From Promethearchaeota archaeon (lineage in GTDB: Archaea; Asgardarchaeota; Lokiarchaeia; Sigyniarchaeales; SOKP01): a DNA stretch of 45,954 bases. The translations under genes were made by a program, and so were the position numbers. Shown here in pieces: positions 1 through 45,954 of this stretch. The stretch covers positions 1 to 45,954 of the forward strand of contig JABXKD010000023.1 of assembly GCA_013375475.1 (NCBI GenBank), read 5' to 3'. How positions within the stretch are numbered: position 1 is the stretch's first letter; each line of letters begins with the position of its first letter. The notes below the pieces were generated by a model. The model searched no databases. It worked only from the letters and a program-made list of their open reading frames with translations, and had not been told where the DNA came from.

Positions 1-336
1 AATAATTTGTGCCATTTTACATTTTCATCTTAAGAATCATTGATATATTCACTAAGAATTTATCAAATTTAAACATTTATAGGTAAGAAGAAGACAATTA
101 AAGTCATTTGAGAGTATGTAGAAAACGACAATTCATTACATTCCGAGTGTGTGGCATTCGAAAGAGGAGCTCGAGGTTCAGGCTTAGAGTGAGTATATTT
201 CGAATTAGCTTTGAATCTTTTTAAGTTTTGTCCCAATTTTCTGTGCAATTTGGATGGAAAGGTAAATTCAGTGTCTGATTTCCATGAAAATTTCCTTGAA
301 AAAATTAAAAAAGAGAGTTAGATTTCAATAAATTCT

Positions 337-1446
337 TCAAAACCAAGTTTTGGTTCTTCCGGTTTTATATTTATAAATGATTATTGTTGATAAGACAGCA
401 ATAATTGTGAATAGTATGAGAAGTGGATAACTTGGTATTATAGTTATAGGATCATCTATAAAGAGCGATGATATGCGAATTTCTTTAAAATATATCCCAT
501 TTTCCTCTATTACATTTTCCCCTCCCGGATGGACGCTAGCAAGTTCTTCTCCAAGATTAAAAGTAAAACTTTGATTAAAATTGTGGTTAAAGAAAAGATG
601 ACAATTCAGATTGACGGGATCAAATATATTACTATATTTTGTTGCATAATCACCTTCCATATGTACAGCATCTAAAACTTCTCTACAAGCATCAACTGTA
701 AGATTTTCCTCACTTGTTATGTCTTCAAGCATATTACATGCTGTGGTATAACGAATACATGGATAATCACCATTGTCATAATTTGCGAGGTTAAAATTAG
801 TAGACACTAAGTAATGAGAGCTAACTTTCCGTGTAAAATTAAATTCTCCCTCTGGACCAACGCTTACTACCACTGCGTCCCCTGAAGCGTCTGCTGCATG
901 AACTTGACAGCCCCAAGAATCACCTAAATAATGAGAAAGGAACCAATCAATAACCTCACTTACATTCTTACATTCCATCAGAATCTGCGCTGCCAAACTC
1001 ATATATTTCGGTTCTAGCTCAGGATGAGGATTCAAGTATACTGTCGGCAGTCCATTTCCATCTAAACATAACCCTTGATCATTCATCCCTCCCTGTATAT
1101 GTCCATCAGCAGGATCATTATTATATTTAAATCCAAAACCAACACCTCCATAAGTAGTTAAATGTCCATATGGAGTAGTAATTTCTTGAGAAGGTGCGAG
1201 CCACATATATGTTCCTGTTAAACGATAATCCTCATTATTACCAAAAAAAACCTTATTACTATAATTTACCGAAAATATGGTACAAGAATTAGGAACAATT
1301 GTATTCTGAGGAATATACGACTGTTTTACACATGTTGTGAAAGGTAGATTAGGTGTGATCAAGTATAGTAGAAATATCAGAGTAATACTTACAGGTAATA
1401 TTCTTAAGTAGTTAAGACTTTTTGATTCAAATACTTGTACTTTCAT
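337..1446 (-). CDS. Membrane-anchored N-terminal nucleophile (Ntn) cysteine hydrolase (choloylglycine hydrolase/C45-like) with Loki-CTERM-like C-terminal anchor
   Basis: N-terminal hydrophobic segment, then 'NS|CTIFSV...GNNED' (Cys nucleophile), 'GMNDQGL', 'STNF', 'RY'; C-terminus IPSY + TM helix + basic tail. Confidence 0.75.
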   Translation of the reverse strand: MKVQVFESKSLNYLRILPVSITLIFLLYLITPNLPFTTCVKQSYIPQNTIVPNSCTIFSVNYSNKVFFGNNEDYRLTGTYMWLAPSQEITTPYGHLTTYGGVGFGFKYNNDPADGHIQGGMNDQGLCLDGNGLPTVYLNPHPELEPKYMSLAAQILMECKNVSEVIDWFLSHYLGDSWGCQVHAADASGDAVVVSVGPEGEFNFTRKVSSHYLVSTNFNLANYDNGDYPCIRYTTACNMLEDITSEENLTVDACREVLDAVHMEGDYATKYSNIFDPVNLNCHLFFNHNFNQSFTFNLGEELASVHPGGENVIEENGIYFKEIRISSLFIDDPITIIPSYPLLILFTIIAVLSTIIIYKYKTGRTKTWF

Positions 1447-1638
1447 AGTCTAAAAATTCTAACAATAGTATAAAAAATTTATATAGCCCATTTTTTAATC
1501 TCTTTTTGAAAATGAAATATCAAAATAATGCAATTTACTTATTCGAAAATTTATGATTTGAAGGAGTTTTTGGCTATCTATTCCATTTGAAGTGAATTTA
1601 TGGAATTGGTTCCCTTTCATTAGTTGATTATGAAAATT

Positions 1639-1706
1639 GACGCCGTTGAGCAACGGAATTCTCAACAAGCCCCCACATATGTGTTTTAGCTTATTTCATT
1701 GACGTC
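1639..1706 (-). promoter_or_regulatory. SECIS element (eukaryote-like, type II-like) in 3'UTR of selD copy 1
   Basis: Minus strand: GACG-UCA-AUGAA-AUAAGCU-AAAA-CAC(AUAU)GUG-GG-GGCUUGU-UGAG-AAUU-CCGUU(GCUC)AACGG-CGUC; AUGA/GA core, unpaired AAA, apical mini-stem; starts 1 nt after the stop codon. Confidence 0.9.
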
Positions 1707-1707
1707 T

Positions 1708-2739
1708 TTATACTTTATCTATTTCAATATGATTAACTTCTTTCGATATCCTAACAAGTTCAGATTCTTTGTTATCTATAGTCCCTACAATCCAATTAGA
1801 TACGCCTTGAGTGGATAAAGCGTTAGAGAAATCGGCTACATTGCTCGGATCGAGAGCTAAAAGCATACCCCCGGCCGTTTCAGAACATAAGCAATCGTTA
1901 AAAGCATATCCATATTCCTCGGAAAGTTTCTTCGAGAGCTTAATTGAAGGAACCGTTTCAATGATCGCAGACAATCCAGAATTTTGTAGCATTTCTTTCA
2001 AGTGACCAGATAATCCGAAGCCAGTAACATCAGTCATAGCGTGAATAAAAGAGAAATCATCATAGGTGTAAATTGTTTTTACAACCCCTTGATTGGATGT
2101 AGTCATAAGGTTTATGGCTAAATTAATTGAATTATTAAGTTCACTCGATGAAAATTCTTCCAACATCTCAGGAGAATCTTTCTGTAACCTATAAGCTGCC
2201 ATAATTGCTTGTAATCCGATAGGTTTTGTTAGGATTAATTTATCTCCTTTTTTCACCCCGTATTTTCGGATTAAGTTGTTTTTATTTACAAAACCAGACG
2301 CTTCTCCACCAATAAGAGGCCATTCGCTATAAATTGTATGGCCTCCTACTATCTTAGAATTTATTTTTTGTTCCATGAACTTGTTAATTCCTCTGAGAAT
2401 TCCTTCTGCGATATGCATTGGAGTGTTTTTATTGATAGCTAAGAACACAAGCATTCCTGAAACTTCCGGAACATTCATCGCAAAGATGTCATTTGTAACA
2501 TTACATGCGGCGATTTCACCCATTGTTTCTGGTTCGTCGATGATTGGTGTAAAGATGTCTATACTTTTCACTTGAACCATGTCAGAATTTGGGACGGGAA
2601 CAATAGCAGCATCTTCGATAAATCCTTTTAAACCAGTTTTCTCCAGTAATTCTTCTAATTGATTTGCACCAAGTTTACATGATCAACCATAGATTTTAAC
2701 TTGCTTTGTCAATCGATAATCCTTTTTTTCTTCTGTCAT
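1708..2739 (-). CDS. selD: Selenophosphate synthetase, selenocysteine-containing (343 aa; Sec at codon 19, TGA at 2683-2685)
   Basis: Frame extends upstream of track ORF: MTEEKKDYRLTKQVKIYG-U-SCKLGANQLEELLEKTGLKGFIEDAAIVPVPNSD-MVQ...; SelD motifs DIFTPIID, NVTND, GGHT, TDVTGFGLSGHL, ETAGGML; GAGGTGA before ATG; downstream SECIS. Confidence 0.95.
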
Positions 2740-3133
2740 TCACCTCACGTTATTTGAGATAATTGTTTTTATTTAATTCTACTATGATTGTGGTATGGAT
2801 TAAAGTTTATTTAATTTTTCGATTATATTTATTATTTTTTTCGATAAGTAATAATACTAACGACTTTAGTTTGAATTATAATATACTTGTGCTATATCCC
2901 TTTATTAATATGATTTGATTTTGAGTTTAACTAAGAAAATCTTACTCAATCTAGTTTTATGTTTAATTTCCGGTTAAAACAGAAAAAAATAGAAGATTTC
3001 CAAAATCAAAAAAAAAACTCTTTAGGAGTAACAAATACCTTCATGAATTGGTACTTAAAAGAGTGGAAACGAAAAAATTTGCATAAAACAAAAAATACAA
3101 AATAATATTATAGAAAAATAAGGTTTAATTTTT

Positions 3134-3204
3134 CGATGCCGTCGTGCAACGGAGCTTTCAATAGGCATTCACTTACAGCGTTTAAGCCTATATCATTAAC
3201 ATCG
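3134..3204 (-). promoter_or_regulatory. SECIS element (eukaryote-like) in 3'UTR of selD copy 2
   Basis: Minus strand: CGAUG-UUA-AUGAU-AUAGGC-UUAAA-CGCU(GUA)AGUG-AAU-GCCUAU-UGAA-AGCU-CCGUU(GCAC)GACGG-CAUCG; same architecture as 1639-1706 with pairing-preserving changes. Confidence 0.9.
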
Positions 3205-4242
3205 TTATAATTCGGTTATTTCAACATATTCAACATCTTTTGAGACGCGAACATGTTTAGGTTTATTTATATTATCGATTTCTCCTATTATCCAATTAGA
3301 AAGGTGAAACTCTTTATCGAGTCGTTCTGAGAATTCTTCAGCATTCTCGTGATCCACAGAAAGTAACATTCCACCCGCAGTTTCAGGCATTTCTAATTCG
3401 TCAAATTTGTATCCAAATTCATACGCTAATTCCTTAGTAAGTTTAAATATCGGAACTTTCTTGATAAAAGCGGATAAGTTTGAGTTTTGAAGCATCTCTT
3501 TCAAATGCCCTGAAAGTCCAAATCCAGAAACATCTGTCATTGAGTGCACAAAAGACATATCTTCATAAGAATGGATTGCTTTTACAACGCTTTGAAGCGG
3601 TATGGTCATATACTTGACAGCTAAATCTATTGAATCATCAATTTCTTCTTTAGAAAAAGCCTTTAATAGATCAGGGTTATTTTTCTGTAATCGATAAGCT
3701 GCCATAATTGCTTGATTTCCAACGGGTTTGGTTAGTATTAATGTATCCCCCTCTTTTACGTAATTCTTTTTAATTACTTTATCTTTGTGGACAAATCCAG
3801 ATGCTTCTCCCCCAATAAGGGGCCATTCTGAGTAGATAGTGTGACCACCGAGTACTTTTGAATTAATTTTATTCTCGATAAAATTTCTTATACCTACTAA
3901 TATTCCTTCTGCGATGTGCATAGGCATATTTTTTTTCATTCCGAGAAAAACAAGCATCCCTGAGATTTCTGGGACATTTAATGCGAAAACATCATTAGTT
4001 ACGTTAGCTGCGGCTATTTCACCCGTTATTTCTAGCTCGTCGATAATTGGTGTAAAGATGTCAATATTTTTTACCATCACTAAGTCTGTGTTTGGAACCG
4101 GTATTATCGCAGAATCTTCAATATCCCCCTTCAATCCCGCATTAGCCAAGAGTGTGTTTAATTTCTTGGAATCGAGTTTACAGTTTCATCCGAATAATTT
4201 CGTTTGGAGCGTTAATCGATAACTCTCTTCTTCTTGTAACAT
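3205..4242 (-). CDS. selD: Selenophosphate synthetase paralog, selenocysteine-containing (345 aa; Sec at codon 19, TGA at 4186-4188)
   Basis: Upstream extension MLQEEESYRLTLQTKLFG-U-NCKLDSKKLNTL-LANAGLKGDIEDSA...; SelD motifs as in copy 1; GAGGTGA before ATG; downstream SECIS. Confidence 0.95.
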
Positions 4243-4454
4243 TCACCTCACGTATTTTATCTATCTTTAATACCTTATTTGGTTGTAAATTTAAAGATTC
4301 AAAAGTTATATTAATAATTTTCGTAATAATTTATTTATTTATTTATCTTTTCGATAAATATATAGAACTTATTATCAAATTTGATAAATAAAATATTAGT
4401 GTAAAAGAAGATCAATCTTTTAGTTTGTTGTATTTTAGCTGGAATCCTATACTG

Positions 4455-7364
4455 CTAAGGCAATAACAAATCAATCTTCTTTGTTATTTTATGAGCGAGG
4501 TCAAAAGGATCCTTATAATAAATATCAAGATTGACTTCGTCAACTGAAGGATCAGCTAAGTTTTTTTCAATTTTATGCTTTAATTTTAAGACATAATTAA
4601 ATTTAAACACATTTCCGGGTTTTAGTTCGTTTAAATAGAGATATTTGGGGAAACTTTCTTCACGAATAAAACTAAGGTACTCAGGTGTTTTAAGCGAGAT
4701 CTGTAAATCTGAAAATAGTAGATTTGTTGGATTATTAAGTTTAAAGTTAAAAGATATTTTATTTCCAAGAGTTTTTATGTTTTTGAAAAATAGGATTTCT
4801 CTCGGCTCAATAATATCTTCTCTTCTTGGTGAAAATAGCTCATCTTTTATTATTCGAGCATTGAGTTTATTTTTATTTACAAATTTAACAACCTTTTCTT
4901 TTAAAATATTAATGTCCATGTCGATATATGAAGCGAGATTTTCTAAGTTAATAGGATTTATGACGTCAAGATAATAATTGATTTGACTCAGAACAAGCTC
5001 GTCGTTGCTTTTCTCGGTGAAGGTTTTTAATTTGTTTATTAACATATTTTTCGCTAAAATAAACTTTTTTACTGATGGTCTCGCAAAAAGATTAAACACG
5101 TTATTATCTTCGGATATTTTGCCTACTAGGTTGTCAATTTGATTTTCATATTCTTCAATGTAATTTTGAATTTGATTAGTAGTCATCTCTATAAGCTTTC
5201 TGGCATCTGAGAATTCGCCTTTCTTTAGAAGTGTCTCTAATTTTGCTTTTATATTATCAAAATTATCGTTAAATTTTTTGAGACCTTCTATTCCTTGTGT
5301 TATAATTGATTGAATATGACCTTGAAATAATACTGAAGAAAGTAAGTTTAATTTCTGAGTATCATCAGTACCATTAGAGCGTTGGAGTTCATCTACTAGT
5401 ATATCTTTTATGGATTTTATTTTCCTGTCTAAATCGCTTAGAAATTCTTGAAGTTCAATTTTAAAACCAACCCATTTACTTAGAAGAGTTTTAAAAATCT
5501 CGTTAAATTCTACATTTTTTACCAATATATCACGAATATCGTCATCTAGTTTAAACATATAATTTCGGAGCTGCGTAATTTGGGTGAATTTCTCCTCAAT
5601 TTCTTCACTTTCAGTCTTTTCTATTACTAAATCATCTAAATGACTAAGAAAGTTATAATCCTGTATATCTTCGTATTGAGCTAACAAGATACTAATGCGA
5701 TCTTCTAAAAGTTTAATTTTTGATTTTAAATTTATGGTGAATTCTTCCTTTTTCTCTTCAAACACTTCGGAAATGAAAGCTTTAATAATGCTGAGTTCGT
5801 CCATTATCGTGACTTTAGTTTCTTCCCAATCCTCAATAAGGTTAAAAGCTAACCTTTTGTATTCGAATTTATTTAATCTTTTATTAAATTTCTTTATTTT
5901 ATTTAGGATTTTACGATATATCTTATCTAGCTCTATTTCAGTTTGGTGAAATTTGAATTCTTTTATGAATTTAGACATTTTTTCCCGAAATTGAGCGGGT
6001 ATTTTTTGAAACTCCTGAATTTTTTTATGAAATATATCAAGATCTTCGTTGACTTCTTGAATTATTTCATCAATTTCTTGAAAGTTCGCTTTAATATTCT
6101 TTATTGTATAAAGAATTTCCTCAATGACATCTGGATCATTTTCAATTTTCAAATTTTTCTCCAATTCAATAAAAATCCAGACTGCAACTTTTTGACTCTC
6201 TAATATAAAACAGATATTTCGGAGTAGGATAATTGTTTTTTTTCGTTCCCGCCAATATTTTGATTCTAGAATATATAAAATCTTTGTGATCTCATTTTCA
6301 ATTTCTACTTGATACTCCTCGTAAAGGCGCTTGAAAACGAGTGCGACTCCACCTCTGACATTTTCTGATGGATTTTCAAATTCTTCAAAAATATAGTTGA
6401 AAATTTCAATAATATTACTCTGACATAGATGGTAGAGAGCGTTAATAACTGTATTTCGAAATTCAGAATCACCAGTATAGAGAGCAGTAATTAAGTTGGC
6501 CCAAATTTGATCAAAATTATTCTCTGCTATAGTTACGAGTGAATCAATAACGCGGAGTTGGATTCGATAATTATTCTCTTTTAGGAGATTTATCAACTTT
6601 GGAATAATTGGGATTATTTCAGAAGACTTTTCTTTTCCAATTTCTCCGAATAACCAAATTATTAACTCCTTAACCCGGGATTCTTCGTTGTAAAGAAGAT
6701 TTAATAGGACATAAGTTATTTTTTCTTTAGATAAAAAGTAAGTCCCAAGAATTTTTAGCAGCTCTGCTGCCGATCTTGCAACATCGTCATCTTCATCTCT
6801 TAAGTTGACGATTATGATCGATAATAATGGTTCATACTCGCGGATCTTCGTAAAATCTTGATTCAAGATTTTTTTAAGCGTTTTAATTACTTGAAGCTTA
6901 ACTTTCCAGTCGTTATCCATTAATTTCTCAGTAAACTCTTCAATAATGTTTTGTAATTCCTCTCTATCGATGTGTAAAGAGAGAATTAAATTTCCCATAA
7001 TCTTAACTGCTAAACGTCTAATAGAAGATTCTTGATCAAATAATCGTAATCTAATCTCCTGTATTAGATCAATTAGTAAATTCGGACGATACATAGTTAT
7101 TTGGTAAAGAATTTCTAATGACACTAGTCTAACCCAAGAATTAAGATCGTTTATCGTGTTAGCTAAGTTTTTAACTGTTCTTAATGAAATTGCGGGAGAT
7201 TTATCACAGATTTTATTCAACAACATTAAACTGTCATAAATTAATTCTTTATCGGAATTGGCAGGGTTTTCAATAATTTCAAAAAGTTCACCAGCTGCTT
7301 TTTCGTAGCTACCACTTAAAATCAAATCCTCAACTTTTTTTATATCTAGGTTTATACTAGTCAA
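4455..7364 (-). CDS. Large HEAT-repeat protein with central coiled coil, PCI/winged-helix-like segment and C-terminal Ig-like beta-sandwich
   Basis: HEAT repeats (D..SWVRLVSL, DQESSIRRLA, DNDWKVKLQV, DEDDDVARSAA, ENPSENVRGGVA); long helical middle; 'INLENLASYIDMDINILKEKVVKFVNKNKLNARII'; beta-rich C-terminus; TTG start. Confidence 0.7.
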   Translation of the reverse strand: MTSINLDIKKVEDLILSGSYEKAAGELFEIIENPANSDKELIYDSLMLLNKICDKSPAISLRTVKNLANTINDLNSWVRLVSLEILYQITMYRPNLLIDLIQEIRLRLFDQESSIRRLAVKIMGNLILSLHIDREELQNIIEEFTEKLMDNDWKVKLQVIKTLKKILNQDFTKIREYEPLLSIIIVNLRDEDDDVARSAAELLKILGTYFLSKEKITYVLLNLLYNEESRVKELIIWLFGEIGKEKSSEIIPIIPKLINLLKENNYRIQLRVIDSLVTIAENNFDQIWANLITALYTGDSEFRNTVINALYHLCQSNIIEIFNYIFEEFENPSENVRGGVALVFKRLYEEYQVEIENEITKILYILESKYWRERKKTIILLRNICFILESQKVAVWIFIELEKNLKIENDPDVIEEILYTIKNIKANFQEIDEIIQEVNEDLDIFHKKIQEFQKIPAQFREKMSKFIKEFKFHQTEIELDKIYRKILNKIKKFNKRLNKFEYKRLAFNLIEDWEETKVTIMDELSIIKAFISEVFEEKKEEFTINLKSKIKLLEDRISILLAQYEDIQDYNFLSHLDDLVIEKTESEEIEEKFTQITQLRNYMFKLDDDIRDILVKNVEFNEIFKTLLSKWVGFKIELQEFLSDLDRKIKSIKDILVDELQRSNGTDDTQKLNLLSSVLFQGHIQSIITQGIEGLKKFNDNFDNIKAKLETLLKKGEFSDARKLIEMTTNQIQNYIEEYENQIDNLVGKISEDNNVFNLFARPSVKKFILAKNMLINKLKTFTEKSNDELVLSQINYYLDVINPINLENLASYIDMDINILKEKVVKFVNKNKLNARIIKDELFSPRREDIIEPREILFFKNIKTLGNKISFNFKLNNPTNLLFSDLQISLKTPEYLSFIREESFPKYLYLNELKPGNVFKFNYVLKLKHKIEKNLADPSVDEVNLDIYYKDPFDLAHKITKKIDLLLP

Positions 7365-7523
7365 GAGTCTACAATATTGTAATTCAATTATTAATCCAAT
7401 TATCTTTTTGTTGTTGATGTTTAAAAATGTTTTTCACTATTAACATAAATTCTGTTATTTTAAAATTAATGAGAAGAAAAACAAAAAAAATGAGGTTAAT
7501 TAATTACAAATTTAGAGAGGAAT

Positions 7524-8072
7524 TCAATTATATAGCTCGATTATTGCAGTTCCGGGTGTAGAAACTCTCTCCCGATAGGTGAGATTTCCCTCTGGAACTT
7601 CCTTTGTTTTAACTAAACCCCTTTCAATGTCTTTTTCAGATATATAACCTCTTTCACCTGCCTCGAATTGCTTTACAATATTGCCTTTATTATCTTTAAT
7701 GTCTACTTTTGTGATAGTTCGTTGTTCAACATCAAAAAAAACTCTTTTTCCTTCGATCCTATTAACTATTGCTTCTGTAATGATTAGATCTCCACATCTT
7801 ACCATCCCCCGCATTTCTATGTTAACCTCTATTAATTTACCTGATTTTCCATGGTCTAAGTGATCTTCAAATAATTTAGTGATTAAGCCGGTTGAGAATA
7901 ATCCGTGTGCTATTATTCCTTTTAGTCCTGCTCGTTCAGCTACAGCATCATTAGTATGAATTGGATTAGTGTCGCCCGAGCTTTTTGCGTATTCTCTCAG
8001 TAATTCTCGAGTAACGCCCTCAAATTGATCTTTTACGACATAACCGATCTTATAATCAGAAGTTTTTGCCAT
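7524..8072 (-). CDS. MaoC-like (hot-dog fold) R-specific enoyl-CoA hydratase/dehydratase, catalytic subunit
   Basis: 'YAKSSGDTNPIH...IAHG' hydratase-2 motif; ATG at 8072 preferred (preceded by GGAGG, no overlap with upstream gene). Confidence 0.85.
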   Translation of the reverse strand: MAKTSDYKIGYVVKDQFEGVTRELLREYAKSSGDTNPIHTNDAVAERAGLKGIIAHGLFSTGLITKLFEDHLDHGKSGKLIEVNIEMRGMVRCGDLIITEAIVNRIEGKRVFFDVEQRTITKVDIKDNKGNIVKQFEAGERGYISEKDIERGLVKTKEVPEGNLTYRERVSTPGTAIIELYN

Positions 8073-8073
8073 T

Positions 8074-8574
8074 TTAATACCCTCCTTTTCTAACACCCGC
8101 AGTTATAACCACTCTACAAACGGGTTCTTCATTTTGATTTTTTACATTTACTAAGAATTTATAAAATAACATCATATTTGTCTCATTTAGCCATACATCT
8201 TCACATGAACCAGTAATAAATAATTTATCACCAGGTTTGACGTCAACGCACCCTTCCCAATTATAGATGTTCCCAGTATGTAATAATTTTCCCGGATCGA
8301 GCATTATTGCTCTCGGTTCACCATCTTGGTCTACTTGAAATCCTATGAGTAATTTGTAGACGGCTTTGATCGTGAAATGGTTGGCAAATGCATGGCAAGC
8401 CACTACGCCATCTTCTTCAGAACCTATATATTTTGGGTCTGTTATTCCATATACTTTAGCAAAACTCACTAAAGATTTATATCTAATAGTTACTTTAACA
8501 GTTCCGGGAATCTCTACTCCTTTAACATTTTTTATCAAAAATTCAGCATTACTTTTCATCTCTTCAATGTCCAT
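8074..8574 (-). CDS. MaoC N-terminal-like hot-dog fold protein (probable partner subunit)
   Basis: 'FAKVYGITDPKY', 'LLHTG..Y', 'VKPGD', 'NQNEEPV'; adjacent to MaoC gene. Confidence 0.7.
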   Translation of the reverse strand: MDIEEMKSNAEFLIKNVKGVEIPGTVKVTIRYKSLVSFAKVYGITDPKYIGSEEDGVVACHAFANHFTIKAVYKLLIGFQVDQDGEPRAIMLDPGKLLHTGNIYNWEGCVDVKPGDKLFITGSCEDVWLNETNMMLFYKFLVNVKNQNEEPVCRVVITAGVRKGGY

Positions 8575-8681
8575 AATAATTTCACTTTACTTTTTAAAAT
8601 TAAAAATATTCGTTATATGCTTTTTAACTTTGTTTAAATTAATCTACTATTTGAGGTTATTCATAGAGGTGGAAATATTTT

Positions 8682-9404
8682 TTAAACAATTTTGGTAAAT
8701 ATTTTTTTTACATCAGATATATCGGGATTAAAAAACCCACTAATTCTTTGGTAATTTTTGTTACCATTTATTAAATAACAAGGAATTCCGCATTGTTCGA
8801 TTAATGTCAACAGATAAGTATCAATAGGTTTAGATTTTTTACTATTAGCGTGGTCTAATCCTACTCTAGCCAATTTATTGTTTTCTTTTAACTCGATATA
8901 TTGGAGAGTTGTAATTTTTTTAATTATTTCATCATCAATATCATAGATTCCGTCTATATCCTTAATCAAGAAACATTTGTTGAAGCGTAACTGAACAGCA
9001 ATATAAAGTGCAATTGAATCAGAGGTAACATCCCAATTATGTGGAAGATTATCGTTTTTACGGAGATAATTATAAGGTAAAAAGATGCAGAAAATTTTCT
9101 TAGAATCTTGAAAGGCCTTCAAATCTTCTATTAATTCTAGTTCAGGATATCTCCTATTTAATTCGATTCCGTTATAATTCATGGAATATATAGCCATCCA
9201 ATGAGCGAGGTCATCTCCAAGCTTTAATTCTTCATCTAACTTTCTAATAAAGTTAGCGTAAGATCCACCCCCCGGGATGAGAATTATTCTCTGAAGAATG
9301 TTTTCCTCATATAATCTAGTAAGTTGTGTTATAGTTGATTCGATATTTTTAGAATTTTCTAAAATATTTCCCCCAATTTTAAAGATAGCTTGCGTATTTT
9401 GCAT
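8682..9404 (-). CDS. mfnE: Amino-acid-kinase family protein, MfnE-like (methanofuran biosynthesis kinase)
   Basis: KIGG, IPGGGSYANFIR, AHWMAI, LPHNWDVTSDSIA, KDIDGI; adjacent to mfnF. Confidence 0.75.
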   Translation of the reverse strand: MQNTQAIFKIGGNILENSKNIESTITQLTRLYEENILQRIILIPGGGSYANFIRKLDEELKLGDDLAHWMAIYSMNYNGIELNRRYPELELIEDLKAFQDSKKIFCIFLPYNYLRKNDNLPHNWDVTSDSIALYIAVQLRFNKCFLIKDIDGIYDIDDEIIKKITTLQYIELKENNKLARVGLDHANSKKSKPIDTYLLTLIEQCGIPCYLINGNKNYQRISGFFNPDISDVKKIFTKIV

Positions 9405-9418
9405 AAGGAACTCCCGGC

Positions 9419-10495
9419 TTATAATTGAAAATAAAAGGCTCCCGCCACAGCAAAAGCAGAAGAACTTATATGATCGGGAATCTTAGTTATTTGCTCATAA
9501 TTTAAAATATTGTCATATCCCAATTTTAATAAAACTGTCTTTATGAGAAAATCGGCAGATAATCCCGTGAGCACAAATTTAGGATCGTTGCTAAACTCAG
9601 TCATTCTTTTACTTAATTCACTTAAAAATTCTTGAATATCGTTCGAAATTAGCTCAATTTGTTTATCGTATATATATTGTGCGATTAAATCTAAATCTTT
9701 TATTGAAACAGAGTCTAAATCCATACATATCACTCTTGCTAAGCGAGCGTAACAGTTATCTAAAGATTTTGAGCGATTATCCGCAGTATCGTTGATATAA
9801 TCTTTTTCAGATAGGTTATTTAAAATTCGATGAACATCAGAAATAAGCGCAAATTTTTCAAAAGAAATTCTAACCAATTTTTCATTATAGGGTACAAAAT
9901 GCGTAATCGAAGGTATTGTTGCTCTAAGACCGCCTGTGTAAATCAATTCATGGTTAATTAATCTTTCTATATCGGTCTTTCCTTTAGCAACAGGTACTGA
10001 ATTCAAAATCGGTATTATGTCAATAGTAGTTGAACCTGCATCAATTAAAATGCAATTTGGAACGAAATTACCTAAAAATAACGAAGTTGAAACCCAATTC
10101 GCTGCTGCAACTGAAATTGAATCCGATTTAACCTGATTGAAGTTTATGAATTCATTGTTATTATTAATAAAGAACATTTTTCCCTTTTCAAAGACTTGTT
10201 CTAGAGCATTCACTATAGTAAGTATTCCTTCTTGCTTAGTTTGAAACGCATCCGAGAGCTCAGCAGTGATTGTAATAGCTATAAAGTTAATATCTTCTAA
10301 TTTTAGATTGTTATGTATTAAATTCTCTACAATTCTTTTAAACATATTAGGAATTTCATTTAACGTTTTTTCCCAGAAAGGAAAGTATTCAATAATTGAA
10401 AAGGATTCGAAAATTTCTGAATTTTTAAACTTGATTAAAGCAACTTTAGTATTTGCTCCTCCAATATCGAGTCCTAATATATTTATTCGTTTCAT
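9419..10495 (-). CDS. mfnF: Hydantoinase/oxoprolinase-family protein, MfnF-like (methanofuran biosynthesis)
   Basis: GLDIGGANTK, YFPFW, TAELSDAF.TK.EG, AAANW, DAGSTTIDIIP, ELIYTG.LR, TADNR. Confidence 0.85.
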   Translation of the reverse strand: MKRINILGLDIGGANTKVALIKFKNSEIFESFSIIEYFPFWEKTLNEIPNMFKRIVENLIHNNLKLEDINFIAITITAELSDAFQTKQEGILTIVNALEQVFEKGKMFFINNNNEFINFNQVKSDSISVAAANWVSTSLFLGNFVPNCILIDAGSTTIDIIPILNSVPVAKGKTDIERLINHELIYTGGLRATIPSITHFVPYNEKLVRISFEKFALISDVHRILNNLSEKDYINDTADNRSKSLDNCYARLARVICMDLDSVSIKDLDLIAQYIYDKQIELISNDIQEFLSELSKRMTEFSNDPKFVLTGLSADFLIKTVLLKLGYDNILNYEQITKIPDHISSSAFAVAGAFYFQL

Positions 10496-10571
10496 AATTA
10501 CAGTTATAACAATTTGAAAATTCTAATATAGGATTAATAATAAAGATATAAAAAAATGAATTTATAAAGGT

Positions 10572-11042
10572 TTAATTTGTTTTCTTTCTCCTTTTCTTTG
10601 TTTCTTGAATTTCAAGGAACATTCCTAACGTTTCTTCAGTATCAAAGTAAACCCAATTTTGTTTTCCTATGCTACCCGAATAAACTACATCATACCCTTT
10701 TCCTTTAAAATATTCAATATTAGGTTCTAATTCATCAACGAATAGACTTATATGATGTAAGCCTTCCCTACCCTGATCTAAAAATTCTTTGTAGAGACAG
10801 TCTCCTTCGATATGTTCAATAAGTTCAAATTGAATACCAAATTGGTGACTTAAGCAAATCTTTGTTCTCACATTTGAATCTTTACCTCTGTATTTAACAA
10901 CATTGTTAAATTCTGGTATTAATGCAAATTTAGGGATATTAAGAATGTTTTCGAAAATTTTTGCTTGTTTTTCAATATCTTTAAACACGAATCCTAATTG
11001 GTCAACTTTTAGATTGTCCAAATTAATCTTAAATTCTTCCAT
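10572..11042 (-). CDS. VOC/glyoxalase superfamily protein (methylmalonyl-CoA epimerase-like)
   Basis: DQLGFVFKD, QFELIE, GREGLHHI, YFDT...G.FLEI; ATG at 11042 chosen over TTG at 11057 (start uncertain). Confidence 0.75.
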   Translation of the reverse strand: MEEFKINLDNLKVDQLGFVFKDIEKQAKIFENILNIPKFALIPEFNNVVKYRGKDSNVRTKICLSHQFGIQFELIEHIEGDCLYKEFLDQGREGLHHISLFVDELEPNIEYFKGKGYDVVYSGSIGKQNWVYFDTEETLGMFLEIQETKKRRKKTN

Positions 11043-11168
11043 AATTACTTTTCTCAAGCTATGCTTATAAAAATTTCTAAACGAAACTATCTTGTTAGAT
11101 AGTGAATATTAATTGTATTTGATAGATCTCAAAATCTTAAAGATAATGCAAGAGTTTGATTTTCATTT

Positions 11169-12203
11169 CTAAGTGCTATAACGGTTTGTTAAAAATTCTT
11201 TTAACAATTCTAAGTTTTCTCCGGATAGGGCATTTGTTAAAAAATAATCTTTTTCAGTGATATTCAATTTATCTCTAAGGTACTTAATCTCTTCTGAGCT
11301 GGCTAAATCCATTTTATTGAATATGATAACCATCTGGATTTCTCCTTCTTTCGTAAAGTTATTTTTAACTTCAAGAAACAAATCGAGCTGTGAATCTATT
11401 GAATAGCCACACGCAGGGGTAGGATCAAACACAAAAAAGATTAAGTCTGATATTAATCGTAATGCGAGAATTGCCTGCAATTCAATATTGTTTCTTTTAG
11501 ACATCGGGCGATCTAAAATTCCGGGTGTATCTAATAATTGGAGTTTAATTTTATCAAAACGCCTTTCGATGTCATAATGCCCCATTATCAGTTTTTTGGT
11601 TGTAAACGGGTATTCTTGAACTTCGATTTTTTTGTTAGTTGAAATATTTTTTACGAAGCTACTTTTGCCTACGTTAGGGTATCCCGCTACTACAATACAA
11701 TGCAAAGCGTCGTCTATTGAAGGTATTTCTCTTAATCTCCCTCTAACACTATTTAAATACTCTAGATTTTTATTTTGCTTGTTGATTATCGATGAAATTC
11801 TACCAAATGCGGCCCTTCTTATTCGATCTGCGTCCTTTGGAGCTTCAATCTGGCTTAGCTTTTTTGAATATTCCCGTTCTAATTGGTGTAGTATCGGTAA
11901 AATTCCGTTAAGTCTACCAAGAGTTAGTTTTAGTTCGTCAACATCTACCAGCAAAGAGGCGAGTTCTTTATAAAAATCAGGTAGAGCGTCAATTATTGGC
12001 ACCTTTTTAATGATTTTTAAAATCCTTTCTACGAACTCCTCGATGGCTACTTTAATTCTTTTGAACTCTTTTTTTTTTGCCTTTAACAGAATAGGAGCGT
12101 TCTTTGAGACTTGAGCACTACTTTTCATAGCTCTTTTGAACGCGATATCTAAAAGTTCTTTAGAATTGGGCACGTGAGAAAAAGATAAAAAAGGATTCTT
12201 CAT
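11169..12203 (-). CDS. nog1: NOG1-family GTPase (ribosome biogenesis)
   Basis: AGYPNVGKSS, YPFTTK, DTPGILDRP...RNNIE.QA, NKMD. Confidence 0.92.
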   Translation of the reverse strand: MKNPFLSFSHVPNSKELLDIAFKRAMKSSAQVSKNAPILLKAKKKEFKRIKVAIEEFVERILKIIKKVPIIDALPDFYKELASLLVDVDELKLTLGRLNGILPILHQLEREYSKKLSQIEAPKDADRIRRAAFGRISSIINKQNKNLEYLNSVRGRLREIPSIDDALHCIVVAGYPNVGKSSFVKNISTNKKIEVQEYPFTTKKLIMGHYDIERRFDKIKLQLLDTPGILDRPMSKRNNIELQAILALRLISDLIFFVFDPTPACGYSIDSQLDLFLEVKNNFTKEGEIQMVIIFNKMDLASSEEIKYLRDKLNITEKDYFLTNALSGENLELLKEFLTNRYST

Positions 12204-12251
12204 GCAAAATCAAAATTATTTTAATTAGTAATTAAAAAGAAGCCTAAAATA

Positions 12252-13604
12252 TTACAATTTCGCTTTTACATCAATTATCTTCTGTTCAATCAATCTAATC
12301 TCTTCTGTTAAATCAATAATATCTTTAGGAATAGAATTATACAGTGAAAGGATGTACTGGTATCTTGATAACACTCTAGAGAAATTATTCATACTCTCTT
12401 CTTTATCTGCTTTAGTGCGAACTAATTCCACTTTTTCTAATTTACTTTTAATTTCGGGAGGTAACGCTCTTTGTATTTCTTGTTGTTTTGCCTGATGTTT
12501 TTGTTTTTCATTTAAAACATCTGAAACTCTTTTTTGGAAATCTTGTTCTTCTTTAATTTTACTATACGATGCTTTCTTTAGTTTTAATTCCTCTTCTCTC
12601 TTATATAATTCAATATTGCGTATTTCATTCTTCAAAATAGCTATTTGATCGTACCAACCAATTTGAGTAAATAAACCAATTGCTTGATTATATAAAGATT
12701 TAGCTTCGCTAAATTCTTTCTGCTTTAGTTTTTGGTTACCCAGTTCTAAAAGTTCTTGTCCTTTACTAATTAACTCATCGTCTTGTATTTTCTTGTCTCG
12801 TAACATCTGAATTTTCTCCTGTTTCTCTTTCATTTTAATTTTTCTTTGCTCTTGTTGCTCCGTAACATTTGAGTAAGTTTGTTTTTTAAGTTGCTCTTCC
12901 TTTTGTTCACTCATTTTCATTTGTTCAAACAATTTGTGTGGAGTTTTCGATGGCTCGCTTGGTTTTCTTGGCTTAGCTCCCGCGATTTCACTAGGAGCTT
13001 TTTTTACACCTAAACCTTTTTGTATTTTTTGGCGCCTTTTTTCAGCAGAGGCCAAGCTTACAATATCTTTCAAGTTGAGTTGGATTCCTTTTGATTTTCG
13101 CAATTGTGCGGATCTCTGATAATCTCTAATATCATTTATTTGCAATAAGATTTGTTTACATTCATAATCATAGTTCAGATGTTTGAAGAGGCTATACGCT
13201 TCGTTATAGAGTTTAATAGCTTCGTCATATTTATCTTCAAGGGCAACTGTTCGTGCATTTTCTAAAATCTGGTATCCATTAGCTTCAGATATTGATGTGT
13301 CTTCAGATTTTGTTTCCTTAAATTTATCCTGGCTTATTTTAAATTGAGATCCTTCCTCACGTATGAATTTCTTCTCTCTAGGCGAAGTTACTGAAACGTT
13401 CTTGTCTTGTGCTAGATTTTTCAACCTAACTATTTCTTTTATTACTATTGAAACTTGTCCTGTTAAACCTATTTTTGCATAATTTTCTTTAGCTTTCATT
13501 AAAGCTTGAATAGCAAAACCATAATTATTGCTTCTAATTGCAATTTTTGATTGATTCTCTAATTCTTCTGCTTCTTTCAATAAATCTCTATCTTGATTTT
13601 GCAT
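12252..13604 (-). CDS. Helical-repeat (TPR/MIT-like) and coiled-coil protein
   Basis: Four dispersed ~50-aa units of pattern A...y..A...Y..A...f...g....i..eI separated by charged coiled coils. Confidence 0.6.
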   Translation of the reverse strand: MQNQDRDLLKEAEELENQSKIAIRSNNYGFAIQALMKAKENYAKIGLTGQVSIVIKEIVRLKNLAQDKNVSVTSPREKKFIREEGSQFKISQDKFKETKSEDTSISEANGYQILENARTVALEDKYDEAIKLYNEAYSLFKHLNYDYECKQILLQINDIRDYQRSAQLRKSKGIQLNLKDIVSLASAEKRRQKIQKGLGVKKAPSEIAGAKPRKPSEPSKTPHKLFEQMKMSEQKEEQLKKQTYSNVTEQQEQRKIKMKEKQEKIQMLRDKKIQDDELISKGQELLELGNQKLKQKEFSEAKSLYNQAIGLFTQIGWYDQIAILKNEIRNIELYKREEELKLKKASYSKIKEEQDFQKRVSDVLNEKQKHQAKQQEIQRALPPEIKSKLEKVELVRTKADKEESMNNFSRVLSRYQYILSLYNSIPKDIIDLTEEIRLIEQKIIDVKAKL

Positions 13605-13717
13605 GGTTTTATATCTGGTTTTAACTTATTATTATACTTTATCTAAAATAATTTAATAAAATTATTCAATAATCACTCATTATTGAAGTTAAAAATATAA
13701 TATAAACTCAAATTAAT

Positions 13718-14812
13718 ATGTCTTCGGATAAAATTAAAATTGGAATTTTGGGAGCTACGGGGATAGTTGGACAAAATTATATAAAGCTTTTAGTAGGACA
13801 TCCATGGTTTGAAATTACTGATGTTGCAGCGTCACCTCGTTCCGCAGGTAAACCTTATGCAGAAGTTGTTAAAGAAAAATGGCAGATGTCAATAGAGATT
13901 CCCGGTAACATAAGAAATTTAATGGTAAGAGATGTTCAGGATTTTGCATCCTTAAAATCTGATATAAGCTTCGTATTCTCAGCTATGGATTTACCAGAAA
14001 AAGAGGCCACAAAAGCGATCGAGTTTAAATACGCTGAAGAAGGTATCCCGGTTATAAGTAATAGCTCAGCTAATCGATGGACTCCAGACGTACCAATGAT
14101 TATTCCTGAAATCAACCATCATCACATAGATATAATCCCTATTCAACAAAAATACAGAGGCTTCTCAAAGGGATTTGTCATGGTAAAACCTAATTGCTCT
14201 ATTCAGAGTTACATGATTCCAATTTATGCTCTTGAAAAGAAAGGATACAAAGTCGAAAAAATGATTGTCACTACTCTCCAAGCTGTTTCTGGGGCGGGAT
14301 ATCCAGGAGTTCCTTCCTTAGATATGATCGATAATATTGTTCCATTTATAGGTGGTGAAGAAGAAAAATCGGAACAAGAACCTTTAAAAATTTTAGGAAA
14401 AGTTGGAGAAAAAGGAATAATCAACGATGATTCAATACAAATAAGTGCAACATGTACAAGAGTTCCAGTTTCGGACGGTCATACAGCGTGCGTAAATATT
14501 AAGTTTAAAAATAAAATTCCTAACAAAGAAGATATCATTAAAATCTGGCGTAATTTCAAATCAGTCCCCCAAGATTTAGATTTACCCTTCGCGCCAAAGC
14601 AACCTATCATCTACTTAGAAAATGAAAATAGACCTCAACCAAATAAAGATAGGCATAACGATAAGGGGATGGCAGTTACTATTGGCCGATTAAGAAAGGA
14701 TAATATTTTTGACTATAAATTTATAGCATTAAGTCATAATACGATTAGGGGTGCTGCAGGAGGCGCCATCTTAAACGCCGAATTATTAAAAGCAAAGGGT
14801 TTTTTGAATTAA
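13718..14812 (+). CDS. asd: Aspartate-semialdehyde dehydrogenase (archaeal/fungal type)
   Basis: GATGIVGQ, PNCS catalytic Cys, QAVSGAGYPG, RVPVSDGH, HNTIRGAAGG. Confidence 0.95.
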   Translation: MSSDKIKIGILGATGIVGQNYIKLLVGHPWFEITDVAASPRSAGKPYAEVVKEKWQMSIEIPGNIRNLMVRDVQDFASLKSDISFVFSAMDLPEKEATKAIEFKYAEEGIPVISNSSANRWTPDVPMIIPEINHHHIDIIPIQQKYRGFSKGFVMVKPNCSIQSYMIPIYALEKKGYKVEKMIVTTLQAVSGAGYPGVPSLDMIDNIVPFIGGEEEKSEQEPLKILGKVGEKGIINDDSIQISATCTRVPVSDGHTACVNIKFKNKIPNKEDIIKIWRNFKSVPQDLDLPFAPKQPIIYLENENRPQPNKDRHNDKGMAVTIGRLRKDNIFDYKFIALSHNTIRGAAGGAILNAELLKAKGFLN

Positions 14813-14821
14813 TTGTATAGT

Positions 14822-16384
14822 TTAAAACTCGTGTTTATCTACAACAATCGATAACAAATCTTTCAAAAACGAGATACTTCCTTTCTTCTTTAACAATGTA
14901 TAAGGAGGTATTTCGGGATTTAGTTGAAAATACTGGGGATTTTTCAATAATTTAAAAATTTTTAAGAGTGAAAATATTGAAATTTTATGAGAGTCAATTA
15001 TAAAATCTTCTATAATTTTTTTAATTAGGTACTTATCCACCATTAGAACATTTGATATGAAACCGTATTGTTCAGATATTATCAATCTTACTGATTCAAG
15101 CGACTGTTGATCCATTTCAGTAATTATGTCTTGATCTTTAATATATTCAAGGTTATTAATAACCCCATTTTCAAAGTTAAAGAGGAGCAATTCGGTTGGA
15201 GTTTGTTTTGAATTGTTTTTATTTTTATCAGTCAAAACCAACAAAATTTTTGCATTTAATCCTATAAACATAGCACCCAGATCGAATAAAAAGTCAGGTA
15301 TTGCCCAATGAGAGAGTTTTTTTAGATTTATGTTTATTCCAAAAAGGCGAATAAGAAATCTAAATAAAAAATTATTTATTTTTGGTTTGGGAAACATACT
15401 CCAATTTAGATCGTAACTTCTTATTCCATATAAAACTTTTTGAAACAACAGCTTAAATATCTCCTTGTTAGGGGGTATTTTTGCTTCAAATAATTCCGAT
15501 AAGAACAGAAGAAATGGGTTTTGATTGAAATTTACTATTTTTTCAACATTGAAATCTGATTGGATAAGACTCAAACCAGCTTTATTAGTTTTAGTATTTA
15601 AGTTATATTTTTCGCTCTCTAAAAGTGTTAATTTGATATCTATTTCGGAGTTAAGGGTTTTATTATTTTCTTTTTTAAGTTTTAGAGCAATTGGTAAACG
15701 GGCGGAATTCATTATTAACAATGTGTTAAATGAAGGTAATAAACTATCAAAAAATGTAAAGAGTTTGGATAATTGCAAACCGTTGAGAAAACTAATACAT
15801 TCTTTAAAAAATCTTAAAAAGTTAGGTTCTGGTTGGATAGAAAAGAGATCGTTCTTAAGAGAAATTTGAATTAAATCTAGCAAACTTATAAAAAAATCGG
15901 AAGTGTTCAGCTTGTTTAATTTTTCACAGTGACTATTTATTAAATCAACTCCTCTTTTTCTTATTATTCTCATGCACGATATCTTGATACCATGCTCTTT
16001 TAGAAAAAAAGCTTGTAGTCTATTGAATAATTTCACCTTATCGCCTAACTCTTCCTGTTTAACCTCAATTGAGTCTTTTGGTAGTTTCTTAATAGCACTG
16101 TGTATTCCAGGCTTAGTAGTTTCATACAAGTAAATCCCAAAGACGATATTTTCAAGCTCGAAATCAGAGACAATAATATCAAGGATATTCTGTTGGTCGT
16201 TTACAAATCGAGGGTATAAAAGTTCGAAAATGTGGTATAAAAGAAAGGCATCAATTTCTATTGGAGTTAAAGGAATCCTTACTGATTCTTTCAATTGTTT
16301 TGGTTCCTCAACTAAATTTATCTTTGAATTAATTTTGAGGATTTTTAGCCAGTTTTCCTTGAAATAATCATTTATAATTGTCAA
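14822..16384 (-). CDS. Hypothetical protein (520 aa)
   Basis: Long ORF; ATGA overlap with upstream DUF362 gene; no motif recognised. Confidence 0.6.
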   Translation of the reverse strand: MTIINDYFKENWLKILKINSKINLVEEPKQLKESVRIPLTPIEIDAFLLYHIFELLYPRFVNDQQNILDIIVSDFELENIVFGIYLYETTKPGIHSAIKKLPKDSIEVKQEELGDKVKLFNRLQAFFLKEHGIKISCMRIIRKRGVDLINSHCEKLNKLNTSDFFISLLDLIQISLKNDLFSIQPEPNFLRFFKECISFLNGLQLSKLFTFFDSLLPSFNTLLIMNSARLPIALKLKKENNKTLNSEIDIKLTLLESEKYNLNTKTNKAGLSLIQSDFNVEKIVNFNQNPFLLFLSELFEAKIPPNKEIFKLLFQKVLYGIRSYDLNWSMFPKPKINNFLFRFLIRLFGININLKKLSHWAIPDFLFDLGAMFIGLNAKILLVLTDKNKNNSKQTPTELLLFNFENGVINNLEYIKDQDIITEMDQQSLESVRLIISEQYGFISNVLMVDKYLIKKIIEDFIIDSHKISIFSLLKIFKLLKNPQYFQLNPEIPPYTLLKKKGSISFLKDLLSIVVDKHEF

Positions 16385-17799
16385 TCACCAGTCTTTATTT
16401 TAGGATTCGATGCCTTTTCATAAAAAGTTTTTATAAGATTATTATAGAATGATAAATTAGGAGTTTGAGATTTCTTATAATATTTTTGAATAGAATATAA
16501 ACTTTCATATAAATTTGGAGGACATCCAGGAATTTCAATAATACGCTTGTTAGTTTTTACTTTTACTTTTGTTGTTTTTTGAGATTTATAATCTTTTTTT
16601 ATCTTTCCCTTAACATTTTCAACATAGTTTCTGTCCGTTGTAGTTTGAATTTTTCTAAATTCGTGATTTTTTGTACTGTTTATCGCACATTCTCCGAAAA
16701 TGATGATGTTATCTAAAAATTTGGGTTCTGGAGGGTTTTCTCCTGCCAAAAAGCATTGGTTTTTAATATATTTTAAATCCTTTGTCATGTAAGTCTTGAT
16801 GAAGTTCAACAGATTATACGCTTCTTTAAAACATCCAGAGCAAATTCTCCCAGCTTTAATAGTCGTATTTTTTATATTAATATCCTCTAACTTATAGGCA
16901 GAAAATTTTATTTTTAAATTGATATTTTCGACGCTTTCCCCAGTAATTGTAATATTTGAGATGTCGGTTATTCCTAATTTTCTATTTCGTGCTTCTATAA
17001 GAATATCACTGCTCGATAAATCAATACCTAACAATTTTTGTGTGATGAGATCAACTGCTATCGCATCCCGCCCAATTATTCCTAATCCCGGGGATATTAA
17101 ATTAGAATCTCTGTATACAAAAGGGCCCGCACCTTCTAAAAAATAGAACATATCATTAATAACTAAATCTGGCTTTTTAATGGTATAAATATCGAGGATG
17201 TTTGAAATCAAATCTTGTTTATATTGATCCAAAAGTAGATAATCCTTTCCGTTCCTTATTACTTTTTCAATTCTTTGATATCTATTAGGCACCAGAGAGT
17301 ATGAATTCAATAATGATAATGTAATCTTAAAAAGTGGATCCACACTCACTTGGTTAAAAAATATTAATTTATCTGATTTAAGAATTATCTCTGGAATTTT
17401 AACGATCTTATCTTTTATTGCATGATCTATTAAAGGATACTTAGTTTGATCCTCTAAAAATAAGAGTTTTGCCCCAACATTTTCTATATAGGACGCGATT
17501 CCAAGAATATTTACAATCGATTGAGTTTTCATTCCATGATCTGGGAAACTGCCAATGAAAATTTGGCTTGCTCCTGCACTTTTGCAAAGAATGATAAGAT
17601 CTCGGAGAGCCTCAAAGTTAACATTGACAGGAAATCCATAAGGCACTCTTAGATTAATTTTAATGAAAACCTGATCTCCTTTTTCTATAAATGCGGAGAT
17701 TCCGCCTAGAGTTTCTATTCCTGTAGTTATTAGCTTACTTGGGCTAGTACTTTTAATTATAGCAACTTCAGTACTATTTACTTTAGAGTTCTCATTCAT
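16381..17799 (-). CDS. DUF362 family Fe-S protein
   Basis: LGGIS.FI.KGD.V.IK.N, EGAGP, DAIAVD; C-terminal CSGC, GECA, IPGCPP. Confidence 0.75.
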   Translation of the reverse strand: MNENSKVNSTEVAIIKSTSPSKLITTGIETLGGISAFIEKGDQVFIKINLRVPYGFPVNVNFEALRDLIILCKSAGASQIFIGSFPDHGMKTQSIVNILGIASYIENVGAKLLFLEDQTKYPLIDHAIKDKIVKIPEIILKSDKLIFFNQVSVDPLFKITLSLLNSYSLVPNRYQRIEKVIRNGKDYLLLDQYKQDLISNILDIYTIKKPDLVINDMFYFLEGAGPFVYRDSNLISPGLGIIGRDAIAVDLITQKLLGIDLSSSDILIEARNRKLGITDISNITITGESVENINLKIKFSAYKLEDINIKNTTIKAGRICSGCFKEAYNLLNFIKTYMTKDLKYIKNQCFLAGENPPEPKFLDNIIIFGECAINSTKNHEFRKIQTTTDRNYVENVKGKIKKDYKSQKTTKVKVKTNKRIIEIPGCPPNLYESLYSIQKYYKKSQTPNLSFYNNLIKTFYEKASNPKIKTGD

Positions 17800-17852
17800 T
17801 ACAAAATATTAAAATTAAAGAATCAAATAAATCTTTAGTAAAATATATCGAG

Positions 17853-18764
17853 TTGATTATAATTTCAGAGCAAAATACAATTAAAATTCAGTTAAAAGAT
17901 ACTCGTGATAAAATCCCTACTGATACGATAGGGATAGACATTGGTCAGAGTCTTACGAAGATTGCTTATTCGATAGGGAACGAGATTATACTTACGATGA
18001 ACCCAACAAGCTCTGACTTTAGTGAAATAAACGAATTTATAGAACTCAATAAATATCGATATAATAAGATTAACTTTACTGGAGGAAAAGCTTTTGTTCA
18101 ATACAAAAAATATTCTAATGAATTCGAAACAAACCTAATCAACGAATTTGATGCAAATATAGGGGGCGTAGAATTTCTGTATGAATACAACAAAAGTAAG
18201 CCTTTACCTCCCTCAATTATAGTTACCTTAGGAACTGGAACATCTATAATATTGAAAACGGATGGTATTACACATTTAGGAGGTTCTGCAATGGGAGGGG
18301 GCTTCTTCATGGGATTAATCAGATTAATTTTTCAAGAATCCATTGCCGATTATTCAGAAGCGATTAACTATGCTAGTAAGGGAAATAGATATCAAGTCGA
18401 TTTAAAAGTAGGTGATATCTATAATATTGAAGATAATAGAGTAGATAAATTATTTAGAGCGTTTACAGCAGCAGCATTAGGTAAGATTAATAAAAACAAC
18501 GATGTTAATACTGCTAAAAAGGAAGATATTATCTTATCACTCATTGGGAGCATTGGAGAAAATATCGGAACAATTGCTACTCTAATGGCAGAGAATCACG
18601 AAGTAAAGAATATCATTTTTTGTGGAGGTTTTTTAATTGGAAATAAACCATTAAAACAAACGCTGTCGCTACTATGTAAATACAAGAGATTAAAACCGAT
18701 GTTTTTAGACAATTCAGTGTTTGCTGGAGCAATTGGTGCTCTTGAATTTAACACTAACAGGTAA
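17853..18764 (+). CDS. Type II pantothenate kinase (CoaW/eukaryotic PanK 'fumble' family)
   Basis: GIDIG.SLTKI, TGGKA, NEFDA, LGTGTSI, GGSAMGGGFFMGL, GNR..VDLKVGDIY, GAIGA. Confidence 0.85.
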   Translation: MIIISEQNTIKIQLKDTRDKIPTDTIGIDIGQSLTKIAYSIGNEIILTMNPTSSDFSEINEFIELNKYRYNKINFTGGKAFVQYKKYSNEFETNLINEFDANIGGVEFLYEYNKSKPLPPSIIVTLGTGTSIILKTDGITHLGGSAMGGGFFMGLIRLIFQESIADYSEAINYASKGNRYQVDLKVGDIYNIEDNRVDKLFRAFTAAALGKINKNNDVNTAKKEDIILSLIGSIGENIGTIATLMAENHEVKNIIFCGGFLIGNKPLKQTLSLLCKYKRLKPMFLDNSVFAGAIGALEFNTNR

Positions 18765-18787
18765 ATATTTCAGAATAAAATAAAAGC

Positions 18788-18860
18788 GTGCCCATGGGAG
18801 ATATCTATTCATTGAAATTTAGTTGTGAAACTACTCTCATAGATACACTATAATGGGCAC
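18788..18860 (-). ncRNA. Candidate H/ACA-type pseudouridylation guide sRNA (k-turn hairpin) predicted to target 23S rRNA helix 69 U1911 (E. coli numbering)
   Basis: GUGCCCA-[UUAUAGU]-GUAUCUAU-GA-GAG-UAGUU(UCAC)AACUA-AAU-UUC-AAU-GA-AUAGAUAU-[CUCCC]A-UGGGCAC; pocket pairs with GGGAG-UA-ACUAUAA; TATAAAAA at 18882-18889 upstream; U-rich tract downstream. Confidence 0.7.
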
Positions 18861-18932
18861 AAAGATTGTAGGTAACAATAATTTTTATAGTTTTGAGTTA
18901 AAATATTAAAAATTAGAATGAAATAAAGCATA

Positions 18933-19580
18933 TTAAATAGTTTCAGAATGTCTTCTTAACATATCAGCATTTGTCTTACCCATTTTAATTGCTAATTCGG
19001 CAATAATTGCATCTAAATACACAAAAGCTGCGATCTCGAACATCGTTCCTTCGGGAGTTAGAATAGCAGTATCATCGTGAAGATCTACTTTATCTCTTTT
19101 AGATCGACCCTTTAATTTTATTGTAATGTCCCCAACTCTCCCAATTATAGTTTCAGGGTGAGATGTAATAGAAATTATTCCAAATGGTTTCGCTGTGTTC
19201 ACATAATTTTTTAAAAGACTTACAACGATGGAAGTTGTACCTGATCCTGAAAGAACTATCAAGATATCATCATTTGAGAGAGACGGTATAGAACCAAGGT
19301 TGGTAACCATATAAACGTCTGCACCAAGATGAACCAACCTTGTAGCAAAACACTGTAGAATGAAAGCTGAACGGCCACTTGCTAGTAGAAAAAATTTGCG
19401 CTTCTTAATTAATCCATCGTAAACCATGTCTATGAATTTTTGGGTGTGTTCGAAATGCTTAGGTTTACTAAGGTGTTCCATGTTATCTTGGAGATTTTGC
19501 AGGATAACATCCATTGATTGGAACAAAATCTGTCTTTCTTTTCCATTTAATCTATGTTCATTATTAACTTTATGAGCCAT
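18933..19580 (-). CDS. 6-phospho-3-hexuloisomerase-like SIS-domain protein
   Basis: SGRS, FATRLVHLG, SGSGTT, TPEGTMFE, RHSE; PHI/HxlB family pattern. Confidence 0.8.
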   Translation of the reverse strand: MAHKVNNEHRLNGKERQILFQSMDVILQNLQDNMEHLSKPKHFEHTQKFIDMVYDGLIKKRKFFLLASGRSAFILQCFATRLVHLGADVYMVTNLGSIPSLSNDDILIVLSGSGTTSIVVSLLKNYVNTAKPFGIISITSHPETIIGRVGDITIKLKGRSKRDKVDLHDDTAILTPEGTMFEIAAFVYLDAIIAELAIKMGKTNADMLRRHSETI

Positions 19581-19770
19581 TTCTAATCAGAATTAATTTA
19601 TTTTTGGATATATGTAACTTAAGTTGACATCAAAAAAATACATTTTGATTAATACTATTTTTAATTGGAATATTATAAATCCCTATTATCAAGGGAGTGA
19701 TTTACTAACAGTATCTTCAATTTTTAATCAGAATTATTTTATTTCTAGAGAGTAAAAAATAAATAATGAA

Positions 19771-20736
19771 TTGACGATATTGTACAAAAGTAAATATAAA
19801 AATAAATTGAGATTAATCTTGAAAGATTTATTAATGGAATATTTGAAAGAGGAATTTGAAAGTAGTGAACTTAACCGCCTTCCTGAAAAATACAGAGGTG
19901 AAATTATTTTCTCTCAACCTTTAATTGGTGTTGCTCAAGGTGATGACCCTATATTTTTTAAATTTAAAGAGATTGTAGGATCTGAGCATTATACCCCGTT
20001 AGAAATGTGGTTAGCGAGTGGTCAAAAACAATTGCCCGCATCAAATCTTAATATTGTTTCTATAGTATTTCCATTTACTGATGAGATTAGAAAGAAAAGC
20101 ATTACTCCAATTAGAATATCAAAAATGATATTACCTGCGGAAATTTATTCTGTTGCTAGAAATTTTGCAAAGGATTTTAGAAATAATATAATGGAGAAAA
20201 CCATTGAATTCTTACAAAATAAAGGGTACAGTGCTATTTCTGGAAAACTTAGCGAGGCTTATACTTTGGTTGCAAAAAAGGATTTTTATTCTACTTGGTC
20301 TGAAAACCATGTTGCATTTGCCGCGGGATTAGGAACATTTGGATTACATGAAGGCATTATTACGGATTTAGGGTGTAATGTTCGATTAGCTTCGGTGATA
20401 ACAAACGCACCGCTTAAAGTTACACCAAGAAAAAGTGATGAACCTTACGCTAATTGTTTATATTATGCTAAAGCAACTTGTAGAGAATGTGCAAAAAATT
20501 GCCCTGCGAATGCGATTACTGAAAAAGGTTATGATAAAACAAAGTGCAACAAATATCGCAATAAAGTCGCGAGAGATATGGTACCACGCCTTAAACCAAT
20601 TCTTAAAGCATACAGTCGCCGAATTAATTGGAAATACAAAGCGCAAAATTATCCCGTAGGTTGTGAGCTATGTCAATTTGGAGTCGAATGCATGGATAAA
20701 AATCCTATGATCCGACACGATTTAGATTTCGATTGA
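19771..20736 (+). CDS. QueG/reductive-dehalogenase-like 4Fe-4S protein
   Basis: WSE.HVAFAAGLGTFGL, G..VRLASVIT, C-x7-CRECAKNCP, GCELCQ.GV.C; start uncertain. Confidence 0.75.
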   Translation: MTILYKSKYKNKLRLILKDLLMEYLKEEFESSELNRLPEKYRGEIIFSQPLIGVAQGDDPIFFKFKEIVGSEHYTPLEMWLASGQKQLPASNLNIVSIVFPFTDEIRKKSITPIRISKMILPAEIYSVARNFAKDFRNNIMEKTIEFLQNKGYSAISGKLSEAYTLVAKKDFYSTWSENHVAFAAGLGTFGLHEGIITDLGCNVRLASVITNAPLKVTPRKSDEPYANCLYYAKATCRECAKNCPANAITEKGYDKTKCNKYRNKVARDMVPRLKPILKAYSRRINWKYKAQNYPVGCELCQFGVECMDKNPMIRHDLDFD

Positions 20737-20906
20737 AGTTTTATCAACGCATTAATTTCTTTTAAATCATTATTAGGTATTTATTAAATGGATTCAAAAA
20801 TAAGTTTTCTCTAATATAAAGTTGAATCTTTCATTAGATTAAGCAATAAGTAAAATATAAAAAAAAAGAAAAAAATAAGATTAGAGCTCTAAACAAGAAT
20901 GTTTCT

Positions 20907-21125
20907 CTATTTATATTTAATTGAAAGCAAGAGATCATTCTTAGTGATTTTCTTTCGGTTAGCATGCATGGTAAAAGCTCGAGCTTGTTCAGTTAAACCA
21001 GTAGCTGTCTTTTCAAGATGGTCAATTAAAAGATCTACTGCGTTTCTTGCTACAATGCTTGCACCCTGTTGTTTCATGAGTCTCCTAATTGGTGACCATG
21101 CAAAACTATGTTTCTTTTTAGCCAT
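20907..21125 (-). CDS. Archaeal histone (HMf-like fold)
   Basis: PIRRLMK..GA..V...A, A...HANRK.I...D; GGAGG before ATG. Confidence 0.92.
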   Translation of the reverse strand: MAKKKHSFAWSPIRRLMKQQGASIVARNAVDLLIDHLEKTATGLTEQARAFTMHANRKKITKNDLLLSIKYK

Positions 21126-21210
21126 TTTTTATTCCTCCACTATTAGAATTTTTTAAAGTATTAATTTTTAATTTTTTTTGTATTTATTATTAAAGTTTCT
21201 TAGATAGTAA

Positions 21211-21252
21211 TATATCCGAAGAGTTATTTAAATATTTTGTTATATCTGAAGA
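21211..21252. repeat. 12-bp direct repeat TATATCYGAAGA (30-bp period) flanking a TATA-like element upstream of the histone gene
   Basis: tatatccgaaga at 21211-21222 and tatatctgaaga at 21241-21252 with TATTTAAATA between. Confidence 0.5.
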
Positions 21253-21747
21253 ACTTCACGAATTTAATGCATAAAAAATCACGACAAAAAAACTTGGTTT
21301 TATTATAACTGTCAATTTCTATGATCATGCAATGGTTGATCATTCGAAAAATTTGAATTAACTTTTTTAGAATCAAAATAATTCAAATATCAAAATAGAG
21401 TCAATCGTGTTTTATATCGATTTTGTTATCATTTAATGGGTTACTAAAAAATTTTGAAGTAAAGCAAATCATCCCCAATGAATGTTATATCAAATCATGT
21501 ATGATCTTAATAATTAAGTCATAATCAACCTAATTAGTTAAAATAAGGTTGGTTTAAGAAATCACATGATTGATCCTAGTATGAAAAGTTATTAACATAA
21601 TTCAAGGATTAGAAAAATCAATTTTTTGAAAATTTCAATAAAATGTTATAATTTAAAAAGCAAATTTTATTTAATTTTGATTTTTTTTATAGTATAAGAA
21701 AGATTTATTCTTTATTTTTTAAAATTAGATTATAAAAGGTTAAATAT

Positions 21748-22365
21748 ATGTCTCAACAAATTATGGTCCCAGGGGCAACTGCAGTTGCTATTAAATGTAA
21801 AGATGGAGTCGTATTAGGAAACGATCGCAGAGCGACATGGGGGTATACGGTAATCAATAAAGCCACTCAAAAATTGTTTAAAATTACCGATCACATAGGT
21901 TTGGCGGCTTACGGTTTAATTGGTGATTTCCAGTTTGTATCTAGGGTCTTAAAAGCGCAAGCAGCGTTATACGAATTAGATGCTCACGATAAAATTACGA
22001 CTAAAAGCGTAGCGAAGATGGTTTCTAATATGTTATATTCTCGAAAAATGGCACCATTTTATACAAATTTAATTATTGCTGGGGTAGATAAAGATGGTCC
22101 ACAATTATACACATTAGATGCTCTTGGTTCATTGATGCCGGAAGATTTTGGTGCTACTGGAACGGGAATGTTGCTTTCTATAGGAATTTTAGAGGCTGAA
22201 TACAAACCAGGTATGATGGTAGAAGAGGGGGCAAAACTCGTTGAAAAAGTGATTAGAAACTCAATTAAGAGAGATGTGATGTCTGGTAACGGAATTGATT
22301 TACTGATAATAACTCAGGAAGGCACTGAAGAAAAGCGAATTGAGATTAAGGAATTAGGTGAATAA
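21748..22365 (+). CDS. psmB: 20S proteasome beta subunit, probably non-catalytic (Thr1 replaced by Ala)
   Basis: PG|ATAVAIKCKDGVV, D.RAT, KLFKI, G..GD.Q, AGVD..GP.LY.LD, RD..SG. Confidence 0.9.
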   Translation: MSQQIMVPGATAVAIKCKDGVVLGNDRRATWGYTVINKATQKLFKITDHIGLAAYGLIGDFQFVSRVLKAQAALYELDAHDKITTKSVAKMVSNMLYSRKMAPFYTNLIIAGVDKDGPQLYTLDALGSLMPEDFGATGTGMLLSIGILEAEYKPGMMVEEGAKLVEKVIRNSIKRDVMSGNGIDLLIITQEGTEEKRIEIKELGE

Positions 22366-22458
22366 TAAACACATTTTTTATAATCTTACTTGTTCTCATT
22401 TTTACAAAAAAATTTAATGGAATGCCATATTTATGAAATTGTTAATTTTTTCTAATTA

Positions 22459-24501
22459 ATGTGGTGGTATTCTTTGCGTTTGTTTAATAATGGTTATAGA
22501 GAAATAAATGGATATAGTCAAGACGAAATTTCACGCGTTAAAAATTCTATTACAAAGCTTAAATCAGACGAGACGAAATCGCAAGAACTTGATGATATTC
22601 TAAAGAGTGAATTTAAACTCGAGGATATTAACTCTTTTTCGGAGTATTTTAGCAATATCAAAACTTTTAGCGAAAAATATTTAGTTTCACATTCGAAATT
22701 AGAATTTTTCTCTTTAAAACAGGCGATAATTAACGAATTAAAATTGATTTCGAATAATTTAACGAATTTAAGCTCAAACGGAAGAAACGTGAAACGAATA
22801 GTAAAAAACAACGAATATTTAGATCAATTTTTGAACGACAGCAAGGAATTAATAAGTTATGTAAACGCTTTTATACCACGATTAGAAGATTATACAGAAA
22901 AAGCGGAACATGAATATGAAAACGATATAGCTTTATGGACTGAAGCAAATAAAATAAAAAATCTATTCTTCAAATTTAACGATATTCCTAAGAGCTTGGA
23001 TAATTGGGAGGATATTCAAGAACTGGTTGTGTATATTACTAGCTTGGTTGAAGCTAAATTATCAAAAAAAATAAAATCTCGTAAAGATTTTGTGTTAAAC
23101 TTTCATTTTGATGAATTATACCAGTTCGTTTTAAGTAAGGCGGGCGAAAATTTAGATGTTTACAACGACCTCATTTATTTTTTATATCACTTTAGTATTA
23201 TTGAAGATTATGAAGGAGAGGCTTTCGTAAACATCTTGGAAAGGAAAGAATCAATACAAAGTTTAAAAGATAAGCTACGCCCAGTAATACTTGCATTAAT
23301 CAAAGAGAAGTTGAAAAACCATTTACAAGAAATTGAAGAATTAGATAAGAAATATGACTTAAATGGACATGGATTGGGTAAATTAAAAGTAGAGCTCTTG
23401 ATGGAACAAAAGTTTAGCGAATTTTTGCCTAAAATTGTCGATTTATATTTTAAGGGATTAGATAAGAAATTCCAAGGGTTAATGAGTGATACGAGCGATC
23501 CTGAGGAATTTATAAATGTCATTAATTCTAATTTTAACAAAGTTGATGAATTTGCTTTAAAAATTGACGAAATTGATGCTTGGGTATTAAATTTCGATAA
23601 TATTTTAAAACCTTACACTAATATTACATCTACTCTAAAAAAGACGCTAGCAAACATAATTTCAGAGATATTGCGACGAAGGGAAGACTATTCGAATTAC
23701 CTCAACAACATTAAAGATGAGAGTTTAAGAGTGGATGTAAGGAGTTTTGTCGATGAAAAAATCGCTGATGTAAATAAAATAATTAATTCTTACGAGGATG
23801 AGACATCTCTTATTATTAAAGAGGAATTGCCGCAACTTAGAAAAATCAAAGACCTTCTAAGCAACTACAAAGGAAAAATTGAACAAATAAAAAGCGAAGT
23901 CTACCAAAAATTGGACAGGTACAAGAAAAATAATATTGATATGTATACTGTTATTAAAACTTGGGAAGATAATTTTACCCGTAAGCAACAACAACTTACT
24001 TTTTTATTAACTGTTCTGATGAATAAGATTTTTAAAAGTTTCAAGGAGTTAATAGACACTGAGTCAATATTGTTTGCAGAAATCACAGAAATAACAAAAC
24101 AATCAGAAAATTTTGAAGGCTTGCCGTTCAATTTTGCATTATCTTCGTTTTTGGCAAACAAGTTATCTGAAGATGAGCTAAAAGAGAGGATTTCAGAAAT
24201 AAATTCAAAAATAAACCAAATTACATCGAGTCTTGGTTTATACGAAGTAGAACGCGCTAAATTAGAGGAGATTTTAACAAATAAAGCTAAACTGAGACAA
24301 GGTGTATCGGTATCTAATGTCCAATGTACGGTTTGTCATAAATATATTAACTTTGCTCAAGATAAATTAATTACGTGTGTTTTCTGCAATTCTACCTATC
24401 ATTACTTATGCGTCGCCGATTGGCTTGCCAAACATAATTCATGTCCTATGTGTCAGAATCAATTTTTAGATCCAAATTTAGGATTATTTGAGAGTGAATA
24501 A
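22459..24501 (+). CDS. Long helical/coiled-coil protein with C-terminal C4HC3 RING-type Zn finger (putative E3 ligase)
   Basis: CTVC-x13-CVFC-x4-H-x2-C-x3-W-x6-CPMC; true start may be TTG at 22474 after GGTGGT. Confidence 0.75.
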   Translation: MWWYSLRLFNNGYREINGYSQDEISRVKNSITKLKSDETKSQELDDILKSEFKLEDINSFSEYFSNIKTFSEKYLVSHSKLEFFSLKQAIINELKLISNNLTNLSSNGRNVKRIVKNNEYLDQFLNDSKELISYVNAFIPRLEDYTEKAEHEYENDIALWTEANKIKNLFFKFNDIPKSLDNWEDIQELVVYITSLVEAKLSKKIKSRKDFVLNFHFDELYQFVLSKAGENLDVYNDLIYFLYHFSIIEDYEGEAFVNILERKESIQSLKDKLRPVILALIKEKLKNHLQEIEELDKKYDLNGHGLGKLKVELLMEQKFSEFLPKIVDLYFKGLDKKFQGLMSDTSDPEEFINVINSNFNKVDEFALKIDEIDAWVLNFDNILKPYTNITSTLKKTLANIISEILRRREDYSNYLNNIKDESLRVDVRSFVDEKIADVNKIINSYEDETSLIIKEELPQLRKIKDLLSNYKGKIEQIKSEVYQKLDRYKKNNIDMYTVIKTWEDNFTRKQQQLTFLLTVLMNKIFKSFKELIDTESILFAEITEITKQSENFEGLPFNFALSSFLANKLSEDELKERISEINSKINQITSSLGLYEVERAKLEEILTNKAKLRQGVSVSNVQCTVCHKYINFAQDKLITCVFCNSTYHYLCVADWLAKHNSCPMCQNQFLDPNLGLFESE

Positions 24502-24504
24502 TTA

Positions 24505-25374
24505 TTACTCGATTTCAATTTCCTTATAAAGGTTGCTTAAAAACAAGCGGATTTGCTTATTAGAAGAAGGATCATTGTTAAAATTTGAAAAGAGATAGTT
24601 ACCTAAAAATGATTTTATTTCTAGTTCAAAATCTTCATGAGTTATAAATTTAAATTCCTTTTCAAGTTGCTTTTTATCTATAATGGGTTGAACGTGTTTC
24701 TTTATTAAGTACAAAACAAAATTAACAAGGATTTTATCGATATTTTCCTCATCGTCACCTGAAAGTTCATAATCCCCTCTCACGATTCCGTCCTTAATAT
24801 TATTTAACTGTAATAAAGTTATCTCGATGTCTTTAGGTAGTTCTAACCGTTTAATTTTGTTTGTCATGCTTTTATCGTTTACCATTCCTTGTTTTGAATC
24901 GCAATATTGCTCCAAATTCGCAAAGAATCGCACCAGAAATTTAAAATTATCGTCAATGCTGTATAAATTTTCCCATGCACTAAAATTTAATTCTTCCAGC
25001 TCTTCTTCAATTTTACTTTTTACTGTTTTAGTTAATTCTTTTAGATGTTGTGAATAATCTCCATAAGGGAATCCGTGGTAGTAACTGTTATATTTATCAT
25101 TAACATCTTGTGAAGTTGATTTTTGAGCGATTATTTTTTCCTTTCTTACTATTTCTTTTACAAATCTTAAAATATAATTACATGAAGGACAATAGGTTAT
25201 CCACGAACTTAAAATAACTTCTTGTGGTTTTATTGTCTTAGAACTTATGTACCCATTAAAACCAGACAATTTTTTCCCTCCATGTGTAGAAAATATGGCT
25301 TCATCTGGGTAAAATGTTCTTGGAATGAACTTCATTTGACATACAGGACAATTTATCATTTGTTTATCGTTCAT
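24505..25374 (-). CDS. Hypothetical protein with N-terminal Zn-ribbon
   Basis: CPVC...CPSC pair; helical C-terminus. Confidence 0.55.
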   Translation of the reverse strand: MNDKQMINCPVCQMKFIPRTFYPDEAIFSTHGGKKLSGFNGYISSKTIKPQEVILSSWITYCPSCNYILRFVKEIVRKEKIIAQKSTSQDVNDKYNSYYHGFPYGDYSQHLKELTKTVKSKIEEELEELNFSAWENLYSIDDNFKFLVRFFANLEQYCDSKQGMVNDKSMTNKIKRLELPKDIEITLLQLNNIKDGIVRGDYELSGDDEENIDKILVNFVLYLIKKHVQPIIDKKQLEKEFKFITHEDFELEIKSFLGNYLFSNFNNDPSSNKQIRLFLSNLYKEIEIE

Positions 25375-25595
25375 AATTCACTCAACGATGTTTTTTTGTA
25401 TAAAATTATAACTCCTATAAGAACAATTCAATTGAGGGGAAATTTTTTGTAAAATCGGTCAGACCAGAATTTTTAATACTCTTAGCTTGTAGTTTCCAAT
25501 AAATTTCGAAATTTATATTCTTAATTGTAAGAAGTTTTTAGAGGATTATTATATATATATAATACTCAGATATTTTTGGTTATTAAATTTGAATA

Positions 25596-26285
25596 TCAGG
25601 CCCCAAGGTTTTCAAATTGTGATGGGTTAAAAACTGTATCAAAACCATGGTAGATGCCAAAAACAATCATAAAAATACCACTAATTATTAAAACATATTT
25701 GTATATCTTTGGATTCAAAGATTTCCCTCCAAAATAAACGAATATAGATATTGGTAAATACCAAACTACATCTCCTAACTCGTGCCCTAAAAAAAAAGTT
25801 AAAATCTCCATAGGCATCAATAGCGTGATATTAAATCTGACAGCTAATAATGAGAAGCCCGCCCCAGCCCACCAAAATGTCCAAAAGGGGTTCGACAAAC
25901 TAACTAAAATCCCGCCTACATAACTATTCCCTTTATATCCCCTTATCATATTACCCCCGAGAGGATAATCCTTTTCAAAATCTGTTTTTAAAACCCCCCT
26001 TATTGTAAGTATTCCGTAGATAACCAAGAGTAATCCTCCTATAACTCCGACTAAAGTCAAAAATATAATATTTCGAAGAAATAACGAGGCTCCAGCAAGT
26101 AAAGCGATTATTAAAGCAAATTCAATTGTAGCATGTCCAAGAAGAATATAAATCGCTGCTAAATACCCTCTCTTTTGTTTTAATGACTTATAAATCGTGA
26201 ATGTTAAGAGCGGACCTGGGGACAACGCACCAGTAAGAGCGATAAGGAAAGAAACGATAAAAATCTCTATCATTTGATGAAGCAA
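25596..26285 (-). CDS. LysE-family transporter
   Basis: GALSPGPL, GHATIE, SLSNPFW..WW; multiple TM helices. Confidence 0.85.
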   Translation of the reverse strand: MLHQMIEIFIVSFLIALTGALSPGPLLTFTIYKSLKQKRGYLAAIYILLGHATIEFALIIALLAGASLFLRNIIFLTLVGVIGGLLLVIYGILTIRGVLKTDFEKDYPLGGNMIRGYKGNSYVGGILVSLSNPFWTFWWAGAGFSLLAVRFNITLLMPMEILTFFLGHELGDVVWYLPISIFVYFGGKSLNPKIYKYVLIISGIFMIVFGIYHGFDTVFNPSQFENLGA

Positions 26286-26297
26286 CTCTCTGGATTT

Positions 26298-26882
26298 TTA
26301 GAATTCAAATAATCTAGTGATTAACGCCACAATAACAAAGAGTACAACCAGGATCGGGATCATGAAGACGAGAAACATGTAGGATCCCTTAATCATTTCC
26401 CTTCTGAACGATTTAAGTCCTTTTTCCCAGTCTTTTTTTGTTTTTTCTTGCCAATTTTTTACGTCTTCGCTTATCTTTAGCTTTCTAACTTCCCATTGTT
26501 CTTTAGTCTCGATTTGTCTTTTCTCTAAATCTACTTCCCATTCTTTAAGATTTTTATCCCATGATTCTTGATTTTTTTTGAAGAACTCGGTCATTTTTTC
26601 AAAGTCATTTTCCCACGCATTTGTATTTTCCTTGTGTGTCTTCTCTAACTCAGCCCCCCATTCTTTGAGTTTGGCATCCCAATTTTCCTTAGCACTTTTA
26701 AAGAATTGATCAATCTTTTCTTGGTTTTGATTCCATAATTCTTTATTTTTTTTGGTGTTCTCTTCAAAACTCTTTTGAAATCTATGGTATCCTACTGTAA
26801 TATTAGAAATAAAATCGTTCCAACCTTTTAATAATAAGTTTTCCTTGGGTTTGCTTTGTTCGGTTTCTTCTTTTTCAGACAT
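26298..26882 (-). CDS. Trp-rich amphipathic-helix repeat protein with C-terminal TM anchor
   Basis: Internal 40-aa duplication; hydrophobic C-terminal helix; no signal peptide seen. Confidence 0.65.
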   Translation of the reverse strand: MSEKEETEQSKPKENLLLKGWNDFISNITVGYHRFQKSFEENTKKNKELWNQNQEKIDQFFKSAKENWDAKLKEWGAELEKTHKENTNAWENDFEKMTEFFKKNQESWDKNLKEWEVDLEKRQIETKEQWEVRKLKISEDVKNWQEKTKKDWEKGLKSFRREMIKGSYMFLVFMIPILVVLFVIVALITRLFEF

Positions 26883-27067
26883 AAGATTCTGAACTTTTTT
26901 TTGATAGCTTATATTAGTTTATATATCATTAGTTCTATTTAAATTCATTATTTGGATTGTCTATTGAGTTATATTACTCCAATTATGTTAAATTCTTAAA
27001 AGGTTAATAAAAAGGGAGTAAAATCAGCTTAAAAACTTTTATTCGATAAAGAATTACATTTAATATC

Positions 27068-28447
27068 ATGGAATTTGAAGTTCTAAAAAAAACTCCTCTC
27101 TATAATGCCTTATCAGAGCAAGGAAAACGAATTTTTTTACCTCAAGGTATTTATCATTGGTCAGGAAGGGCAAAAAAGGAAGCTGAAATTAATGGTACTT
27201 TAGGATCTGCTTTTGGATACGAGAAAGATTTTATAGAAGGAGGTACATCTGAATGGGTTCCTCTTTATTTAGAAGATATTAAAAATTATACAAAACTTAG
27301 CGTAAATGAAGTCGTACCATATTCTCAGGTTACTGGCCTTGAAGGTTTAAGATCAGTATGGAAAAAATGGTTGATTAAAAAATCATTATACAATAAGGAT
27401 TCTGAACTAGAAAAACTTAATAAGCTTGATAAACTTACAACTACTCCGGTGGTTACTGCGGGATTAACAAATGGGATATTTTTATGCTGTTCCTTGTTCT
27501 TAAATCCAAGAGAATTCATTATATCTCCGAATAAAAGATGGGGGAACTATGATAACATCATTGAGAAATTGCTCGGAGCTAAAATTAAATCCTTTGAATT
27601 TTTCATTGAAGAGAAATTCAACATTCAAGGGATGAAAGAAGCTATTTACGAAGTTTCTAAGAGTCAAGAAAAAATAGTCCTAATTTTAGGGTTCCCTAAT
27701 AATCCTACGGGCTATGTTCCTAACGAGGAAGAAATGGAAGAGATAGTTACTATGTTAAAAGAAACTCAAAAAAATCTTTCTAAACCAATTATTGTGTTAG
27801 TTGATGACGCATACGAACCATATATTTTTTCTAAGGATGCAATAAAAAGCTCCATTTTTTACACCCTACACGAGATAGAGGAAGAGGTAATTCCAATTAA
27901 GCTAGATGGAATAACTAAAGAAATGTTACTGTATGGAGGACGAATAGGATTCATTACGATTGGGTTAAAACCACACTGGGTTAGTAACGATGAGGAACTC
28001 ATGGCTTTAAAATCTGAATTGAACAATAAATTATCGGGGTTAGTGAGAACTACGATTTCAAATTCTAATCATTTTTATCAAGCGCTTGTAATAAAACTCT
28101 TTAAGGATGTTGGTATGGAGGGATTGATTCAAAAACGAAATAAAATTAAAAATCTCCTTAAAGATAGATATGAAAAAATTAACGAAGAACTTAGAAAGAT
28201 TGATAATTCCAACATTTCAGTAGATCCAAACGCGGGAGGTTTCTTCGTCTTTGTAAATCTAAACCCAAATAAAATTAGCGCGAACCAGTTTGCAGATCAC
28301 TTATTAAGAAAATATAAAGTAGGAGTTATCCCCATTGAAAAACCCAATAATAACATAAACGGAATCAGAATCGCCTACTGTTCAATAGATTTAACAAAAA
28401 TTCCCGAGTTCGTTAATCGATTTAATCAAGCGTTAGATGATTTCTGA
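27068..28447 (+). CDS. PLP-dependent aminotransferase class I/II
   Basis: WGNY, FPNNPTGY, DDAY, DGITKE...YGGRIGF, GIRIAY. Confidence 0.9.
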   Translation: MEFEVLKKTPLYNALSEQGKRIFLPQGIYHWSGRAKKEAEINGTLGSAFGYEKDFIEGGTSEWVPLYLEDIKNYTKLSVNEVVPYSQVTGLEGLRSVWKKWLIKKSLYNKDSELEKLNKLDKLTTTPVVTAGLTNGIFLCCSLFLNPREFIISPNKRWGNYDNIIEKLLGAKIKSFEFFIEEKFNIQGMKEAIYEVSKSQEKIVLILGFPNNPTGYVPNEEEMEEIVTMLKETQKNLSKPIIVLVDDAYEPYIFSKDAIKSSIFYTLHEIEEEVIPIKLDGITKEMLLYGGRIGFITIGLKPHWVSNDEELMALKSELNNKLSGLVRTTISNSNHFYQALVIKLFKDVGMEGLIQKRNKIKNLLKDRYEKINEELRKIDNSNISVDPNAGGFFVFVNLNPNKISANQFADHLLRKYKVGVIPIEKPNNNINGIRIAYCSIDLTKIPEFVNRFNQALDDF

Positions 28448-28564
28448 GTAAAGTAAGATATTTTCTTGGTATTATCCATTTACATTTTATTTGTTTTTGC
28501 ATGCAATTAAAAAGCATTATTTTTATAATGCATTAAATAAAAACATTTATTTGAGGAATATCTT

Positions 28565-29581
28565 ATGAAACTATTTTTAGTCGATCAAGGTAATTTAAAA
28601 GAAATTTCAAAACCAGTATTCTCTATGGGAGATGTATACATAGTCGACGACAATAGAACCATTTATGTCTGGATAGGAAGCAAGGCTTCAATTGATGAAA
28701 AAACTGCAGGAGCTGCACAGGCACGAACCCTTGACCAACAAAGAGGTGGGGCTGCGAAGATAATTACTGTTGACGAAAATCAAGAACCTAATGAATTTTT
28801 AAAAATAATTAGTCTTATGGGTGCCATGAAAGTTGTTGAGAAAAATATAGCAAAAACTCTTCTTAAAGACGTATCTACAGGGGATTGGGCAGGATTTGAA
28901 GAGTGGAAAAATATTCTATATCGTGTTTCAGCAGAAGAATTTGAAGGTATCAACGCAATGAAAATGATTCAAGTTCCTTTTGTGAAAGATTCATTAGAAT
29001 CAGAAGATTGTTATGTTGCTGATTTAGGCAATAAGGTATACATTTGGCAAGGAAGAACATGTAATGTCAAAGAAAAAGTAAAAGCAGGTCAATGGGCAAG
29101 AAATATTGATGCTGAGAGAGCAGGTTCCCAAAATGAACGAATATTTGAAGAAGGGGATGATTCTGAGTTCCTCGCAGCGCTAGAGAGAGGTGTAGATTAT
29201 AAAGAATCTGATGCCGTTCAATTAAGGGCTGAATCCGTATTAGAACCTGAAACAGAAGCAGATAGAGCAGCAGCAAAGATTCAACCTGAATTTAAGTCGG
29301 AAGTAAGAGAGGTTACACCGGAAGAAATTAGAGCAGACATTGCCCAAATTAAGGACGTAAGTGCATCGAGTGCCGGACCAGGTATCCCTGGTCAAGTGGA
29401 TGATTCTATCCTAACTGTTGAAAAACCTGAAGGCCGTAGAAGATGCCCTAAATGTGGAATGGAAGATAAAACGATGATTCATGAGAGCGTTGATAAAAGC
29501 AATATAATTCTCGATTACCCCCGCGTTTACGGAAAGATGTATCATTGTGGGGCATGTGCTGCAGATTGGAGGGAAAAATAA
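28565..29581 (+). CDS. Two-domain gelsolin with linker and C-terminal Zn-ribbon
   Basis: GDVYIVD...IYVWIGSKASIDEK and EDCYVADLG.KVYIWQGRTCNVKEK gelsolin repeats; CPKCG...CGAC. Confidence 0.9.
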   Translation: MKLFLVDQGNLKEISKPVFSMGDVYIVDDNRTIYVWIGSKASIDEKTAGAAQARTLDQQRGGAAKIITVDENQEPNEFLKIISLMGAMKVVEKNIAKTLLKDVSTGDWAGFEEWKNILYRVSAEEFEGINAMKMIQVPFVKDSLESEDCYVADLGNKVYIWQGRTCNVKEKVKAGQWARNIDAERAGSQNERIFEEGDDSEFLAALERGVDYKESDAVQLRAESVLEPETEADRAAAKIQPEFKSEVREVTPEEIRADIAQIKDVSASSAGPGIPGQVDDSILTVEKPEGRRRCPKCGMEDKTMIHESVDKSNIILDYPRVYGKMYHCGACAADWREK

Positions 29582-29647
29582 CCCCCAAATTAAAAATAAA
29601 CAATTTTTTTATCTTTTTTTAAATTTTAATCAAGAGTTTTGGAAATC

Positions 29648-30925
29648 TTAAGTATTTTTAATATCTCTACGCAAGATTTTAATTTTTTTCTTTAACTCAA
29701 TAAGTTCTTTTTCCTTATCTTCGAGGTGAGATTCTGCTTTCAGTTTTTCATCTTTTATATTTTGCATTTCTGTCAATATCCTGTCTTCAATTTGTTCAGA
29801 TTCAAATATTTTGTTTTTCAATGCCTCTTCTTTTTCTCTCATTTCTTTTATTTCGGTAACTTGTTCATCAACAACATTTCTTAAATTCATTATTTGTAAT
29901 TCAAGTTTTCCAGAAACATTACCGGATTTTTCCTGGGATTCTTCCAATCTTGCCTGAATTTGATTGATAAATTCTTCGTTTGTTAGATTTTTTTGAGTTA
30001 ACTTTTCAATCTCTATTACTAAATTTTTAATCCGCTCTTCCTTTTTAGATAAATCTTTTTTAACTAAGCTGAATGTTTCTAATTTCTGTTGCAATTCTTT
30101 CACTGATTGAACATACGATTGTTGAGAGCTTTCAAGTTTAAAAATCTCTTTTTCTTTATCTGTAATGATTTCATCTTTCTTTTCGAGTAGAACCTGAATT
30201 TTTTCAAATTTGGATTTTTGGACAGTATCATTCTCTAAATATTGAATTTGTTCCATTAATTCTTTAATTTTTTCGTCTTTTTCTTGTAGTCTCCCAACTA
30301 GCCCGGTGTTAGTTAATTGTTCAGACTTTACTTGTTCTAAATTTGCGTTGAGATCTTCTATTATTTGAGTTTTTTCAGTAATAACTTTATTCAAATTATC
30401 AGTATTATTTTTTTGGTCTTGAATGATTTGATTTTTTTCTTTAGCAGCAAATTCGAACTCTTCAATCTGTTTGCTTATATCTATTAATTGAGATTGTAAA
30501 GATTCAACCTCTTTTTCTTTAATCTCAATTGATTTGCTTACTTCTAAATCTACTACATTCGTTTCGTTCAGAAATTCAATCTTCGACTCAAGATCGTTAA
30601 TAGAATTATCTTTTTCAATAATCTTCTGCAGTAAATCTTCTATTGTAGCATTATTTTCTTTTGCTAATTGAATAGATTTTTCTTTATCCTGGTGAAAAGT
30701 TTCGGAGATGGCTTTAAGACTATCATGCTCTTCCTTAAGCGTGTTTATTTCGTCAGTTAGTTGTTTATTTTGTTCAATAAAGAAATTTAATTGTTCCCTT
30801 ATTTTGTCTTCTTCAGAAGTTGGAATCTCCTCTTCATCCTCTTTCTCTTCTATCCAACCAAGAGAACTTAACGCATCTACCATAGATGTGTCTTCTTCTT
30901 TTTTATCCCTCTGTTCCTCTGACAT
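29648..30925 (-). CDS. Long coiled-coil protein (425 aa)
   Basis: Near-continuous E/K/Q/L/I-rich heptads after an acidic N-terminus. Confidence 0.7.
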   Translation of the reverse strand: MSEEQRDKKEEDTSMVDALSSLGWIEEKEDEEEIPTSEEDKIREQLNFFIEQNKQLTDEINTLKEEHDSLKAISETFHQDKEKSIQLAKENNATIEDLLQKIIEKDNSINDLESKIEFLNETNVVDLEVSKSIEIKEKEVESLQSQLIDISKQIEEFEFAAKEKNQIIQDQKNNTDNLNKVITEKTQIIEDLNANLEQVKSEQLTNTGLVGRLQEKDEKIKELMEQIQYLENDTVQKSKFEKIQVLLEKKDEIITDKEKEIFKLESSQQSYVQSVKELQQKLETFSLVKKDLSKKEERIKNLVIEIEKLTQKNLTNEEFINQIQARLEESQEKSGNVSGKLELQIMNLRNVVDEQVTEIKEMREKEEALKNKIFESEQIEDRILTEMQNIKDEKLKAESHLEDKEKELIELKKKIKILRRDIKNT

Positions 30926-31044
30926 AATATTATAAAATCAATAATCGTATTTATTTTAATCTAAACTATGTTGTACGCGGTTTAAAAATTGCTTTTAGTT
31001 ATTAACTCCACCTTTTAAAAAAAAAGTATTTGTCTTTAATAATA

Positions 31045-31536
31045 TTAGTATTCTTTCGTAAATACATACTTTCTGTCTAAAAAGAATTTAGTTATGTATC
31101 CAATAGGAAGAGCGACTATGATACTTATTTCTAAAGGCGCATTGAAAAAATTAGTAAAGAGGAATTGGATTCCAATGTTTTCAATTGTAGTTAAAATAGC
31201 AAATCCAAAGTATTTCAAAAACTCTTGTGATGTTTCTTTAATCTTTAAGCTCGATTTCTTAAAGACTATGCATTTATCTAAAAAGAACTTAATAATATAA
31301 GTGATTCCAACAGCCGCTATTGAACCAATCAGTTCAGGCATATCAACATTAATTGTAGAACAGTATAAAATCTGAATAATTTCGACACTTCCAAGATTAC
31401 CACAGATATAGGGAGCTATAACCAGCTCATTAATTTTTTGGATAACATAGTTTAAAACAATCATACAAATAGCAAATAGCAAATATAAAAGCATCTGCTT
31501 TTTAATGTTATTTTGTTCTTCCATATGTCTATTCAT
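31045..31536 (-). CDS. GtrA-family membrane protein
   Basis: Duplicated 'Y..KFFLD...VF' halves; four TM helices. Confidence 0.75.
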   Translation of the reverse strand: MNRHMEEQNNIKKQMLLYLLFAICMIVLNYVIQKINELVIAPYICGNLGSVEIIQILYCSTINVDMPELIGSIAAVGITYIIKFFLDKCIVFKKSSLKIKETSQEFLKYFGFAILTTIENIGIQFLFTNFFNAPLEISIIVALPIGYITKFFLDRKYVFTKEY

Positions 31537-31579
31537 TAAAAAGTAGTTAATTCAATTTAAAATTATAACTCGATTGCAT

Positions 31580-32218
31580 TCATTTTTTTATACGATCCTT
31601 CCACGAATCAGTTTTAGATCGTTCAGCTTCTTCTTCTCGTATTTCTTCAATAACTTCCTCTTGCATTGAATCGTTGGGTAGTTCCCGAGTAAACTGGAGA
31701 TATTGTTCTTGATCTTCTGTTTGAGACATTAACCCCCCTAACATTCCTCTTGACGCTCTACTGCGTTTAACTTCTTTACCAGTTAATTTTCTGTATAATC
31801 TTTTAAAACCATATAAAATTAGGCTAAATGTGATTGAAAATAAGAAGTAAATAGCGAACCAGCCAGATCCAAAGAATAAAAGATCAAATGGAAGTAGGCC
31901 AGCAAGATAGTCTGCATATACAAATCCAAGTAAAGCAAAAATCCCCCAAAATATGAGACATCTTACACAAGAAGGAATCATTTGCTTTTTTAACATTTGT
32001 TTAGATAATTCTAGTGATTCTTGCTGGAGTTCGAACATTTCTTGAGGGTTTCCAGCGAGTTTTGCAGTTCGCATTCGTTCTTGTAAGTTTTGCGATTTTT
32101 CTCTTAATTCTCTCGCAGCCTCCATGTTTATCCCTAAGATTCTATTTAAAAGCTCACTTAGGGCTACCATTGCTATTGTAATGAGCATTATTTGGATGAT
32201 AATTTCTCCGATTGCCAT
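31580..32218 (-). CDS. EMC3/TMCO1/Get1-like (DUF106) Oxa1-superfamily membrane protein
   Basis: TM1, then Met/Gln-rich coiled coil, then TM2, 'LLPF...GW..IYFLFS' TM3. Confidence 0.8.
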   Translation of the reverse strand: MAIGEIIIQIMLITIAMVALSELLNRILGINMEAARELREKSQNLQERMRTAKLAGNPQEMFELQQESLELSKQMLKKQMIPSCVRCLIFWGIFALLGFVYADYLAGLLPFDLLFFGSGWFAIYFLFSITFSLILYGFKRLYRKLTGKEVKRSRASRGMLGGLMSQTEDQEQYLQFTRELPNDSMQEEVIEEIREEEAERSKTDSWKDRIKK

Positions 32219-32372
32219 TAATCTATCACTAATATAGGAAAAGCATTATTTTAATTAAATTTTTTTAATTCAACTTAGCAATAAACAAGAACAGAGATAT
32301 TTGTGCAATGAGTAAATTAGTTAAGAAATAACATCGTGAAGAAATAAATAAGAAAAGAAAAAGAAATAAGAT

Positions 32373-32708
32373 TTAAGCTTCCGTTCCGCAATTTCTACAG
32401 ATGTATTTTTTGGCATGTATTTTTATCCCTGCTTGTTGGAATAGCACTTGAGATTTATCTTCTTCTGTGTTAAAGGAGGTTCCACCGCACGCCGGGCAGA
32501 CTCTTCTACCCTCGATAGGAGGTTTTTCTTTTGCTCTTTCTTCTTCTTCCTGTTTTTCAACAACGATAGAAGGCTTAACATATCCTTCTCCTGTTGGAGT
32601 TGCGGTTTTCCCCGAAGTTGTTTTTAAATTATTGGAACCTAGGAGTTTATTAAGTTTCTCGTCAATTTTCCTTAGTAGACTTAAAACCTCTTTCTCAAAT
32701 TCAGACAA
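32373..32708 (-). CDS. Small protein: N-terminal coiled coil plus Zn-ribbon homologous to the gelsolin C-terminal domain
   Basis: EGRRVCPACG...DKS...KKYICRNCG; TTG start with AGGAGA. Confidence 0.75.
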   Translation of the reverse strand: MSEFEKEVLSLLRKIDEKLNKLLGSNNLKTTSGKTATPTGEGYVKPSIVVEKQEEEERAKEKPPIEGRRVCPACGGTSFNTEEDKSQVLFQQAGIKIHAKKYICRNCGTEA

Positions 32709-32843
32709 TTTATTATCTCCTCTTTCTATAACATCTTGAAATGGATGTTTTTATTAAATGATCTTAATCAGATATTAAATATTTATGTGAAAAATTATAA
32801 ACCAGACCACTTTAGAAAAGTGTTAAAATAGAAGAGCTAAATT

Positions 32844-33122
32844 TTATCCAACCATCGGTGCTCTTAATTTATTTTTTGGAACTGCATCAGGGTCATAGTG
32901 CTTCGCTTTATAATATGTAAATATCCCTAATCCTATTACAAATAATGATATGAAAAAATAACCAATCCAAAAAACAAGCCCTATTGCGAAGTTAACAGGG
33001 TACACAATTCCCTTTTGTTGTGTAAAAACGAAAATGCCAATAAAAGCTGTTATTGAGCAAACACTTCCGCAAATACAATCAAAGTAAATTTGTATCCTCT
33101 CGGATTTAAGATCTTTATGCAT
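32844..33122 (-). CDS. Small two-TM membrane protein
   Basis: Two hydrophobic helices; 92 aa. Confidence 0.6.
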   Translation of the reverse strand: MHKDLKSERIQIYFDCICGSVCSITAFIGIFVFTQQKGIVYPVNFAIGLVFWIGYFFISLFVIGLGIFTYYKAKHYDPDAVPKNKLRAPMVG

Positions 33123-33253
33123 AATTCAAAGATTAACTAGGGTAAATACTAGATAAATAATCTCTGAAGGTTAATATAAATTTTTGTGAAAAGAAAATAT
33201 CTAAAAATGGATTTTTAGTTATGAATTCGATACAAAATTAAACTAACAAAATA

Positions 33254-33709
33254 TTAAGTTTCTCTCCTTATTCCCTCTATGGATTCAAAATAATCCAGAA
33301 TAGATGTTTTTATCTCAACAGCAGGAAAAACTAACCTCGATTTGTTAACATACTCTAAACCATCGTTCCAGCTCCATTTTGGATTTTTTTTTAAAAGCCA
33401 CGCTATAATAATACCACCACTTCGAGAAATACCCATCGCGCAATGAACTAAAACCTTTCCCTTCTCTATATGTTGATCTATGAAGGAAAGAATTTCTTTT
33501 AGATACTCGTGTGGAGGATACCATTCGTCTGGAAAACCTTTATAAAGATAATAAAATCCCAAATCCGTTGGATCATAGAAATTAACCTCCATCAAATTTA
33601 CGATAGCTGTTATTCCAATCTTTTTAAATTCCACAAAGTTTAGCCTTGGCCAATACGCTCCAATGTAGAGATTTTTATGCACTCTATAGATTCGATCCAG
33701 TTCCACCAT
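33254..33709 (-). CDS. Dual-specificity protein phosphatase
   Basis: NLYIG, GITAIVNL, FPD acid loop, VHCAMGISRS (CX5R); ATG at 33709 chosen (TTG at 33718 possible). Confidence 0.9.
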   Translation of the reverse strand: MVELDRIYRVHKNLYIGAYWPRLNFVEFKKIGITAIVNLMEVNFYDPTDLGFYYLYKGFPDEWYPPHEYLKEILSFIDQHIEKGKVLVHCAMGISRSGGIIIAWLLKKNPKWSWNDGLEYVNKSRLVFPAVEIKTSILDYFESIEGIRRET

Positions 33710-33761
33710 GCAACTCAAAAAGGTTTATAAGTAATAATTAAGAATCTTTCATTTAGAATAT

Positions 33762-34142
33762 TTAATTCTTGGTTAAATCTCGACTAGCAATTACATTTGA
33801 TCCTAATCCGAGAATGTTTTCTATTAAAACTTCCCCCATCTCAATTGGTGCTTTTACCTGAGTTCTCGCAATCTCGTTTAACGCTTCATTCAATTTTTCT
33901 TTGAGTATTGGCTTATCAGTTCTCACCGGGATCAAAGGTAAAAATCCATTTTCAACTCTAATTGTGGTTGTAAGGATCCTCTTGGGTTCAAAATATTCTT
34001 GTTGTGCGTATTCTAGTCCCCTTTGACAAGTATATCCTTCAAATTCTATATCGGAGCCTTTAGAAATAGCTTGTATCTGACAGCCAGTAGGACACACTAT
34101 ACACCTTATAACTTTTACAATACTTGCGCTACTTTCACTCAT
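33762..34142 (-). CDS. DUF1667 family CxxC protein
   Basis: CIVCPTGC, GYTCQRG..YA..E...PKRILTTT, PVRTDKPI. Confidence 0.85.
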   Translation of the reverse strand: MSESSASIVKVIRCIVCPTGCQIQAISKGSDIEFEGYTCQRGLEYAQQEYFEPKRILTTTIRVENGFLPLIPVRTDKPILKEKLNEALNEIARTQVKAPIEMGEVLIENILGLGSNVIASRDLTKN

Positions 34143-34163
34143 TTTTATAATCTCCTCTAATGG

Positions 34164-35462
34164 TTAATCCTCCTCAATTAATACCTCCGGCCGAGGTACA
34201 ACTTCTATTGTTATCGATTTACAATTCGGTTGGATATTTGCTTCGTCTAGGTTTAAATTTAATTCAATCATCTCACTAGGGATAACATAAATTTTCTTTT
34301 TTTTGTAGATTACATTATTATTTTCGTCTTTAAATTGTATAAGAATCCATCTATCGGGGTACTTTACTCTAAAAGTAAAGATTATTTCTTGGGTGATATT
34401 TTGCTTATTGATTACATCTGGCTTTACATAGTTTACATTTTCCCCTGGAACACAGCGAATGATCTCTTTCTTCTTTAACTCCTTTCCATATCTCGAATTG
34501 ATGTATTCTACTGCATTTTTACCGGTTCTTTTAGCCTCGCTAGTTACCATATCCACTAGATCATGTACTTGTAACACATTTCCACAAGCAAATACCCCTT
34601 CTATAGCTGTTTCCAAATTTTCGTCTACGATCGGACCTCCATTTTTAGATAATTCCGCTCCTGCTTGTATCGTTAATTCATTTTCAGGAATGAGCCCAAC
34701 AGATAATAATAACGTATCACATTCAAAGAATTTATCTGAACCTATTATTCTGTCGAAATTTCGATCAACTTTTGAGATCGTTACTCCTTGTACTCTTTCT
34801 CTACCATGAATTTTAGTAACAGTATAATTTGTTATAAGAGGAATATCGTAGTCTTCTAAACATTGGACTTGATTTCGTAGTAACCCACTTACATAAGGTT
34901 GTATTTCTACAACAGCTTTAACTTTACAACCCTCCCAAGTCAATCTTCGAGCCATTATCATTCCAATATCTCCGCTCCCTAAGATAACAAAAGAATTACC
35001 GGGTAAATAACCTTCAATATTAACAAACCTTTGAGCTTGCCCCGCAGTGTAAACACCAGCGGGACGGAAACCAGGTATATTGATCGCCCCTCTGGTTTTT
35101 TCTCTACAGCCCATAGTTAAAATAATGGCTTTTGCTTCCACTTCAATTAATCCTTCTTTATTATTTACAGCATATACTTTTTTATCTCTAGTAATTTCAA
35201 TGACCATAGAATCTAATAAATAAGGGATTTTTAAATCGATCACCTGATTAATGAATCTTTGAACATATTCGGGACCAGTTAATTCTTCCTCAAATTCTTT
35301 TAGTCCAAATCCATTATGGATGCATTGTAAAGTAATTCCTCCTAGTTCTTTGTCTCTTTCAATAATCAGAACGTCCAATTTTGCCTTTTTGACTTCGATA
35401 GCTGCTGCTAAACCCCCCGCTCCAGCACCAATTACAACGACGTCAGCTTTGTATTTTTTCAC
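34164..35462 (-). CDS. FAD/NAD(P)-dependent oxidoreductase (partner in GlpA-like operon)
   Basis: GAGAGG, LGGITLQCIHNGFG, LTGPEY, GSGDIG.IMARR, GNVLQVHDLVD; GTG start overlapping upstream stop. Confidence 0.85.
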   Translation of the reverse strand: MKKYKADVVVIGAGAGGLAAAIEVKKAKLDVLIIERDKELGGITLQCIHNGFGLKEFEEELTGPEYVQRFINQVIDLKIPYLLDSMVIEITRDKKVYAVNNKEGLIEVEAKAIILTMGCREKTRGAINIPGFRPAGVYTAGQAQRFVNIEGYLPGNSFVILGSGDIGMIMARRLTWEGCKVKAVVEIQPYVSGLLRNQVQCLEDYDIPLITNYTVTKIHGRERVQGVTISKVDRNFDRIIGSDKFFECDTLLLSVGLIPENELTIQAGAELSKNGGPIVDENLETAIEGVFACGNVLQVHDLVDMVTSEAKRTGKNAVEYINSRYGKELKKKEIIRCVPGENVNYVKPDVINKQNITQEIIFTFRVKYPDRWILIQFKDENNNVIYKKKKIYVIPSEMIELNLNLDEANIQPNCKSITIEVVPRPEVLIEED

Positions 35463-36928
35463 TCCTCAACATCACCTTTTAATTTATGAAGTACAATTTC
35501 CTTTGTTTTAGCGACAAGGAAATTTGTATCCTCTCCCATTTTGACTACTTCTTCGTAAGGTATGTTTAACTCTCTTGAGAGAATTTCAATTAACCTTGGT
35601 CTACAAAATCCACCTTGGCATCTCCCCATACCAGGTCTACACCTAAATTTTATACCGTCCAATGTATTTGCTCCAACAGGAGAATGAATGGCATTCAGGA
35701 TTTCCTTTTCGGGAATAGTTTCACATCTACAGATAATTCTCCCCCACGCAGGATCTTCCTTGATTTTATCGTCTAATTCTTTTTTAGAAAAATCTTTGAA
35801 TTTTTCAGGTTTAGGTCGTTTTGGATTGTAATCTTCTTTGACCTTTGTATTTACACCCAGCAATTCTAAGAAATCAACAACTCGTTCAGCAATAGCATAA
35901 CAAGATGTTAAACCAGGTGATAAAATACCTACTACATTAATAAATCCGTAGACATCAGTATTGTCAATAATAAAGTCGTAAGTGTCCGGTACTGCCCTCA
36001 AGCCAGCAAAATTCCTAATAGCGGCTCTTAATGGTAAATTAGGAACTAGTTTCGTTCCGCCTTCCAAAATTTCCTTCAACCCTGCAGCAGTTGTCGCGAT
36101 ATCTTTTTTATCGCTAATATTTTGAGCGTTTGGTCCAACGAATGTATTTCCACTTACGGTTGGACATACCAAAATACCTTTAGAAACTTGGGTTGGTGTG
36201 GGAAATAAAATCTTGTTTAGATGCATCGCATTTCTATCAAACAACATATATTCTCCCTTTCTTGGCATAATGCTGAAATAGTCTAAACCAACCATTTTTG
36301 AAATTTTTGCTCCGTATACGCCAGCTGCATTAATCACATTGTTGGCTTTAAATTCCTTTTCTTTAGTTTTAATTGTATAGGTATAGTTTTGATGTTTAAT
36401 TTTTCTTACTCGTTGATTCCGGAAGAATTTTACACCATTCATAGCAGCGTTCTCAGCAAGCGCATAAGTCATTTCATAAGGACTAACAATTCCTGCCGAT
36501 GGCGCATGCAGTACGCCAACTACTTCTTCGGTAAGATTTGGTTCCATGTGTTTTATTCTTGCCTTATCTAAAATTACTTCTAAGCCAGCAACTCCGTCTT
36601 GGGTCCCTTGTTTTCTCTGCTCTTCAAGTTTATTTATTTGATTATCCTCTAAAGCAACCACAAACGAACCAATCCTTTGAAAAGGAAAGTTTAATTCCTC
36701 TACAGCTTGAGTATACAATTTATTTCCAGCAATACACATATCACGCTTTATATATTCTCGTGGCGAAGCAAAACCGGCGTGTACTACGCCCGAGTTAGCC
36801 TTAGTCGTTCCTGACGCAATATCAGCCTCCTTTTCTAATAACGCGATATTGAGATCAAATTTTGATAAAGTTCGAGCAATACAACAGCCAATAACACCAC
36901 CACCTATAATAATAACATCATAATCCAA
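35459..36928 (-). CDS. FAD-dependent oxidoreductase with BFD-like [2Fe-2S] domain (glycerol-3-phosphate dehydrogenase/L-2-hydroxyglutarate oxidase-like)
   Basis: GGGVIG, TTKANSGVVHAG, RKGEY, SPGLT, CRCE...GMGRCQGGFC. Confidence 0.85.
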   Translation of the reverse strand: MDYDVIIIGGGVIGCCIARTLSKFDLNIALLEKEADIASGTTKANSGVVHAGFASPREYIKRDMCIAGNKLYTQAVEELNFPFQRIGSFVVALEDNQINKLEEQRKQGTQDGVAGLEVILDKARIKHMEPNLTEEVVGVLHAPSAGIVSPYEMTYALAENAAMNGVKFFRNQRVRKIKHQNYTYTIKTKEKEFKANNVINAAGVYGAKISKMVGLDYFSIMPRKGEYMLFDRNAMHLNKILFPTPTQVSKGILVCPTVSGNTFVGPNAQNISDKKDIATTAAGLKEILEGGTKLVPNLPLRAAIRNFAGLRAVPDTYDFIIDNTDVYGFINVVGILSPGLTSCYAIAERVVDFLELLGVNTKVKEDYNPKRPKPEKFKDFSKKELDDKIKEDPAWGRIICRCETIPEKEILNAIHSPVGANTLDGIKFRCRPGMGRCQGGFCRPRLIEILSRELNIPYEEVVKMGEDTNFLVAKTKEIVLHKLKGDVEE

Positions 36929-37085
36929 AAGAAATACCTCTTAATTTCTAAGGAGAAAACAATCTAACTTATGTATTAAAACATCTTATCTTTTTAAAAT
37001 TTATTTAGAATATAAACAATTTCTAATTGGCAAAATCTATAAATAGGAAAAATAAAGTTTATATCCCACTTATTTAGATAAATGT

Positions 37086-37421
37086 TTAGATAAAAAAAAA
37101 CCATAATACATTAAATAGCAAAGCTATAACTATCAGAGCAATCGTTATGGGGTTAATTAATGTACTTCTTAGAGCTTTTGCATATTTAACTTCGAGATCC
37201 CCTTTCATAAGAGTACTAAATGTTTTATATTTTGGATTTGTATTTTCTTTCAAGTGGTATGAACCAAGAAATCGAGGGTTTGTTAAACTTTTTAAGTGGT
37301 TATTGTAGTCACTTGTAGGAAATAAACGTAACTTATTATTATTGAGAACATCCTCGTAATCTTTAATATTTCGAGCTTTGCTTAGATCTTTTTCAGTTTG
37401 CTTTTTCTTATTATCATTCAT
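37086..37421 (-). CDS. Small tail-anchored hypothetical protein
   Basis: Hydrophilic body with a single C-terminal TM helix. Confidence 0.55.
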   Translation of the reverse strand: MNDNKKKQTEKDLSKARNIKDYEDVLNNNKLRLFPTSDYNNHLKSLTNPRFLGSYHLKENTNPKYKTFSTLMKGDLEVKYAKALRSTLINPITIALIVIALLFNVLWFFFI

Positions 37422-37543
37422 ATTGAATAATGACCAATTATATTTTTCTCATGTATTTTAAATCCATTCATTCTTAAATTTTTTATGGTTATTTAAAATA
37501 ATATACATCTCATACTGCCAATCTAAGATAATTTTTAAATCAA

Positions 37544-37933
37544 TTATTTTTCTAAGGATTTATCAATAAATTCACCAAAACCAGAAAAAACACTTACATC
37601 GTTATCCCAATTTATCAGATTTTTTGCATAAATTCTAAAAAAAATGTCAGAGATTTGCATTAATTCGTCAATGACTTTTTTCTCTTTCATTTTGATTGAA
37701 GAACTACCAATAAAAAGAAATTTTCTTCGCTTAATTATGACAAATCGAATATCAGATTTTTCAAAACTTGAAATGCCTCCATCAGAAAGAGCTTCAGCGA
37801 ATTTATTTAAAGCGCTCATTAAAGCACCAAATAGTTGAGGGTTCAGCTTTTGATCATGTCCTTTTGAAAATAAGACAATTCCGTTATCTGTTAAAACCCA
37901 AAAATCTTTTAGTATCTTCGGCACTAATACCAC
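37544..37933 (-). CDS. Longin/roadblock-like domain protein
   Basis: 'FWVLTDNGIVLFS', helix 'LFGALMSALNKFAEAL', three strands, helix 'ELMQISDIFFRIY', 'W..D...F..F'. Confidence 0.7.
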   Translation of the reverse strand: MVLVPKILKDFWVLTDNGIVLFSKGHDQKLNPQLFGALMSALNKFAEALSDGGISSFEKSDIRFVIIKRRKFLFIGSSSIKMKEKKVIDELMQISDIFFRIYAKNLINWDNDVSVFSGFGEFIDKSLEK

Positions 37934-38105
37934 AAATTACTCGTTTTCACTTTCCAAAATTCTATTAAAAGGGTGTTTTTAATAATTAAAAAATCTTTTT
38001 TAATAATTTTTATTAACTGTATTAAGAGTAACAAAATAAAAAAAATAAAAATTTGTTTTTTAGCTTCAAATTAAATTTTTATCAAAAAATAAAGTCTATA
38101 ATTCT

Positions 38106-38987
38106 ATGATTTGGAAAACTAAAATAACCCAAATGACGGGGATTAAATATCCAGTAATAATGGGCGCATTTGCAGTAATAGGGACAGCAGAATTTGCTAG
38201 TGCTTTTTCCAACGCAGATGGATTGGGTATCATTACCGCAATAAATTATCCTGATATTGAATCATTCCAAAAAGAACTTGAAAATATGATGAAATTAACA
38301 GATAAGCCTTTTGGAGTTAATTTTACTATTAAATCCCCCTTACTCTTAAAAAGTCGGGTTGGTAGAATTGAAGAATCCTATTATGATTTCTTAAATGTAG
38401 CGATTGATATGGGGATAAAGATATTTACTACTTCTGCATATCAGGCTCCAGAATTAGGAAAAAGAATAAAAAATGCTGGAGGTTACTGGTTTCATAAGTG
38501 TGCAACCATAAAACACGCCATCGCCGCACAAAAAAGGGGAGCTGATGTCGTTACGATTGTTGGTCTTGAAGGAACAGGATTTAAGAATCCTTATCAAAAT
38601 ACTACACTTGTAAATGTAACAATGGCTCGAAGGTTACTTAATCTACCAATTATTGCTGCAGGAGGAATAGGAGACGCTAGAGGTTTTCTTGGAGCTTTAG
38701 CTATGGGAGCAGACGCTGTGTGTTTAGGAAGCTCAATTATGGCTACCTCAGAGAGCCCTGCTTCAAAGAACTGGAAAGACCAAATATTATATCAAGATAT
38801 ATTTGATGAAAAATATCATAAGAAAATATTTCACCTCGAACTTAAAGACTCACCTATAGGTTCAATGGCGATTGGTCATATAGATAAAACACAACCAATA
38901 AAGGAGTTTATTGATAATTTGATTAACGAAAGTGAGCAAATTCTAAAAAGTTGGGGTTATAATAGTACCGTATTTTCCACAATATAA
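38106..38987 (+). CDS. Nitronate monooxygenase/FabK-like flavoprotein
   Basis: GIKYPVI, TDKPFGVN, G.EG.G, IAAGGIGDARG..GALAMGADAV.LG. Confidence 0.85.
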   Translation: MIWKTKITQMTGIKYPVIMGAFAVIGTAEFASAFSNADGLGIITAINYPDIESFQKELENMMKLTDKPFGVNFTIKSPLLLKSRVGRIEESYYDFLNVAIDMGIKIFTTSAYQAPELGKRIKNAGGYWFHKCATIKHAIAAQKRGADVVTIVGLEGTGFKNPYQNTTLVNVTMARRLLNLPIIAAGGIGDARGFLGALAMGADAVCLGSSIMATSESPASKNWKDQILYQDIFDEKYHKKIFHLELKDSPIGSMAIGHIDKTQPIKEFIDNLINESEQILKSWGYNSTVFSTI

Positions 38988-39047
38988 AAGATAAAGACAA
39001 AAAGTAAAAATTAATAACATAAAAATCATCATTCAGCACAATACATC

Positions 39048-40325
39048 ATGAAATTCGATTATGGAAAAGAAGGAATTGAGATAACTCTTAATTCTAATTG
39101 GAAGACAACAATAATTCAACCATTTAAGCAATCTGTAATTAAAAATCCTATTGAAGCGGTTAGTGATGCAATCAAAAATCCTGTAGGAAGTCCACCCTTA
39201 AAATCCATTGTTAAAAATCTAAAAAGCATTAAATCGGTTTGTATTGCAGTTTCAGATGCAACAAGACCAGTTCCAACTCATCTTATTTTAGATGGACTCT
39301 TAAATGAGTTAAAAGATTATGGGATCCAAGGAAAAAAAATACAAATCTTAATTGCTAATGGATTACACCGACCAACTAATAAGGAGGAACTAAGCAGAAT
39401 TTTAGGTATAGTAACAGCAAGTGATGTATCAATCGTTAACCATAATGCAAACGATAAGAAATCTCTCGCATCTTTGAGTATTACCGATCTTGAGGATCCG
39501 ATTTATATCAGTAAGTTTTACTACGAAAGCGATCTAAAAATTTTAACCGGATATGTTGAACCTCACTTCTTCTTTGGTTTTTCAGGTGGATACAAATCCG
39601 TTATTCCTGGTTTAGCCGGTGCTGAAACCATATTAGCAAATCATTCCGCCGAACAAATAGCTTCTCCATTTGCTCGATTTGGAATCTATAAAAATAATCC
39701 TCTACCTGACCATTCATCTAGACTTGCAAAAAAAATTGGCGTAGACTTCGCTATTAATGTATGTATTAATGAAAGTCATGAAATCACTCAAGTTGCTGCT
39801 GGTGATTTAGAATTAGTTCATAAAAAATTAGTTGATTATCAAAAGAAATATATTTTCAAAAAAATTAAAGAACCCTTCGATATAGTTATTTGCGGAAATG
39901 GAGGATATCCTTTAGATCTTAATTTATATCAAGCTGTAAAAAGTATGGCAATTGGAGAAATGGGTGTAAAGCAAGGGGGCACAATAATTTCTGTAAATGA
40001 GTGCAGAGAGGGAGTTGGTAAAGGACAAGATAAATTTAAAGAAATTATCTTTTCTGAAATGAGTCCGGAAGAAATATATAACAAAATCCTAAACAAAGAA
40101 TTAGTTGTACCTGATCAATGGCAAATCCAAGTTTTAACCCGAATATTAATGAAATCAGAAATTTATGTTGTATCTAATATGAAAGAGGATAAAATCGGAA
40201 ATATCGGATTAAAATATGCCGATACTGTTGAAATTGCTATTGAAGAATCACTAAAAAAACATGGAAAAGATGCGAGGATATTGATATTACCAAATGGGCC
40301 ATTGATCCTTCCTTTATTAACGTAG
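39048..40325 (+). CDS. larA: Nickel-pincer-dependent lactate racemase family protein
   Basis: SDATRP, ANGLHR, NHNA, EPHFFFGFSGGYKS..PG, GGYPLD.NLYQAVK, DQWQ.Q. Confidence 0.9.
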   Translation: MKFDYGKEGIEITLNSNWKTTIIQPFKQSVIKNPIEAVSDAIKNPVGSPPLKSIVKNLKSIKSVCIAVSDATRPVPTHLILDGLLNELKDYGIQGKKIQILIANGLHRPTNKEELSRILGIVTASDVSIVNHNANDKKSLASLSITDLEDPIYISKFYYESDLKILTGYVEPHFFFGFSGGYKSVIPGLAGAETILANHSAEQIASPFARFGIYKNNPLPDHSSRLAKKIGVDFAINVCINESHEITQVAAGDLELVHKKLVDYQKKYIFKKIKEPFDIVICGNGGYPLDLNLYQAVKSMAIGEMGVKQGGTIISVNECREGVGKGQDKFKEIIFSEMSPEEIYNKILNKELVVPDQWQIQVLTRILMKSEIYVVSNMKEDKIGNIGLKYADTVEIAIEESLKKHGKDARILILPNGPLILPLLT

Positions 40326-40961
40326 TGGTGAATAGGGTAGCATATAAATTTGAATGATTCTCTCCATTGGAGCCATTTCCCTTAATGGTTTAAAGAACTG
40401 CTTTTCAAATGGAGAGGCTCGTTTGTATTTCTCAGGGAGTAGGGGGATTGCCCATAAGTCAATGATCTCTGTTGGACTTCCCACAACAGGACGCCAGCTA
40501 GCAATAATAGGTAAAGATTTATGAGAAAACTCTAATCCTTTCTTCATCTCATCCATTTTATAAGGGGCAACTTGGAGAATCGCGAGCCCATAAACCTTAA
40601 GACGTGTTTCTTGACTTTTTGTAATTGCTTCATGCAAAACTTTCGGAGGCACGGATTCTAATGGCTCTAATAAACGTGATCGACGTACGGGAGCAAAATC
40701 CTCTAACCCGACGATGTATTCGCCCCAAGCCGAGTTTTGGCTAGTTTTTAATCTGAAAGATTTTAACGAATCCATATTATCAAATTCCATTATTTGTGTG
40801 ACCTGACCATACCATTCGCTATAACTTGACCATGCGGCGATCAATCGAGCCCCTACATCATCACATATTGGTACCAAATATTTTTTAGCAAATTTAATAA
40901 ATTTATCTAAAGTTTCGGGACTAGCAGGACTTAAATTAAAGATCTCTTCTAAATATATCAT
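40317..40961 (-). CDS. NIPSNAP-like two-domain protein
   Basis: Two dimeric alpha/beta-barrel-like halves; ends 'LPYSPLR'. Confidence 0.7.
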   Translation of the reverse strand: MIYLEEIFNLSPASPETLDKFIKFAKKYLVPICDDVGARLIAAWSSYSEWYGQVTQIMEFDNMDSLKSFRLKTSQNSAWGEYIVGLEDFAPVRRSRLLEPLESVPPKVLHEAITKSQETRLKVYGLAILQVAPYKMDEMKKGLEFSHKSLPIIASWRPVVGSPTEIIDLWAIPLLPEKYKRASPFEKQFFKPLREMAPMERIIQIYMLPYSPLR

Positions 40962-41208
40962 GATATTTCACAAATTATTTTTATTTGAATTTAGATATAT
41001 TGTTTGATTTAAAATTCTTGCGTTCCTACAAAAATGTACGTATGAACTCTGTAGAAAGTGCAATTAAACAATCCTTTTGAAACTTCAAAAAGACGTGAGC
41101 ATACTTATATTATATAATAGACCATAAATCCTTCCAATTAGAAACATATAATTTAAATCAGTGAATTAGTAATTTATTATAAGAACTACTGATTTAAACT
41201 AGATAGAA

Positions 41209-42249
41209 ATGGATTCAACAAACGCAATCATTTATCTAGATATAGATAAAGAAACTCCAAAAATTAAATTCTGGTATCCGTATAATCTACCAGAACCGTT
41301 CCGAAGAGAGATCGGCGAGGAGTGCATTTCGATTATATCTGGAGATCCAACTTTCATCCCGGAAATTCTCTTAATTTATCCAATTTCGCACCTAAAAATA
41401 AAGGTTTTAATTAAATATTTTAAAAGGGAAGATTCGACTCAAAATGAAGGAATTTCGAAGTCTGCTATCATCTTCGTCTTTGCTGAAAACGACGATCAAA
41501 TCTATTACCGATACATGAGTTATATCGATTCATATTTTAGTAAAACTGTCAGCTCTATGCTCACCCTAGAGAAAAATGAGATTATTAACGAAGTAATCCA
41601 CGAAGAAATAGTTAAGTTACATATGATATTATGCAATTTGACTGAATATTTGGTTTCTAAAAGCGAATATATACCAGAGAAAGTGGAACCATCTCGAAAA
41701 ATTATTCAAAGTAATCAAGTAGAAAAAACAAAATTTAAAGTTGTTGTCCTTGGCGACCCAAGGGTGGGTAAAACATCCACAATTCTCAGATTTACTGACA
41801 ACGTGTTCATGAGAGCATACATCCCAACAATGGGTTTAAACATCACCCAAAAAATCTTTGATGTTGATACTAATATCGTAGAATTAGTACTTTGGGATAT
41901 TGGAGGACAAGCCAAATTTGAACTAATAAGAAAGAAATTTTATGAGGGCGCGAATATAATACTCTTAATTTTTGATTTAACAAGTCCACTATCTTTTGCT
42001 AATGTCCCAAAATGGCATCAAGATATAAAAAATTACATGAAAAACAATCAAGCACTAAAAGGTTATCTAATTGGTAACAAGAACGATTTGGTTAAGAAAA
42101 GAATTGTAAGCGAGAGGGATGCAAAAAACCTCTCATACGCGTTAGATCTTGAATATCTTGAAATTTCTGCTTTAACGGGACATAATGTAGAGATGGCTTT
42201 CCAAAAAATAGCTAGAAAATTACTATTTTTTAATAAAATTGATAGTTAA
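41209..42249 (+). CDS. Rab-like small GTPase fused to an N-terminal longin/uDENN-like domain
   Basis: G1 GDPRVGKT, G2 YIPTMG, G3 WDIGGQ, G4 NKND, G5 SAL; ~170-aa N-terminal domain 'YLDID...PKIKFWYP'. Confidence 0.85.
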   Translation: MDSTNAIIYLDIDKETPKIKFWYPYNLPEPFRREIGEECISIISGDPTFIPEILLIYPISHLKIKVLIKYFKREDSTQNEGISKSAIIFVFAENDDQIYYRYMSYIDSYFSKTVSSMLTLEKNEIINEVIHEEIVKLHMILCNLTEYLVSKSEYIPEKVEPSRKIIQSNQVEKTKFKVVVLGDPRVGKTSTILRFTDNVFMRAYIPTMGLNITQKIFDVDTNIVELVLWDIGGQAKFELIRKKFYEGANIILLIFDLTSPLSFANVPKWHQDIKNYMKNNQALKGYLIGNKNDLVKKRIVSERDAKNLSYALDLEYLEISALTGHNVEMAFQKIARKLLFFNKIDS

Positions 42250-42643
42250 ATTTGTAGAGAACTTCGAAAGTTTTCTCCACAAGAAAGCGATATAATTCTA
42301 CGGTAATCTTAATTGCAATAAACTTACAGATTAAATCACCTTTAACGGTGCTACAATAAAATCCTACGATATCTACTTATAAAATATAAATTAACTTTTT
42401 CCCACTATCTACCCGCAAATCTCGTCTAGAAGTTTGTTCTGGGACATATCACGTCTGTACATAAAAACATTTTTAAATAGGGAAGTTACTTAACTTACAT
42501 TAATATAATAATAATAAGATTATTCGTAGTAATATCTTCGAAAAACTTATAATGTATAATGATCATACATTTTAGCGAAAAAGTTTGCGTATTAAATATA
42601 TAATTATTATTTTACAAATTAGTATTAAAAAAAGTGAAAATAT

Positions 42644-43567
42644 ATGTCATATCGAGACCGCCTACGATCGACAAAGGATAGTACAGTAGAGGATAGTCCT
42701 AGTGGACACTGTTGCGAAAATCCTTCAGTTGAGTCAAAAGATGGTGATGTTGTCTGTTTAAACTGCGGAATGATTCAAAGTAGAAACTTGGTTGGAAACG
42801 AGAGGAGAGCTTACACTGTAGAAGAAGTAAATAAACGAAGACGAACCGAGCCACGATGGAGAGAGTTCGGGCCAAGAACCATGCTACCAAATTCAAAGAT
42901 CGATTCAAAAGGAAGACTAATTAATGCGAAGGGGAAAACTTTGTTTTCCAGACTTTCAAAAATACAGAATTCCTTAATTTCCAGCATTGAAAGAAACTTT
43001 TGGGAAGCAAAACCAAAGTTAAAAATGCTTACGTCGAAGTTAAACATTCCAGAGTATATCAAAGAAACAGCATGGAAAATCTATAGTGTTGTTGCAAGGA
43101 AGAAGTTAACCATGGGAAGATCAATTGATGGTTTTATTGCTGCTTCATTATACGCTGCAATCAGGGTTCACGAATTTCCACGATTGCTAGAGGAAGTTTG
43201 CGACGCTTCAATGACCCCAAGAAGAACTGTTCATAGAAGCTTAGGAATGATTGTAAAGGAAGTATTGCCCGAATTAAATTTAAGGTATAAGCCGATTACG
43301 GCGGAGCAATTAGTCTTTCGATTCGGAAACGATTTGGGCTTACCAATGGAAGTACAAAAAAAAGCGATCGACATGCTCACAGACGCATCGAGAAACGGAC
43401 TATTAAGAACAGGGAAAGACCCAAAGGGCTTAGCGGCAAGTGTAATATATATGGCGGCCAAATCAAGTAACTGCCGAAAAACACAAGCAGAAGTCTCAGA
43501 AGTGGCCAAAGTAACAGAGGTCACATTACGGTCCCGATCCAAGCAAATCAGAATGAAATTAGCTTAA
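42644..43567 (+). CDS. tfb: Transcription initiation factor IIB
   Basis: Zn ribbon CC...CLNCG, ERRAY, two cyclin folds (GRSI...AASLYAA; GKDPKGLAASVIY; TQ.EV..VA.VTEVTLR). Confidence 0.95.
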   Translation: MSYRDRLRSTKDSTVEDSPSGHCCENPSVESKDGDVVCLNCGMIQSRNLVGNERRAYTVEEVNKRRRTEPRWREFGPRTMLPNSKIDSKGRLINAKGKTLFSRLSKIQNSLISSIERNFWEAKPKLKMLTSKLNIPEYIKETAWKIYSVVARKKLTMGRSIDGFIAASLYAAIRVHEFPRLLEEVCDASMTPRRTVHRSLGMIVKEVLPELNLRYKPITAEQLVFRFGNDLGLPMEVQKKAIDMLTDASRNGLLRTGKDPKGLAASVIYMAAKSSNCRKTQAEVSEVAKVTEVTLRSRSKQIRMKLA

Positions 43568-43900
43568 TCGGAAAAGAACTAACTTTAATAGTATTTTATT
43601 ATCTTTCTTTTTTTTTATTTTTAAATTATGACTCTAATTTAAATTCATATATAGGCAGTTATCGTTAAATAGCTTTAAATTGCGTTTAAATGCATAATTA
43701 ATCCTATTTAAGCTTTTACATTTTTGTCTTGTATTCCTATTTTGTACAAATAAGAAGATTTATACTTGGCTTTAATTTCTTTCAATTTTTTTCCTAGTTA
43801 ATAATAAGGGTTTATATCATCGAGTTAAGATATATTAGTAAGCTTGATTGAAAGGTATACTAGTCCCAGTTAAGAAGTGGCACATGCATAAACGGTTTTC

Positions 43901-45631
43901 TTGAATTTAACATACACTGTGCGGAAATTTAAAGGTATTATTAATATAAAGAATGTAAGTTATTCATTACTTTTATTAAATATATTTTGTTTTGTCTCAG
44001 GATTATTTTATATCGCTATTCCTGAATATTTACTCCTTTGGGACATTTTTGGGATAATTCTAACAGTTACTCTTTTTGAAAACCTCTTATTGGTTTACCT
44101 CAATTTATTGAAAGTTAATAAAAGGAGTAAATTAGGGTATAGGTTATATATTATGTGTTTTATCTTTCTTGTATTTATGATCTTAGGTATGTTTGGAATG
44201 ATGCAAGGCAATTTACTTAGCTCTGGAACCGTTTCAGATGGTTTTTTAGGGGGATATGCATTGACTCATCTCTGCTACTTTGGAATTTTAATATTTGGTA
44301 TTATAATTGGATTTATTGACGTTTTATCGAGAAACAATCTTGAGTTATGGGGTAAAGATAATAATGGCTATCGTAGAAAATCTATAAAAATTTTAAGAGT
44401 TCAACAAATTTTAAGGAAAATTATTGTTAGAGTTGCTTGGATTGGTTTTGTATTTGGCGCATTTTGTGCATTTATAACGGCGTTCGGTGTATTTGAATTT
44501 GTTACAACCCAAATTACTTATATTTCCTCTCAATATGGAATTTTCTTGTCGTTTATCTTCCTCTCTAACACAATTATTCTACTAAGGTTAAAGCGGGGGA
44601 GGTGGGACCGAAAGAAATTCCGTAGAGTAGCCCTCGTAGGAATTTTTATATCTACAGCATTACTTAGTCCTTTAATTCTTTCAAACATCACGGCTTTAAA
44701 TGCTGAAGTACGCTTTTCAGAAGCGTTTGGTCAAAACTGGCAACAAGAGATTCCTTCAGAAGAGAATAAATACTTTTTACAAACTTCGTTTTCGACGGCG
44801 GGATATTATCTGGGAACACCTTCTAAAGATTGTAATGTTATAGAAAACATCTTATTTTATAAAAACGAAAGCATTGAATTGTATTTTGATGTATATATGC
44901 CATTAAAAAAAGGTGAAGGCCTTCCAGGGCAGAATTCCACATTAGTTCGGATTCACGGGGGTGGTTGGGTTTCAGGCGATAAAGGAAGATCAAATATGGT
45001 ACAGATGAACAAATATTTTGCTGCTCAAGGGTATATAGTGTTTGATATTCAATATGGTTTGTATGATTCCTCAATTGCTGCTGCGGATTCCATTACGCCA
45101 AGTTATACCAGAGGAGATTTTAATATTGATGACATGATTCGTCACATCGGTGTCTTTACTAAATATCTTGCTGAAAATGCGAATATTTACGGTGCTAATT
45201 TGGGTTCTGTTTTCTTTAGCGGAGGATCTTCAGGGGGACATCTGGCAAGTGCAGCAGGCTTAGCATTAGCAAGTGGAAATTATTCAAATACGTTCAGTCA
45301 AAACCTAACTATAAAGGGATTGATCCCATTTTATCCCTCAAACGGACAGATGAAATATTTTGGAATTGATGGAAGTGAAGAATTTTTAGAACCCGCGAAA
45401 TTAATTGAACCTGAAAGTCCACCTTGTTTAATATTTCAGGGGACCCACGATGTTCTCACCTATTTTGGGATTAGTAATAACTTTCGGAATACTTATTTAA
45501 CAAAAGGGAATACAGACTGTGCTATTATTTGGATGTTAATGGCTGGTCATTCCAGTGATTTTTATTTTTCTGGTTATTACAATCAGATTTTTCTTTATTT
45601 TATGGAAAGATTTATGTATATTCACCGCTAA
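43901..45631 (+). CDS. Multi-pass membrane protein fused to an alpha/beta-hydrolase (esterase/lipase)
   Basis: Several N-terminal TM helices; HGGGW, GGSSGG, QGTHD, AGH; start uncertain. Confidence 0.8.
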   Translation: MNLTYTVRKFKGIINIKNVSYSLLLLNIFCFVSGLFYIAIPEYLLLWDIFGIILTVTLFENLLLVYLNLLKVNKRSKLGYRLYIMCFIFLVFMILGMFGMMQGNLLSSGTVSDGFLGGYALTHLCYFGILIFGIIIGFIDVLSRNNLELWGKDNNGYRRKSIKILRVQQILRKIIVRVAWIGFVFGAFCAFITAFGVFEFVTTQITYISSQYGIFLSFIFLSNTIILLRLKRGRWDRKKFRRVALVGIFISTALLSPLILSNITALNAEVRFSEAFGQNWQQEIPSEENKYFLQTSFSTAGYYLGTPSKDCNVIENILFYKNESIELYFDVYMPLKKGEGLPGQNSTLVRIHGGGWVSGDKGRSNMVQMNKYFAAQGYIVFDIQYGLYDSSIAAADSITPSYTRGDFNIDDMIRHIGVFTKYLAENANIYGANLGSVFFSGGSSGGHLASAAGLALASGNYSNTFSQNLTIKGLIPFYPSNGQMKYFGIDGSEEFLEPAKLIEPESPPCLIFQGTHDVLTYFGISNNFRNTYLTKGNTDCAIIWMLMAGHSSDFYFSGYYNQIFLYFMERFMYIHR

Positions 45632-45745
45632 ATTCTCAAGCAGCTCTAATTTTTTTCACTGTTTCTGTTTTTGCAGATATGTATAAAAAGGAGTGAATAA
45701 TAATATCATCGTATACACAATTTTGCATAATAAAAGCGTGATCAT

Positions 45746-45954
45746 ATGGAACCTTTTACAATTTTTTTAAATGTGTTAGTTATTATAATCGGTTACCTCA
45801 TTGGTTCAATTAACCCAGCATACATTTTTGGAAGAATGAAAAATGTTGACATTCGGGAGGAAGGAGATGGTGTTGCTGGAACGGTTAATGCTTTCAAAAG
45901 TTTAGGGTTGAAATATGCTATACCTACAGGTATCTTTGATTTTTTTAAGGGTAT
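45746..45954 (+). CDS. plsY: Glycerol-3-phosphate acyltransferase PlsY family, 5' part (truncated by window end)
   Basis: Manual translation MEPFTIFLNVLVIIIGYLIGSINPAYIFGRMKNVDIREEGDGVAGTVNAFKSLGLKYAIPTGIFDFFKG matches YLxGS, DIR..G.G..G..N and D..KG motifs. Confidence 0.8.
   Translation, partial: MEPFTIFLNVLVIIIGYLIGSINPAYIFGRMKNVDIREEGDGVAGTVNAFKSLGLKYAIPTGIFDFFKG

Follow-up and report, generated by a model that had tools for sequence, protein, structure and literature searches.

Tandem selD genes and their in-frame TGA codons

The window analyzed here is a stretch of 45,954 nucleotides of DNA from a Loki-type Asgard archaeon, in which two neighboring selD genes lie on the minus strand, each with one in-frame TGA at codon 19. 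When this TGA is read as selenocysteine (Sec, U), the upstream and derived paralogue, selD-A (3205..4242, minus strand), encodes 345 amino acids plus the stop, with the motif G-U-N-C-K and Leu at position 216. The downstream, ancestral-type paralogue, selD-B (1708..2739, minus strand), encodes 343 amino acids plus the stop, with the motif G-U-S-C-K, and keeps Asn216. The Sec19 codons occupy 4186..4188 in selD-A (motif LFGUNCKLD) and 2683..2685 in selD-B (motif IYGUSCKLG), both on the minus strand. A mechanical list of open reading frames instead gives 1708..2580 (290 amino acids) and 3205..4149 (314 amino acids) on the same strand. A preliminary description of this DNA had called both frames N-terminally truncated and had proposed that reading through codon 19 restores GUSCK and GUNCK, respectively; we confirm both points.

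The spacer between the two genes (2740..3120, minus strand) contains T-tracts after the selD-A SECIS element, and an AT-rich stretch and GAGGTGA ahead of the selD-B start. In the sequence as read, ACGTGAGGTGAATG precedes the start codons of both selD-A and selD-B. The spacer probably holds a terminator for selD-A and a promoter for selD-B alone, in which case the two genes would be transcribed separately.

Both proteins belong to the SelD family. With the NCBIfam selD equivalog model TIGR00476, selD-A scores 171 bits and selD-B 204 bits, both above the cut-off of 125; with the narrower model NF010705 the scores are 253 and 278 bits, both below the cut-off of 291. Pfam AIRS (PF00586) and AIRS_C (PF02769) are above cut-off in both proteins, as in the PurM-type two-domain fold, and the best solved relatives of both are all selenide, water dikinases. 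U19-N-C-K of selD-A and U19-S-C-K of selD-B align with C-G-C-K of Escherichia coli SelD and C-S-C-K of L. major SelD. In an alignment of 109 sequences (36 A, 60 B and 13 outgroup), which leaves out the first residues of two interrupted selD-A copies, U19, C21, K22, D61, D68, N80, D84 and D237 are invariant. Of these, we take D61, D68, N80, D84 and D237, on the strength of the alignment, to be the ATP/metal-site ligands of SelD. The Sec codon itself is TGA in all 107 selD genes of relatives whose N-terminus was extracted (34 A, 60 B and 13 outgroup). Because of this conservation, the TGA codons in the window are not sequencing errors, a possibility that the preliminary description had raised against itself.

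SECIS elements and the selenocysteine machinery

A SECIS element begins at the stop codon of each selD gene, which places it in the 3' UTR of an mRNA that has an in-frame UGA. The element of selD-A (3121..3207, minus strand) includes the TAA stop, has its AUGA at 3196-3193, and scores 90.3 bits with a covariance model built from 35 selD elements. The element of selD-B (1625..1710, minus strand) has the same architecture, with its AUGA at 1699-1696, a score of 87.1 bits, and z = -2.6. Over 86-87 nt, each runs from helix I through AUGA, helix II, an AAAC bulge, a ministem, UGA, and an extra 3' hairpin back to helix I, and both read AAUGA at the 5' core. The distance from the recoded UGA to the AUGA is 992 nt in selD-A and 986 nt in selD-B. 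With 150 of 2088 first-look candidates scored, the model matches only these two places in the 3.92-Mb genome. The statement of the preliminary description that each gene has its own SECIS directly after its stop is thus borne out.

The structure is further supported by covariation among relatives. In a MAFFT alignment of the 35 elements, 93.4% of cells are paired, compared with 28-48% in slid controls, and 11 of 19 pairs carry compensatory changes; helix II is 99.5% paired (4 of 6 pairs compensatory) and the ministem 84.8%. An alignment of 95 elements fitted to the model is 96.3% paired, with compensatory changes in 19/19 pairs. All 35 elements share the UGA within the 5' AUGA and the GA on the 3' side, while the leading A varies, and 91 model matches lie directly 3' of selD stops. 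Rfam searches of the window gave no family at gathering score, SECIS included, and only chance-level matches at E up to 10 in positions 1400-4400. Judged by sequence and predicted structure, both elements are eukaryote-like SECIS elements of the Asgard kind, in their type II form.

A genome with no Sec machinery would, according to the preliminary description, have refuted its claim; the genome contains SepSecS and a tRNA-Sec gene together with an archaeal SelB and a PSTK-like kinase. Specifically, SepSecS scores 473 bits against a cut-off of 225. The SelB-like GTPase reaches 41.4 bits with Pfam aSelB_III (cut-off 19), and the same candidate, at 226 bits, does not reach the cut-off of 242 set for the bacterial selB model. 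The genome also has a kinase of the PSTK/KTI12 family; as a PSTK candidate it scores 167.8 bits, where the NCBIfam cut-off is 290.5. The tRNA-Sec gene adjoins SepSecS and carries two introns, so that its maturation takes two splicing events. Because of these two introns it is overlooked by standard tools: ARAGORN detects neither a tRNA in the window nor a tRNA-Sec in the whole genome, and the Rfam tRNA-Sec model finds nothing above 27 bits in the genome, its matches being ordinary tRNAs. The gene was located only through blastn with the tRNA-Sec of relatives. The practical value of these corrections is modest; they concern the annotation of a tRNA-Sec overlooked by tRNA finders and of two selD genes truncated by gene callers.

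In the mechanism that we propose, the UGA at codon 19 of each gene would be recoded through the gene's own type II SECIS in the 3' UTR, and Sec would be inserted by archaeal SelB, tRNA-Sec, PSTK, and SepSecS, whose genes lie at other places in the genome.

A separate observation concerns two related species rather than the window. In genomes G096 and G094, the selD-A reading frame is interrupted by 31 nt inserted one base past the Sec codon. The insert folds as a tRNA-type bulge-helix-bulge intron, with a 4-bp central helix between two 3-nt bulges, and its removal restores the frame. One genome has GUUG/CAAC as its central helix and the other has GCUG/CAGU, a difference that includes one compensatory change. 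The bulges, at the predicted splice sites, read AA/A or AA/U, and AU/A (slashes marking the predicted splice points), and a helix inside the intron borders the motif. Between the exons, the outer helix is weak, giving the relaxed HBh' form. The geometry was taken from the tRNA-Sec intron of the genome studied here and re-checked by script; in both G096 and G094, folding of the local segment gives the bulge-helix-bulge as the minimum-free-energy structure, and the background rates of such a motif are 2.4e-4 and 3.6e-3 per position. Two other readings of the insert, translation from a downstream start and a +1 frameshift at CUG-UAA, were rejected, since their products would have a broken U-x-C-K loop and, in G094, the required frame contains a stop. 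In RNA run X17, 4% of the sampled words were present, and its contig derived from a relative's gene. A metagenome pattern scan for interrupted selD-A was dominated by an unrelated repeat of one assembly; among the matches listed, the 80 loci fetched include no selD. A bulge-helix-bulge intron in the pre-mRNA of cbf5 of Crenarchaeota was reportedly described by Watanabe in 2002. The crenarchaeal cbf5 intron, as treated in Yokobori 2009 (PMC2738675) and in PMC7714728, is likewise a short tRNA-type intron within a coding sequence, patchy among close relatives; the selD-A insert differs in gene, in phylum (Asgard), and in position, one base past the Sec codon. If the predicted splicing is true, this would be, as far as the literature searched shows, the first in-frame bulge-helix-bulge intron of an Asgard protein gene and the first in a selenoprotein mRNA.

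Age, selection, and distribution of the pair

The two proteins are 63% identical (214/342), and the pair is therefore not an assembly duplicate, in agreement with what had been concluded earlier from the divergence of the copies. In each of 13 genomes, the synonymous distance between A and B is at least 1.8 or saturated. The A-type copies form a single clade (36 sequences, SH-aLRT 99), while the monophyly of B is weak, with an SH-aLRT of 9 in one tree and 87 in another. Both copies are under purifying selection at an omega of about 0.1; the medians over 16 orthologue pairs with dS < 1.5 are 0.095 for A and 0.120 for B. Neither copy therefore evolves neutrally; neutral evolution of one of them was a way in which, according to the preliminary description, its claim could fail. 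In 67 of 78 species pairs dN is lower for A than for B, such that selD-A is the slower-evolving copy.

A-type (GUNCK) copies occur in at least 59 of the 135 genomes of the family and are confined to two genera, with at least 22 of 41 genomes in one (g1), at least 37 of 54 in the other (g22), and 0 of 40 in the other 11 genera. For those 11 genera, loss of A and its never having been present are indistinguishable. The locus is anchored by a conserved upstream neighbor, a HEAT-repeat protein gene (4455..7364, minus strand; Pfam HEAT), which we regard as context outside the Sec system. The genes are arranged as HEAT, A, B, and in single-copy genomes HEAT abuts B, as seen in most of the 65 family loci examined; in one single-copy example (G014), the HEAT protein is 97% identical to that of the window. 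A is repeatedly absent where B, and with it the Sec-encoding selD, persists, and no loss of B was found among the sampled genomes. The pair is an old tandem duplication, with the new copy placed between the HEAT-repeat gene and the original selD. Its age can be set only roughly, as B monophyly is weak and the gene trees are read without a species tree.

Two other explanations of the locus can be weighed against these data. The pair could be an artefact of assembly or combine two strains as a chimera, given that the genome is a fragmented metagenome-assembled one (288 contigs, estimated contamination 6.4%) with a second, partial SepSecS on a short contig. However, the copies are only 63% identical, and dozens of species have A followed by B on one and the same contig, among them contigs as long as 2.27 Mb (G084:C1) and about 1 Mb (G124:C1), which leaves this explanation with a negligible probability. 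Alternatively, the TGA codons could be true stops, with shorter proteins initiating downstream as in the mechanical reading, and ATG or TTG starts are indeed present downstream of the TGA. Yet protein-level conservation in 107 genes covers both the U-x-C-K loop and the 18 codons ahead of the TGA, the truncated products would be without the catalytic Sec/Cys-Lys loop, and a co-varying SECIS follows every selD gene. The true-stop reading is already very unlikely.

Divergence of selD-A and comparison with known systems

The preliminary description had considered the residue following Sec to be non-canonical in both copies. This does not hold for selD-B: every one of the 60 B-type genes of the family has GUSCK, as do 12 of the 13 single-copy genes sampled in the order's other families, with GUACK in the remaining one, and the solved SelD of L. 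major has GCSCK at the homologous place. The comparison indicates that GUSCK is the standard motif throughout the order and that only the Asn of copy A is derived. Three replacements set A apart. Ser20Asn, inside the U-x-C-K loop, is fixed in 34 of 34 A genes. Asn216Leu is found in 36 of 36; 56 of 60 B-type genes and all 13 outgroup genes have Asn at this position, which aligns, in an 'M..LN' stretch, to Asn in the solved SelD proteins of E. coli, A. aeolicus, and L. major. Within the TDVTGFG motif, 36 of 36 A genes carry Thr239Ser.

Our main reading, to which we assign a probability of about 0.85, is that both genes encode Sec-containing selenophosphate synthetases with their own SECIS elements and derive from an old tandem duplication, in which selD-B would be the ancestral-type housekeeping copy and selD-A a diverged accessory copy that can be lost without losing the Sec trait. 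On the sequence evidence, selD-A most likely still uses selenide and ATP, with changed specificity or regulation.

Two other accounts of selD-A deserve consideration. One is that it underwent an SPS1-like neofunctionalization while keeping Sec, so that selD-B alone supplies selenophosphate. The three fixed replacements at conserved places fit this idea, and with Asn216 replaced selD-A may not be an active selenophosphate synthetase; so do its repeated absence next to a persisting B and its slower evolution, an asymmetry resembling that of animal SPS1 and SPS2 as outlined in PMC4561486. However, selD-A keeps Sec, Cys21, Lys22, the four Asp ligands, Asn80, and a full SECIS, the loss of Sec or Cys that marks SPS1 was looked for and is not seen, and no partner pathway was found in a search for selU (TIGR03167) and yqeB (TIGR03309), neither of which has a match in the genome. 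We consider this account possible, if on the improbable side. The other account is redundancy, in which a second copy merely adds dose or robustness to the selenophosphate supply. With catalytic residues and SECIS intact in both copies and A dispensable in many species, this is a natural suggestion, close to the 'more active role in Sec biosynthesis' offered in a passage of Huang 2024 (PMC11227280). It sits poorly, though, with two copies kept at an omega of about 0.1 across a saturated synonymous distance in at least 59 genomes and with paralogue-specific residues fixed at otherwise invariant sites, and pure redundancy is rarely so long-lived. We therefore think it unlikely.

The strict SPS1/SPS2-like split that had been entertained for this pair is not supported, since both copies keep Sec, Cys21, Lys22, the Asp ligands, and the SECIS. 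The asymmetry that remains appears softer, consisting of Asn216Leu, the slower evolution of A, and its repeated loss. Going further, one could speculate that selD-A is a separate Sec-enzyme lineage, marked by GUNCK and Asn216Leu, with a job beyond bulk selenophosphate supply, and hence a Sec-keeping archaeal counterpart of SPS1/SPS2, whose mRNA is in some species spliced by the tRNA machinery one base after the Sec codon; we offer this as a tentative proposal.

SelD is a selenoprotein and also produces the selenium donor for selenocysteine, which creates a feedback loop on the Sec system. Asgard selD genes and their SECIS elements are currently discussed as a bridge to the eukaryotic system. 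In this setting, a defined, conserved, and repeatedly lost paralogue pair with few fixed differences around the catalytic loop amounts to a natural experiment. It may show what limits or specializes selenophosphate synthesis, and it bears on whether a second SPS function arose before the loss of Sec, which is the question posed by animal SPS1.

The finding is real and mostly refines published biology. Its novelty was overestimated in the preliminary description, as multi-copy selD in Loki- and Thorarchaeia and type II SECIS elements of selD have already been published (PMC11227280, PMC4989117). In the relevant passages of Huang, Xiao and Zhang 2024 (PMC11227280), 51 Loki-/Thorarchaeia organisms have two or more selD genes, a type II eSECIS-like form is given for selD, and a more active role or a new function is speculated. 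What our analysis contributes beyond those passages is the tandem order, the A/B orthology, GUNCK with Asn216Leu, the limitation to two genera, and the recurrent loss of A. Compared with the Loki SPS treated in Mariotti et al. 2016 (PMC4989117), which is described there as single copy, Sec is at the homologous N-terminal position, but the window has two tandem copies. The SPS lokiSECIS of that paper and the elements in the window are alike in their 3' UTR site, AUGA/GA core, shorter main stem, and extra apical ministem; the window elements add a co-varying third arm, the hairpin between the 3' GA and helix I, which the paper's text passages on the SPS element do not mention. As for animals, the account in Mariotti et al. 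2015 (PMC4561486) has SPS1 more constrained than SPS2, with Thr, Arg, Gly, or an unrecoded UGA without SECIS in place of Sec, and without selenophosphate activity. As far as that account goes, the archaeal pair is similar in that a Sec-containing SPS was duplicated and then evolved asymmetrically, with one copy more constrained, and it is different in that both copies in the window keep Sec, Cys-Lys, and SECIS, which SPS1 does not.

Two Sec-encoding selD genes and their SECIS elements

The mechanical ORF list gives two late-starting selD-like frames on the minus strand, at 1708..2580 and 3205..4149. As the preliminary description had it, both calls are N-terminally truncated. Reading through the TGA at codon 19 restores proteins of 345 aa for the upstream copy, selD-A (4242-3205, minus strand), and of 343 aa for the downstream copy, selD-B (2739-1708, minus strand). 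Each protein contains a single U, at residue 19, within LFGUNCKLD (selD-A) or IYGUSCKLG (selD-B). Both score above the cut-off of 125 bits for the NCBIfam selD equivalog TIGR00476 (171 bits for selD-A and 204 for selD-B) and slightly under that of 291 for the narrower NF010705 (253 and 278 bits), both contain two AIRS domains (PurM fold), and their closest solved structures are selenide, water dikinases throughout. The two proteins are 63% identical (214/342). No third selD was found in the 3.92-Mb assembly, where the next matches are other PurM families at 24-25% identity.

The case for recoding would collapse in a genome with no Sec machinery, and this objection fails here, since SepSecS, a SelB-type GTPase, a PSTK/KTI12-family kinase and tRNA-Sec are all encoded. 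Specifically, SepSecS scores 473 bits (cut-off 225; Pfam SepSecS, 381 bits); the SelB-type GTPase has an archaeal aSelB_III domain (41.4 bits, cut-off 19) and reaches 226 bits on the bacterial selB model, below that model's cut-off; and the kinase scores 167.8 bits on TIGR03574, below the cut-off of 290.5, and 138 bits on Pfam KTI12. The genome's tRNA-Sec was missed by the Rfam tRNA-Sec model and by ARAGORN, and an 89-nt tRNA-Sec exceeds the Rfam gathering score in 12 of the 26 genus genomes. Using the tRNA-Sec of four relatives as blastn queries, we located it outside the window, directly upstream of SepSecS (G000:C230, ~26970-26830, minus strand). Two interruptions split the gene: one of 28 nt occupies the canonical position 37/38 and shows a textbook bulge-helix-bulge motif (CUUC/GAAG), and the other, ~30 nt long, lies in the T-loop. 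G-CCA follows exon 3. G000:C131:120-563, on a 602-base contig, holds a further, partial copy of SepSecS (176 bits), which probably represents strain heterogeneity or contamination; contamination is estimated at 6.4% for the assembly.

Among the 41 genomes searched (own, genus and order), 38 have selD, with one in-frame TGA in every full-length match, and the Sec codon is TGA in 107/107 extracted genes (50 + 57). All 34 A-type genes, the orthologues of selD-A, read GUNCK. GUSCK is found in each of the family's 60 B-type genes and in 12 of the single-copy genes from the order's other families, the 13th reading GUACK; Ser after Sec is thus the lineage norm, and the solved SelD of L. major has GCSCK. 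The earlier suggestion of non-canonical residues in both copies is therefore withdrawn for GUSCK.

The ~85 nt 3' of the two stops are ~75% identical and have the same predicted fold. With z = -1.1 (A) and -2.6 (B), folding energy by itself is weak evidence for a SECIS, and an Rfam search of these elements returned no matching family. We aligned the corresponding segments of 35 selD genes from the genus, and RNAalifold recovered helix I and helix II from this alignment. The elements run in the order helix I, AUGA, 6-bp helix II, AAAC bulge, 3-bp ministem, UGA, 5-bp side hairpin and helix I. In this structure 93.4% of cells are paired, compared with 28-48% in controls that shift the partner by 1-3 columns, and two-sided changes occur at 11 of the 19 pairs. 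A covariance model matches exactly the two expected sites in the window's own genome (scoring covered 150 of the 2088 first-look candidates). Across 80 sources it gives 95 matches, 91 of them directly 3' of selD stops; three of the 95 are weak (30-31 bits) and lie 3' of single-copy genes in other families, and the remaining one is the weak G001 match described below. In the model-fitted alignment, which itself leans to the structure, 96.3% of cells are paired and compensatory change is found at 19/19 pairs. Altogether, the model matches, the pairing and the compensatory changes bear out the claim that each copy has its own SECIS directly after its stop.

At E <= 0.01 the model has no match for the B-type genes of G076 (L099) and G124 (L110), at G065 (L120), G064 (L121) and G070 (L123) of genus g21, or at G052 (L125); these six family genes do have a 3' flank, and their SECIS may be divergent or, for L110, the flank may be too short. 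The side hairpin forms a third arm between the core 3' GA and helix I (~3143-3129 in A, ~1647-1634 in B), which recurs at this position in every family element and often has a GNRA-like closing loop; 5/5 of its pairs are compensatory in the fitted alignment.

Distribution, age and loss of the pair

Across the 135 family genomes we scored selD-A as present from copies at least 67% identical to it among the higher-scoring matches, and the counts are lower bounds. A-type copies occur in at least 22 of the 41 genomes of the window's genus (g1), in at least 37 of the 54 of a second genus (g22) and, among the matches listed, in none of the 40 genomes of 11 other family genera. Where both copies lie on one contig, A is always upstream of B. 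The spacer between them is 1.7-2.9 kb in L056 (G008), L057 (G004), L073 (G003), L096 (G098) and L113 (G139) and 0.25-0.5 kb elsewhere, and hence something has been inserted between A and B in those five genomes.

In quick maximum likelihood trees (LG+G4, support by SH-aLRT only), the A clade receives 99 with either 16 or 36 A rows, and the A and B subtrees are broad mirror images. In the larger tree A splits off at the base of the family's B sequences as a whole, or close to it (B, SH-aLRT 87; G043 unresolved), and B monophyly is without support in the smaller one (SH-aLRT 9). The synonymous divergence between A and B is at least 1.8 or saturated in 13/13 genomes with two complete copies. As roughly dated by the gene trees, the duplication is older than the g1/g22 split, and it may be as old as the family.

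A HEAT-repeat gene (7364-4455, minus strand) lies upstream of the selD locus across the family and, in single-copy genomes, directly adjoins selD-B. In one of these, G014, identity to the window's proteins is 97% for HEAT and 90% for B, and ~209 nt separate the two genes; the same adjacency is found in G142, G001 and the G010/G017-G021 group. Between the two genes in G001, a genome without selD-A, a weak SECIS-model match (33.5 bits; L059:2362-2467) may be what survives of the SECIS of the lost A copy. Among the genomes sampled, none keeps A without B on an uninterrupted contig, and the A-only finds reach a contig end (G022, G024, G011). Since single-copy loci keep B and A-only loci are not seen on uninterrupted contigs, selD-B looks indispensable and selD-A accessory.

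A candidate intron in selD-A of two relatives

In two g22 species, the protein alignment of selD-A begins only after the Sec codon. Both genes carry a 31-nt insert (L108:711-741 in G096; L109:682-712 in G094) one base 3' of the TGA (GGN UGA A / 31 nt / AC UGU AAR), which shifts the frame and whose excision restores G-U-N-C-K. The bodies are otherwise open (dN 0.086, dS 1.30, omega 0.066 between the two), codons 1-19 are conserved together with the ribosome-binding site, and a SECIS follows each gene (84.8 and 82.6 bits); the interrupted copies are thus probably still in use.

The inserts share 15/31 nt by hand count, and both match exactly, in its relaxed form, an archaeal bulge-helix-bulge rule that we calibrated on the tRNA-Sec intron of the window's genome. 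The central helix reads GUUG/CAAC in one genome; in the other it reads GCUG/CAGU, which includes one compensatory change. Bulges of 3 nt (AA|A or AA|U, and AU|A) contain the splice sites, and an intron-internal helix adjoins the motif. For both genomes, minimum-free-energy folding of the local segment returns this structure, and the background rate of the motif over 151,616 positions is 2.4e-4 (strict) or 3.6e-3 (loose). The insert recurs with no differences in a DNA contig from a public run, which is possibly the source sample and hence not independent; a relative in that run lacks exactly those 31 nt. We consider it somewhat more likely than not that the insert is a spliced bulge-helix-bulge intron. 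The tree does not join the interrupted copies as sisters, G096 being grouped with the intact G084 (SH-aLRT 97), and this implies gain or loss of the insert; gain or loss is also reported for the cbf5 intron, whose patchiness the insert resembles.

As of 2020, passages of one account list only cbf5 and a Haloferax 5'-UTR case as mRNA introns of this type (PMC7714728), and Asgard archaea are described, in part of another, as having a broad-specificity (alpha-beta)2 endonuclease (PMC5829648). A 2026 preprint about tRNA introns in Asgard archaea is silent on mRNA in its accessible text, and our literature search found no bulge-helix-bulge intron in an Asgard protein gene.

The role of selD-A and its relation to known systems

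T-tracts lie 3' of the selD-A SECIS and the ribosome-binding context ACGTGAGGTGAATG is common to both starts, from which we infer that selD-A and selD-B probably have separate transcripts, one each. On each, UGA19 would be decoded by Sec-tRNA-Sec delivered by aSelB, as directed by the gene's own SECIS ~990 nt downstream. selD-B would be the selenophosphate supplier, and selD-A a constrained yet dispensable variant with an altered catalytic loop and an altered conserved Asn.

We put at about even odds the reading that selD-A still acts on selenide and ATP, its specificity or regulation having changed. Plain redundancy of the two copies, which we consider fairly unlikely, would sit well with the dispensability of A; the signs of constraint on A point the other way. 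Neutral evolution of either copy, which would have undermined the pair, is not what we found: median omega is 0.095 (A) and 0.120 (B) over 16 orthologue pairs with dS <1.5 in both genes, and dN(A) is below dN(B) in 67/78 species pairs (Nei-Gojobori; the pairs are not independent). A is further marked by Ser20Asn (34/34), Asn216Leu (36/36, with Asn in 56/60 B and 13/13 outgroup genes), Ala234Ser (35/36) and Thr239Ser (36/36). B-type genes show Ile, Thr or Ser for Asn216 in 4/60, Ser234 in 4/60 and Ser239 in 4/60, the two Ser states being those of A.

An SPS1-like new function for selD-A, to which we give a similarly modest chance, could draw on these same changes, Asn216 being aligned with an Asn of E. 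coli, A. aeolicus and L. major SelD; around this position human SPS1 aligns without gaps, at low confidence, and has an Asn four residues off. U19, C21, K22, D61, D68, N80, D84 and D237 are invariant in 109/109 aligned sequences, as would suit an enzyme that still acts on selenide and ATP. Profile searches for selU and yqeB found no second known selenium pathway in the genome that could require a SelD of its own.

We take Promethearchaeia to be the Loki-type class. In the NCBI taxonomy it includes Promethearchaeales and Helarchaeales. The text of Mariotti 2016 (PMC4989117) already describes a Lokiarchaeota Sec-SelD that has a special SECIS, and passages of Huang 2024 (PMC11227280) report 51 Loki-/Thorarchaeia organisms with at least two selD genes and speculate likewise on the function of multi-copy selD; the accessible text of a 2026 review has nothing further on selD copy number. 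The selD-A and selD-B elements share the core, upper helix, A-rich bulge and ministem with the "type II eSECIS-like" Asgard selD form (PMC11227280) and with the "SPS lokiSECIS" (PMC4989117), as these appear in the relevant passages. Neither paper's accessible text mentions the side hairpin that separates the 3' GA from helix I, and the search patterns given there by Huang 2024 are limited to the core, upper stem and apical loop (PMC11227280). To this picture, our analysis adds the A/B orthology with its signature residues, the restriction of selD-A to two genera, the fixed gene order and the recurrent loss of A, as well as the finding that GUSCK is not unusual.

Follow-up and report, generated by a model that had tools for sequence, protein, structure and literature searches.

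Archaeal box H/ACA guide RNAs are described in the literature cited here by the spacing of their parts. Older descriptions place the K-turn 5 to 6 bp above the pseudouridylation pocket (PMC2377435, PMC7991803), and an ANA box is expected 14 to 15 nt from the pair that closes the pocket (PMC2377435, PMC4652768), a spacing of 13 nt having been nonproductive in Pyrococcus (PMC2377435). The unified model of Toffano-Nioche et al. counts stacked layers from the pair that closes the pocket up to the second G.A pair, and 14 of 15 productive folds have 10 of them (PMC4652768). For single stem-loop guides, changing ACA to UGU or deleting it still gave pseudouridine, both in vivo in Haloferax and in vitro, and this ACA-independent activity held with UN unpaired and a spacing of at most 17 (PMC7075261). 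Baker 2005, as cited in the same paper, found ACA to be required for the Pf9 guide (PMC7075261).

The window, that is, the whole 45,954-nt stretch of DNA analyzed here, carries a 73-nt candidate guide RNA on the minus strand (positions 18860 to 18788). It is intergenic, flanked on either side by the stop codon of a convergent open reading frame: its upstream neighbor, a minus-strand gene for a 215-aa SIS-domain protein, ends at 18933, 72 nt before the RNA, and the convergent plus-strand gene, for a 303-aa Fumble/pantothenate-kinase-like protein, ends at 18764. We propose, with a probability of about 0.8, that this element is a guide sRNA of the single-hairpin box H/ACA type, transcribed independently in an archaeon of the Lokiarchaeia (Promethearchaeia), and that it targets U1911 in helix 69 of the 23S rRNA. 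[quoted passage not shown]

Read on the minus strand, the 5' half of the hairpin runs GUGCCCA / UUAUAGU / GUAUCUAU / GA / GAG / UAGUU-UCAC-AACUA, and the 3' half runs AAU / UUC / AAU / GA / AUAGAUAU / CUCCCA / UGGGCAC, followed by GCU and UUUAUUUUAUU; the covariance model matches the whole hairpin (18788 to 18860) with 105.5 bits. The lower stem joins GUGCCCA (18854 to 18860, with G18860 the likely transcription start) to UGGGCAC (18788 to 18794), and 7 of its 7 pairs covary. Next come the strands of the pocket, namely the 5' guide element UUAUAGU (18847 to 18853) and the 3' guide element CUCCCA (18795 to 18800), the latter made up of CUCCC at 18800 to 18796 and then A at 18795. Above the pocket, GUAUCUAU (18839 to 18846) and AUAGAUAU (18801 to 18808) form an 8-bp upper stem whose first, basal pair is G.U and in which compensatory changes occur in 6 of the 8 layers. 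The nonbulged strand of the K-turn (18834 to 18838) consists of G18838 (2n) and A18837 (1n) followed by the C-stem GAG; the bulged strand (18809 to 18816) consists of the C-stem UUC, the bulge AAU (18813 to 18811), and G18810 (1b) and A18809 (2b), a near-invariant C-N-A-U-G-A in the family. Within the C-stem, G18836/A18835 pair with U18815/C18814. The apical hairpin UAGUU-UCAC-AACUA (18820 to 18833) has compensatory changes in 5 of 5 pairs, is variable in length, and is swapped for short loops in many relatives. Downstream, GCU (18785 to 18787) occupies the place of the relatives' ACA box and continues into UUUUAUUUU, reaching 18777; the U-rich tract UUUUAUUUUAUU (18774 to 18785) is likely an archaeal terminator.

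The minimum free energy of this fold is -24.9 kcal/mol, versus -12.5 +/- 2.5 for 200 dinucleotide shuffles, none of which was as good (z -4.98). The G.U pairs and the K-turn occur on the minus strand only, which settles the strand. The fold drawn in a first-pass annotation of this DNA was recovered element by element, at the same minus-strand positions.

These features can be set against the archaeal rules. The 7-bp lower stem, large internal loop, and 8-bp upper stem make up an H/ACA hairpin in which both stems covary, and a K-turn is present at the sequence level, with G1b, A2b, A1n, and C=G at -1 conserved among 71 homologues. The 8 layers of the upper stem, the same 8 columns as in the family alignment, add to the 2 G.A pairs to give a GA stem of 10 layers, so the RNA fits the unified archaeal model; by the older rule of 5 to 6 bp, the upper stem had looked too long. 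In most relatives, a 7-nt 3' pocket strand and a 7-nt stem strand place ACA at 14 nt, while in the window 6 + 7 nt lead after 13 nt to GCU in place of an ANA box. This 13-nt spacing and the absent ANA were counted against the guide reading. Most of the features that define single-hairpin box H/ACA guides of archaea are thus present in the RNA, the ANA box being the one that this copy lacks.

The element belongs to a widespread family. When the intergenic region was compared by BLAST with 41 related genomes, 12 loci covered the RNA, which forms a conserved island: the most distant match aligns at query positions 73 to 145 only, exactly the RNA, and across the homologous loci compared the intergenic flanks diverge much faster than it does. 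A covariance model built on 10 close homologues found one match in each of 106 of the 151 genomes of the order, including the window's own; 105 of the 131 sampled same-family genomes, the window's genome excluded, carry it, in 9 genera and mostly as a single copy, and genomes of three other families gave no match (0/14, 0/1, and 0/4). Another model, built on 71 sequences, matched 24 of 25 genomes of the family and gave two weak matches among 125 other genomes of the phylum. Rfam held no family matching the RNA at gathering score, and at the E-value threshold it returned chance-level matches only (E >= 1.6).

A conserved-motif pattern was also scanned over one genome per prokaryotic species, giving at least 119 stretches. 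A lower stem of at least 6 pairs is present in 85 among the 119 matches listed, and at least one of these stem-bearing matches is a chance bacterial one (L158). Among 80 matches listed, most are labeled Promethearchaeota or Promethearchaeia, and a few bear the names Hod-, Hermod-, Thor-, or Odinarchaeota; roughly one in four of the matches listed has a bacterial or other non-Asgard label, nearly all of them among the 34 stretches that have no lower stem. This predominance of Promethearchaeota and Promethearchaeia among the matches listed places the lineage in the Asgard archaea, as one of Loki type, and the Asgard origin named in the first-pass annotation agrees with it.

A looser pattern recovered homologues in a second family of the order, in three of three genomes of one genus (one of them a single-contig genome), and found none in two further genera represented by one genome each. 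[quoted passage not shown] Their tails read ACA, ACU, and UCU, and so the putative box is variable in the second family too. The presence of homologues there indicates that the guide predates the split of the two families.

Covariation was assessed on an alignment of 71 sequences (66 distinct rows). Under the proposed structure, 94.4% of cells are paired, versus 34 to 53% when the 3' partners are slid by 1 to 3 columns, in an alignment that was fitted to the model structure and so favors the proposed fold; double (compensatory) changes occur in 19 of 22 base pairs, and none of 500 shuffles reaches any of five covariation measures. The same compensations are already visible in the raw MAFFT alignment. 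The stems covary, and conservation is highest in the single-stranded pocket, as evidenced by UAUAGU of the 5' strand in every row of the alignment as printed and CUCC of the 3' strand in nearly every row. In the K-turn, A at 1n and the G after it are found in all rows except one that is badly aligned, position 2n is G, A, or U among relatives, and the C=G pair at -1, adjoining the bulge, is present in 66 of 66 distinct sequences. The basal G.U pair of the upper stem recurs in 62 of 66. The 3b.3n pair, which adjoins the sheared G.A pairs, departs from Watson-Crick pairing in 24 of 66, as is common in K-turns. The K-turn-bearing H/ACA-type guide named in the first-pass annotation is thus borne out, both by the distribution of the family and by the conservation of pocket and K-turn across the 71 homologues.

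The target was sought in the rRNA of relatives. The only large-subunit rRNA of the assembly lies on contig C263, in a bacterial 16S-tRNA-tRNA-23S-5S operon, and scores 2707 bits on the bacterial model versus 1829 on the archaeal one; this operon is a binning contaminant. Its helix 69 reads GGCCGUAACUAUAA, of which GGCCG pairs at 3 of 5 positions of the guide 3' arm, and the own-genome target check on this 23S was discarded because the operon is bacterial and not the host's. Host helix 69 was replaced by that of archaeal 23S rRNAs from two congeners and two same-order genomes, obtained in a five-genome search. The 23S sequences of congeners G016 and G008 and of same-order genomes G032 (two copies) and G038 all read CGGGAGUAACUAUAACUCUC, their helix 69 being CGGGAG-UA-ACUAUAA-CUCUCUUAAGG.

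Both strands of the pocket match this site exactly, in a 5 + 7 arrangement of 12 Watson-Crick pairs with no G.U: CUCCC pairs with GGGAG (G1906 to G1910), UUAUAGU pairs with ACUAUAA (A1913 to A1919), and the U-A between them is unpaired. We take the target to be U1911, on E. coli numbering and an alignment with the contaminant's GGCCG-U-A-ACUAUAA; the equivalent position is 2138 in G016 and 2167 in G008. Helix 69 is the only site with at least 8 contiguous pairs in the 23S and 16S rRNAs of both congeners and the genome's own 16S rRNA, and 12 pairs were reached by 9 of 2,000 composition-preserving shuffles of the pocket strands scanned against the 23S and 16S of one congener. An opened basal G.U register was also tried and gives only weak, G.U-rich alternative targets. 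The 3' guide arm is short, at 5 bp here, 4 in most relatives, and 3 in the second family, and was counted against the guide reading. The pairing around an unpaired U1911-A that the first-pass annotation had described for helix 69 therefore holds in congeneric and same-order 23S, the only 23S of the assembly being the contaminant's.

The same annotation had remarked that this copy follows its lower stem with GCU rather than ACA, as is the case. Over the 71 sequences, the three letters after the lower stem are ACA in 44, GCU in 10, ACU in 8, AAA in 4, AUU in 2, AUA in 1, and other in 2, the last being poorly aligned rows; ANA is thus found in 49 of 71 relatives (ACA 44, AAA 4, AUA 1), mostly at 14 nt. 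The boxes were placed on a maximum-likelihood tree built from the SIS protein encoded next to the RNA (47 rows; the midpoint root serves the drawing alone; rows with a tblastn match below 190 residues omitted; 5 rows without a box call). The 18 rows with GCU or ACU all fall on a single branch (100/100 support) within the window's genus, and inside this branch A and G alternate at the first box position, with at least three changes for GCT and at least four for ACT; a further ACU (G075) and a pair of AUU (G058 and G087) fall elsewhere on the tree. This distribution indicates that ACA is ancestral, that it was lost once in the 18-genome clade, and that the first box position is now drifting. Judged by these comparisons of sequence, the guide RNA family is real and conserved, and its ACA tail has decayed in the window's lineage.

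The ACA-less clade has CUCCCA versus CUCCAAA elsewhere, which is 1 nt shorter and gives one extra target pair. The sequences suggest the loss of one AC unit from CACACAC. As a speculation, the extra pair in the 3' arm (from 4 to 5 bp) may compensate for weaker Cbf5 anchoring in this clade. An ACA placed inside the last stem pairs (GGGC-ACA-C) was considered and rejected; it works for the ACU variants only and would leave about 12 nt between pocket and box.

Whether a guide with such a tail is still in use is the point on which the foremost rival turns. The RNA might be decaying, no longer assembling with Cbf5 and heading for loss, with the U1911 equivalent left unmodified; the missing ACA and the 13-nt spacing fit this course, as does the toggling between A and G at the first box position, which is expected of an unconstrained site, and in gel shifts Cbf5 no longer bound guides whose ACA had been mutated (Majumder, PMC7075261). 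However, all 18 ACA-less members keep the pocket, the K-turn, the lower stem, and the promoter-like element, and in a 10-sequence sample of the clade (9 distinct) three pairs have changed in a compensatory way and neither pocket nor K-turn varies, which argues for continued selection. The faster divergence of the flanks and the experimental dispensability of ACA in typical single-hairpin guides (PMC7075261) also speak against decay, and we regard it as unlikely.

A working guide remains our preferred reading. The guide-target pair described here is, by its predicted pairing, a typical one, with UN unpaired and a short spacing, and by analogy the guide would most likely still work without ACA. 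A broader proposal, to which we give slightly less than an even chance, is that in this Asgard order ACA has become dispensable in vivo for a single-hairpin guide that has a lower stem, the helix 69 guide having lost ANA several times under purifying selection. The independent losses proposed are those of the 18-genome ACU/GCU clade, of G075 (ACU), of G058 and G087 (AUU), and, in the second family, of G025 (ACU) and G028 (UCU). If this is so, these RNAs would stand naturally midway from the canonical H/ACA guides to the crenarchaeal ones, which have neither stem nor box. Loss of ACA in a single clade also offers a natural experiment on the in vivo need for the anchor between the Cbf5 PUA domain and ACA, a question so far addressed by mutagenesis only.

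Transcription from its own promoter is suggested by a positional signal in 71 upstream regions, which are A-rich at -34 to -32, have T at -29 and A or T at -28 to -23, and carry T at -1 in 64 of 71 and G at +1 in 66 of 71. This layout would correspond to an archaeal BRE/TATA promoter from which transcription starts where the lower stem begins. The promoter-like element of the window (18882 to 18894, minus strand) consists of a BRE-like AAAA at 18894 to 18891 (-34 to -31) and TATAAAAA at 18889 to 18882 (-29 to -22). In relatives, a T-rich run also follows the box, no more than about 6 nt away. Among public sequencing runs, 22 were listed, and the three labeled as RNA contained 0.04 to 0.07 of the words. 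One metatranscriptome contig fits (209 nt, depth 2) and, being 90 to 95% alike, comes from a relative; it spans 18796 to 18919, promoter region included, and so reveals no discrete sRNA and no transcript ends. We infer independent transcription, as the first-pass annotation had, from the conserved promoter-like element and from relatives in which the SIS gene is inverted.

That inversion bears on a second rival, in which the hairpin is a terminator-like or 3' UTR element, or some other RNA bound by L7Ae, for instance a C/D guide or a regulatory K-turn, and does not act as a pseudouridylation guide. Its position lends itself to a 3' UTR or terminator, as the hairpin lies 72 nt past the SIS stop codon, where the SIS-domain gene converges with the Fumble/pantothenate-kinase gene; it keeps its synteny with SIS in 48 of the 49 loci that have flanks, and a U-tract follows it. 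Nevertheless, the SIS gene is inverted relative to the RNA in L043 and L108, so the RNA cannot be a SIS 3' UTR there, and a scan for bacterial-style terminators gave 0 sites. A pocket that is the most conserved part, stems that covary, and an exact 12-bp bipartite match to a functionally central rRNA site are also at odds with a terminator or 3' UTR. As for a C/D guide, neither a C box (RUGAUGA) nor a D box (CUGA) occurs in 18785 to 18860 on the minus strand, and the Rfam C/D matches (E >= 1.6) reach 13 to 14 bits versus gathering scores of 40 to 50. We consider this whole group of explanations very improbable.

Least probable of all is a guide whose true substrate is a tRNA, an mRNA, or another rRNA site, the helix 69 match being coincidental: archaeal guides can be versatile, one in Sulfolobus targeting eight sites (PMC11077068), and the target scan took in 23S and 16S rRNA, but helix 69 is the sole match of at least 8 bp in 23S and 16S, and neither strand of the pocket varies from genus to genus, which is what an rRNA target that is itself invariant would lead one to expect.

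Most of the protein partners of an H/ACA guide are encoded in the same genome. Cbf5 is represented by a 341-aa protein that scores 428 bits versus a cutoff of 238, has DKCLD, TruB, and PUA domains, and aligns over residues 12 to 336 with the Pyrococcus furiosus Cbf5 of the H/ACA RNP structure 2hvy. The PUA domain, flagged in the first-pass annotation as worth inspecting, is intact and has nothing unusual about it at the domain level. Nop10 (55.6 bits) and L7Ae lie above their cutoffs, two proteins belonging to the L7Ae family (82 and 49 bits), and an 85-aa Gar1-like open reading frame scores 25.2 bits, below the cutoff of 29.3. Two descriptor scans of the whole genome with an rRNA-target filter returned this RNA and no convincing second H/ACA guide; among the other candidates inspected, one was a tRNA and the rest were unconvincing hairpins, most of them within apparent coding sequence. 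The guide reading draws on structure, conservation, covariation, target complementarity, these protein genes, and the ancestral ACA.

We infer from these parts a mechanism for RNP assembly and modification. L7Ae would bind the K-turn, and Cbf5, Nop10, and Gar1 would bind the lower stem and pocket. The pocket strands would then pair with helix 69 (GGGAG with CUCCC and ACUAUAA with UUAUAGU), leaving U1911-A1912 (E. coli numbering) without partners at the foot of the 10-layer GA stem, where Cbf5 would isomerize U1911 to pseudouridine. The ancestral tail would present ACA 14 nt past the pocket-closing pair, where the window's clade would present ACU or GCU. The covariance model could also be used to annotate this guide RNA in several hundred metagenome-assembled genomes of Lokiarchaeia.

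Compared with described systems, the RNA most resembles the canonical single-hairpin H/ACA sRNAs of Pyrococcus, such as Pab91 and Pf9, with which it shares the lower stem, the pocket, the upper stem, and a K-turn on the 3' strand (PMC2377435; PMC4652768). It also shares with the canonical "10/x/y" guides a 10-layer GA stem, a bipartite guide, and an unpaired UN (PMC4652768). Its lower stem measures 7 bp versus 7 to 9 bp in canonical archaeal H/ACA RNAs. The CAAUGA-type bulge of the K-turn is presumably as in Pf9. Most relatives also share with canonical guides the ACA at 14 nt from the closing pair; the window differs, with GCU at 13 nt. The family is further set apart by its Asgard lineage and by its lack of sequence similarity to any Rfam family.

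The atypical H/ACA-like RNAs of Pyrobaculum and Sulfolobus likewise have no canonical ACA and keep the K-turn and the 10-layer GA stem. By definition, however, they have no lower stem (PMC11077068; PMC4652768), in contrast to the covarying 7-bp lower stem found here. The first-pass annotation had likened the RNA to the Pyrobaculum type; that comparison fails, since a lower stem is present, 7 of its 7 pairs covary, and ACA (44 of 71) is ancestral.

Two described guides act on the same 23S helix, Haloferax volcanii sR-h45 through its stem-loop 2 (Psi1940/1942) and Sulfolobus islandicus sR148 (U2060/U2066), and both are Cbf5-dependent, RNA-guided systems (PMC7075261; PMC11077068). Stem-loop 2 of sR-h45 needs its ACA because its target configuration is atypical (UNUN) (PMC7075261). 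The sites of sR148 are E. coli 1917/1923 equivalents, named Psi1917 in E. coli and Psi2260/2266 in yeast (PMC11077068). In the excerpts of these papers cited here, the 1911 equivalent is absent from the sites named for Haloferax (1940, 1942, and 2605; PMC7075261) or Sulfolobus (PMC11077068). Unlike sR-h45 and sR148, the guide of the window would target the 1911 equivalent, and it has a lower stem, which sR148 does not. We take Haloferax 1940/1942 to be the equivalents of E. coli 1915/1917.

Other classes are more distant. HgcG/Pab40-type RNAs (RF00064) have three hairpins, whereas the window RNA is a single hairpin, and the RF00064 model found no match in the window, nor in the genome at E <= 1. 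Box C/D sRNAs form a terminal K-turn from their C and D boxes, and the window RNA has neither box. Finally, bacterial RluD is a protein-only enzyme that uses no guide RNA and makes Psi1911, 1915, and 1917 in helix 69. The predicted guide shares position 1911 with RluD and differs in being an RNA; it would thus provide RNA-guided pseudouridine at a helix 69 position that is served in bacteria by a protein alone.

The basal pair of the upper stem, which closes the pocket of the guide RNA (window 18846 and 18801; column pair 22:80 of A4, the alignment of guide RNA homologues), is G.U in 62 of the 66 distinct sequences. Because this pair is so nearly invariant and never covaries, the alignment suggests that the pocket-closing G.U has a sequence-specific role beside the predicted target uridine rather than one of simple pairing.

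A weak match to the covariance model of the family (27 bits) lies at positions 1501 to 1565 of locus L115, in a genome (G199) from another family of the same phylum. Its pocket strands, UAUAGU and UCUCCC, are as in the guide RNA, but its scaffold is different and its tail reads GGA. This other Asgard family may thus have a helix 69 guide of its own, distantly related to the one in the window.

The 3' flank of the guide takes a distinct form in genus g17. In relatives from this genus (L068 to L071, L075, and L094), a conserved G-rich element (AAAGGGAGCC / GGGGGC) directly follows the guide, in place of the T-tract. It may form a second hairpin or some other additional structure.

On the upstream side, an AT-rich 40-nt stretch (window ~18891 to 18931, minus strand) lies between the SIS stop codon and the promoter-like element. 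BLAST found copies with 81 to 96% similarity on contig C178 of the window's own genome and in six related genomes, and these copies occur independently of the guide RNA. The stretch could be a repeat, or the similarity could merely reflect low complexity. In one related MAG, G047, the SIS-guide locus occurs twice, on separate contigs (L037 and L116) and each time with an ACU tail; the two copies probably come from two strains in one bin.

The only large-subunit rRNA in the window's own MAG lies outside the window, in a 16S-tRNA-tRNA-23S-5S operon of bacterial type on contig C263 (16.9 kb; locus L001), which is a binning contaminant because its rRNA operon is bacterial. Contig C222 carries the archaeal 16S, whereas an archaeal 23S is absent among the assembled contigs of this MAG. 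In two congeners, G016 and G008 (loci L022 and L023), the archaeal 23S is 3334 to 3368 nt long versus 2987 model positions and therefore contains sizeable insertions. Expansion segments have been reported in the rRNA of Asgard archaea, and the insertions in these two congeners would fit with such segments.
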